A stretch of DNA of 63,221 nt, the filler included, from Sphacelaria rigidula (taxonomy: Eukaryota), in NCBI GenBank assembly GCA_964200075.2. It is 9 parts of 9 records of this genome, joined end to end, with 100 filler letters (N's around TTAATTAATTAA, not from the genome) between each part and the next. Parts side by side here need not be neighbours in the genome. Positions count along the whole stretch, not along the records: positions 1 to 6,936 come from CAXNAA020017328.1; 8 more parts are not named here. One strand, written 5' to 3'. The notes beneath the pieces were generated by a model that was given only the letters and a program-made list of their open reading frames with translations, made no database searches and had not been told where the DNA came from. Made by a program: the position numbers and the translations under genes. This document shows, one piece after another, positions 1 to 63,221 of this stretch; the stretch's first letter is position 1, and each line of letters opens with the position of its first letter.

Positions 1-37
<37 letters not shown>

Positions 38-72
38 TAGTAATAATAGTAATAATAATAATAGTAATAATA
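1..72. repeat. (AAT)n microsatellite at scaffold start
   Basis: Direct: ataataataat... with a few AGT/GAT interruptions. Confidence 0.95.
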
Positions 73-102
73 ATGTACTGTTTCAATGTGAAACGATAGA
101 TG

Positions 103-204
103 TTGATTGATGTATTGATTATTGCACTTGAACTGACCCCCCAGGTGTCCAGCCGTGGTCTCATGATAGACGTACGTACCCAAGAAAAACGAAAATGAAA
201 CACG
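103..204 (-). mobile_element. Short retroposon 3' end with (AATC)n tail (SINE/LINE-tail family); other copies at 3920-4240, 5925-6042, 14648-14750 (-), 45955-46058 and a degenerate copy at 32608-32710 (-)
   Basis: Shared core gtacgtctatcat..gaccacggctgga....ggggggtcagttaaagtgcgac followed by aatcaatcaatc in four to five different scaffolds. Confidence 0.75.
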
Positions 205-355
205 ATCTGAGAAAAAAAGAAGGAATAGAAGAAAAAAAAAGAGGGATGTACAACTCGACATTATTGGTTTCACTTGAAAAAAAAAGTAAAGTTCGATGTA
301 AAACGAAACATGTGCACGATACGACATTCGTTCCATTTTGAAGAAGAAATCACAC

Positions 356-3300
356 CTTAGACGACATATGGTCAACACTTGCAACGGGCCTATACTTTAT
401 GCGGTACATTTGTGGTATACTGCAACTATTGACGATATACCATCCAAGGCGTGAAAGAAATAGAGAAACGCCGGAACTTGCGACGGCACGACCGGAAGAC
501 GGAACGGGACGCCAACCTCTCACGAACACGACGGACGCCACGGACGGGATATCCAGTCGTCTCCACGATGGACGGGCGCTTTGGGCGGCACGGATCGGGT
601 CGGGGACGGCCACTTGCAGAAACGAGGGACGGGACGGAATATCTCGTCCCGTCTCGTCTGTCATCCCGCGAGATTCCGTCCCGCGGCAAGCCCTGCAAGG
701 AGCAGTGTGGCACACCCCCTTAACCAAAACGCGCCACGCTTGCTTGCATGCAGTCTCGTCCTATCCCGTCCCATCCCGTCCCGTCTGTCATCCCGTGAGC
801 TTTTTGTCCCGTGACAAGCTCTGACCTTCGAAAATCAGGTGCCAAACACCACCGGCCAAAGAACGCGCACCGCCCACTTACCAAAGCCCCCCCGCCACCC
901 GGCCTCCTCCGCTTGCTTTGCCTCCCTCTATCCTCCCCCTGTCCGCCCTCTACCGCCCCACTGCTATCACCGAAGTCACGCTTGGCCTGGACGCCTCTGC
1001 CTCCTTCTCTCTCCTGCTTCGTTACCCCCCGTGTTGTGGTGCGCTGTAGATTCTCCTTGTTGTCGCACGAGGTTTGTTGGCGTTGGCGTTGATGTTGGAG
1101 ATGGTGAGCATGGTCTGCCTCTCCGTCGCCATCGACCACCCCGCCGACCCCAGCACCACCATCTGTATGCCCGCAAGCAGGATCACCAACAACAAGCGTG
1201 ATATCGCGGTGCGATGACTGCTGCGCCGCTTGTGGCGGTGCGGCACCAGTGCTGTCGTTGCTACCGCCGCCGCTGCTGCCGCTACTGTAATTTACAGACG
1301 TCAAATGACTGGCCGAGGGTGTTTGGAACCACAACGCTTCGGCCGCCAGCGTCTCCTCTGAAGGCGGTACTTGCTCAACATATCTGTCCAGATCTCCGAT
1401 CGTCTGTCGATTTGGCATGGAGGGGGGGGGGGGAGAGGGGGGATGTCGGAAGTGGTTCGCAGGAGCCGAGCTGAAAATTATCCACACCCTGGAGATATTA
1501 TATGGTCAAAAGATGCAATAGATTCGTCGCTGTACTTGAATGCTTTTTGGATGAACAGTTGCGGAGGGTTCCTGCTCCGCCTCCCGCTTGTCATCCCAGA
1601 GATTGAAACAAGCTTCCCGGCAATAGAGAATTTCGGAAAACTTTTTTTTTGTCATTTCAGATTGCAAATATCTCAGCATCAAGGGTAACGAAAAATTATT
1701 TCCCGCTTCGTCAAATGTGGTATCCCCTTCACTTCCTTTCGATGAGTTTTTTTTACTCTTCACTCTGAAATGACAAAAATGCGTTTTCCGAAACTCTCTA
1801 TTGGCCCCCTGTTCTCTGTTCTCAGCAGCCGCGCATATCTCAGCTTTTCGCTTCTTCGTAATCCCACAATTTCAGGAGACGATAATTCGAAGGGTGTGTT
1901 CAGCAGGGTATCCCATCATATTCCGCTGTTGTGAAAAATCGTTCCGTCGGAAGAGAAGGTACGAAGGGCGGTTATACACCCTGCTTCATTTTACCCCTTT
2001 AATACTATACCCACTCGTTTATCCTCCGAATGGAAGACAGGAGGAAAGGGGGGGAATGTGCGGAGTTATACGGGCATAAATATATACATACATCGACAAA
2101 CGTGCACACACACTTCGTGTGCCTGCTTCCGTATCCTGTACATGAAAGGAAAAGACAAAAAAAAAAAAGTGCTCATCTATACGGGAAGAGCAAAAAAAAA
2201 CATGAAACGTATTGAAGCTACTTATTTATCCTGTACGTGGAAGATAAAACTAGAAAAGCATGAACTACAATAAAAAAAAGTGGCTACCTTTATGGGTAAA
2301 GAAGGAAAACACGTATACCTACTGTTGTTGTAAGAGATTGTCTTCGAAAACGAGGTTGGACATTCAGAGGAGGTTCAACTCCATAAAGTGTTTTCCCTGA
2401 CCTGAAAGCCATCACAAATGACTTTCATATAGACGACCTCATGCCCCCAAACCTCCCTGAAACTATTTGAGGGTGTTGTGTCTCCCGCTCCCCGAAGTGT
2501 ATTTGCGAAGGCACCTTTTTGTCTAGATATCGGGGTGATACAAGGGACGGTTTTAGCCCGAAAATGTTTTTGAAGACAGCGTACGAATATGCGACTTGTT
2601 TTCATGTGGTTCCCAGACATGAGACTGCTTGATTGGCGGGTTGATTTTCAGGGCTATACACGTGACACGTTTACGTTACCTTACGTTCATCACGTGAAAA
2701 AAAAAAAAAAAAACGTTAACGTTACATTTGAAAATTTGGCGTTACGTTCATCACGTAAAAAAATGAATGTTCACGTTACGTGACGTGTGTCACGTAAAAA
2801 AAATAAAAGTTACGTTAACGTTACATTTAAAAAGTGAACGTTACGTTTTCGTTACGTTCATCACGTGAAAAAAAATTAACGTGAACGTAACGTGAACGTA
2901 ACGTGAACGTAACGTGTAACGCTATGGCACGTGTAACGTGAATAGCCCTGTTGAGTTTCGCCCGTCAACACCAACAGATCCCGTACGGATTTCCCCGCAG
3001 CCACAACATACCCATATATACCCAGGGTACAATACACGACGACTTCCCAATACAAAAAAGTAGAACAAAAAGGCAGCAGTGAAGAGCGACTTCGTCGTGG
3101 GTAGAGAGAATCTACGGTAGGGATGCACTTGTCAGTCCAAAATTTGTCTGAGGCTGAACGCTATGGCCCAGAAGTCAATCGCCGAGAGGCTCTTAAAATG
3201 CAGAGCCCCAGGAACAAATTGTGCATCTCTATCGTGAAACAACTCGGGACACGAATTCGATTTCACTATCGGCGAGGGAAAGGGACCGCGGAACCCCTGT

Positions 3301-4381
3301 CGCGATAACAACTAAGGCAAGCACCGTAGAAGGAAGGTAGAAGTAGTAAAAACAGGCGTGACATCCGGGCGGGAATTTAGCCCGGTAGCCGCCGAAGAAA
3401 AAAACATAAAATAAAAACTGCTGTGTTTGGCCTCCCTCCTGTGTGACCCCGGTTGATACACCCACATATACCGAGAGGTGTAGACTGGCGCCCGGAATAG
3501 ATGGGATGACAGTGCAAGAACAAAGTAGGGAAGCAAACAAAGCAACCAGAGATAGCTGTTCATTGTGTTCGAACAGGCAGGCGTTCATGCTTGGAAGGTC
3601 CCCGTCAGAGACAGGCTACCGCTCAAGACGACACATTTCACGATGCAAAGCATGTCCCGAGCCTTAACCGGATTATTTTCGACAGCAAATGCTATCAATA
3701 TCCATTTCAAGATGCAAAGCACGTCCCGAGTCTCAACCGAACTCTTTAATACAGCAAATGCGATCAATTTTGCACACGGCTTTGCCACGGAAGTTGCAGG
3801 CGCTTGTTGAGTGACGCTCGCTGTGCTTTGCTTTTGTTGACATTTTTATTTCTGATGTTTTCACGTCTTATTAGTCTACAATGTCGTTCTGTTCGACTTG
3901 TTTTCTGTTACTCCTTTTTCAGTCTTGTTTTGTCTTGGGTACGTCTATCATACGACCACGACTGGACCCCTGGGGGGGTCAGTTAACCTTTTTGGAACCC
4001 CTTGACGATTTTTGTTTTTGGGAATCGGTATCGTTTTCATTCATTTTTCAAGTTAAAATGATGCCGATTCACGACAACAAGAATCGTCAAGGGGTTCCAA
4101 AAGGGTTAACCCTTATAAGCCCGCGGACGTAGTCGATCTGGACCATGCATACTTTTATCAAGTGAAATGATTGCCGATTCAGCACATGACCTACTGTCGC
4201 TGTCCAAGGGTTAAAGTGCGACAATCAATCAGTCAATCAACTCGCTCACGTTCGGAGCGTCGAACTCCCAGTCTATCTCCTCAAAAGCCGATACTCCGTC
4301 ATGCTCCAATGCTTTTCCCGGCGCGTTAATGCTGCCCCGTGCTCCTCTCGCGCTTGGCCGCCTTCCGCCGCGCTTCATCAT
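356..4381 (-). CDS. Partial spliced gene, protein with TPX2-like Aurora-kinase-binding N-terminal motif and KEN box (3' end beyond scaffold)
   Basis: Three phase-compatible GT-AG exons: 4381-4250 (MMKRGG...EEIDWEFDAPN|gtgagc), 1403-826 (cag|TIGDLDRYVEQVPPSEETLAAEALWFQTPS...DNKENL...KRRR...APDFR|gtcag) and 419-356 (cag|SIPQMYRIKYRPVASVDHMSSK|gtgtg). The spliced N-terminus resembles the plant TPX2/TPXL motif (YEFxAP...AELWF) as recalled from memory; no search was run. Confidence 0.65.
2649..2950. mobile_element. hAT-like MITE with ACGTT/AACGT subterminal repeats
   Basis: TIR CAGGGCTATACACGTGACACGT ... ACGTGTAACGTGAATAGCCCTG; 8-bp TSD ttgatttt/ttgagttt (7/8 match). Confidence 0.85.
3240..3530 (+). 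mobile_element. Diverged body of the tRNA-derived SINE family (tRNA head not recognisable)
   Basis: Aligns by eye to the reverse complement of 4500-4720 (gcaagcacc..agaagg, cccacatat.ccga.aggtgtagac). Confidence 0.6.
3987..4105. mobile_element. piggyBac-like MITE A (TTAA target site)
   Basis: TTAA at 3983-3986 and 4106-4109; ~24-bp TIR cctttttggaaccccttgacgatt / aatcgtcaaggggttccaaaaggg. Confidence 0.85.
4110..4210 (+). mobile_element. piggyBac-like MITE B (~100 bp); other copies at 11819-11918, 24489-24590 (-) and 41450-41547
   Basis: CCC...GGG termini flanked by TTAA on both sides (TTAA/TTGA at 11819); conserved interior gtagtc.atct.ga.ca...tgccgattca.ca..tgacctact. Confidence 0.85.
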
Positions 4382-4479
4382 GACTATACTAGTGTACGCA
4401 TACATCGAAGTAGGGAGGGGAACAGCACGGCAGTAGACAATTTTTCGTGAAATTGAGAGTCTGCTTTATAGCGTGGATT

Positions 4480-4846
4480 GAGTGTGCGTGTGCGTGTGTT
4501 GTCGCCCCATCTTTTCTGGAAGCTGGTCTACACCTTTCGGAATATGTGGGCGCACCAGCCGGGGCCAAACAGGGGAAAAGCAACACAGGAGTTTTATATA
4601 TCTTGTTGGTTTTAGTACTCCAGCTTCCTTCTGTGGTGCTTGCTTTTCATATTTTTTATCGCGAGGAGTTCAGTAGTACATTTCCCTCGTCGACCGCAAA
4701 GTCGAATTTTGTGTACCCACGACACAGTCACTCTCCACTGCTGGGCATACTGTGAAAAAAAATCCCAGATCTCTCCAAGATTCGAACCCACAACCCAACT
4801 GTCAGGAGGTTTTACGGTAACCAACTGAGCTGTCGGAGCGACCGGC
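4480..4846 (-). mobile_element. tRNA-derived SINE with CA-rich tail
   Basis: Minus-strand head GCCGGTCGCTCCGACAGCTCAGTTGG (A box) ... GGTTCGAATC (B box), followed by a ~270-bp body and a (CA/CG)n tail. A homologous copy lies at 33068-33586. Confidence 0.8.
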
Positions 4847-5191
4847 GTAGAGTGAGATTTATCATTAACTCTAACTTGTCCAATTTTTCTTTTCGTACGT
4901 GCTTTTCTTTGACTGTAACACTGACTGTCGTCTGCTTCCAGCTGCACGTCGATATCCTATTCAATTTTATCAGAGGCTTTGGTCGCAAGCTACTGAAGAA
5001 AGGGCATCGAGCCTCGTACAAGACCCAGGGGGGCATTTCGGAACTGAAACTATTTTATTCATGAATTGACCGTTTCTGACTCTCAATCGTATCCTAGACT
5101 CTCAATCTCACCAAGACGTTGTTACTTGTTGTGCAATTATTTGATTTATGGATTGCCGCAGTTGCAGGGGTGTTGAAATAACCAATTCGTT

Positions 5192-5661
5192 CAAGGTTGT
5201 GTTTTGTAGGGTACGGGCATGTTTTGTAGGGTATGGGGTTCCTCACAGAACTTACAGAAATATCGGGTAAAGGTATGAAAGTCTTACAGAACTTACAGAA
5301 CTTGTCGGGTACGGTACGGCAGGCTACCGGCAATCGGGTATTCCTTTAAGGGAATGCGCGAGCTCCGGGTACGAGCATACATCACGTACAGAACTCACAG
5401 AACTGTCGGGCAGGGTATGGAGGCTGTACAGAAAACCGTACCCGCAACCGGGTATCTTATCAAGAGCATACCCGTGCCCCCGGTAAAGGTACGGGAGGCT
5501 TACAGAAGGCTTACAGAACTCACAGAACTATCGGGTAAGGATATGAAAGTTTTACAGGCTCTACAGAACTGTCGGGTACCGGTATGAAAAATTCGGGTAC
5601 GGTAAATACCCGGGAAAATACCCCGGGTATACAAAAACGTACCCTACAGAACACAACCTGG
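5192..5661. mobile_element. hAT-like MITE with ACAGAACT/CGGGTA internal repeats
   Basis: 24-bp TIR caaggttgtgttttgtagggtacg / cgtaccctacagaacacaacctgg; 8-bp TSD aattcgtt/aattcatt. Confidence 0.85.
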
Positions 5662-6936
5662 AATTCATTATTGTCCGTCGTTGAATGGCCTATTTCATGG
5701 ATCCAATCAGCACTACTGGAGAACAGCTGCAGCAGCGTGCTGGATGTTCTTGGACCACCCAAAATCACATACGTACGTGAAGATATATTAGACCGCTGCT
5801 AAGGAGATATTTTGTAAGACAATCTTCACTCTTCGCTACTTGACGTTTTGAGCGACAAAAAAACGATGTGTCTGGAAACACAAAACGCGTAGAATTTTGT
5901 AATCTGCTGGGAATATTCTTCAGCGCGTGTTTCAGTTTTGTTTTGTCTTGGGTACGTCTATCATGTGACCACGGCTGGATCATGACTCCTGGGGGGTGAG
6001 CTAAAGTGCGACAATCGATCAAAAATCCAATCAATCAATCAAATGGGAATCTAGTCTTCTGCTCTTCCCCGAGCTAGATTCAACATCTACAACTCGGATG
6101 ACCGAGGCCCGGCGATGACTTATAGCGTAGAGCCGGCCGATTGCAACGGGAACGCATCTACGTGCACCCGAATGTGAAGCGTTGAAGCCACACATGACAT
6201 CTTCTCAGATGAAGAATGAGATAAAGATGAAGATGATTTTTACCTAGTTAGGATTAATGTGCGGAAATAAAAACAATAAAAATAAATAAAAGTGCGGGGT
6301 GTCTGCTGGATATATAGTCTTTTCCCAGCGGCCCTGTGGGCACCGCTGGAGTTCGGTGTTAGTCGGGTGTGCATGCGAAGTTTTTGTGTAGACTTGATCG
6401 GTTTCCGAGAAAAAAAGAACGGTCTTGGAGAAATTTGCAAGTTTGACCGAGAGAAAACTGCGGCCACCGGAAAAATGCGCAGATGTGCTGGAACCGTCTC
6501 AACGGGTACAGCAAGGCACTCCCAGGGGTCAAAATCCGGCTGGCTCTCGTGTAGGGCGTAACACGACGTAGGAGGTCTAAAAAGGCAGTTTCCCAGATTA
6601 TTACAAAAAAATGTTTGCCATAAGAAACGGTCTTCGTGGTGTCCGAAATGAAAATTATTCAAGAAAGTAAAAGCATGTCCTTCATGCCAATCCTCACGAC
6701 GGTTTGTCATCACTCTCTTGTACGTGGACCTGCGGTGAGCAGCACAACAAGTACAGCCGGTTTCAACGCCTTCCCTGTGCGATGGACGGTGAGACCGACG
6801 AACCCAGCCAAGCTGGGATATTGCCTGGCTTTTCTATTTTTCTGGGCGGGGGGGGGGGGGGGGGGGCCCTCGTTCGCTGCTTTCCTGGGGGTTTTGGCCC
6901 TTGTTCACCCACCCCGTTCGGGGCGGGGCATCGTTC

Positions 6937-7036
6937 NNNNNNNNNNNNNNNNNNNNNNNNNNNNNNNNNNNNNNNNNNNNTTAATTAATTAANNNNNNNN
7001 NNNNNNNNNNNNNNNNNNNNNNNNNNNNNNNNNNNN
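6937..7036. other. Artificial scaffold linker N44-TTAATTAATTAA-N44
   Basis: 100-bp linker with stop codons in all six frames. Confidence 0.99.
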
Positions 7037-7378
7037 CCCCCGTACGTGCTCTTCCAGACAAAAGTTTACTTCTTTCTTTTTCGAAGAGCAGCTTGAAATT
7101 ACTCTCGAGGCAGCGGCAGCAGCCGCATCGATGACATGACCTGACTTGATGCACATGAGCACTGGCAAGCCGACCTGATATTTCCAATCTCTTCCTTCTA
7201 CGGATGCGTGGCCGTCTCGAGCAACTTGGGAAATCCGTCTGATTGGTGCCTTTTCCTCCGCCCACCACACGAAGATTTTTACTTCGTTGACCGGTGGACA
7301 ACCCTCGGCGATCTCTCAGACAGCATCCACCCCTCACTACAAAATAGCAACAGCCAACGCAATCAATCCCTCCAATAC

Positions 7379-8737
7379 CTGCTGCCCGTCCTTGCCGTAA
7401 CCCATGATCTCCATGGTAACCGCAGACGTTCGTCCGTTCTCCTGCTCGTGGCGGTGGCGGAGAACCAAGCTGCGTGCCGCACCACGGCCGTCGTCGAGGC
7501 CGGAGCTAGACAGCACCCCGATGAGCGTCGACTTGCCGCTGTTACCGGGTACACGGTTGGTGATTACGGTCGGCGGTTAAGTTTGGTGGGTGCCGGTAGT
7601 TTCGGATAGTGCTGGCGGTTGGCGGCTAGCGTTGGCCGTTACATTTGACATAAATGACGCAGGTCCAAACAAACAACGCTGGGTGAGTGCTTATCATGCT
7701 GCGCACGTTCATGTTCCGTGTTCGTGTCGGGGCAGTCAACGTTAACGGGTGCCGCTGAAGAAATGGGGTCAACCTGCAATCGCCTGTGACGAGTTTATTG
7801 CGTAGTGTAAACGTCAAACGTTCCCGTGAGGGGGTGCAAATGGGCAGAGATAAGGGTAGGTGGGTAGGTAGTGGCTGTTGCGTCCACGGGTCGTTAACCT
7901 TGAGGCCGTTATTCGGCGTTTCATTGTTGGCGAGTAGTACATTGCGTTCTCGCCAGAAAATCAACCACGGTATCGAGCGTGTTGAAGTGAGTACTGTATG
8001 TGTTCCGTGTCGGGAACACTTTGTCAGTGTGTCAGTGAAAGTGAACGAGCGTAGGGTGTGGTAGTGCGCCATTCATTCATGACAACAACAACAACCAACA
8101 ACAGCCGGGACAAAACAAGAAAGTGGGATGAGATCGAGTGAACGTCATGAAGACCTGGGCCAGAAACGGTGCCACACCACCCCGGGTAGACGCATGAGAA
8201 CCGGTTCCCCCAAGCAGATAAACCAGAGGCGGATTTCGCACTCAATGCCCGAAATCATGTTTGCCCTACACCGAAACCACATAACGCATACACACAGACC
8301 CAAGAGTGAAACACATGTCAACACCCTTCATTGTGCTCGCTGGAAAACAGTCCTTCGACATCATGTAGGATCCCTCACCTGTCAACGTTCCCGATCATGG
8401 CGATACGGATGTCCACGGTGCTAACCTCTGGTGCCTTCATCACGTCAACCTCTCCCCCCTCAGCCTCCGCCGCCTTCCGCGCCTCTAACAAAGCCGTCTT
8501 GTCCTTTCCTCCAGCTGCTACCCCCCCGACCTGCCCATCAGACGCTGGTGTGGCCTTTGCTCTCTCTGTCCCTCGTAATCGTCCGTGACTAGAGGCAGAT
8601 GATTGTCCGCCACGTGAGGCAATCTGCCGCGGGGACCACGAAGGGGAAAAGGGCAGGGGGTAGGTGCGATTGGTTGGCACAGAGGAACGTGGGAAAATGG
8701 TTGGTGCCAGGCAGTACCGGTAACAGACCTCGGTCAT
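7379..8737 (-). CDS. GTPBP1/2: GTP-binding protein GTPBP1/GTPBP2 family (translational GTPase), 5' exons only
   Basis: Exons 8737-8729 (MTE, tentative), 8623-8379 (...VDIRIAMIGNVD) and 7538-7379 (SGKSTLIGVLSSSGLDDGRGAARSLVLRHRHEQENGRTSAVTMEIMGY). The P-loop GNVDSGKST is split by a phase-2 GT-AG intron. LDDGRG and RHxHExExGRTS are family signatures. Confidence 0.92.
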
Positions 8738-11700
8738 TTTGTTTCCGGTTTTATTGTGGCGGTGACTGTTGTAATAACGGTGGCGCTGGTGTTGTCTCAT
8801 GAGACATCAACCCAGAGGGTGCCATAATACAAATGAACGAGTAAGATGAGTGAGAGCCTGCTTCACAGACTACTCCTTCCGCTCAGCTCCCTCGCTATGT
8901 GCAGCAGTGTTACATACAATCAAACTGTCCATGCCGAGACCGAAATGGTGGGGCGGGGGGTCTTCTCAGGTAGAACGTGCGGGTTGTTTATCCCCCCTTT
9001 CCAGCGCGGCCACGGAGAACGCGACAAGGACGCTGTTGGTGCATTGCAAAGGTTCACGATTCGCGATGTAGGATCACGTTGTCTGCAACTAGACACTGTT
9101 CTTTCTAACGACACTTGACTAGTTTCAGAGAGGGACAATCAATCAATCAATCAAACTCTCAACTCTCGGATGCCGTGAACTGACCGTGGACTTCAGCACG
9201 GCTACGGCAAAGTGTATGTGCACTGCTGGAAGGGTGTTTGGCTGTTTCGTCCCGAGACATCAGGGGAGACAATTTGCAGTGTGGTGCTACGCCCCTAGCA
9301 TGGCACGCACCCTGTTCGAAACAAACAACTAGGGCACAGCTTCCTGAGAATTGGTTGAAAGGGGAGCTTACGTCTCCTCAGCCCTCCACACTCGCGCTTG
9401 TGGATTATTCCGCACGAGTGCGCTGTATTTCATACAAGAGCTCGTGGATGAGTATGAATACCTCGACTACTGTTGCCAGCTGCTGTCATAGAATAAACGG
9501 AAAAGTCTTCCCAGCCGCAGATATGAACGGTTTTTCGAGTTCTCTTGGCGCTCACGGGCACCTATTACACTTTGCGTCATGCCTGTAGAAAGTGTGGAGG
9601 TACGCTATCTACTCTGCTTTCAGAGCATGTATGAACTCTCTGAGGGTCAAACTGGGGCCTCGAATACAGCACGGGCAGCCCGCGACGACAGCAGTTGAAG
9701 TGCAGCACAGTTCGGTTCAACCCTCAGGCGGCGCCACTTCGCGTTGGGCGCAGACATAGTTTTCTACGAGTTGCCTCCAATTTGCCTCCAATCTGTGGTA
9801 GCGCCAACCAACTTGAATCAACACATCCGGGTATCGCAGTACAATACGGTTCAGTGGGGTGCAGCGCAAACAGCTGGCGCTGCCGATCGAACATTGGTAC
9901 ACCTTGCTCTCTGGAACACTGCGTTGAACTCAACATTCCTTGTTCACCAGGCCCGGATCTGAACTGCGCACTGCAGTTAGATGGTGATGTATAAACGAGA
10001 CAATGACATATCAACACAACAGAGAGTAATGATATCACGCTCTCTCATGTGCGCTCTATTGATAAAACAGAGAGTAGAGCACCTCCTTGGTATGGAGCCC
10101 CGCAGAATCCTGTAATCGCCCATTGCCAGCAGGGGTACTGTTGTTATCCTTCTCCACGGAGTCGTGGGCAAAATCTCCTAACGCTGACAGGTTGGAGAAC
10201 GTAGCCATGACGAAGCTCTCCGATGCGCTTCCTTGCGTCTCAGTCTCAGTGTATTGCTACTGTCTACAATTCCGTTTACAGAGTAGAATCACCTCGACCA
10301 ACCACTGCAGGTGTGCTTGTGAGATAACTCCGCAGTCTTGTGTATGTATGCAAGCCACGCTGTTGGTGCTGAAAACAGGAGAGGTAACTTCTACACTTCA
10401 CGGGAAGCGGCTCTTGTGGCAGGTGGTGTTTGCAGTTTGTAACCTTTTTTTTGCATGGTCACAGTTGTATGCGAGGTACAGTAAACGAAAATTTCATTTT
10501 TTTTTGAACGTGGGGATGAATCAATCAATTTCACAGCATTTAGAAACAAGCCGCAGGATGAAGCTGTCATCACGTGAATGAGCAGGGACTTCACAAAAAA
10601 GATGACCATCGGCGCCCATAAAGTGGGATCCGGTTAACAGATAACACGGGTGTGTCTCTGGGTGGGATCCGAAACATGCTCAATAACGCTGTTTACGTAC
10701 GTTCTAATATGGAACGCCTCCATACAAACATCAGATTCGGGACACGGACCGGGGTAGCTTCCGCAGCGACAGGTGTTGCTAGTTGCACAAGGCACCATGA
10801 GAGACCGAGAATATCTTAACAACACTGACGACAAGCGCTAGCTATAGTCAAACCAACAATATGCGGTTATTCTGGCGTGGTCTGTTCCAGGCTGCGGATA
10901 GGCATCGGCCGGAACAGGTGACTGAGTGTGCGATCATGGTTTAGCACGGGACTGGAGGTCCTTTGGAAAAATACTCCCTGACTCTTTGTCGAACGGCCAG
11001 TGCGCGCGATTGTCTGCTTGTGCGGTAAACTTGGAGTAGAACGTCGGTGATACGATCACCGCTGGGAGTATGTCAAACGTATGACCTGGGTTTTTAGCTC
11101 ATTTAATGTGGTTTTGGACGGTGGCTGCTTTTGCAGGTATCCGCTTCGCATGGGGTTGGCGGCTGTCGGTACGACTTTGACGGGTACTGTACCGATTTTA
11201 GAAAATGGTTGCGACCGTTCTATTCGTGAGAAGCTTCAACCTCTTCCGTGCTTCGCCTCTCAGCGAAGCACAAGCGAGAATGGGGCAGCTGACGCGGTCG
11301 TGTTCATGTTGCTTCTTCCCACTCGCACACTTTTCATCCACTGTGCGCCAGAGGCCGTTTCATATCCGCTGTTGCACGAAGTTCGTCTCGTACAGAGAAG
11401 TTGGATTACCCTGCTGTTCTTTCACGTTGACCCCCCCCCTCCCTCCGTCCCGCAGCACCCACTTCCCTGACAAGCTGTGAAGGACTGTTTGAATAGTCGT
11501 GCAGATCCCGCGGAGCGACCCGCAGGATCTTGAAACCGAGGAACCGCCCCTAGACAATACTGATCGTTCATGAGAATAAAAGTCAGTGCAGGCTTGAGAT
11601 ATTATGTTGTAACATCTAAACAGACAGGGTTGACGTTTTTGTCGATGGGGGGCGTGGTTGAGAGTTACCAATAGTTGCATTTGAAAAAAACATGCTGCGA

Positions 11701-12397
11701 AAACGTTCCGAAAAAGACAAGTCGTTGTCATGACAGAGTTGATGTTTTTGTAGAGCTCGGAAATAGTTTGTCTAACCATTCACCAGTTGAATGGTTACAC
11801 GTAGAGCGCAACCATTAACCCTTGCACCGCGAGGAGGGTAGTCCATCTGGATCACGCATACTTTTTCAGGTGGAATTGATGCCGATTCAACAGGTGACCT
11901 ACTCTCTCCGTCTAAGGGTTGACCAGTGAAATGCACATGATAATTTGATCATCGAGCGATGCAGCGCGAGCCAAAAAGCCCCCCCCCCGGCAGAAGGGCC
12001 CCCGCCGGAGGCGTCGTGCCGGAGGCACGTTTTTCAGCGAGTTTGCTTCACGAGAGCCAAAAATACGATAATTTGGGCCAATTTTCAAGAGCTGTACAGG
12101 CTGGGCCGCCTATGAAGCTCACTTTACTCCAGCCCGTTCTAACTGACGATGTATCGCGAGTTGTGCCTTCTATGACACATCGTGGTAATCGGCAAATCAG
12201 CGCGCGTCTTCAAACCCATGTAGCACTGCAATCCGACAAGGTCTCATCAAAAGAAATACCAAACTGTAGTAAAGTGCGAAAGTGTAGGGAGTTGAAGGTA
12301 CTATGTGCGGCGGAATTAGCCAAAAGAAAACGACTGAGATTGGATTTTCGGTTACAATCAGTTTTGTGCCGCGTGGTGCCACACAAGCTGTAGCACA

Positions 12398-12672
12398 ATT
12401 CTCGAGCTCAGTTTTCAGTTATTTTCGATGAAATTTTGACATGATGTACAGGACGTATGTGCAAACACCACTTCGTTCCTCCCGTGTTTTTTTTCTTCTT
12501 ATCTTTGTGAGTTATTTGCGATGGAACATTTCAGAACAGTTTTTTCGGAACAAAGTTGCCAATAACTCGCAAAAATAAATAAATCAGGGCATGGAAGGTT
12601 TGGTATTCGCACATACGTCCTGTACATCGTGTCAATATGTCATCGAAAACGATCCAAAATTGAGCGAAGAAT
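12398..12672. repeat. Long imperfect inverted repeat (~130-bp arms), foldback/MITE-like
   Basis: ttttcgatgaaattttgacatgatgtacaggacgtatgtgc pairs with gcacatacgtcctgtacatcgtgtcaatatgtcatcgaaaa. Confidence 0.8.
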
Positions 12673-13972
12673 ACGCGTTTCAACATTCCTGGTGGCTCCT
12701 TGGGCTGCCCAGCTCCTATATAGCATACGTGGCCGGTAACGGTAAATAATGGTTTGAAACTGGTATAAAGAAATTGGTATAACCATTTCCATTATTACCA
12801 TTATAATGATAATGGCCATTTACAAGTGGTACCAGTTCCGACTTGTACTCGTATGCTTTTGTCGACAGGGGGCATGGGTGAGAGCTACAAAAGTTGTAGT
12901 TGAAAAAGCATCCTGCGAAGACAGTCCGAAACGGACCCCTCATCTCTTGAGCGTGGACTACAATAATGCACTATTTATACCCGTGCGCTTCCTTCACTCG
13001 GTTTGATCCAAGAGCCCCCCCCCCCCCCCCCCCCCACATTGAACGAGGTTGTGTCACTATCGGATCACCCACGGGTTGGATTCGCGCGCTCGTGTGCTGA
13101 CAGTGGACTGTATCATCTACTGTCTGCATGCAACGGCGCTGCCGACCAGGTGGAATGGCGGGCGTGGACATATAATTTTAATATGCTCAGTACCATACCG
13201 CAGTCTTGCAGGTAACCTAGCTGAGACCGTGTCTCATCGAGACGAAGAAAACACGTTCCAAATCGCAGTCGCCTATCGTTGGCCCCGGCGATACCACCCC
13301 CCACCTTCCCCCGTCCGATTTTTTTTCTCTAATATGATTTCCGATATCGGCAACATGATTTCTGAAAAGTCTTGATGGAATTCCTCAAAATCATCCACGA
13401 AAGCTGTTGCAAAAATTACGTTGTACGGCATCGATGGATCATGTGAGTGCAGCGAAAACATTTTACTATGCTACCGATACCCCCATCGACTACGCCAACA
13501 GTGTTTTGTATATAACTCAACTCAAACTACGCCGACGACATGCTCGCGCTACAAGTGGCGAACGGAATCTCCTGTCGCTAAACAACTTTATCCTCTTTGT
13601 TTCCCACACGTGTGGTCTCCCTTCCCCCTTCTCACAGGGACGAGGATACTTTTTTGTCGCTCGATTGGATTTGTTTTTGCAAAATTCCTGTCGGGAACTG
13701 TGCAATGTGAACGTTCTTTCCGTGCTGCTGGGTCATAGCTGACATCCTCACAAGCCACAAGTCCCGTCACAGCGACTAGAGTCAGTTCTCCTGCACAGCG
13801 TACCGACACGCCTGCTGTACAATAGCAGCGAATCAAGCTTTCAGGCATGGCGTGGACTATGGCCATCATATTGCTGTAGTTGGTGACGGGGTGGGAACCT
13901 TTCACGGTTAGGACAAATCATCACGACTCAAAATCACCAAATTCACGATTTCTTCGGCCTGATTGCCCAAAA

Positions 13973-14072
13973 NNNNNNNNNNNNNNNNNNNNNNNNNNNN
14001 NNNNNNNNNNNNNNNNTTAATTAATTAANNNNNNNNNNNNNNNNNNNNNNNNNNNNNNNNNNNNNNNNNNNN
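13973..14072. other. Artificial scaffold linker
   Basis: N44-TTAATTAATTAA-N44. Confidence 0.99.
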
Positions 14073-16266
14073 CCCCCCCCGGCCCCCCCACAAAAATGCC
14101 CTGCCCCCCCCCCCCCCCCCCACATTGACAGCGTACTCCGAAGGTTTCACACTTTCTTGCACTCCTGCACGCAAAGCGATCGGCGCTTGATCGCGTGCCC
14201 GCGGCGTTCGTCGCCAAAATCAAAGAACAAGAAAACATGTATGCTCGATTTGGGTTGGGCAGAAATAGAGCAATCATGTTCTCCCCACGTGTCTAGTATT
14301 TTACTCGCGGCCGCCTCAGATACGGTGGTCGCTCACAAAAAAGCACTCCCCCTGATCGAATATGGCCCTATTTATGCCTTCCTAACACCTAAACTTGCTG
14401 GGGGCTTCCAGCGATCGAATTGGCATGATGATCAGACACAGCCGTCCATCTGTGGATCCTGAAAGGGTTGAAACTGCGTCATGACTGTTGAAGGTCGAAC
14501 TCGTGTCATTCCGGATCTACTCGGAGCGATTCCTCAGCTACGCGCCAACTATATAAACAAAGACTACATCTCTTTCGTGTCGGGCCAAGGCCTTCGTGAA
14601 TGCTGCCGTGGCTTCACGTAAATTCCACGCGTGGTGCTTCCGACGCTTTGATTGGTTTGATTGGTTGTCGCACTTCAACTGACCACCCATGGGTCCAGCC
14701 GTGGTCGCATGATAGACGGACGTACCCAACAAAAGCAAAACTGAAACGCTTGCTCGAGAAAAATACGGGCGAGCTCTTTTCTCTGTTCCGATTTTTCTTT
14801 GGCACGTCTATCACGGTACTTGCCTTGCTTGTTCATCTCGCGGGGAGGGTGCAGCCTTCCCATCCCGCGTCGGCCGCTATCTCCAGTCCCCGGAATCTGA
14901 TACTTACTCACACGTGCCTCATCTCCATTAATGTGCTATCCGTGACAGTGTCTCAACGCCGGGTAAAACGCAGCAGCTGCGGGGTTCAATTCGGTTCCCA
15001 TTCTAGGGTAGAACCCCGAAGCTGCAGGATTGAGCCTGGACGTTAGCACCGTCGACATGACCCACTACCTAGACTGTGTGTTGCATCACCTCTGACACGA
15101 CACGCAGGCAAGCCAGTAGGTCGATTTACCCTTCCTTGCTTACTGGTGGTCTTGTCGACGGGGTTAGCCTACCTCGACACAACCAACCCCAGACGGGTGG
15201 CGGTCGGGGAGAAGGAAAAAGAATTTCACACAGTGACGCTCGGCGTCGAGAATTGCGATGCGCGAGAACAGAGCCATCGACAGAGGCGTATTTCCCGCGA
15301 GTGGTCTTCGACGATCTGTAGTTGACACAATCTTGATATAGTTCGACTAGGCTAACCCTGACCCCAACATCCAAGTAAACGCAACCGGGGAACCCTCGGG
15401 TGGAGAAACTGCAGAATGTGCCCTAGGCAAAGCGTGCCATGGCAGGGATCAAATCTGCGCCGCAGGCACCGCTTTGACTAAACCCGCACACGGCACACGC
15501 TGGGGTGCACTTGGGAGCATCACCTCCCGCACAAGGCCCGAATCTCAATGTCTACACTACAGTCAAATATGTTTTAACCGTCGGGTTCTGACGACGAACT
15601 CGCAAAGCTCTACTGTAGAATATTTTCAACAGGACCAAAACCCGTAGATCAAAATCCGGGTGTAATTGGATTGCCCGACTAGCACTCTGCCCGACTTATC
15701 CGCCCCCTGGCCACATCTTGGTTTATCCAAGTCGTTCATGGGTGTACCAGTACCTCACTTGCCATGGTAAGCTGGTGGAAGGCAACTTCAATCTCTACGT
15801 TAAGTGAAGAAGCATCTTCTCTTCCCAATCCCGGCGACAGATGGGTCAATGTACGGTGTCCTTGCCTGGCCCTGAAAAATAAAAGACCTCTGTTCTCGCC
15901 ATCTATTTTACAGACGGGTACAACTCGCTTCGACCCCCATGCACTTGGGTCACTGAGCATCGTTTTTTGTGCTCTATTAGGACGGGCTGTTCAGCTTTGA
16001 TGAAATGATACGGTTATTTACCGTGCAATATAGATCCCAGACGAACGGACGCATTTGTCGTGAAAATATTAGCGGAATATTCATAACCTTGCGCCCTCCT
16101 CACCCGGCTCCTCGTTTCGCGTACCTGTTGTCGCAACATCAAATCACACGACGCTGGTCTCGGCGAAAGAAAAATCTGACTACACATCCTGTGCCCATAT
16201 CCTGTAGAACATCCAGCATTTTCTCCCGTGCTGTTGTTTGTTTTTTGCGTGACTCGTATTTCGCAG

Positions 16267-17340
16267 TTCATGCTCAGCGAAGCTCTCGCCTTCTCTGCTC
16301 CTTCCTGGGTGGGTAAGGGGGGCATCGTCAGTCTTCCGATTGTCAGTAATAGTTTTATAACTATCGGCAGCAGCAATCTGTCGAGACAGAGCGGTTTCAG
16401 ATCGAAGTTTAACATCAAGAGCGGCCGCGGCATTGGGAGTAGTGGAAGTAGTGCGATAAACAGACTGGGTGGACTGCCGGCGGGGGTTGGTGATGCCGTT
16501 GGAGAGGAGCGAGTGCAGCAACAGCAAGCGGTAAGGGCAGTACTGTTCTCCTTCAGGGATTCGGAGGACGCTTCGAACTCCACGGATGTGATCATGACCT
16601 CGTGTTGTTTCGGTGTGGCTTTGCAGGCAGGCTCAGTGAAAAAGGATTGTTTTTATCGCTTTTCCGCAGGGAAGAGGGGATTATCATCATTGTAGGCTGG
16701 CGATGTTGTGTGTGAGCATGAGGAGAGGAACGAGGGTGTCCTTATGATATTGCATGCCGTAGTCATATGACCGTTGAGGTCGAGGAGGAGGAACAAGGGG
16801 GATGTACTCATGATCATGCATGCCATAGTCATGAGACCATTGACCTCGCATCCCTACAAGGAACGGGGGGGGTGGGGGAGGGAGGGGGGGATCAAACACC
16901 CCAGGAGACGAGAGCTTTTCAAGCCTTGATTTACTCCATGGTTACGACGGGTCATGCATCCGACGGGTCTGCCGCACAGTCCCAACCCCTAGCAGCCGTG
17001 CCTATGTTTGTGGTGGTACGCATGTCCCGCTCTTTCAGATGTCACCCGAATTAAGCATGCTGTTGTTGTCATTTTTCATTTTTTTCTAACATTCAACGCC
17101 GTGCAACAAACAGTCATCACGAGTACGATGTCGAGCGACCTTCCGTGTCGCTACGGTATAGCACGAACCAATCTGCCCGATGGACAGCGAGATCCTCGTC
17201 GTAACATTCATACCTCCCTACAGGCGACAGCTTCTTCGGCGGACGGCGGCGGGGGTTTCGACTGGAGGAGGCAATGGTACCCCGTTGCGATCGTGAGGGA
17301 TCTGGAGGCGAGGGACCCTCGTCAGCCATACCCCGTCAAG
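16267..17340 (+). CDS. Pheophorbide a oxygenase/TIC55/PTC52-like Rieske oxygenase, N-terminal exons (partial)
   Basis: Exon 16267 (or 16208)-16530 (FMLSEALAFSAPSW...Ser/Gly-rich transit-like...QQQQA|gtaagg) joins in phase 0 to exon 17224-17340 (cag|ATASSADGGGGFDWRRQWYPVAIVRDLEARDPRQPYPVK|gtac). FxWxxxWYPV...DL is the motif preceding the Rieske domain in this family. The start codon and the Rieske Cys/His exons were not found. Confidence 0.8.
16807..16858 (-). repeat. ~55-bp interspersed element next to G/C tracts; other copies at 18139-18190, 25168-25229, 37864-37923, 40775-40848, 44417-44465, 49088-49151, 49252-49310 and 56008-56075
   Basis: Approximate consensus GGGATGCGWGGTCAATGGTCNNAYGACTAWGGCAWGCANNANATGAGTA followed by a C tract; two subfamilies. 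Confidence 0.85.
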
Positions 17341-20269
17341 GTACAACTAGCTCTTGTTTCTAGGACCGAAGCTACTAAGAGTAGGACGGCGCGTGCGCTG
17401 CGCCAAGTTGACGGAGAGTTTCAGTGATGGCACCTCCACACTGCCGTGAGCACACCTTGTGAACACTCGAGGCGCCTGGCCCACGTGGCTGCCGCGAGGA
17501 TGTCTAGCCGAGCCTCTGGGTAATCGGTACACAAACCCGCTTGCGGGGCAAGTGTTGGGTCAGCTTTCCTCCTTCCTTCAAGGGAAAAAAAAAAGTAGCT
17601 GTCGTCGTCACCCTTACATTAAGGATCAGGCTGAGGTTGAGATTCATGTCATGACGAGGTATTGTGACTAGTATAGGCATGTGAGCCTTCATATGTTTCT
17701 GGTTTCATGATATTTAGATCTCAATGGAGAGGGCGTAATATTTTTATATTTCACACGTCCGACAGAACAGCACATACAGATTGTCTGTTTTCTTTCAGAA
17801 CAATTGTGAAAACGTTGTCGTCAGACTGACAACATCGTCTAGAACGGTATGTTTGCTTTATTAATAGAACGATTCCGAAAATGTTGACAGTTTTTCTTTT
17901 TCTTTTTCTTTTTAAACAAAATCTAGAGCTTTGTCAGGTTTTCCATTCGGTTTAGACAAACTCTGGAGTGTAGAACGACCGGCAAAACGATTTCAGATGC
18001 TGTAAGCGGTTTAAGACAACTTCCCAAAGCTTTGTCGCATGTATATTCGTTCCGACCATCCCTTCGCTGTTGTGTCATTAGCTTTTTTGTGTCTAGGACG
18101 GGGCGATGGAGCGGGCCAGGGAAGGGGAGGTGGGGTGTACTCATGATCATGCATGCCATAGTCATCAGACCATTGACCTCGCATCCCTACGAAACAAAGG
18201 GGGGGGTGGCGGAGGGCGCGTTGAGAAGCGTCCCCTCTTGCGAACCCTCTTGTCTTTACTATTTTTTCTCTGATTTTTATTGTTTTTGTCCTAGCGACAT
18301 ACGAGATCCGAGATTTCAAACTGTTCCTGTTTGCCATAAACGTACCTATGCTTGTACGGTACATGTGCGTGTAAGTACACACACTAAGCGCAGAATACAA
18401 ATAGATGAACCAAGAGGACATTGAAGTGATACGTACAAAACACAAAACACAAATAATTTAACCGAGCGGGCATTTTTTCTTTGTGAAGGTGCTGTTTCCC
18501 CTTTGTTTTATGTGAACATCAACAAGCCTACCGAACGGGACCCAAGCGTATCTTCACGAAGTTGTTCATAATCTGATGAGCAAGTTCCCATCTTGAAAAA
18601 AAGAAGTATTTGTTTCAAAGAAAAAGTTGGTGAAGGCACTCGTACATAGATCCGTGTATGCTCACTAACTCCGAGTGCGAAATCGAGGTGCTCCCACGGC
18701 CACATGTGTGCGCACGTGTGCTGAGATACGTCGGGCAAAAGATCCAGATATCTATGCTTGTGTGTCTACATAAGACGCTCGGCCTGAGTAAAAGACACCG
18801 TTGAAGGTTGAAAGTCGTTTACGAGATGAACAATTTGGTCAAGGTCTCCATCAGGTGGACTATTTGGGGCGTGCTGGGGTCTCGTACCATGAGCTATCCC
18901 CACGATTTACCGGAACGTTACTACAATGCTACAGTTATGGGGGGGGAGTGAGAGCCATCGCGACCGAAGAATACCACGTAAGAAAAAAGAAAAAAATCGG
19001 AGGAAGAGTGAAGACGTCATAAGCTGTCCCTTACAGGACACACGCTTTGTCCTCAACTCACTCGGTTCTAGTTTACGTCAGTGCAGCGCTTTCATGGAGT
19101 TTTTCTCGACACAGGAAGCAAGTCGGCCCGTGGCACTTTACAGTGAGTCCCCCGTACACATACAAGCGCAAGGGAATCATAAGTTGGTTTCACTCTGATC
19201 GCCACAGCGGACCCAAAAGGTCCCACAAACAGCAAAGGGCAGCATTTTTTAGTACATTTTGGTTTGGTGCAGCGTTTGTGTCACGCGTTTGAGGAATGTG
19301 CTTTTCTGGTTCCCTAGTTTGGGTGTGTGGCAAGTATACGCAAAAAGCCGGAGTCCAATCCTCTGCTTGGTTGCCGAGATATATGCGGGGAAAAGACTGG
19401 CACTTTTGAGGTTTGGGGCCAGCAGCATCTTGGCGGTATTAGCGGTGTGCCTGAGAAACGGTTCCTGCTGCTGCTGTGGTGTGTGGCGGCTACTACTACT
19501 GCTGCCGCTGCTCGTATCATTGTCTCGTGATGTTCACAAGGGCGGTGAATGTGGTGTGGTAGCTCGCGGGCGTGTGCTTCTCGAGTGCTACAGCAACAAG
19601 CAGCTGTACACACTAGTGCAACAACAGGGGCACAACAGGAACAACAGGACCAGCAGCGTCTATCCTCATGTTATTGTGACCCTGCGTTGTTGTGCCTCTG
19701 CATTCAGATGTACAGCAGCGTCAGTCACAGGTTTGTTCGATAGGTGTACTGCTATTATGGTGCATTTTATACGAACCAGGTCATTATTTTAGGTGACGCG
19801 TGCGCTTGTGATTAATGTTGATCGGCAAATCTAGGCTTCATCTATGTTGTGGACGGGTGTCGATGCACACTTTTCCGGAATATAGTGCCCAAAAATGGCC
19901 TCCATTCCCCCCCACAACAGTACTGTAGTATCAATACGCATCCTCGGATTCGGCGAAAGTCGTTAGTTCGGGCACAAAGTTGCCGTCCAGCAGGCAGGTA
20001 TTCGGATGTCTCTTCGTGTGTAGATACATGAGATGTGCGGCATGAACATAGACGCACATATATAGCACCCATCCTAAGATTCAGCATGAGTGTGTTGCTT
20101 CGGGCCAACCCTTGTCGTGGAGACATGGACATATGGCGATCCTGTTCTACTCCCAGTTGCCGCACAGCTGATCACGAAGACAGTGCAATTAGCCCCGTGC
20201 AGGTAGAGGTGATCGTGCAGATATAGCTGTGCTAGCATCAGTAATACACACCCTCAGCAGTGTATTCAG

Positions 20270-20916
20270 CTATGCGTTCTTGTGTGCATCAATGTTTTTC
20301 CGGGAACAGTTCGCCAGCTCAACAGTAGTTTTACAAATCTCATCCGTAAAACACATATCGGAAATAGCGGCTTCAGTGTCACCAGCCCCCATGAGCGCAT
20401 CCGATGTAGCTGTACAGGCAGTGCTGCCCGCATCAAGTTCACTGTTATTTTTTCCCGTCAAGGTGCTTCTAGCCCTGCATTGTTTATCAGCCCCAGCCCG
20501 GAAGGGTAGGGCTTCGGGTAGCCGCATAACGGCAAGTGAAAACTGCGATATCATCAGCCTTATACGGTAGAGGGACACCTGGCAGCCGTTTGCCATGAAT
20601 CCTGCCTCATCAAGGTGCATCTGTTACCAGCATGGCATACGCAACACACGTGCTAATTGAATACGAACGTAATTTGCTTCATGTGAACCGCTTGCGTCCG
20701 ACCACCGACGCCCCACTGTGTAGGCACACGCTACTTTTTTCAGGTATTCCCGTACAGTACTTCCATTAATTCCGAACCACCACACTTTTCCTCGATTATT
20801 TTTATCCACACGGTGTCCAGCCTTGCTGAAAATGGCGAAGCATACCTCGAAGATTATCTCCCGCCCCTTACCAAATGAAGCGCGATACTGTCGAGTCAAT
20901 AGTGATTCGAGTTTTG
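20270..20916 (-). pseudogene. Decayed intronless reading frame of unknown origin
   Basis: ORFs 20624..21007 and 20270..20620 are in the same frame and separated by a single stop. No family was recognised. Confidence 0.3.
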
Positions 20917-20921
20917 TACCG

Positions 20922-20970
<49 letters not shown>

Positions 20971-21008
20971 CCCCCCCCCCCGCCCCCTGCCGTGTTTGCG
21001 GTTGCACC

Positions 21009-21108
21009 NNNNNNNNNNNNNNNNNNNNNNNNNNNNNNNNNNNNNNNNNNNNTTAATTAATTAANNNNNNNNNNNNNNNNNNNNNNNNNNNNNNNNNNNN
21101 NNNNNNNN
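21009..21108. other. Artificial scaffold linker
   Basis: N44-TTAATTAATTAA-N44. Confidence 0.99.
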
Positions 21109-23953
21109 CCGGTCTGTTCGTGCTTTTGGTCGGTGACACTTTTTGGGCTCATTTTGGTGGGTCAGGCGCCCCCCTAACAGTAGTATCGGCTCCACACCCG
21201 TAGGGTTACCTCTGCATTGAATTAATGAAACGCATTGAATTAAATCACACGCGCGGAAAGCGTTATGTTCGAGCAGCATGCTCGCTAGCGTTTCCCGTGT
21301 TGTCGACATCGTGCCAGCGCGCTTGTACCTAAAGCGCTGTGCTCCCCTGTGGCAGCCCGTCACGGTAGGGCTCCTCATGTTTCATCACGCTTTATTCGAA
21401 AACACGCAGAAGAGATGCCGGCGAGTCCATCGTTGTTACACTTGGGTTCTGGTGAACCAGTTGTTTTTCGATAGAACCCCCGCATGCTGCGTGTTGTACC
21501 AAATACTGTAGAATAACGTACCAGTTCAAAAGCGGATACTGTATGCATTATGTTTAGGCCATCGACATGCTCTGGTTATCATGAACTGTGTACGAGGCGC
21601 GGGGAGCGTAGTTTTTGTCAGGGAATGCTAGGACGCAACCATACTGCAGTACAGGCAGTATGAAACACGTGATTCGAACGAAACACAAGACGAAACATTT
21701 ACATTATGCTCAATGCCTGGGCGTTTTGGTACTGAAACGATTCCACCAGTCCCTCCACTGCCCACCGTACGAAGATAGCAAGGGACGAGTCAATGATTCG
21801 CCCGGAAATTTTTCGATTTTTAGTGTAATTGATTCGCACGGTATGAATCATTTCTTAGGCTTTGTTTTCAGCGTTGCACCCCAGGTACGTGTAGCCCAGG
21901 CGCGTGGAATGGCGCAAAAGTTGCGTGGAGACCTGTTTGACCAGTGGTCGACTTTTTCCTTTCTTTCGAGCAATCAGGTCTAAAAAATCGTGGATTTCGT
22001 GATTCAAATCGGCGAAGATTCGTCCGAACCATGGAGGATAGATACCACGTGTAAATTACAAAATAAGTTACGGGCAGACCTTATTGTTACTTTGGAGTAG
22101 AAGGGCCCAGCCGAGGCCACTCCGGTTTCACCGCCGAAATCCGAGATGGCAACGTCACGAACACCGAAATAAATTGAAATTGGAAGCGCCCTGGACACAG
22201 GGCAATCTATTTTCAGATTGGTTGTTGTCTCAGGCTATTTCAGATCCGTTATTGGATTTCTGTGACAGAAAAACAAGCAGAACTTTTCGAGAAGGTTTGA
22301 AAAGACAAACAGAACTTTTCAAGAACCGCTCACAACATGAACCTATTATCTGGAGTACAGGGTAGTGCACTGAAAACGAGACAATTCTGCAGTGGTATCT
22401 GAAGTGCAGAGTACATTGAACACAGGACAACACGGCAGTTCTGCAGTGTTTTCTAGTTTTAGAACCTGAAGATGGACTGTATACAGTATGACACCGTCAC
22501 TACTGTACTCTCTGTGCTTGCAGAGTACAGCCTGTACTCGGACAGGGGAGGTGAACAGTACGCTATCACTTGTGGACAGATACACTGCCGTAGCTGGGTA
22601 TGCTTTGTTATTTTATGTTGGTGAAAACTTGCACGTTTTCTCTCATGATGGGCATCAGCGACAGAACTGCGTGGTACGGTGGGCAACCGAGGTGCGCCCA
22701 CGCTCATGGATAGCGCAGTCTGTACTAAGCTGCACGTTGCTGAAGTCCTCTTCACGTCGCAATGTAGGCAGGGAGAACTGATGGTCCTGGGCTGTCTGCA
22801 CTGCATGTTGCCCGCTTCTCCTTCATATCCTCTTGAACGAAACACGCACACACGCACTCAAGACACCCTGCTTGCAAGCGGTGCAGACAGTACAGACTGT
22901 GTGTATTGTACACGAGTGTCCATGTGCCGTGTCACGAATTTCAGGCACAGGACCCATACAAAAGGATGACTTAATTTACAATTATTTGCGCGAAGGGCGA
23001 TCATGTCCGAGCGTTCAAGATCGGCACCCTGCAAACAGTGAGGGCCCGTTTAAAATCAGCCGAAGAAGTAAAACATGGGACATGTCTTGTCTCACTGTAC
23101 TGCAGCACAAACATACTCACTTCCGCTCTCATTTTCTGTAGCTATCACTGTTCTGGGGTGTGTTTGGCCCTTGCAAAGATGGTTTAGTCTCCGCTGAGAA
23201 TACTTGATGTGCTGTATTGTTCTGTTCGTCTCTCTGTAACATATAGTATCAGTCAGTCTGGACCCAACTGCATCAAACCGAGATTTTTTTGCTCAGATCG
23301 ATTCCACGGCTCCATTTTTTCGACCGAAAAGACAGGCCCTAACCACCAGTCCCAAGTCCTACAACATTGGAATAGTAATCCTGCCGTGCTCTCGCATATT
23401 TTCATAAGTCGTGTCTTGGATGAGTTAAAGGGCTCCCAACAATTCTTACCTTAGAAAATATATGTGTACCCCTACCGTAGCATCCCTCTGCTAGCCCTTG
23501 CTAATAATCTACACACAACAGTCTTTGTTTGACAGCAAATCGAGCCGTAGCTGCTCATCAGCTGTGCACGTTGTGCGTGATCTTGCTCACATCTGTTCGG
23601 AATTCATTGAGAAACGATCATTTGTGTGAGACGCGCGCGCAGCACACGCCTACAAAACGGTCAGCAGCGACACGTTTTCGGTTGTTCTTGAAACGCCTGT
23701 AGCCGCCATTCGCCCAATACAGAACAGATTTCTGTCAAACAACGACTGCCGTGTGTAGATCAGCAAGGCCTAGCAATGAAACTAATGCGCGTGAGTGGTG
23801 GGTATCTGTTCGTATTTTTTCGGGGCTGAGTATGCAGGTGTTGTGTTGCCTTGTTAAGTCTTGTCTGCAACATTGCACAGACCTTGGACCTGCTTGGACT
23901 AACGAGTAACGACCACTTCCAGACCTGCCGCATTTCTCAACCTGCGTGCAGAT

Positions 23954-24305
23954 TGTTTGTAGCTTCGTGACCCCGTGAGAGGATGGGGTACAGACTCGAC
24001 TCAGATAGTCGATCAATGGACACGACTGCGATAGTCGATCAATGGACACGGCTGACCGCCGATCAAGATGAGGTAGAAATGTATATAAAGCTTTGTTGAT
24101 GAAGAGGGAAGGAAAGGGGAGTGACTGCAGTAGGCACCAAAGTCTCAGGATGCGACGAGCACCACTCACGTACGTCCAGTCACTAACATCACAATATAAA
24201 GTCATCCTGCATAGTACCCGGAACTCAACAGGTATATCACTATACTGTTGTACCTTACCCTGACTAGGTGTATCTTACTGGACACCGCAGGCCATCCTAC
24301 GAACA
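23954..24305 (+). mobile_element. Solo LTR (352 bp) flanked by a perfect 73-bp direct duplication
   Basis: Termini TGTTTGTAG...CTACGAACA (inverted, TG..CA) and an internal TATA-like gtatataaag. Flanks 23881-23953 and 24306-24378 are identical. Confidence 0.75.
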
Positions 24306-25294
24306 ACCTTGGACCTGCTTGGACTAACGAGTAACGACCACTTCCAGACCTGCCGCATTTCTCAACCTGCGTGCAGATCTGATGCCGAATCTGTCCAAAA
24401 CTACTTCTCGATTGGACTAGGGACTAGTCGTTATGGGGCCAATCCCCTGTCAAAGTGGATTGTGAAAAAGGGGAATCCCCTTCGTTAACCCCTAGACCGT
24501 GACGGGGGGCGACCTGCTGGATCAGCATCAATTTTCACTTGAAAAAAGAATGCGTGATCCAGATGGACTGCCCGCTTCGCGGTCTGAGGGTTAAAAGGGG
24601 CCCTAACAGCTCTAGCACTCTCTCTTCTTCACGCCGGCGGCTCAGATGCTGCCAAGAAGGCGAGTCCCATCGCTCTTCATTGAAGGCGTCTATTTCTTCT
24701 GTCCCTTTTCCACTACATTCCAATGTTAGAAAGGATTGGAAAATGGAAGCGCGATGCGAAGCAGAGCGGTCTATAATGTTTTAGACTAGCTTCATGTAAG
24801 GATGACTAACCTTGGCGTGCGATACCGCGGTGTCTCCACCATGCGATGATGCTCTGTGAGCAAACGTATCGCAATTTCGGTTGATGTTGTTCGGAGGACG
24901 TTGTATGCCCCAGCCACCCTCTCGCTGTGGAACACAGTATAGTGCAGTGCAACAGCGCATTGTTGGTTAAATATCAAATGCACCGATGAGAAGAAAAGCG
25001 GCTGTCACACCCTACAAATCTCGTACACACGAAACACCGAGATGATGAAATAAGCACAGCGTCGTTCCCCGCCCCGCATCCGGGTACTGGACGTGGATAC
25101 GACAGTCCAAAGCGCTGCATGATGTCACTATCCCGTATGTAGTGCGGGGTGGGTGGGGGACGAGGCCTACTAATTTGTTGCTTGCCTTTACCACTTGACC
25201 ATTCACCACTCATCCCTTTCGAGACGGAGCAAGCGGAGGGGTGGGGTGCACGAATATCACCAAATCGTACTCATCCGGCTGCCCGAAAACGTAG

Positions 25295-25882
25295 TATCCG
25301 GGGGTAGAAAACTCCGTAAGTATAAGTTAAAAACCTGCGGTATATATTACAATGCCAAAGTACATCTCCAGTGCCGCTCTTCTTTCGTTGCAGATGATCC
25401 CGTCGAGATGCTACCTAATTCACGCAATTCACAACAATGTCCTCGATCTCGTAGCTCATAAGGCCAACTCTGACAAGCTTCGCATCAACTATAGACTTTG
25501 TCGGGGTAGGCACCAAAATGCAAGACGTGTAACGTGGCAGAGATGAGCTGATCTCCTGATTTCACGAAGTCGTCCCGAGGACGGAGGGGGCAGTCTCCGA
25601 GGGTGGAATACACCGTAAGTATATGTACAAAACCTGGGGTATATATCCCAACGCCACAGCATATCTGCAGTGCCGCTCTTCTTTCGTTGTAGATGATCCC
25701 GTCGAGATGCTACCTATAATTCACGCATAGTGTAATATTGCACTCGATGTCCACACTCATATGTCCAACTCTAACAAGCTTCGAATTAACTTTAGACTTC
25801 GTCGGGGAAGGCATCGAAATGCAAGGCGTGTAAAGTGGGAGAGATGAGCTGACCTCCTGATATCACGAACTCGTCCCGAGGA
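25295..25882. repeat. Diverged ~300-bp tandem duplication
   Basis: cagtgccgctcttctttcgttg.agatgatcccgtcgagatgctacc and gagatgagctga.ctcctgat.tcacgaa.tcgtcccgagga each recur ~300 bp apart. Confidence 0.85.
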
Positions 25883-25938
25883 AGGAGTGGGATACCTTTG
25901 TAAGTCAGGAGAAGACAAGTGTCTCTTATAAGGATGTT

Positions 25939-27847
25939 GTAGCTAATGCATTGGCTGGGGTCTCTCAGTATGAGTGCCAAGGGATACCATAGTGCTAACC
26001 CACCAAGCTCCCACGTGAGCAACATTATACAGACCTTAGCTACCATCAAAGCACAATACACGCAGGTTCATTTGTGTATAGTGCTGGTTGAAGACTTACA
26101 CGTTTGATAGCATCATACTATATCTACAAGCAGCTCCCTAACGCAGTACAGCCGGGACGCAGCCATAGAAGCAGAGCGTGGTGATGGCGTCAGAGTAGCT
26201 GAGCTAGGTCAGCGACCAAGGCGAAGCCAGCAAGTGAGAAGATGAGGCTTGGCTTCCAGTTAAGCTCAATATCTCGCCACAAGAATGACGATAACAAACG
26301 CGAAACAACGTGTCACAGAACTCAGGGTCTACGAGCAGACCCGCTCATCATAATATCTTGCAACACCACTTAGCTTCATCACACTAGCCCACCCTAGACG
26401 AGTCCTTATGCAGTTGAATCGACATCACCTCGGCGCAATGCGCTTGCGCCGAAAAACTTAAAAAATCAAGGAGAAAGGGCTCTTCCACACTACACTCGTA
26501 CAAAAACATGGAGCGGAGAAAAAATGAATAAGTTCTCTCTCACACCTCTATGGGTTGTCATCGCTGCGAACCGTCACATCAAACGTTCAACCCACAAGAA
26601 AAGAACGTTGTATCTACATGACACTCACCACCTATGTTGAACAAGACAACACACACGCAAGTTCATTTACAAAGTAAAGCACTAAATGATACGCACGCGT
26701 AGACTTCATATACCAACGGAATAAGGAGGGAATGCCAGACAATCCGGGAACAAGGGAGAGAAAACGCAATTGCGGCATAGCATCGCGGCAACTGCTTTGG
26801 TCGGACGCAGATCCAAGTGAGCTCTACGTCTTTGCCCAACTCCGCCCCGATACATCCATCGCGTACAGCGAGAGTGGCACACCGCTTGTTTCCGTGGCAG
26901 GGCGTTTGCATTGTCAAACCTGCCTTGAAAAAGGCGTACAACGTGAAGTACAATGCGATGGGGCGGGGGGGGATTCCGCAGAAACAGGGAGATAAAAGCA
27001 GGGGAGCAGCCCAAGTTCAGGTCTGGTGTGCCCGAAGTACGAAGTACGAAATTCAAAACCTTTGCGGGAGTGGGCACGAACCCACCCAAGACAACACTCA
27101 GGGTAAGAAGCCAAGGGTCGTTGGTGACAACTTTTCGTCCAGCGCGGTGGATCATCTATAACGTGTTATGGGCAAAAAGTCAATGTCAATTAAAAAGCCT
27201 TCGTCAGAACGCAATAACCAACTCAAAGCAATCGTCCGGCGGAAATGCGGCCTATAACAAGGGCGGTATAATTGGTAATTCCCGTTGTCACACTGGACCA
27301 CGAGCAACGGAACGATATAAGGGAACACACCGGTGTCACCAGCTGGCCAGGCTGCGCCACGGGATAGGGGAAGAACGAACAAACGAACACATCCAGATGA
27401 ATTGTCGAAACGCAGTAACTCACTTCCACCGAAAACAGTCGTCGGGCATAAATACAGCTTACAACAAGGGTGGTATAATTAGCAGTACAAGGTGTAACCA
27501 AGAACCCGTGCAACGAGAAGATGTAAGGGAGAACCCGTGCGGCGAGCTCTCTTGGCTGGCGGCAGGGGGTTAAGCAGTGACAACAACAAATACATCTGGA
27601 GAACGAGCAATCAAAATTTCAAACATGTGGGAGGCTGGGCTAAATCTACAGTCCTCTCATAGCGTGAAAATTTCGAAGACAAAATAAAGAAAAACACACT
27701 AAATGCTCAGAGGTCACGGTCAGAAATGCGACAGCGACAAAAATTTTGACTACGGATACTAGAAACGTAGTCACCAAGAAGGCGAACTCAACACAAATGG
27801 ACACGGTACCAAAACCAGTGAGAGGCTACAACGCAGCAAAGAGGAGG
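25939..27847. mobile_element. Unclassified ~1.9-kb interspersed repeat (LTR/LARD-like); other copies at 58869-60755 and, in part, 62474-62802
   Basis: Colinear homology from gtagctaatgca.tggc.ggggtctctcagtatgagtgcca through ggctacaa.gcagc.aa in two different scaffolds. No recognisable TE protein. Confidence 0.85.
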
Positions 27848-28044
27848 TGGTCCGTTCATGTACAATTGTATCGCTATTATGTGAAAAAAAGTACGGGACG
27901 GAGACAAGACTTCACAACAACGTTCGGAAATTTAGTGTACCAGAGTGCCAGCGGCAACCAACAAGAAGCACGCCGATGTACACATGTAGGACACAGCAAA
28001 ATGAGAAAGCAGCCGTGGGGGGTGGGGGGGGGGGGGGGGGGGGT

Positions 28045-28144
28045 NNNNNNNNNNNNNNNNNNNNNNNNNNNNNNNNNNNNNNNNNNNNTTAATTAATTAA
28101 NNNNNNNNNNNNNNNNNNNNNNNNNNNNNNNNNNNNNNNNNNNN
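28045..28144. other. Artificial scaffold linker
   Basis: N44-TTAATTAATTAA-N44. Confidence 0.99.
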
Positions 28145-28369
28145 TTCGTGCTTCACACGGCAAAAAAACGGCCCATTTTGTGTCTATCCGGGGCAAAGGT
28201 GGGCGCCCGTTTTTATACCGATCCGGCATAAATTCGGATTTTATGCCGGTTTCGGGCGTACAAAGGGAAAGCGGCATAAAATCCATAATTTTCGTGTACC
28301 CTGGAAAAAAACGGCATGAAATTGATTTGGCATAAAATAAATGGCATAAAATCGGGCCCACTACTGTAC

Positions 28370-30229
28370 CTGCTTTTGATACCACCATCGGAAGAAGCGC
28401 GATCGCTGCAATTGTTGCCGGCCGCGGGTCCCCCCTCGTCTCTTGCTCCGTTTTGCCGCGGGGGCATGTCTGTTCGAACCCGTTTTGTGACGGACGAATC
28501 ATGGTCTCCAGCTCTATGGTGGGAAACACAGTTCCAACTGGTGACATCTCCGCACTTCACGGCGGCGTCGATCTGTTGTGGATTGTCTCGCTTGGGTACT
28601 CGAGGACGCTCGTTGTGTGCATTTCGGTCCAGTTCACGCCACTGCGAGGCGTATATTGATTGATTGTTGTTGCCTCGACTTCTTGGCATAGCTTTCGTCC
28701 AGCTCGCAGTGTCCACGTGGTGCACCGCCTGCACATGGGGAGCCGAATGGTACGAAGCTACTCTTGGGGAAATTGCATGTGCGTCGGTGATGCCAAGTAC
28801 GACACCGTGCTCAGCATCCGCAAGTTCATGGCGAGTATCCCCACGGCAAGATGACCCACCATCAACGAAAAGTGACTTTGGGGGACTTTCACCGCCTCCC
28901 CCGTCCCCGGGAGCATTTCTGACCCCAGACACTACGCTATTGTTTGTATCGGAAGAACTCCCCGGAGTCAATCGTTGCGAGGTGGTGGCCGTGAGGGTGG
29001 AAGTATTTATCGGCTTATGTGCGATGCAGAAACCAGCGGATTGTCGATCGGATGTGTTCTTGACCTTCTCCCGCCGCCGCCGACACCCAGGGTACTTGCA
29101 TGCGGAGTTGTTCAAGTGGACCATTCCTGCATCTTTGTGCTCGGAGCAATACTTGGCGCGCTCGCCTTCGCGCCGGAATTGTGGACGCCGGGTGCACCCC
29201 GGTCGGTCGCAGATGCCGTTCTTCACGTCCACCATGGATGGTTTTTTGTGGGAAGCGCAAAATTCGGCTTTCCCTCCGGGATCCCCAAAGGTCGGGCGTG
29301 TCAAGCAACCGCTGGGGTGGATGCATCGGCGCGAGTTGACGTTAATCATATCTCCCTTTTTGTGAGACCAGCAGTACAAGGCGTGCCCACCATCAAATCC
29401 AAAGTTTCGATGCAATCTGCGGCGTCAGGTCAATATTGGGAAGCGATATGTTTTAGCGTGGCACGCGCATGTCGTTGTGGTCTGAACAGATATGTCAGAG
29501 TATATGAGCTCAAACCCTGCGTGCACGTGACACACATCCATCTTTATTCACGCTTCAGCGACCGATTTCCATGCGACCGACGCCTTGTCGAGGCTGTGCA
29601 ACCGTTTACGGCTAATGCACCGCCTTCTTAACAGCCTGTGGGGTTCCGACGTGAAGCTCGGGTATATGCTGCACCTCAATTTTGTAAAACTACCAGTCTT
29701 TCCTGTTTTTGCCCAGCACAATCGAGGAAGAACAGAACAAGCTCATTATTAGCGAACGGCATGCATGGCATCACCTGCAGGACGCATGAAGACACAGCAT
29801 ACTCTTCACATCCACCATCCCGGGCTCCTTGTGGGTCGCGCAGAACGTAGCACGGCGGCTGCCCTCGTTCCCGAAGGTTGGCTGCGTCATACACCCTGGG
29901 TATGCGCAAAGAGGGGCACGGGTAGAGACATCTATCATCCCTTCTTTCCTGTGAAGCGTGCAGGCGATTGCACGTCTCCCGACGGTTGGACCACTCCGCT
30001 TGCCCACTGTTGACCTGTAACCGCATGTTGGGCGCCGGCTACAGCCGGGCTGAAAGCACTTGTCATCGCGCTGCATCTTGTAGAAGAAGTGTTGATGTCT
30101 GTTGTGATCAAGAGTAGTAGTATCTCGCATATCCCAGGACGACAAGCCAGCGCGGTTGCTGTCGCCAGTGGGTGCTGGCGTAGGTGTTTCCATTGGATAT
30201 ACTGTTGGCATCAGAAGAGCGACTGGCAT
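28370..30229 (-). CDS. EsV-1-7 cysteine-rich repeat protein (about 6 repeats), spliced, likely partial
   Basis: Exon 30229 (start uncertain; possibly MQRDDKC)-29775 and exon 29416-28370 are joined by a phase-2 intron (AG|gtga...ctgacgccgcag|A), restoring CLHASCR-LHRNFG. Repeats of type C-x3-4-GC-x3-P-x-FG...FC-x2-HK-x2-GMVDV. Likely donor gcag|gtacag at 28370; unspliced, the ORF would run to 28213. Confidence 0.9.
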
Positions 30230-30922
30230 CCGCGCCAGAATTCGACGATGTATTTATTTGTGTGCCAGTGTCTAGTTGAAGGGACGCAGTGATGTCCACG
30301 AAGCGACGTTCGATGTACCCAGTACGCAGGAGTAGAGTCGTTATTGCTGAGGCAGCGATTCTAACGCTGCAACAGGAAGAACAGCAGCCAGCAATACGAC
30401 ATGCGACTCGCAGTCGTGCACTCCCCACTCGGAGAGACTACACCGCAACCAGTTTTTGCATGCATCTACGGGACGGGATGGGAGGGGGGGGTTGAGGAAG
30501 TATCTCTCGGCTTAGGCGAAAACCTCCAGGAATTGGTGAAGCAGGTCTGCAAAATGTGCGCTACATTCTTGACGGATGACAAGGCTTATGGTAGATGAAT
30601 TACGAATTTATCGTGGTCTCCACAACCAACTCGAGGCCTCCACCACGATCTCACAGTCTCCACGATATCGATCGTATTTAATACGTGAGGGAGAGGGAAG
30701 GAACTGGCGCAACTACAGTAATTTCACAACTGTACTACTGCCGACGTCCGCTGGTGGCAGCCACCCAGGTGGATGGGTACATCGGCGGGTGCTAGTAGTG
30801 GCTATGACTCCAGGGATGACCCATTCTGATGTACATGTATACTTGTATATATGGAGAGAGAGGGATTATATTTTGACTCAATATATTACATATTAATGGT
30901 GATGACTGCGCAGACCAGAGCA

Positions 30923-31170
30923 ATGCTACGGTAGGGGTGCACACTTTGCGCGGAGTGTTGTCTGGCTCAGGGGATCCCAAAGATTCTAGATGCACAAAAA
31001 TATGGGTGAGGTCACCCCCATTTGCAAACTCATTCAGGATGTCCCTTGCACATTGGAATAGTAATCCTGGCGTACTATCACATATTTCATACTTGTGTTT
31101 TGGATGAGATAAAGGGCTCCGAACAATTGTAACCTCAGAAAATATTTGTACACGCCTACCGTAGCATCCC
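30923..31170. mobile_element. MITE with TIR atgctacggtagg / cctaccgtagcat; partial second copy at 23366-23486
   Basis: The TIR is visible, and the right-hand ~120 bp are shared with scaffold 4. Confidence 0.65.
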
Positions 31171-31457
31171 GCACCACGTTAAGAACATCACATACAATTT
31201 CATATGAATTGCTATTTATTGTATGCATTTCCCCTCCCCAGCCCCCTGCACTAATCATGTCGGGGCCCTCACTGTGCGCGGCACAATATTCCAGCGCCGC
31301 TAAGTTCACCAGGGAGAAGTTCTGACACTAAACGATGACGCGCACTGCCATTATGCTATGGCGCCAGGTTGCGATATAAACCTCAGCAGCAGCAAATGTG
31401 TGAACTGATGGAACCCACCTACCTCCTGGCTTCCGGCCACTACAATTATCGCGATGC

Positions 31458-31488
<31 letters not shown>

Positions 31489-33065
31489 CAACACGAATAA
31501 GCGCGATACCAAGAAAGGGCTCATCGCAGGGTCTGTAGCTCTCTCCTCGCATATCAGTTCACTGAAAGACAGCCTTCGCGTACGAACAATACTGGCCCTC
31601 ACTGGCACTCCCGCCCTTTGTGAGGTTGCCCGGAGCCGGAGGATCGCGAGGATTTTTCCGATTTTGATGTATTCCTCATTTCGTTACTCGCCCCCTACCC
31701 TCTTGGCGCTATAAAGAAAGGGTGACCTTTATTGTTCTTTCCCGTGTGGAATAGTCAGAGGACTTCGTCTGATGTCTTCTTTTCCTGACACTGCTACTGT
31801 GGGACATACATATGTAGGCACTGCATGTAGGATTATGGATAAAACATGAAGGAGGGATATCACCGCGTTACTTCCAGGACAAACGGAGCGCTATTTACCC
31901 GGCCGGAAACATCACGTGGAAGGTATGAAGACTGAAGGTTATAAACTACAACAGGGTTACTATATAGCACACACATTGTACACGCATGTGTGTGTTGCTG
32001 CGGGGGCTGGATTCACATAGGTGCGATGTGGCCCCGGAAATTATATTTGCAAGGTATGGAGACCGAACCTACGCGTTTACAAACTCTAGATCTCGATGGA
32101 TTGCCTCATGGGGTATCTTATCGTGGCTTGATGAGGAATTTCGTCGGCATAACGCGGTTTTACGAAGTGATGTAGATTTCCCCCGCACCCATGTGAAAAA
32201 CGAGTGGTTCCGCAGCGCTCCCTATATGCGCTGTATTGAAAACTACAGTATCCATACCGGTGCCACAAGCGCGACACCGAAGATGGAATCCAGTGCGCAT
32301 GTATCAGGGTGGCAATATTATGTCCATATGAGTCCGAATGACTCAGCTTTGTTGCAATAAACCCCCGCCTCTATCTTGCACCCGCAATGTGCCTGTCTGT
32401 GAAAAAGTGATTCCTCCACGGACACGTGGGGAAATGTTTCCCTTCCGTGTGCGGTACGCACACGTCGAACTATTCATCACATGATCGACGCTTATTTGTC
32501 CAATACGTTTGGTATAGAACGACAAAACGCCGCCACGCGCCCGCCGTCAACTGTCTTGGTACAGTCTTGCAGGAGCATCAACCCACGTGTTAAATTAGGA
32601 CATATCGGTTGATTGATTGATTGGTTGATTGATTGATTGCGATTGATTGATGTTCAATACGTGATATATGCGCTATGAATCCAGCGTGCCGTGGTCACAC
32701 ACAAGATAGACTCCCCCCAGCAAAGTAAAGCGAGGCATTTTTCAGGCGGGGAGGTATGTGTTCTGTAGGAGCGAATTAACCGTCACAATTGGAAACTGAA
32801 TTCAAGCGAAATACACGTGAGTCCTCACTTCACCAGTAACGTGATGAATAAGTTACCACCGGTCAGTCGGTACTCGGAATGAATTTGCCCATCAAGTGTC
32901 TGACATTGCAGCGACTGGCGACTACCACGCTGAGTGAGGACTTGAGAGCCGCAACAGAAAGCACGAGCACACTTTCGGAACGACCGCACCCGTGCAACTG
33001 TCCATGATGAATGCAGTAAGGTACACGGACTGGGGACGGCACGGTATACGGTACCGCTTGGATTC

Positions 33066-33067
<2 letters not shown>

Positions 33068-33120
<53 letters not shown>

Positions 33121-33586
33121 GCGTGTGTGTGCGTGTGCGTGCGTGTGTGTTGTTCGTGTGTGTTCTCGTCCTATCTATTCTGGACGCCGGTCTCCACCTG
33201 TCGGTATAATTAAACACCTCCGGAGGGGTGCGCGGCGCTCCGAGGATATTTTTTGGTTTCCTCCAGAGGGATTCAACGCCTCCGGAGGCTTATTTTTGCC
33301 TCTGGAGGGCCGCGCATCCCCGAAATTCCTCCGGAGGGGTGCGCGACCCCCCGGGTCGGTAGAGTTTGATTTCCTCCAGAGGGATTGAAGGCCTCCGGAC
33401 GATTTGTTTTTCCCCCGGAGTGCCGCGCATTCCTCCGGAGGCATTTTGGGGTATAGCCAAATGGCCGCGTTTGTCTCCACTGTTGGGCATTGTGTGAGAA
33501 ACTCCCAGATCGCTCCGAGATTCGAACCAACCACCCAACCGTCAGAAGGCTTCGAGTTTATCAACTGAGCCACCGGGGCGACCGGC
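33068..33586 (-). mobile_element. tRNA-derived SINE with (CA)n tail, interrupted by a CTCCGGAGG-repeat insert (~33213-33470)
   Basis: Head GCCGGTCGCCCCGGTGGCTCAGTTGA...GGTTCGAATC; the tail region matches 4500-4545; (GT)n at 33068-33150. Confidence 0.8.
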
Positions 33587-34519
33587 TACATCGGTCGAGC
33601 ATATACATATTCCGTATAAGCCTTATATACATTGTTATATGTACAAGCCGCACGGGACCCGGGGCTGCACCCCGGTCCCGTTCGTCTTTTTCGGAGGTCT
33701 CGGTATTCTTGCCTTGCCAAGCCCTCGTGAGAATAGATCCTCTCTCGAAATGTTCATGCCCGCCGGAAACATTGCAGGACCACCGCGATCGCACGTCCGT
33801 TCGAACAGTCGCGAACGCATGTGTACCCCCGCACGAAGCCAAGCACGAATCTGCTGACCGGGCCCCTGGCATTGGTATTGGCCCGAAGAGTCATCTCCCG
33901 GGGCGGGTGCGGAGTAACTCGCTCACTAAAATCAGCAATAAATCTCGTGGACGCCTCGTTACCAAGTATGCTTCACGCTCGTGACTTCGACATATTCTAA
34001 ATGTATACTATAGGTTGAGGATATATATATATATCAACGAAGGGAGGATTACACAGCAGGTGAAAGTCCAAGATGTGAGGGCGTGGCCAATACGACCTAC
34101 TAGGAAGTTAGCTCGAATTCTAAGAGAGCCAAGCATTCTTTTGCGGTGTATTTCATGATAAAATTAAGCTGTACTCGCGGCGTCGAAGACGGAACACAAG
34201 CGGTGGAAACCGCAAAGCTGTTAAGGGGCTCCTTTGCACACACGCACGTGTAGATTAGACAAGAATGAGAACGTTGTTGTCAAGCACGGAATATTGTACT
34301 GTACAAAGGGATGAGGTATTCTACATAGCGAGGATACTGTACGTCGTCGCGTGAGGTAAAATCTCTGCAGGGCGCTGAAGCATCATCGTTGCGATTCCGT
34401 TCTTCTTACACATGACGTGGGCCCCGGGCCGCGAGCAGTACCGGTGGTTGCTAAGAATGGTGTAATGCGTGAGAGAACCGCGTGCTTACAGGATCGCATC
34501 GGAATTGGAACATCCCTAT

Positions 34520-34596
34520 GGTTATGGTTAGGGTTTTAGGGTCAGGGTTAGGGTTAGGGTTAGGGTTAGGGTTAGGGTTGGGGTTAGGGTCAGGGG
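34520..34596 (+). repeat. Interstitial telomere-like (TTAGGG)n tract
   Basis: About 12 units, with a perfect core and TCAGGG/TTGGGG/TTATGG variants at the edges. Confidence 0.9.
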
Positions 34597-35080
34597 CGTG
34601 GTCCCTGCAGGGACTGGCCCCATTGGTTCCAAAAAACGTCGATCCCGAGGTGTTTCGAACTATGATGCGGTCCTCTAAGCATGCGGTCCTCTCACGCATT
34701 ACAATGGCACACTACCGCTTCCTCCTGCTGCGAGTTCTCGAGTACCGCCGCGTCAGTGCATATCGACAGCCGTCGCACTAAAGGCCCTCAAGAAGATCGG
34801 ATGCCATAGTGCTAAAGCCATCGTCCGGCAACGGTGACTGCTGTTCGTGGGAGCCCTGGCTAGACAACCTGACGGACCACACTACCGGAACGGTTGGCAT
34901 TCGGGACACACGTGGGTCGGGGGGCGAGCATCCGCGACCACGGTCCCCTGAGGGACAATCTTCAAGCCTTCGGAGCCACAGACGGCTCTATACGGACGAC
35001 AACCGACAGGCGCTCGGAGTCGGGAGCATCCTCTAGCCCTCAGTAGCGACGACGAAGGGGGGGGGGGGGGGCGTCCCCAT

Positions 35081-35180
35081 NNNNNNNNNNNNNNNNNNNN
35101 NNNNNNNNNNNNNNNNNNNNNNNNTTAATTAATTAANNNNNNNNNNNNNNNNNNNNNNNNNNNNNNNNNNNNNNNNNNNN
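35081..35180. other. Artificial scaffold linker
   Basis: N44-TTAATTAATTAA-N44. Confidence 0.99.
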
Positions 35181-35322
35181 TGGCCATCATTCGCTCGTAC
35201 TCCTTGTTGGCTGTGATGTAATGCCGCCCATCTAATTGATGGCCATTGTTCGCCCATGCATTCAACATCGTCTGTGTACTGACGTCACGAAGTAACCGAC
35301 TGTCAGGGGTACTCACCATACC

Positions 35323-35914
35323 CAAGGGGTACTCTATACTCGAGTATTACTGAGAGTGCTCACTCAATATTTGAGTAGAGTATTTGAGGTCGTACTCAAC
35401 CTACTCAAAATTTGAGTAGAGGATTTGAGGCCGTACTCGACCTACTCGAAATTTGAGTATAGTATTGAGGTCATACTCAAGTGATACTCTATACTCGAGT
35501 ATTACTGGGAGTACTTACTCAAAACTTGAGTAGAGTATTTGAGACCATACTCAATCTACTCAAAATTTGAGTAGAGTATTTGAGGCCATACTCAACCTAC
35601 TCAAAATTCGAGTAGAGGATTCGAGGCCGTACTCACCTACTCGAAATTTGAGTAGAGTATTGAGGTCATACTCAAGTGATACTGTATACTCAAGTATTAC
35701 TGAGAGTGCGTACTCAACATTTGAGTGGAGTATTTGAGGTCGTACTCGACCTACTCAAAATTCGAGTAGAGTATTTGAGGCCGTACTCGACCCACTCAAA
35801 ATTTGGGTAGAGTATTTGAGGCCATGCTCGACCTACCCAAACATCGAGTAGAGTAAATACTTGAGTATTTTACTCGAGTACTCAAGAGTACATACTCTAC
35901 TCGACCTACCCTTG
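35323..35914. repeat. Palindromic ~40-bp minisatellite with higher-order structure
   Basis: Unit ctactcaaaatttgagtagagtatttgaggccgtactcgac; three blocks, each starting tact.tatactc.agtattactg. Confidence 0.9.
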
Positions 35915-36345
35915 AATTCCTTTACCGTACGGAGATAGCATCCATACGAAAATCATACTAAAATTTATCTGAAATCCCGATCGATACATTCAGTGGGTGA
36001 CGACGATTTTTGGTGTAGACATTCCCTGGGGCACGGGGAGACGGTAGATACTCTCACCTTCACCTACTTCGTTATTCATCTCGAGATATGGCGCACATAA
36101 GATTCCACACTAAAATCAATATATTACGAGCAGAGACACTAGACGAACTAAATCTGGATATCGCGTCTCAGTTTTTGAGAGTTGTGCTATGAAACTCGCA
36201 TGGAGAACCGCTAGTGCATACTAAAGTAAACAATAAAACAGTATTTTCTTTTGTCATTTTATTTTTTTGTAGGACAGTTTAGAGGAGAAGTGGACATTAC
36301 TCTTGGGCCGTATTTCAATTTTTCAGCTCGATTTTTAGAGTTGTG
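35915..36345 (+). mobile_element. Non-coding TE-derived repeat; second copy at 41702-42116
   Basis: cccgatcgatacattcag.ggg.gacgacgatttttggtgt.gacattccctgg and downstream sequence are shared between the two copies. Confidence 0.75.
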
Positions 36346-39300
36346 ATTCGAAACTTATCATGGAGGACCACAGAGGTATGCTGAATAAAAAAAAATGGGC
36401 CTTCATTTTTTTCGGGGGAGAGGAGAGGTTCGGGCGATCTCGCAAAAAATGGTTGTTGCTATACTAAAATGCCCTAAACCAGTGAAAAAAAAAATGTATC
36501 AACCTGACCCATTTTTTTGTTCACTATGCCCCAGCGAGGTCTCACACAAAACTTCAAAACACAAACACCAAACGTTGGCCGGTAAGTGGCCTGCAAAATA
36601 CTGTTCCGAATTTCCTACCAACCCGGTTTTTAAACGGCCTTTTCACCGGCCAATATTCATTCAGATTTGGAGCCTGAAAGTTGGTATGGACAATGAATAG
36701 GGCATAATGAAAAAAAATACGAGAGCACCCAAGGGTTTTTTTCAGGAGTCAAGGGCATTGTACTGATACCTGAAAAACGATTATTGCCCTACATTGATGA
36801 GAAAACAAAAAAAAATTAGGTGCATTCGTCTGTTTTTTTTATGCCCTATACATTGTCCACACCAAACTTTAGGCTCCAACTCTAAATGTTGGCCGGCGAA
36901 TGGGCCTGCATACCACAAATTTGCCTCCAGGCTGGCCCAGCTCGTATAATAATAAAAAATTAGAGCGTGTCTTGGGATGCGACGGCCATTTTCGGTTCCG
37001 CCTCTGGACGTACTTGTCAGCCGTGGTGTTACCGAAAGTGTCCGCACGCACAGTGCACGTGTGACACGGGGCCTCGAAAACGCCTGTTGGGAAAACGAAA
37101 AGCGAGGGCCAACGCTAGCCCACACGGTATGCTGTAGGGGGACCTACATTTTTTTCAAGCTTAAGAAGCCAGCAAATGCGAGCAGCTGGTACCACGACAC
37201 GAGGCACACGGCAGACACCCGTGACTGTACAGCACGTGGCGTAATGGTAACGTTTCAAAGCCCTTCTATTCCGCGATCCACGCCTTGATTTTCATGCCGG
37301 GGATGAGCGGGTATGCGGGTATGCGGGGCGACCAGCAAACAACAACGCTTGGCTCCTCCCGCCCTAGGTTGCGTACACCCTCCATAAAGCCCGTCCACTC
37401 TCACCTCGCTTTCGATGCAGGCCTGATACTCTGCGTCCATAGCGCGAAGCAAAAGAGACGCCACCTGGCCGTGAGGAGAAAATCGACGTGCACAATCAAG
37501 CATGACGTTGGTGTTAAGCGAGCCCCCGTGTCAAGTGCCAGCATCACACAAACTGCATTACAACCGGACAAACGATGTTACTCCATACGAATGATATGAA
37601 GCGCGGGGACCAGGGAGCGCAAGCAGTGGCAGAGACAGTCCTTGGGTGTGCTTATCGCACCTTCGCGCCGCTAAATTCCCGGGTAACGCGGTCCGCCCTT
37701 AGCTTGAAGTCGAACCGGACTATGGAGCACCTCCACGATGAAATATCCAGGACTGGAAAATGGTACTGCATTGTATGTGTGCCAATGTACGCACTGCAAA
37801 TGAATGAACCAATTGTAACCCAGAAGTCATCGTGTACATTAAAAAAGAGGGGCGGGGGGGGATACTCATGATCATGCATGCCATAGTTATTAGTCACAAG
37901 ACCATTGACCTCGCATCCCTACAAAGCCGGAACGGAGCACGCCGGGTTCTCGCCGGACCAGGCTCGCACTCAACCACCAAGCGCGAAGCGCCGTGGTGTC
38001 TTCGACGAGTCGCATGAAGGGTGAACTGCATCCTGCTAAGAGTGTTCGGCCCGAAGCCTACTGATTATCTTGCATTTGGATGACAGCCTGCAACGGGTTG
38101 CTTCACTTTCTGGTACTGCCACGTCCAGAGACAGCCACGGCTTGTGCACTGCCTCATGGGTGTTTCACCATTTAAACACTACGTAGTACGATCATCCCCG
38201 TTGTGCGGAGTTGAGGTTCTCCCACGCCGCACAATACGTTATAGCTCGACTACCATCATGGTTACCGCAATAAAAAACGCGAGTGCGCAATAAAAGATCG
38301 GTAACCTGGTTGCCTAGCTTACGCAGTGAGTGGCGTGTTTCACAGCATCGTCGCCAACCGACGCCCACCCCGTCGGGGTTCCGCCCCTACAAAGCCGGGA
38401 CGGAGCACACCGGGTGCTCGCCGGACGAGAAAACGGGGATGGGGGGAATCGAAAAAAGGTGAGGCGCGGGTACTACGAGTATAGTTGAGCGCGTGTCTGA
38501 GTCATTTGATATCGAAAATAACGCAATGTGAGGACGGACAAAACGAAACGAAACGCAGGATGGTACCGTTCAACCCAAACGCTTTCGCTGCTCATGTGCT
38601 GCGGCCGTCAACCTCGTCTTCCCTGAACGATGCTTGAGTGTACTCAATCGCTCAAGCGATAAGGCATTACATATTACGGAAAAGAGAAAAAAGACGAAGG
38701 CATGAATACCGTACACCCGACACGTTGAAAAAAAACATACCCACACACACATAGAAGGGCAAAACATGTCCGGGCTCCATCTTATACGTTTCATGAAATG
38801 CGCATCGTGTATAGTAGTCAACATCTGTGTTGGGCGATCTTTTGTAATAATTTCATATGCGGCGATTTTTCAAAGTTTTTTCGCGTGCAACCGCTCATCA
38901 CAGTGAATGTTTAATAATGAAATAAAGAGGGATCGAGAGATATTAATATGCCCGCTTTCCCACACGACAAGAAGCCCCCCGCACCAGCATCATCCCGAAA
39001 GAGATAACATAANNNNNNNNNNAAGGTTTTTTGGGGGGAACCCCCAACCACAGGGAAATTTTAAAAATAAAAAAAAAAAGGACCGAAAGAAAATAAAAAT
39101 CCCCCCTTCCCCCCCCCCCCCCCCCCCCCCAAATGATTGCGGCAACCAATATTAAACGAGCTACGAGCTGACCAGTCCTCGGCGGTCCTACGAGTACACA
39201 GCAGCCTCATCTGGCTCTTCGGTATCCCCGGTCACTCGAACCAATTCTGATCGTTCTACTATAGAGAACAAATGAAGACTTTTTTTCAATATATTTGTAT

Positions 39301-42116
39301 TTCCAACTATTTATTCATTGCGCTAGAACCTTGTCAACTTTCGTAGTTGGGCGTTTTTTGGGTTATTCGCGCATGATAGTCTTCAGCACTTGAAAGTGCT
39401 GGACTCGGTAGACATTGGAAAAACAGGTCGTGCTCAGGAAACAATTCCCAAGTTGGGGTTGTCGGGGTGATAAGAAGTGAAGATCTCGTTCACCAGGGGT
39501 GTTTTTGACCGTCACTGGGATGAAAAGAACAGTTTTCCAGCTCTATCGCAATGAACAGTTGGTAAGTAATATATATATATATATATATATTCATATTTGT
39601 CGAGAACTTTTGGGATTGGTTCGATCAAGAAAAAATCGCCGAGACTCAGAACCTGGAACTACGCAGTCGCGACTCCAGAGAACCGGTCAGCTCGTAACTC
39701 GATCAATATTGATTGCAGAATTGTTTTTTTTTCTGGATTGTGAAGCGGATGTTACCATCTTCTGATCCCCAAAATATTGGCGTCAAGCGTTCACTGTGAT
39801 GAGCGGTGGCACGTGAAAAAACTCATAAAAAGAGCCCATTACGAAAAAAGATAAAAAAAAAACAACGCGTAATACAGATGGTGACTACTGTATTGTGTCT
39901 AGATTAGTTTGCCTGAGAGTATGGTACAGGCTTTTGGTGGTACTTTGCAAGGCACCGTAATTTGCATGGCACAGTACCGGTGATCCACGGTTCGGTACGG
40001 CGCTGTACAGATCTCACGGTTCTCGTGGAGACGACCTTGTCATTTCGAGGTACAGGGGATGGCACACCGAGAGTTTCGGAAACTGTTTTCTCGCACCTCA
40101 GGATCAGGATGGAATGGATTAAAAGCCGGTAACGGCACAAAGTTCATCCCCAAGAAAATTTTACGATAGACTTTTCAGGATCGAAGCTCTTCGTCCTGAA
40201 GCCTGAAGCGCCCCTTCAGAACTCGGGATGGAACACAGGAATCACTCCCACCCCCGTCACCACTGTCACAGCCAGTTTGCCATCAATATACCCTCCAACA
40301 AGCAGAGTGGAACATCCACCACAACTGTCATCCTCATCACCATAGACCAGCCACGAAGTAGCAATATCTCGCGTCGCAGACAGGGGACCTCCCTGTCGCC
40401 GCAATGGTACCAGCATTCGCTTGGTTGTATTGCGTGATATATAAATGCTCGGTGCGCACGAGACGTTACCTTGGGTGGTACAGCTCCTCACAAGACGTTG
40501 CCTCGGGTACACCACCTCAAAATCTCGGCCAATTTGATCATTTGATCATTTGTCCAAATTTGTTGATGAATCAGGATTAGTCTTGTGGAGAGACGACGAA
40601 AGTGGATACATCACCACCAATTTCAGCCCAACCGGAGGTACAGGTAACCGCGCATGTTAGAGCTGTCCGTGCTAAGCCGAGACACCTCAAAAATCAATCC
40701 CGACCGAAAGGCAAGGTCCCCACAGCCTATTAAGAGTATGAAGACAACCCCCCCCCCCTCCCCAAAACGCTGCTCTGTCTCGAAAGGGATGCGTTGTCAG
40801 TGGTCAAACGACTAAGGCCAACAATAAATGAGTATCTCTCCCCCCCCCAAGAAAAAAAAACGCGGTTTAGGGCCGAACAGCACCGCGGGAAACAAGGGTC
40901 TCGCAGAATACCCATCAAGTCTGACAATGGGGGTAGGTATACCCAGCATAAACCACAAAGTTTATCTTGTAAATCGTTCTTTCGTATACTGTCTCATACT
41001 TTGTCCGAAGTGTACCTCTACTTGACCAATATCGACCTTCCACAGCCGCCGTCCGACCCACCACACGGCACAAAATTGGATGGCCGAAGTACACCTCCAA
41101 CGCTTCTTTTTACCTCTTTCTACGGCGTGGAGATTCGAGACCCTTGCGGAGTGATTGACACACCGCGCGACCGTTGGCATTCGGTACCGCAAGCTAGAAA
41201 ATATGGAGCACAACGCAAACGGCACAGCGACTTGAAAAATGACTGAATTTACAACGGCTGATCCCCTCCGTCGCTCAGTCATCATTTTGGCGCACAGCGC
41301 AACCGTGTCGAGAAGACTTGCCCTACAGGACGCTGGCAATCGGGCGAACGCTGCGAGGCGTGTTCACTACTTGGTCGATGAGCAAATCTCTCGGGAACGT
41401 CTTTCTTTAAATAACGCTACGAGCTGGGCCAGCCTAGAAACGGATTTAACCCCTACAACGCGAGGGTAGTCCATCTAGATCATTCAGACATTTTTCAAGT
41501 GAAATTGATGCCGATTCAACAGATGACCTACTCTCGCCGTCAAAGGGTTAAGCTCTCAAAGCAATACCTCATAAACATAGACGAGTTGGACCATGGTCCT
41601 CATATAGTATTGATCGTCCAATCAAGGGGTAGGTGACCATCTGCTCAAAAGTTTGTGCCAATATTTTCATATTTTCTCGTTGATTAAACCCCATGTCTCG
41701 TAATTCCTATACCTGACGGAGATGGCGTCCACACCAAAATCTATATGAAACCCCCGATCGATACATTCAGCGGGGGACGACGATTTTTGGTGTGGACATT
41801 CCCTGGAGTACGGGGCGACGATAGATACCCTCGCTTCCACCTGATTCGTTATTCATCTCGAGATATGGCGCACACAAGGTTCTATACTAAAATCAATTTA
41901 TTACAAGCAGAGGTACTAGATGGACTAAATCTGGATATCGCGTCTCAGTTTCAGAGAGTCATGCTATGAAACTTCGTGTGGAGAACCGATGGTGCATAAC
42001 AAAGCTAGATGAAACAGCCTTTTTTTTTTTTTTTTTCCCGTTTTTAGGGCAATTTTTTGGAGAAATTAAAACTTCTCTTGGGCCTTATCTCTACTTTTTT
42101 GTTCCATTTTTATATT

Positions 42117-42216
42117 NNNNNNNNNNNNNNNNNNNNNNNNNNNNNNNNNNNNNNNNNNNNTTAATTAATTAANNNNNNNNNNNNNNNNNNNNNNNNNNNN
42201 NNNNNNNNNNNNNNNN
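42117..42216. other. Artificial scaffold linker
   Basis: N44-TTAATTAATTAA-N44. Confidence 0.99.
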
Positions 42217-42241
42217 ACTTCTACTTCTACTTCGACTGCCC

Positions 42242-42308
<67 letters not shown>

Positions 42309-42372
42309 TACTTCTACTACTTCTACTACTTCTACTACAACTTCTACTACTTTTACTAGTTCTCCTTCTAGT
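42217..42372. repeat. (ACT)n/(CTT) microsatellite at scaffold start
   Basis: Direct. Confidence 0.95.
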
Positions 42373-42841
42373 AATACAACAGTAATAACAATCAGTACAG
42401 GGGGGGAGATGGATTTATCCCTCGAGACCACGGACGACTCGTACCGAGGAGGGTGGTGGTTGCAACTGTGTCAAAACAAAAAAATGAATGTGCGCACTGT
42501 TGACGTCAATCCAACACCAAAGTACTCTCCGTCCCCATCAACCGACAAAGCGGAATTGGCGGAATGACAATATTTTCCGGTGCGGCATCATATATTGAAA
42601 ATGACCCACCAAGACGTCAAAGCAGTCGCTAATGCTTTAGTTATCGGAATGTTTTGCGCATCACTTTCGCAGTGATGTAGACTGTCATCCACTGGCTAAA
42701 CAAAGCCGCAAAACGCGCATACCAAGCATGCATACATGCTAACGCGCTGCTGCTGACTGTGCCGCAACGCTAGCCACCACTGTGGTCATTACAGGTAGGG
42801 CTCCACTCAGATCGTGGTATGTACATCGCACATGAGTCACT

Positions 42842-43080
42842 GGGACACATTCTACGATAGCCCACCCCCCCAAAACCAGCCCAAAAGTGTCACGAAAAAA
42901 GTGGTCATACATCGCCTGATGTTTGGCACCTCATATGGGCGACATTGGCGAGAACGAACCCAAGAGTGGGAATTCCCAGCTGCTCGTTGTGCTCGGCTTT
43001 TTCTATTTCGATTTACGTGAAGATTTTGCCTCCCAAAACCAGGCACGTTTTGGGGGGGGGGGCTACCGCAGAAAGTGTCC
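42842..43080. mobile_element. MITE (Harbinger-like GGG..CC termini); second copy at ~46892-47148
   Basis: TIR gggacac.ttctacgatagccc / gggctaccgcagaaagtgtcc with a shared interior. The second copy is intronic in WDR35; the first lies just 3' of the last exon found. Confidence 0.7.
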
Positions 43081-43425
43081 TGGGCGGCATCCAGAAGACG
43101 TATACATCAACACATTCACATGTGTTGACTCATCCCGCCGTGAAGTTTCATGAAAGCCTTCGTTTTGATCGTTTGGATTTCGAGTTCCCTCGTTGAGATG
43201 GTGGAGGTTTTGAAGTGTTTTACGACACATGATCCAAGTCTCCTACTGGTTAGATCTGCGATCTCAAAAATCGCGGATTCACATCCTTCTACTGATCAGA
43301 CCGGAGGTTGAAGATCTCAGACAACAGTAATCTACGGTCCCGAGAGAAGGATGGGGCAGGCGCTTTTCAACCTCATGACAGAGGTACACAACGGTACCGG
43401 TTTTGAGGACAACAACTTCATCTAC

Positions 43426-46400
43426 CTGATTCGGATCATCCGTCGCCCACACCATGTCCCATGTGTCGCGTCGCTCTAGTTTTGCCCAGGGTCCTCCTTT
43501 TGCTGAGCCGCTTCCCTTTCCCGTCGACGTGTCGCCCGGTGGCTGTATTCAAGAAAAATACATTGGGCACCGCGCAGGTACAAACGTAAAATGATCATAA
43601 TTGCTACTGTGATACTACTTTACCCAAAGTCGTGTCACCCAGATGTATAGAGGGTGTACACAAGAGGGCTTGTAACGTTTCTCCCGAAAAGCGATACCCC
43701 GTCACCACAGCCGATGTTGTGGGGCAAACAAATACTTCCTATTTTTGTTTCCAAGCGAAACACGTATTGATCATAACTCAGGCAGCACCATGGCACCACG
43801 TATCCTCTTTGTGGGGGGAGCGGAAGGGGGCAAAACGCAGATTTTTTCCTGTCTCTTTCCAGCTAATGCGGATTCCTCAGACATCCCTCTGCTTCCCTGG
43901 ATGAAACTTCGTACAACTATGATGTGGTGTAAAATAACATGTAAAGATGCGTAGCACCCTCCGCCCCCCTCTCCTCCTTTTTTCCCTCTCGTCACTCGCT
44001 TCAAGGGCTGGCGTCTGTTGGCGATGACGCTGTATAATACGCCACTCACTGCTTTAGCCAGGCAAACAGTTTACCGTTTTTTCTCGCTTGCTCTTTTTGC
44101 GGTCACTCTGGTAGTAGAGTTAGACCATATTGCGCGCAAAAGGGATGATCGTAGTACGCAGTGTTCAAATGGTGAGACACCCATGTGGTAGTGTAAGCCG
44201 TGACTGTCTCCGGAAATGGAGCTATCAGGAAATGACGCAATTTATTCAAGGCTGTCATCCATACGCAAGAAAGTAAGTGCGCTTCGGACCCAACAACCTT
44301 AGCAGGATGCAGCGCACCCCTCATGCGACTCGCCGAACACACCACGGCGCTTCGCGCTTGATGATCGGTTGCGAGCCTGGTCCGGCAAAAACCCGGCGCA
44401 CTTCGCGCTGGCTTTGTAGGGATATGCGATCAATAGTCTAATGACTACGGCATGCAAGATCATGGGTACCCCCTTCCCCTCCTCCGCCAATGGTCTTGCA
44501 GATTTGGGAGGTTCTCCAGCCATAGCTCCCGAGGTGATCTATTGCGAGCCCCCTTGCGTTTAAATTTCAAAATGCTGGTTGCCAACCTGTACGTGTCGCC
44601 TATCGGATTGTTCAGAGTAAGTGCATGTATAAACATCGGAAATAGTTAGCCAATGATTTAGTACTGCGTATAATATTGTATAATATTGTACAACTTTAAG
44701 GTCCCCCGACTCAACCTTCTCTCTGTGTAGTTCAACTTGATACCATGGAGGTAATTTTTGGACGCCAAAAGTAAGGGCGGTATGAGTGAGTGGTGTCGAG
44801 AGAACAGAGTGCGGTTGTGGTCGACAACATGCATTGTTTGTCTCGCATAGATCCTTCTCTGACGAAAGTGTTCCGATAGAATATTCCAGCACATGAATGA
44901 CCCCCACTTGTTGGATTTTTTGCGGAGTAACCCGAGATCTATCGAAGAGAAATTCACAAAGAGATCAAACGCTCCGATCACTTGCCTTTCCCTCGAGATC
45001 CAGTACGGTGAGTACTCCCGATGCATCGATCACAGCAGCGAGTGAGCTATTGCAGTTCAGCGCCAGATGCTGTGGTTTAGACCTCACGGTGTACCTTCGT
45101 CAGTCAAGCGGGCAAACGAGGGTTCCAGTGTTGTTACGGTCGAATGGAAAAAACACTGTGATCTGTTTTCGGCCCATGAGGTTTAACCCAGCCTCAAAAT
45201 GCCTCCAGCTTTCAAGCCGTTTTTTTTTCTTCTTGTAAAGCAGGGTATGCGAAGCTACAGCTTTACAAACTGGGAGCATGAATTTCGATCCTGGGATATG
45301 GATATTCATCTCGGGTATCATATCCATCTGCGATCTCCACTTGGAATATCCATCTGGAATATGCACCTGAGATACCAACTCCGCCTAGAATATCCATCTG
45401 GGATATTCTGCTGAAGGATTTGAGGTCATGGTTACGTTTAGCATTTGGATCACGTGTCTCAGGTAAATGTTGATATTCTAGGCAGCCGGCGGTCCAGGAC
45501 ATCCCAGGTTAAGACGTAAATCCTAGACATATCTGACATCCCACTGAGACCTCCTTGGTGGGATCTACCAGATGGACATCCGTGCCCGGATGGATCACGT
45601 CGATATCCATATCTCAGAAAAATATCCATATTCCAGATAGATATCTGTAATCCAGGTGGATATACCAGATGGACATGATGTCCCCGATGGATATCCCGGA
45701 TGGATACGACCACGCACAGAGAATTTGCACGATAATCCTGGCCTTCCCCCAGAATGGTCAACGAAAAAGAATGTTTGCGATTGCAGAATTAATAACGACG
45801 CCACCGGTGCTGGGGACTTGGCTCCGTGTGTAGGTGCTACCTTAGTTCGTCACTTTCTACTGCACGGGAAGAAGACGCACGGTTTCGTTGACTATTGCGA
45901 CGGATCACAGGTATCATGGACACATGCATTTTTTTTTTCATTTTTTTCCTTAGATTGTGTTTTAGTTTCGTTTTTGTTGGGTACGTCTATCATGGGACCA
46001 CGGCTGGATCCCGGGGGGGTCAGTTAAAGTGCGACAATCAATCAATCAACCAATCAACCATGCACGCGTGCGTGCGTGCGTGCGTGTGTGCCTAGGAAGG
46101 CGTTTCTTCAAGCGGGGAAACCTAAAGTAGCGTGCTGCTGTTGGGATACGTTCAATTTACATATTTATCGAGATTGGAGGCCTCTTTTCGATATTTCGAC
46201 CTGCGGAATGCACAAAACTGCATTTATTGTGCGGTGGAGACAAAGCACTTCTAGTGTAATGCGTGACCCAAAGTCGAGAGATGTACCCACTCCTTCTGTT
46301 ATAGTACCTGTTTTCCAAGCTGATGTGCGGCAGCGTGTATCGGCATATGGTTCCGTCCTCCTTGCCCAGTAGTAACGTGCTCTCCGATACGGCCAGTGCT

Positions 46401-48584
46401 GGCGATGCGCCCAGACGTTTTTCGTGTCATGCATCGGAGTGATCACAAGTGCATTTTCCTTTAGATCTAACAAGTCGAAACGTGATTCGCCAGTTGAGTT
46501 GCGCAGACTCCGTCATGTGCTACTCGACAATATTGTTTGATGCTCTGTAGGAGGGAGTAAGCTCAAGATCTCCGTATTCAATTCGGTTTGGGTTGTGAGT
46601 CCCTTCCAGAGGGTATCGCGTTCCAGGAGCAACTTCATGCGGCTGGAACCTCTCTGTCTACAGGGCGACATCAGGAACACCTTGTCCTGAGAAGATTGCG
46701 TAGAAGACAGATATAAATGTGTGTGTGTATATATATATAGGTATATATAGGTGCACATACATTGATTCAGGCGTTGGTACCGGCTTGTCATTTATCGCAC
46801 CACCCAGGCATCATACTCGTGCGCTTGCAGGTTGTTTCCATGGTCGGCTTTTGTGCGATACCAGGAGTCAAGCAGCGACTGTTTTCTACGGGGGACACTT
46901 TCTACGATAGCCCCCACCCCCCAAAAAAGACAGTCCAAAAGTGTCACGAAACAAATGGTTGTACAGCGCGTGATCTTTGGATTCAGGCTGCATGAAGCGA
47001 CTCATTTCAGCGACATTGACTAGAATGAACTCAAGCGTGGGAATTTCCAGCTGCTCGTTGTGCTCGCCTTTTTCCATTTCGATTTACGTAAAGACTTCGC
47101 CTCCCAGAACCAGGCATTTTGGGGTGGAAGGCTATCGGAGAAATTGTCAGGGGATAAACGAACACACTACGTAACGTGTGTGTGACCAGCGAAACGGGCT
47201 CAACTCTTGATCCTCCTCTGCCGTTCCCTCCACGCCCTTGTCACAGACGCATGCAGAGAGCGCCCACCGTGATTGACAGGGGGTGCCCACAGTGGTTGAT
47301 ATTCTGCTTGTTGGGAACTCGATAATGCGCGAAGCGCCGGTGCACCGAGTCACACGGGGTACATGGTGTACCGGGTACTAAAGGGTACCCGGTTTACCGG
47401 GTACTAAGGGGTACCCGGTGTACCTGATGTCGAAGCAAAAATATGCATCCAAATAATTCGGTCTAGTTTATGCAACTATCCGTACAACCCGTCATATACA
47501 ATGGTGCTTCGCTTTGTCAATGGAACATGCTCTTTGGACACAGCGGCAAGGAGTACATTGCCCCAGCGGTACCTTTTTGTGTCTAATGAGGTTGTTGGCG
47601 GTCGTTTTTACCTCGACAGTGCCAACAAACCGGCGAGTCGGGCAAGCGCACACGTAAAGGACCTGTTTTCGTCTGGGAATATCGACTCCTCCTCACCAAA
47701 GTATCCAGAAGAAATTTCGCCGGCCGGCACCAATCTCTGATCCAGACACATTTACATTACGTTCCTATTGTACTCGCAACTTCATGTTGATCATGATACG
47801 GTGCGTGTTGATATTCATTAACAAACCGGACGTTTAATCTCGGTCAAGATTACCCCTCTGGCCTCCCCGACCAATGCCGCCGCCTTCCGATGGTCAGACT
47901 GACACATCTACAATTACAGTTCGGGCGAATTTCGTGAATTCTCACGCTAACGGAAGAATCTTTCTTACACTTTCCTCCGCCCGAAAACGTGAAAGGATCG
48001 CTGGCGAAAATATTCGATGGAGTCAACGGGCTGGGGCAGTGCTGCAGTAACCCAACGCTCAACACTAAGGTCCAAGATATGGCACCGAGGGGAGATATGG
48101 ACAGATCCCCTGGCACTATGTACTCGTCCAGTCGAGGAGGGAGAATTAGATTTGCAAAATAGCGCAAAACGCCTCCGTAATCCTCCCCACCACATCTTCG
48201 TTCTAATGTGCTGACTTGTGTCCAAGCACACTGTGACCGTACTGGTCATACGATTCTTCGAGTTTCGATGTACGTAGGTAGCAATGCGTGACGGAAACAA
48301 CAACACAAATAGTGATCCTACCTTCCCCCCCCTCCCTCCCTCCCCAAGCCACCGGCGGATGGACACGAACACCCCACCCCTCAGGAATGAAGTACGCCGT
48401 ACTTACCAGTAATAGGGTCCGATCTGGAATCGCTGCCATTGCGAGATCCGCAGTATGACTCCGGGGCGCAAGCTGGTGATTCCAGGTTGTCAGGGTCCAC
48501 TATTCTTTCCCTGCCCGCCCCGGGAGCTCGCTTAAGGGTGGCCACGATATCAGCCGTAGCGTCGTTTTGCTCGACTGATGATTT
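43426..48584 (-). CDS. WDR35: WD repeat protein 35 / intraflagellar transport protein IFT121, internal exons (partial)
   Basis: Phase-compatible exons 48584-48407 (...GAGRERIVDPD...SDPIT), 46398-46308 (ALAVSESTLLLGKEDGTICRYTLPHISLEN), 45094-44986 (RYTVRSKPQHLALNCNSSLAAVIDASGVLTVLDLEGK) and 43542-43426 (...KLERRDTWDMVWATDDPNQ). These are colinear with the recalled WDR35 motifs GRERI, DPI, LNCNS, KLERRDVWDMKWA. Confidence 0.92.
45290..45710. repeat. Intronic GATATCC/CCATCTGG-rich foldback element
   Basis: Arrays of atatccatctg on the left are mirrored by cagatggacat/ggatat on the right. Confidence 0.6.
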
Positions 48585-49151
48585 CTGCATGTCGTTTCGT
48601 GCCGTTTACGCATGTTCAGAAAGCAGTGAGGAAATAGCACGGGGAGGGAAAAGGGATTGACAGCTACTAAATCATCTGCTGGACCTGTGCGCTTCAAGGG
48701 CGGTGGAGATGGAAGCTGTGGCTACAGTGTTCATACACTATTATACTGAGCAATGGCCGTCCCTGATTTCACTTCTTATGTTGTTACGTAGACTCGCTCT
48801 TGCTCTTTTGAACCATTGTCGGCCATGTCACAGAGACGACGCTGATTGCAGAATTCAAAACAGAAGCTGAGGCCACCGCCCACGCTATCGAATGACTATA
48901 TTTGACACCACAAGTAAATAAAACTAGTTACGTGCACGACGTTTCGGATTTCTATACACACGTCATCTTCTCGCATAAATTCTGCTGTGACTTTGAGAAC
49001 CTTTCCCCCACGCAACTGCGACTTGAACCCTGCACTATTCCACTACTCTCGTACCTAACCGTTATTCTTTTTTTTTGGGGGGGGGGGGTTACTCATTTGT
49101 TGCTTGCCTTAGTCGTGCGACCATTGACCACGTACCCCTTTCGAGACGGAG

Positions 49152-49251
49152 NNNNNNNNNNNNNNNNNNNNNNNNNNNNNNNNNNNNNNNNNNNNTTAAT
49201 TAATTAANNNNNNNNNNNNNNNNNNNNNNNNNNNNNNNNNNNNNNNNNNNN
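49152..49251. other. Artificial scaffold linker
   Basis: N44-TTAATTAATTAA-N44. Confidence 0.99.
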
Positions 49252-52200
49252 AAAGGGATGCGTGGTCAATGGTCGAACGACTAAGGCAAGCAACAAATGA
49301 GTACGCCCTTCCCTTCCCACACCCCCTGCGGGGCTGTTCAAGACTTCACACTTCCCCAAGAAAGGCAAATACTCAGCAAAGACCAATTACCATCAAAGAA
49401 AACGGGAGCAAAACGAGACGAATACGGCATCGCTTCCCTCGTTCCACCCTTTCTTGCTTCATAGGACGTAGGGCGAGATGACTCTCTCAAGTAAGTTGGA
49501 AGACCACAAACGATGCTACGCACCATGATGAAGGCCTCCCATCGCTGTAGCTGGTGCGTTTTGCTGATGTGCGGGTACTCGCAGTGTTTTGCGGGAGTGG
49601 GTCAGGGAGGCCCCCGTCCGTTCCGCGGATTAGAACCCTCAATATATTCATAATTCGTCATCTGCCACTGAACACTTTAGACTTCTGATGTGTAACATAC
49701 CCGTTGCGGTGCCGTGGTGGCTGTAAAGTATATGTTCAACGAGCTACTTCGAAAGTATAACGGTACTCATGGCCGCGGTCATGAACAATATTACGAGTGA
49801 TTGCAGAGTACGTCCGTTTTTGAATTTTTACGCCATGCCTGATGTTCGTTTTTGGTCCTTGCGGGGTTTATGTTGATGACCGTGAAAAGTACGAGATAAG
49901 CGTCTTCCTCTATTTCGACCAGACTCATTCGCATTTCCACCGGATTATGTCCCAGATACCCACTGGTACTGTAGGATGGCCAAGGTCGCCTCTTCTTTCG
50001 TCATGGCATATTCTTTCCGGTGTAATCCCTGGATGACTGCTTCGATCAAAAGCGAAAAACAAGTTCATTTTGACACATGTACGAAGGAACTGGATATAGA
50101 GTACTGGCGCAGGCTGCCTTGCAATGTCCTTTCTCGCAGTCTCACACGGTAGCTAAACAGAATGGTGCTGCCTCTTTTCCAGTGCGGTTCTCGTGTTCAT
50201 TTTACGGCGTAGAGATGAAATACCAGGCAATCACCCACATGCCCCGCGTACCATTGCGGAATATGAAACATGTTGCATGACGACAGCACCGCGCCTCGCG
50301 GGGAGAATTAGTCGGAATCATTTTTTTCTGAACTACAGGACGGGAGTGAGATATGCCCGCGGTAGTTTGCGTGGTAGACGAACGTCGACTGGAACCCTGG
50401 TGTGCAATCTTGGAAACGATGACACGACCACGACGACAGACGGGCATGATATTCTATGAAAATGATGCAGAAACGTTGTGTCCCTAGCGGAGCTTACCTT
50501 CGTCGTAGCGGTCGAAAATGGGATGTATACGTTGCTTCCTCGAAGGTGCTACTATAGAGCTAGTGCTCCACACGATTTACCGCACGCAGTAGTCAATTTT
50601 GCGAGGTTCCAATCGAAGATGGCTATAGGTGTACTTGTTAAATATTTCTTATACATGAATGATATCCGGTCGCAGACCGTATTTTCACTTCATAACGTAT
50701 ATATTTCTGCACCACTTCCAGTAATGGAACCCGCCTTACTGTTGTACACTCAGCAGTGTCATACATCGAACCGAAATTTGAGATGTAATGCACCGAAATA
50801 TCGAACCGAATGTAGTAGCGAAATGTTTTCGATCTTTCGATAACATGGAGGATGACGATAGTATTATTGTAATTGAGAGTTGAGTGTTGCTGTCAGAGTT
50901 GTGTACAAGTGTTAAGCCTTCGCATTGGCAATGCGTGAAACACCTGTGCTGATGTGTTGGTGTTCACGAGTGCACGATGTGTTTGTCGTTCAAAATATGT
51001 AGACGGCACAGCATGCCAGAATCTCGTGAAGGTTTCCAGTGTTCCGAGGATCGTTTTTGCTTTTTCAAGAGCATTGTGTCATCGTGCATCATAGACATTT
51101 TTCTCGCAAGCACTCGACAAGCATACAATTAGATTCCTAGGATGGTTGACCTGGAGATTCTCAACCACGTGGTTATTTTCTTAGCGCATTAATGTGGACG
51201 ATACCCGAACATGATCAGTCTACTGAGAATATTCTCTGCGAATATGTTGTCGAAACGTAGGCTCAAAACACTACCAGATTTCAGCGGTGCAGTTTGGATC
51301 ACTTTTGAGGACAAGGAAACCACATGATTCCATTTTGTTTTCTTCCGGCAGCGCCTCCAGTTTGACACCTGGTCTGCCGGGCGGGGGCGATCGAGGCTCG
51401 CTGACTAGTTTCAACCATTGATCGATATAGATATCATTTTGAACAGTGGTTGGCTATACAACACGACCAACAGTTACAGTTACTTTCAACCACTCGCAAT
51501 GTTCCGTGGAACGCGATGCTTCTTTTGTCTTGATGCAGGAAAGCACCACGGAATGCCAGGACGCTTATGATTCCAGCCAAATCACGTCCTCCTTCTGCCA
51601 CACATTGGCGACAGCTTTTTGCTGCGGCCTCATATCCCTGGACGAAGATACAGCGGAATCTTGCACTACGGAAGGCGGCCTTGCATCGGTGAGATTCCCT
51701 ACGTGCAGCCATGATGGTAACAGGCGTTGTCTAGGACTCTGCTGGGTAATGAGGCTCTGCGAACACTTGCATTTGCCTACTTCGCGAGCCGCCGCTCCCA
51801 GTGGTCAGACTGGTACATGACAAATAGTAGGGCGGATGCTTTGAGTTCAAATTCCGATAGTAGCAGGGTCTTCGTTTTTGGTTTTCACCATCTTAGCACG
51901 TGAGTACAAGAGTTCGCTAAAGCCTCTCCAATGAAATTCGACATGCTGCGGAAGTGCTGACCCAAGCATTCCTCGATATTAAGGTGCGAGGCGGGTTCCT
52001 TAGGAAGAGCGGACGGATCCTATGAAACCACGGACTCGTCCCGACGAAGTGGGGCCGGGTATTCAAAGCACCACAAAGCACGGGTGCAATGTTCGTGAGA
52101 GATTTTATTGATATCTTGATTCCTTGGCAGCAAGATCGTTCAGGATACTCAACGAGAGAACGTTCGACCCATCGTATAGAAAACTTCGACACTCCTTCGA

Positions 52201-53494
52201 CTTCACCGCAAGTAGTGCAGTCAACTGTCTTCTGCATATTACCAGGAAATGAGAGGCGTCCCGTTCAGTGTACTGCCCTTGAACCTACGGTATAAGAGGC
52301 GAGGAGCGCCAGGCGACCTGAAGGCGTTTTTCTACATCCCGCTTCGTTGTTATTGTTGACGTTGTAGACCACCTGTACGCACGCACTCGGACGCTTTTTG
52401 TTGTCTTTGTTCAAGATCGTTTGTCCAACCCCGCCCCGGCTTTTCTGAGGACAATTTCAAGAGTTTCAGGGCATCCAATTCACCCCTCCTGCGTCAAACG
52501 CATGGAAACGTATCATCGAGTACAATCGCACCGACGCTGCTGCAGCCCGTGGACTTTAATCGAATGTTGAACTTATTTCTCAATTGTCACGTTTCGGAAC
52601 GCGGAAGCCTGATTCCGCTGGTTCAGGGTGAATGGCTAAAATTTATTCTCCGTTCGATACAGAACGCAACCTCTATCCTGTAAAAACATATATGATGCCA
52701 TGGTGACCCCACGAGCAAGCGAACAGTGCGACATAGCCAGGTTTTCTCGCGTCCTTTGCTGGGGCGCTAGTGGTGAAAATGTTTCTTGGCCAATCAGAGG
52801 CGTTCACCTTGTTCTGAAATCTGGATTGCGAATTCTCGACATACATTTTTTACCCAATCTCATCACGAATCAAGCCTTTGTAGTCGCCATCAGCTTAGGT
52901 ATTTAACGCAAAAAATATATATTATATAAAAGAGGTTGTGTGGGATCGAGTTACACCCATGATATTGCGGTGATGTGGGGTTTTGGCGTCTCCGGCTTCC
53001 ACTGCGTATCATCAAAGACCCAAAAAAACCCTCGACGAGTTTCTTCAAACGTGTCGAAAGAAAGCTCTGATCATCCTAAATCTTGGTAGTGTGGTGAATA
53101 CAGGTGCTTCACATTGGAGAAACAAATCACGGAAGACTTCTTCGAAGTTAATTCTCTCTCATGGTTACTTCCGAGGGTCTCGGTGTGAAGACCCTCAGAA
53201 GGTGGTATAGATTGGGTAAAAATCAGACATTCTTTTTTTTTCTCTCTATGAGGTAATCCAAGGAACATTTTGACAATTTTTCGTTGCGAAACTCGAACGG
53301 CTGATACCAAACGGTCGATGCAAGGTCAAGCGCACGAAAAAACGGTTGGTGGCATACTCCAATCAAGCAAATGGGGGGACTCCGCTATTCGAATGATCGT
53401 GTTGATCAGATGAACTTGCAGCAAACACAGCCCCTTGCTGTGTGCTTGAGTAGACTACTGCCCTCTTGCAGTAACTGGGAAGAAGATGACGATG

Positions 53495-55970
53495 TGTTCT
53501 AAGTCTTTATTACTACTATCCACACGTAGGAAACTGGGTGAAGAGAGGTGAGAGAGGCGAGTGAGGGAGTAGGGGGTCGAGCACTACCCTGTCTCGACTG
53601 CCTACGATCCAGAGTCTACTGCGTCGCAACATCCGCGATACAGTTCCGAAAATGTAGGAACTCGGAACAATTTGCCTTTCTCCAATCGCTAGGAGCGTTT
53701 TCAGTAACTTAGCGAGAATAATCGAATGCCCCGCAATTTCCTCACTGATGCTTCTGGCTTCGGTTTGTACATCATCTATATTGAACACCTTCCCTAGCTT
53801 TATCGACTAAGAAGCCCAAGCATGACCTTATTGTCATCGAACAAGCTACCGCAGTTCGAACTCCCTACTACCATCGCTCATCTCATATGATGGGGTCCAC
53901 CTCAACAAAAGAAATGAAAACGGTGAATTCTATACCCTGCCTAACAGAAAATCACTATGACTTTTGAACATCTCTATACCAATGGCTTTGGTTAGAATGC
54001 CCGCATGCTGTCCTCCTGGTTGAAGATACTTCACGGATATGTCACCACTCGCAACCAACTCCCTGAGAAAACGATATCAATGTGTTCGCTGTTGGACGAG
54101 CTCAAGGGTTTTTCAGCTAAGTCTATCGCCCCCTCGTTGTCCTCAAAAACGCCAATGCTTTGCGACCCCAAACTGGGCATTAGGAGCTTCAGAATGCCTC
54201 TCACATACAGGGCCTCCTTGACACCGTCTGCCATTGCTACATACTCTGCCTCAGTAGTTGATAAGGTGACGCACTTCTGCCTCCTGGAGAACCACGACAC
54301 AAGTGTACCCCCATAGCAAATAGCTACACTGGAAACGGAACGTCGGTCCTCTGCCTTATGGGCTTAGTCTGCGTCAACGTACGTATCTAAATCAAACTCC
54401 AACTGAATATATCCCAAGTTGCTACTCCTCTTGAGGAGTAAACCCAAGTCCGACGTAGCATTCTATTACTCGAGAGTCTTCTGTGCCGCCTTGTAGTGAG
54501 TCGGCTTGGATTCATGAGAGAACCGAGCGACTGCCCGAACGGCATTCGCGATATCGGGCCTCGTCTGGTTCGCTATCCACATCAAGCTCCCCACGATCTC
54601 ACGAAAAGGCACATTGACCACGGTCTCCTCCTCGCTTGCATACCTGACGTCTAATGAAGGGGTAGCGATAATGGGGATAGTCTTCGAGACGTCAAAACGA
54701 TTTAGCACACTCCTACTATAGCCCATTGGTTTTGTGAAATAGTATCCTTTTCCCGGTCACTTTTGCACACACTCTCCATGTACCACTCTACCTCCCCGAG
54801 ATGTTTAGTGGGAAGTCCCTGATTGAATGACCTGGCTTTCACCTTAGTCATCTCCTCAGTAGCTGCTATCATGATATCGTCCACATGAAAGGCCATCATC
54901 GCCACAACGTCATCAGCAACCCACAGTCGAAACACAAATGGATCTACTAAGCATTGCCCGAAACCACACTCCACAAGTGTTGACGACAATAGTCGCACAA
55001 CCACTCTGCTTCAAACCGTACACAGCCTTGTTAAGGCGCACTACCTTACCAGATACTGATCAACAACTGGGGGGCAGGCGCAGGTAGATATCGTTGTCCA
55101 ACTCCGACTTGTTCTACATCTAAGTGCCTTCAACCCGAGTCTAGCTTACATGTCATAGCCGCTACTAACCTGTTTCGAGTAGCAGATACCGTAGGGGTAA
55201 ATGTCTCAAACTAGTCTACTCCCTTTATCTGACTGTGCTGTGATGGCCGAGATTCAGAGTGGGCGTACCAAGCTCGTGAGACATAGATTGGGGGTGGTGA
55301 AACACCAGCGGCCAGTACAATCGATACTGCAGGCAAGCAGTTGGGTTGCACCGGAGACTCACCAGGGAGTTCGGTCCAAACAGCACTGCATGCATCATGC
55401 AGAACACAGACTCACTTGAGCGTGCAGAGAAGTGCTCTTGACTTGCTTGCAAGCGAGATGTCTCCAAGTGGTTGGCTGATAACTCTGTTATTAGGCGCTG
55501 CTACTGGGTAGCTAAATGAGAGTGACTGGGCAGCTGGAAGTTGTGAGGGGCCAGGGGCCCGGGGCGGAGCACGCCAAATTGTAACACAACACCAATATGC
55601 GAATGGAATACAACCTATTGCACATGCCACGCGTACTTCGAAACGCCTACTACATGTACAGCCGACATCCGCCGTAACAGTACCCCATGACTACCATGTG
55701 GACTTTCGACCGGTCAATCATATCATGTGAATCACCCGTCCACTCATACCACCACTTAGCGTCCACAATGTTGCACCCCTCTGGAATGCCTGTCACCTCC
55801 AGAAACATTCCGGCAACCATAAGCCCGTCGAAGTCTATCTTCGTGGCGTCCATCCACACATCCGAGTACTGTGATGAACACGCCGCAGAGTACGATGACG
55901 GCTCCGGCCCCGCTTCCTTGGCGAGACATTTCTGGAGCTCGCCCGGCTTGCGGGTAACCTATTGTACCGC
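53495..55970 (-). mobile_element. Decayed Ty1/Copia LTR retrotransposon, 3' half (RT, RNase H, PPT, 3' LTR)
   Basis: RT motifs IVDAKW, GYSQIKGVD.FETFTP, FHVDDIMI and GSLMWIANQTRPDIA; RNase H motifs LSTTEAEYVAM, FEDNEGAI and EHIDI; stops and frameshifts; PPT AGGGAAGG (53795-53788); LTR TGTT..AACA at 53787-53495. Confidence 0.95.
55239..55679. mobile_element. Solo LTR (441 bp) inserted in the Copia RT
   Basis: TGTGATGG...CCGTAACA termini; 4-bp TSD gtgc/gtac; removing it restores GY|SQ. Confidence 0.85.
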
Positions 55971-56077
55971 CAGCAAGCCATGGATTATCCCCCCCCCGTT
56001 CTATATGCTCCGTCTCGAAAGGGATGCGTGGTCAATGGTCAAACGACTAAGGCAAGCAACAAATGAGTACGCCCCCC

Positions 56078-56150
<73 letters not shown>

Positions 56151-56186
56151 ACCCCCCCCCCCCCCCCCCCAAACCCCCCCCCCCCC

Positions 56187-56286
56187 NNNNNNNNNNNNNN
56201 NNNNNNNNNNNNNNNNNNNNNNNNNNNNNNTTAATTAATTAANNNNNNNNNNNNNNNNNNNNNNNNNNNNNNNNNNNNNNNNNNNN
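56187..56286. other. Artificial scaffold linker
   Basis: N44-TTAATTAATTAA-N44. Confidence 0.99.
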
Positions 56287-56800
56287 GCGAATGATCAAAG
56301 CCACTCTCAATCGTATCATCTACTCTCAATCTCACGAAAACACTGTTAATTGCGGTTGACTGCGGAGGAGCACACAACTCTGCTGTGACCTAGCGAACAA
56401 ACGGAAAAAGCACACAATGCTTTGACGCGCTAGCTAGATAAAAAGCAAAGGAAAACCCCGCAAAGGACACAGTGGTAATCTCAAGCAGGAGACAAAACTC
56501 AAGGACCCGAATAGGGTCGAGTGCCAGCCAGACAAAGCGGCGGCAGCTTAGGGGCCAATGGAAGGGGGCGAAGGGGGTCCAGAAGAAGTCGTTGATGAGG
56601 GCAGTGATGAGCCGCGATAGGAGAGCCAGCGTAGGTGAACCAGTGAAGAGTAGAGCGTACCTGAGGGGGGAAAAAGGAAGTACCAGAACCAAACTGGGAG
56701 AGTAGATACAAATTGAGATAAGGGGAGGGCGAAGAGATAAAACTCAAGATGGTGCATTGATGTCGTGTGTGCGATCGATATTGCGCTGAAAACCTCGGCG

Positions 56801-58855
56801 TCAGCCGTGTGACTTGAAGCATTGTAGGCACCAGGAACCGCGGGGTGCGGAAGGGCTGGTTGTGTAAAAATCGGGGCGAAGCGTGAGCTGAACTGGGCCA
56901 GGGTCGTCGAAGAAACGCACGATGTACGTGTCGACCGCGAGGGCATCGACGGAGTGGATCTGATCTAGCCACCAGAGGTAATCGCTACCCTTATACCACA
57001 AGTAGGCACCTTTAGGGAGCAGTTGTTGTTTTGCGCGAATGTTTTCGTCCCATTGTTTGGTGGGTACGAGTTCGTAACCATCGGCTACAAAACGTAGTCC
57101 TTTGTCGCGGTGGACTTCGCGAGCTACGGCGCCGCGTCTCATGTTGCGATATCCCTTGTTATCAGCGAGCTGTTGCCGTGGGGATTGTGTCCAATAGAGA
57201 AGGATGGCACGACGGTGCAGTTGAAGGTCGGACTCGCATTCCCAAGACGCACGCCGAAGACCTTGCCAGTGTGTCTTGTACATGACAGCAATTTTGCCGC
57301 CAGGGCCTCGAGTGATTTGGTGGCCGGAAATGTGGGACACGGCCAAGCGGAGAGGTTGTTCAGTGACGTCATCGGTGGTAACGTGGTACGGTGGAGATTT
57401 TGTTGAGTAGCTGTTGAGCACGTGTTGGGTGAGACCTGCAGGCAGGTATTGAGGCATGTCCGTGGTGTCATGCAGGTTCGTGCAGGGCTTGCAACGATGC
57501 ACAGAGACGCGAGATTTAGCGTCGTGCCCCTGGAGGTCACGAGGTAATTCGAGATAGAGGAGTTTGTCGCCAACGGGCTTGCCGTCAGGAGATGTCGGCG
57601 AGGGTCCGACTACGAGAATCTTGGATGGACCCGTCCAATTGAGGGACAGTTTCGTGTTCAAGACTGTTGCCTGGGCAGTACGGTCAGCGCCTTGACGGAT
57701 GGTGGACAAACTGTTGTAGATCCAGACCCAATCGCCGATCTTCCAAGCAGGGCGCTTGTGCATCAGGTTGTAGAGGGCGGTATTGGATCTTTCAAGGCGT
57801 GAGACGTTGATAGCGTGTTCTTCGTGCACCAAGGTGAAAGCTTTGCGCTGACGAGCCCTGGCGAGGTCGTGGTAGGACATCTGATCCTGGTCCAGACCTT
57901 GGTGACCATCGAAGGTATGTCGTTCGAAAACGGTGATGGGCAGACGAGGGTAGCGTCCAAGATGCAGCTCGTTGGGCGAGAGGCCCGTAGCCGCGTTAAC
58001 TGAATTGTTGTAAGACAACATGACATGCGAGAGATGAAGGTCTCAATCATTTAATCGGTCGTTGACGACCATGGATAGCATTTGAGCCATTGTGTGGTTC
58101 ACACGTTCAGTCCCACCGTTACCGTTAGGGTGGTAAACGCTCGTGGCAATTTTGCGAATGCCGAGGAGCTTGTACAAAGCATCCGAGGTTTCGGAGCAAA
58201 GTTGTTGACCATTATCGGAGAGGAGCCGTTTCGGGCAGCCATAGTGCTTAATGTAGTCATGGACGAGTATGTCCGCCGTGCCGGCAGCAATGAAATCGCT
58301 AGCAGTAACAGCATACATAGCCGCGTGACGGCTGAAGCGGTCGGTGAAGAGTATGATGTAGGTATTACCACGGCCAGTTGGGGGTAAAGGGCCGAAGTAG
58401 TCGAACGATACGAAGTGATCAGGAGCGTTTGGAAGCTCCATGAAAATCACCGGCCATCGCACAGTCTGCCGAGAGGTTTTGCGAGCCTGACATTTGAAAC
58501 ATCAGCGGACCCAAAAACGCGTGGATGCTTCCATGCCAATCCACCAATAAAAATGTTCAAGGAGCGCTAACGTGCGCGTGACGCCTAAGTGGCAGGACAA
58601 ATCAGAGTGACAGCCTTTCATGACCCACGGACGCATCATGATAGGGACGTAGATGCGAATTGGGGCGTCATGACGCATATGTACCGAAGTGGCAGTTGTT
58701 ACTGCGGTAGCCGTGCCCAATTGGGAGCTGGACCGGCGAACAAGCAGATGAACGTCATCGTCAGTCGTGAAGACGGTACCTTTGCGTGCCAGGAGGCAGC
58801 GGGGGCGGGTAGAGTGCCTACGGGAGTCAGGATCTCAGCCGGAAAAGGGGTCAAT
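56801..58855 (-). mobile_element. Decayed Ty3/Gypsy retrotransposon integrase region
   Basis: HHCC finger (CHSDLSCHLG...WVR*CFKCQ); rve core (SFDYFGPLP, FTDRFSR, LSDNG, YHPNGNGGTERVN); WTGP (GPY/F module); chromodomain-like YKTHWQG...SWE. In-frame stops at 58502 and 58043. Confidence 0.95.
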
Positions 58856-58868
58856 TGTCATATGGAAA

Positions 58869-60755
58869 GTAGCTAATGCACTGGCGGGGGTCTCTCAGTA
58901 TGAGTGCCAGGAGATACCATGGTGCCAACCCACCAAGCTCCCACGTGGGCAACCTCACACAGACCAAGCTATCCTTCCTTGACTATCACAAAGTAGGTTC
59001 ATTCATGTTCAAACTCTTGATAAGGAACCCACGTGTTTGCTTAGCATCATGTTTCATCTACAAGCCTCTCTTACTCAGCATAGCCGGGGCGCAGCCATAG
59101 GAGCAGAGCGTAGCGATGGCCCAGGGTAGAGACCAAGGCAAGCCGGTAACTGATTAGATAGGGCGACGCGGCCTACCGCCGCGGCTGAACAACCCTCACT
59201 AATGACAGTAGCAGACGCGATAACAACGCGTCACGGAATCCAGGGTCTACGAGCAGACCCGCACAGTGTATATCTTGCAACGCCTCTGAGCTTCATCACA
59301 CTAGCCCATCCTAGACGAGTCCTTATGCAATTGAATTACATCACCTCGGCACAATATAATTGCGCCGAGCACTTTCATAATTCAACGAGAAAGGGCTCTT
59401 CTACACTACACTCGTACAAAAGCATGAAGCGAAGAAAAACTATTCTTTCTCCCACACCTCTAAGAGGCGAGCATCGCTGCGATCCGACACAGCATCAAAC
59501 GTTCAATCCACGAAAAGGAAAACGTTGTATCTACGTGACACTCACGCACCTATGTTGAACAAGACAACACACACGGAAGTCCATCTACAAAGTAGAGCAC
59601 TAAATGGTACGCACGCGTAGACTTCATTCACCAACGGAACAAGGACGGAATGCCAGACAATCCGGGAAAAGGGGAGGGAAAACGCAGTTGCGGCATAGCA
59701 TCGCGGCAACTGCTCTGGTTGAACGTAGATCCAAGTGAGCTCCACATCTTTGTTCGACTCCGTCCCGACACATCCGTCGCGTATAGCGAGAGTGGCATCC
59801 CGCCCATTTCCTTGGCAGCGCGTTTGAAGTGGCAAACCTGCCTTGAAAAAGGCGTGCAGCGTGGAGTACAATGCGATGGGGGGGACTACGCAGCAATAGG
59901 GAGATAAAAGTCGGGATGTAGCCGATGTTCAGGTTTGGTGTGCCCGAAGTGCAAATTCAAAACCTCTGCGGGGGTGGGTACTAGCCCATCCAAGACGACA
60001 CTCAGGGTTCGGAGCTAAAGGTCGTTGGGGAGAACTTGTCGTTCAGCGCGGCGGATCAACTATCACGTGATATGAGCGAAAACGTAGTACCAAGTAAAAA
60101 AAAGAACAATTCGTCAGAGCGCAATACCCAACTCAAAGTAATCGTCCGGCGAAAATACAGTCTACAACTAGGGTGGTATAAGTGGTCATTCCCGGTGGAA
60201 CACTGGACCACGCGCAACGGAACGACACAAGAGAACACAGTCGTGTCGCTAGCTGACCAGGCTGCGCTACGGGATAGGGGGAGAACAAATAACGAACACA
60301 TCCAGATGAGTTGTCGAAATGCAGTTATTCACCTCGACCTAAAACAGTCGTCGGGCATGAACACGGCCTACAACAAGGGCGGTATAATAAGCAGTACACG
60401 GTGTAACCAAGGACCCGTGCAACAAGACGATGTAAGGGAGACCGGTGCGGCGAGCGTTCTTGGCTGGCGGCAGGGGGTTGAGCAGTGACAACAACAAACA
60501 CATCCAGAAAACGAGTCATCAAAATTCCAAACATGCGGGAGGCTGGACTAAATCTACAGTCCTCGCGTCGCCTAAAGAAATCTCGAAGACAAGAAGAAAA
60601 AGAACACTAGATGCTCAGGGGACACGGACAGAGATGCGACAGCGACAAGAAATGTGACTACGGTTACTGGAAACGGAATAACCAAGAAGGTGAACTCAGC
60701 ACAAAGAAACACGGTACCAACACCTGTGGGGGGCTACAATGCAGCGAAAGGGGGG
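58869..60755. mobile_element. Second copy of the unclassified ~1.9-kb repeat, abutting and truncating the Gypsy pol
   Basis: Colinear with 25939-27847. Confidence 0.85.
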
Positions 60756-60781
60756 GGGTACGATCTGATATCTGATCAGAT

Positions 60782-60906
60782 CGGATTAGGGTTCTGAAAT
60801 CCTCCAAGGTGAGCTCGGCGCTCGCCGCACTACCGAGGGATGCGGATTAGGGTTCTGAAATCTTCTAAGGTAAGCTCGGCGCTCGCCGCATTACCGAGGG
60901 ATGCGG
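60782..60906. repeat. 61-bp tandem duplication
   Basis: cggattagggttctgaaatc.tc.aaggt.agctcggcgctcgccgca.taccgagggatg occurs twice. Confidence 0.9.
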
Positions 60907-62974
60907 ACGGGGTGTCGTAGCAACTCAAATATATACCAGATCGGGGGGGTGGGTGCTGGGAAGCAGCCAGGGCAGCGGCGGATGGAAGGGACACGTGGGC
61001 CGTGTCCGAAGGTGTTTCTTCTACAAGAGAAAATGTTCGAGCTCGAGCATATTTCCGTCGTACAGCAAAATAATACACTTTGCACTGATAAGGGGGGACA
61101 TGTGCACTAGAAAACCCTGCACGGTTACGGAACCAGTTCTCTCTCCTTGACAAGGGAGGGGGGGCATCTGATACTCCAAGAGGAAAACTCCATCGGGCCG
61201 GACTGAAGTCATGTCAAATCTCGTGGGGTGGTCATGCAAAACTCGTGGGCTTCCATCCGAGGGCAGGTTTTGTAGCTAAAACCATAATACTCCAGAGGGG
61301 AGTCATCTGTAGGTACAGGAAAACGTCAATCAGGCCGGACTGAAGTGATGTGGGCAAACATCGGGAAAGGCCAACTTTGGACCTACATCCGAAGCCCAAT
61401 TTCTTTGTGGAAGGCCATCGTGGTCGCGGGCTTACTTCCGCCAACTGTTTTGGAAGGCCAACAAGGTTGTGGTCTTACATCCGAAGGCAAAGTTGTAGTA
61501 GTACCTTGACGGAAAACAAAAATACATACACCATGGCAAGGAAATCGCGGGGGCGGCGTTGTCCCTGAATGGCGGAAATTAACTACTGTCGACTCGAATC
61601 AGTTGTGCCAACGTCAACAACGCGACGAACGGTATTTATGCGTGTGCTGTCACAGGGGCGCTATTGTTTCCACGACTAAGGGTTTAGTTTCCCAAATCTC
61701 AGAACCATGCTGCGCAGTGGGGTACCGCAGCATACAAAAGGGCGCCCGGGGGGGAGGTTTTTTTTTGCACATCTAGTAATATCTGGGGTGCTCGCCGAGG
61801 TACAGGGGAGGTTGAATTCGGCACAAAGCAAATCAGCTATATTCTACTACAGCATGAGCTGTCGAAACCAACTTTCAACCACCACAAATGTAGGAATGAC
61901 CGGCGGACACACAGTTTGCACAGGGCACAATGGCGCGTGCGATACCCTATTCGAAAGCAGAGTTGACACACTGTAGTGAGACAGAGTTACGGTTGGCTAC
62001 ATGCAGGTGCACAGAGTCACGGTTGACTACATGCACGAGGCGGAAGTTGGACGCAGTTCCGGCCAAATCGACCCGTGGTCGGGAAACCAACAAAGTGCGT
62101 CATCATGGCACTCACGCGGATGAAAACAAGCGGGAACATGACCAAGGGCAGCTACAGCAAATCGCTCAGCAGCTACAAGCAGTGCACCAACGGAGGGGTA
62201 AATAGGTATCACCAATACCCGAAGCGGGGGCAATGTACCCCAATCTTCACCACCAGTGTGCACAATACAACCGAGCCAAGAGTGGGCTGAGGCCCACGAC
62301 AGTCAGAATAGACCAGGGGCGCCCCATTAAATACAAGTGAAAACAATACGCAGAAAAATAAAAAAGAGTTACTCACTACAGTTGCAGAAAGACACAACGC
62401 CAAGCAACACGAAGACTTCCCAACCAAGCAGAACAAGGTCCGTTTATCGACACCAATTGTTATAAAGAGGGAGTAGCTAATGCACTAGCTGGGGTCTCTC
62501 AGTATGAGTGCCAGGAGATACCATGGTGCTAACCCACCAAGCTCCCACGTGGGCAACCTCACACAGACCTAGCTGTCCTTCCTTGACTTATCACGAAGTA
62601 GATTCATCCATGTTCAACTGTTGATCAAGAACTCACGTGTTTCATAGCCTCATGTTTTATCTACAATCAGCTTTCTTACTCAGTACAGCCGCAGGGCAGC
62701 CATAGGAGCAGAGCGTAGTGATGGCCCAGGGTAGACCATGGCAAGGGCAGTAACTAATTCAACTGCATAAGGACTCGTCTAGGATGGGCTAGTGTGATGA
62801 AGAGTATGCATTGCTGACGGGATAACAGACCTAAGACCTAGTGCACGGACAAACGGAGGGAAAGAGAGGCAGGAACAGACAAATGCTCGGAAGGGGAAGG
62901 AGAGGGGACACAGTGCACCGAAACAAATGGACGAAGTCCAAACCGGCAAGGGGCAGAACAATCAAGCAAGGGGA

Positions 62975-63221
62975 AGTAGAAGTAAGAGACACGGGAAGAA
63001 GATATGGAACACCAAGAGAGCAGATAAGGATTCGGGAAGTAAGTTGAGAATAGGATCGTGGAACTTGTGACGGTTCGCCACAGACAAGCGCAAACGGCAA
63101 GAGATAGCGCAACAAGTGAGTGAAACCGACTTGGAAATCGTTGGAATTCAAGAGTCATGGGAGAAAGAGGGGATAGAAATAGGATGCAAAGTTGAAGAGT
63201 ACGCATGGATAGGGAAAAAGC
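62975..63221 (+). mobile_element. Non-LTR retrotransposon (LINE) APE endonuclease N-terminus, decayed and truncated by the scaffold end
   Basis: From 63041: KLRIGSWNL*RFATDKRKRQEIAQQVSETDLEIVGIQESWEKEG...YAWIGKK (SWN and IQE motifs of EEP endonucleases). Missed by the ORF track. Confidence 0.85.

Follow-up and report, generated by a model that had tools for sequence, protein, structure and literature searches.

Between positions 356 and 4,390 of the window (the whole 63,221-nt stretch of Sphacelaria rigidula DNA analysed, filler included) lies the beginning of a minus-strand gene that is expressed and spliced, with its first two coding exons at 4390-882. Exon A has a 5′ untranslated start (4382-4390, from transcript contigs and boundary context), followed by 132 nt of coding sequence (4250-4381), which translate as 44 codons from a putative ATG (M...EEIDWEFDAPN) and end in phase 0. 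Intron 1 (1404-4249; 2846 nt) is of the GT..AG type, starting GTGAGC and terminating in ...CGACAG, and is full of dispersed and palindromic repeats. Exon B (882-1403; 174 codons) opens at 1403 with TIGDLDRYVEQ...EALWFQTPS, and continues as a Gly/Ser/Gln-rich, apparently disordered linker as far as ...KRRRPGGGGAL.

The splice is seen directly in contigs assembled from three RNA-type sequencing runs, X1, X2, and X3 (2600, 2692, and 1645 nt; depth 41-48), in all of which 4250-4390 and 881-1403 are adjacent, with 0 mismatches and 0 letters between them. These runs come from a single study and their “RNA?” label is a guess; they are called RNA here because intron 1 is missing from their contigs, while a contig from the DNA run X5 spans 177-1671 unspliced. 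Canonical splice sites and 218 open codons across the junction, again in all three, are as expected of a spliced coding gene. The 132-nt exon and its in-phase 4250/1403 junction, proposed originally from the genomic sequence, are thereby borne out; so is the proposal that the motif discussed below is visible only after splicing, since removal of intron 1 joins WEFDAPN to TIGDL...EALWFQT in phase 0, and the contigs unite the two. The contig evidence is compatible with rare isoforms besides the assembled form.

At the other end of exon B, the donor reads TTG|GTAAGT (intron 2 donor, 876-881), placing the exon end at 882; all three contigs depart from the genome at 881, the extra base being a 1-nt ambiguity. 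The transcript leaves the window here and extends at least 1774-1886 nt past 881, giving an mRNA of at least about 2.7 kb; just 218 codons are visible because the gene leaves the window. The RNA depth of 10.7 in the 756-919 bin matches cover of 881-919 alone; depth is 0 over 428-755, and in the 264-427 bin is 2.6-5.2, far under contig depth. The region 356-875 is accordingly listed as non-exon, either intron or unassigned, with 826-881 and 356-419 lacking transcript support. The original prediction had a second junction, 826/419, leading to a downstream part ('GRCAFFGRWCLAPDFRSIPQMYRIKYRPVASVD') that did not resemble TPX2, from which a new architecture with a co-opted motif was suggested. That tail combines intron read-through with an exon lacking support, and is ruled out by the contigs and the RNA depth: with exon B ending at 882 and no RNA over 428-755, the “non-TPX2 tail” is translated intron. 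The proposed junction fails with it, and the new-architecture claim is unsupported.

Upstream of exon A the contigs hold 130-162 nt more, which are absent from 100-5000; there is therefore probably a 5′ UTR intron, with its acceptor (...CACTAG|) at about 4389-4390.

The protein so assembled begins with a motif resembling the Aurora-binding motif of TPX2. The reference for comparison was an alignment of 25 TPX2 proteins (PMC5080731, supplementary file 3, part 1 of 4), in which [Y/F]-x-[Y/F]-x-A-P is followed by aromatic-x-D/N-F and this in turn by [D/E]-x-W-F, an order common to plants, a chytrid, Guillardia, human, and Xenopus. The algal order is WEFDAP, N-T-I-G-D-L (with the vertebrate-type one-residue spacing), AEALWFQT, and then KEN. 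The first half, W38-E-F40-D-A42-P43 (4253-4270), corresponds to TPX2 Tyr8/Tyr10 and the following Ala-Pro pair; T-I46-G-D48-L49 (1389-1403) to the hydrophobic-x-D-hydrophobic element around Phe16/Phe19; and E66-A-L-W69-F70-Q-T (1320-1340) to Trp34/Phe35, the Arabidopsis row reading ...YEFLAP...AELWFQS. The x-F-x-A-P core, the hydrophobic-x-D-hydrophobic element, and the acidic...WFQ[S/T] all agree with these rows, and the motif begins at residue 38, proximal to the N-terminus as in TPX2. The strict pattern derived from the same rows is not satisfied by the algal sequence: it has W for Y/F, and I and L for the pocket-filling aromatics; its spacer from P to W is 25 residues vs. about 19-20; and the acidic residue is one position farther from WF.

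A looser form of the motif, allowing conservative substitutions, is present at residues 38-70. It has 0 matches in the 126,438 other six-frame residues of the window and 0 in 200,000 shuffles of the protein, with an expectation of 0.011 per 10^7 residues, figures to be read with the pattern's post hoc origin in mind (it was drawn up with the algal sequence already known) and with some chance matches expected in a scan over many thousands of windows.

Two further elements noted originally are also present in exon B. A KEN box occupies residues 160-162 (1050-1058), as in the human TPX2 row, which has KEN downstream of the motif; this feature is not universal. A KRRR basic patch, NLS-like in appearance and perhaps in function, lies at residues 208-211 (903-914). 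The protein is otherwise Gly/Ser/Arg-rich and of low complexity. AlphaFold2, applied to exon B alone, gave a mean pLDDT of 50.7 with a single low-confidence helix at exon-B residues 99-133, a prediction consistent with disorder and with the lack of a folded domain in this exon.

Database searches contributed little. With exons A and B scanned separately, and the motif thus split across queries, no Pfam family matched at E ≤ 10; PF09041 (Aurora-A_bind) was matched by neither, which is weak evidence because that model is reported to be restricted to Euteleostomi (PMC5080731) and because of the split. In phmmer searches of the PDB neither motif half had a match. Against longer proteins, exon B gave 3042 candidates and 0 matches at E ≤ 0.01, exon A 7 candidates and 0 matches at E ≤ 10, and residues 1-40 of exon B 5 candidates and 0 matches. 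An exhaustive phmmer search of 1.84 billion representatives returned two matches: a 123-aa fragment whose identity to exon B is 100%, and a bacterial repeat protein aligned through low-complexity sequence. None of 595 pattern matches in a metagenome scan was confirmed, the ESM Atlas gave no usable match, and Rfam had no matches in 1-6500. No orthologues of the algal protein were found in the collections searched; since the query is a short, disordered piece of a protein and brown algae are thinly represented in the collections, this is no proof of novelty.

Several known systems offer points of comparison. In land-plant TPX2 (Arabidopsis thaliana and relatives, in the rows compared from PMC5080731), the x-E-F-x-A-P core, an acidic spacer, and A-E-(x)-L-W-F-Q-[S/T] recur as in the alga, and WF is likewise followed by a Ser/Pro-rich stretch with no long helix; unlike these proteins, the alga has W for Y, T-I-G-D-L for [RK]-[WFY]-[FY]-D-F, and a spacer of 25 rather than about 19 residues, and its sequence, covering the 218 N-terminal codons only, shows none of the C-terminal TPX2 domains. 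For human and Xenopus TPX2, residues 1-43 on Aurora-A (PDB 1OL5) are described in PMC12936226, the source also for the roles of Tyr8/Tyr10, Phe19, and Trp34/Phe35. The algal sequence shares the order of contact residues and, putatively, their roles: a pair of aromatics preceding A-P (Y-pocket), hydrophobic residues in positions P+3 and P+6 (F-pocket), a WF pair, which in TPX2 lies by the activation loop, and KEN downstream. It differs in that P+3 and P+6 are aliphatic and WF is at the end, not the start, of a predicted amphipathic stretch; phmmer detects no similarity. The TPXL proteins (Caenorhabditis elegans TPXL-1; Arabidopsis TPXL2/TPXL3) also have an Aurora-docking N-terminus, but may miss parts of the TPX2 body (10.1101/431791); the kinesin-5 part is absent from them. 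Finally, Bora is disordered, as the algal protein appears to be, and makes use of these pockets in activating Aurora-A, its FF pair being equivalent to the TPX2 WF; it lacks the x-F-x-A-P core, and its chain crosses the N-lobe in the opposite direction (PMC12936226).

The resemblance might be fortuitous, the gene encoding an unrelated, mostly disordered nuclear protein in which WEFDAP...WF, KEN, and KRRR have no Aurora-related function. The profile and sequence searches (Pfam, PDB, phmmer, and longer-protein scans) were all blank, as this would lead one to expect, and the strict pattern from the TPX2 rows compared does not match; by a rough arithmetic estimate, a proteome should contain roughly one minimal EF-x-AP...WF, and both KEN and basic patches are frequent in Gly/Ser/Arg-rich low-complexity sequence. 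Against this, five to six distinct features come together, correctly ordered and close to the N-terminus; the full loose pattern is as rare in shuffled sequence as described above; and the Arabidopsis row holds a near-identical ...LWFQ[S/T]. Coincidence on this scale seems to us unlikely, though it is the most serious competitor of a TPX2 relationship.

A different question is what the motif is attached to. An adaptor of the TPXL type would have kept the Aurora-docking motif alone, joined to a non-TPX2 body. The docking motif is there, and the TPX2 family is modular, with worm, fly, and plant proteins in which motif and repeats are found apart (10.1101/431791 and PMC5080731); however, the sole sequence proposed as a non-TPX2 body is intron, and canonical full-length TPX2 is reported as the commoner state (PMC5080731). 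We regard such an adaptor, its remainder lacking TPX2 repeats, as rather improbable. It is the version of the new-architecture idea that survives. Less probable still would be a stand-alone brown-algal Aurora-docking protein, with aliphatic pocket residues and a body without the TPX2 microtubule-binding repeats.

On balance we lean, by a modest degree, toward a TPX2-family Aurora activator, either canonical TPX2 or TPXL-like, whose N-terminus is encoded here and which is probably an ordinary member of that family rather than a new architecture. This retains the original identification insofar as the motif fits the TPX2 alignment, while support from profile and sequence searches is nil. That the remaining protein carries the TPX2 microtubule-binding repeats, as in canonical TPX2, is tentatively the likeliest case: most rows of the alignment compared (PMC5080731) are 676-900 aa, for which the mRNA is sufficient, and the remainder off the window could comprise up to about 630 further codons. 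A canonical TPX2 would have a TPX2_importin domain (PF12214) midway along the protein and TPX2 repeats (Xklp2-targeting domain, PF06886) at its C-terminus, both of which would be encoded beyond the window. Most eukaryotes are said to possess a full-length TPX2 that includes an Aurora site, and stramenopiles are reported to have the Pfam TPX2 domains (PMC5080731).

As a TPX2-family activator, the protein would present a disordered N-terminus with a bipartite Aurora-kinase docking motif, formed by splicing. By analogy to residues 1-43 of human TPX2, W38 and F40 would insert into the kinase N-lobe's Y-pocket, I46 and L49 would occupy the F-pocket, and W69 and F70 would pack by the activation loop, keeping the kinase active. 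KEN boxes act in protein degradation, and through the one here the protein might, at mitotic exit, become a substrate of APC/C-Cdh1; the KRRR patch may bind importin for nuclear import.

To our knowledge, the literature on Aurora kinase activation outside animals and land plants is sparse. In the literature searched, neither a TPX2 of brown algae nor its Aurora-binding motif was described, and a diatom survey reports TPX2 as fragmentary only. Stramenopiles are a lineage with centrioles and their own form of multicellularity. Since TPX2 already counts as ancient and widespread (PMC5080731), the advance is incremental. The case also illustrates that the motif stays hidden unless the splice is correct. 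Should a stand-alone docking protein prove to be the case, the docking module would have moved between proteins, or arisen independently, in stramenopiles. If the motif is genuine, an N-terminal peptide of ~80 residues, with point mutants, would give a handle on spindle assembly in brown algae, and the docking logic of Y-pocket, F-pocket, and WF would extend to stramenopiles, with aliphatic substitutions.

In this eukaryotic window the gene lies on the minus strand. Its exon A, read from an ATG at 4381 to 4250 (44 codons, C-terminal end ...EEIDWEFDAPN), is directly followed by GTGAGC, the start of intron 1; the frame of exon B (1403-882) begins right behind ...CGACAG, with a pyrimidine run before it, and reads TIGDLDRYVEQVPPSEETLAAEALWFQTPS... 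The original prediction had these two exons splicing in phase (4250/1403). For transcript alignment on 100-5000 of the window, three of four RNA-type sequencing runs (X1, X2, and X3) and one DNA run (X5) were used; sampled words were present at 0.14 in the four runs guessed to be RNA, vs. 0.37-0.90 in four DNA-like runs. One contig each from X1, X2, and X3 (2600, 2692, and 1645 nt; depth 44.9, 40.9, and 48.3) aligns to 4250-4390 and 881-1403, the two pieces directly adjacent on the contig and free of mismatches, while an X5 contig is unbroken over 177-1671. The 2846-nt GT..AG intron at 1404-4249 is therefore spliced out in RNA, confirming the first junction. This support consists of contig alignments from a single study, and thus one independent source; the joint is absent among the 15 joints listed (150 further ones exist).

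A second predicted junction, 826/419, did not hold up. All three RNA contigs part from the genome at 881, at TTG|GTAAGT, a canonical donor after 882; the extra aligned base at 881 is a G common to the next exon. X1 depth in the bin 756-919 is 10.7, equal to 44.9 x 39/164, the cover of 881-919 only. Depth in the RNA-type runs is 0 across 428-755 and 2.6-5.2 in 264-427, where an exon at 356-419 would have added about 17, and that exon was rejected. Since the contigs exit at 881 and depth beyond is absent or far below exon level, the stretch taken for a non-TPX2 protein body, “GRCAFFGRWCLAPDF RSIPQMYRIKYRPVASVD,” is intron, and the proposal of a new architecture that had co-opted the motif is not supported.

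Contig overhangs of 851, 1774, and 1886 nt beyond 881 on the 3′ side, and of 130-162 nt beyond 4390 on the 5′ side, found no place on 100-5000, so the gene extends past position 1 of the window and includes an additional 5′ exon outside the sequence compared; the first ATG of exon A is accordingly a putative start codon. The window holds 218 codons of the gene, with phase 0 at both junctions, and an mRNA length of ~2.7 kb or more gives a coding capacity of up to about 846 aa. Exon B alone has a mean predicted pLDDT of 50.7, as expected of a disordered linker. The first bases of the window belong to an (ATT)n microsatellite, and its gap blocks hold 714 N, marking the local assembly as fragmented; the missing 3′ portion of the gene may continue on that scaffold past position 1.

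Intron 1 carries several repeats. A palindromic MITE-like element (3982-4110; 56-nt arms, 88% complementary, 17 nt apart) is a high-copy repeat, judging by its very high DNA-run depth; contigs of all four runs include forms without about 231-233 nt at 3977-4210, and a related copy lies at 41446-41551. A foldback element at 1621-1803, with arms of 29 nt (86% complementary) and a nested pair of 19-nt arms, is present at high copy in every run. A 300-nt ACGT-rich block of short repeats at 2649-2950 (TAACGTGAACGTAACGTG three times, and relatives), flanked by 22-nt inverted repeats (2649-2670/2929-2950), may be another foldback element. Outside the intron, an element at 4690-4860 and 33474-33586 reaches a depth of about 1 million in X5. 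Part of it appears tRNA-like by eye (…GCTCAGTTGG…GGTTCGAATC…), and it may be a tRNA-derived SINE; neither ARAGORN nor Rfam made a call on it, and a copy elsewhere in the window is 79% identical.

Elsewhere in the window, also on the minus strand, are two long EsV-1-7 cysteine-motif ORFs (28213-30253; PF19114, three and two motifs, E 9e-33 and 2e-25). EsV-1-7 proteins are characteristic of brown algae and the viruses that infect them; in brown algae the family is expanded, and one member is the Ectocarpus developmental regulator IMMEDIATE UPRIGHT. A retrotransposon pol remnant (56801-58834, minus strand) has an integrase zinc-binding domain and rve core at 58043-58834 (PF17921, PF00665); the 413-aa ORF after it matches no Pfam family. 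ARAGORN finds an unusually long tRNA-Asn(GUU) (92 nt, 59168-59259, minus strand), which may be intron-bearing or repeat-derived.

The predicted motif was compared with 25 full-length TPX2 proteins as aligned by MUSCLE in PMC5080731 (supplementary file 3, part 1 of 4). In that part, rows with an Aurora site (plants, Physcomitrella, chytrid, Guillardia, human, Xenopus) share [Y/F]-x-[Y/F]-x-A-P; an aromatic-x-[D/N]-F element follows, straight after A-P+1 in plants and one residue later in vertebrates, then an acidic spacer and [D/E]-x-W-F. The Arabidopsis row reads ...YEFLAP-RWFDF...AELWFQS, and the human row has a KEN downstream. The algal protein, numbered from the exon A ATG, has W38-E-F-D-A-P43, N-T-I46-G-D-L49, 16 E/P/S-rich residues, and A-E-A-L-W69-F70-Q-T; the predicted KEN box (160-162) and KRRR patch (208-211) are indeed both C-terminal of this. 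As excerpted from PMC12936226, TPX2 Tyr8/Tyr10 occupy the Y-pocket of Aurora-A and Phe19 the F-pocket, with Trp34/Phe35 packed close to the activation loop; the algal counterparts would be W38/F40, L49 (with I46), and W69/F70.

A strict pattern drawn up on that alignment and limited to aromatics fails on the algal protein, while a loose one (W allowed first, any hydrophobic at pocket positions) matches at residues 38-70. Chance resemblance, which we consider rather unlikely, must be weighed here. The loose pattern has no other match in the window's 126,438 six-frame residues, turns up in none of 200,000 shuffled versions of the 218 residues (in 1 of 200,000 when its first half is taken by itself), and has an expectation of 0.011 per 10^7 residues, figures that overstate its significance, as it was defined after the sequence was seen and the scan covers very many windows. 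Against that, the match would gain weight from its setting: close to the N-terminus in a proven exon pair, in the right order, and with KEN and a basic patch downstream. Searches added no relatives. Pfam returned no family at E<=10 for exon A or exon B scanned separately (PF09041 is reportedly confined to bony vertebrates; PMC5080731); phmmer against PDB matched neither half; exhaustive phmmer with exon B found only its own 123-aa fragment and one low-complexity bacterial match; word-indexed protein searches gave no matches, a metagenome scan confirmed 0 of 595 pattern matches, and the ESM Atlas yielded nothing usable.

The most likely reading, if by a modest measure, is that the two exons encode the N-terminal part of an Aurora activator of the TPX2 family. 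Within that reading a canonical TPX2 orthologue is tentatively favored over a TPXL-like protein, which seems improbable, because Pfam TPX2 domains are reported in stramenopiles and a full-length TPX2 that has an Aurora site is described as the norm among eukaryotes (PMC5080731). The capacity of up to about 846 aa falls within the 676-900 aa of most full-length rows in that part of the alignment; the mRNA length is equally compatible with a long 3′ UTR. A diatom survey, as excerpted, reports TPX2 fragments only, and our mostly record-level literature search found no paper that describes TPX2, or its Aurora motif, in a brown alga. The TPX2-type motif is already known; a brown-algal case would be new to the literature found. 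By analogy with TPX2, a TPX2-family activator in this alga would dock onto the Aurora N-lobe pockets and stabilize the activation loop, might bind importin, and would undergo KEN-dependent removal once mitosis is over.
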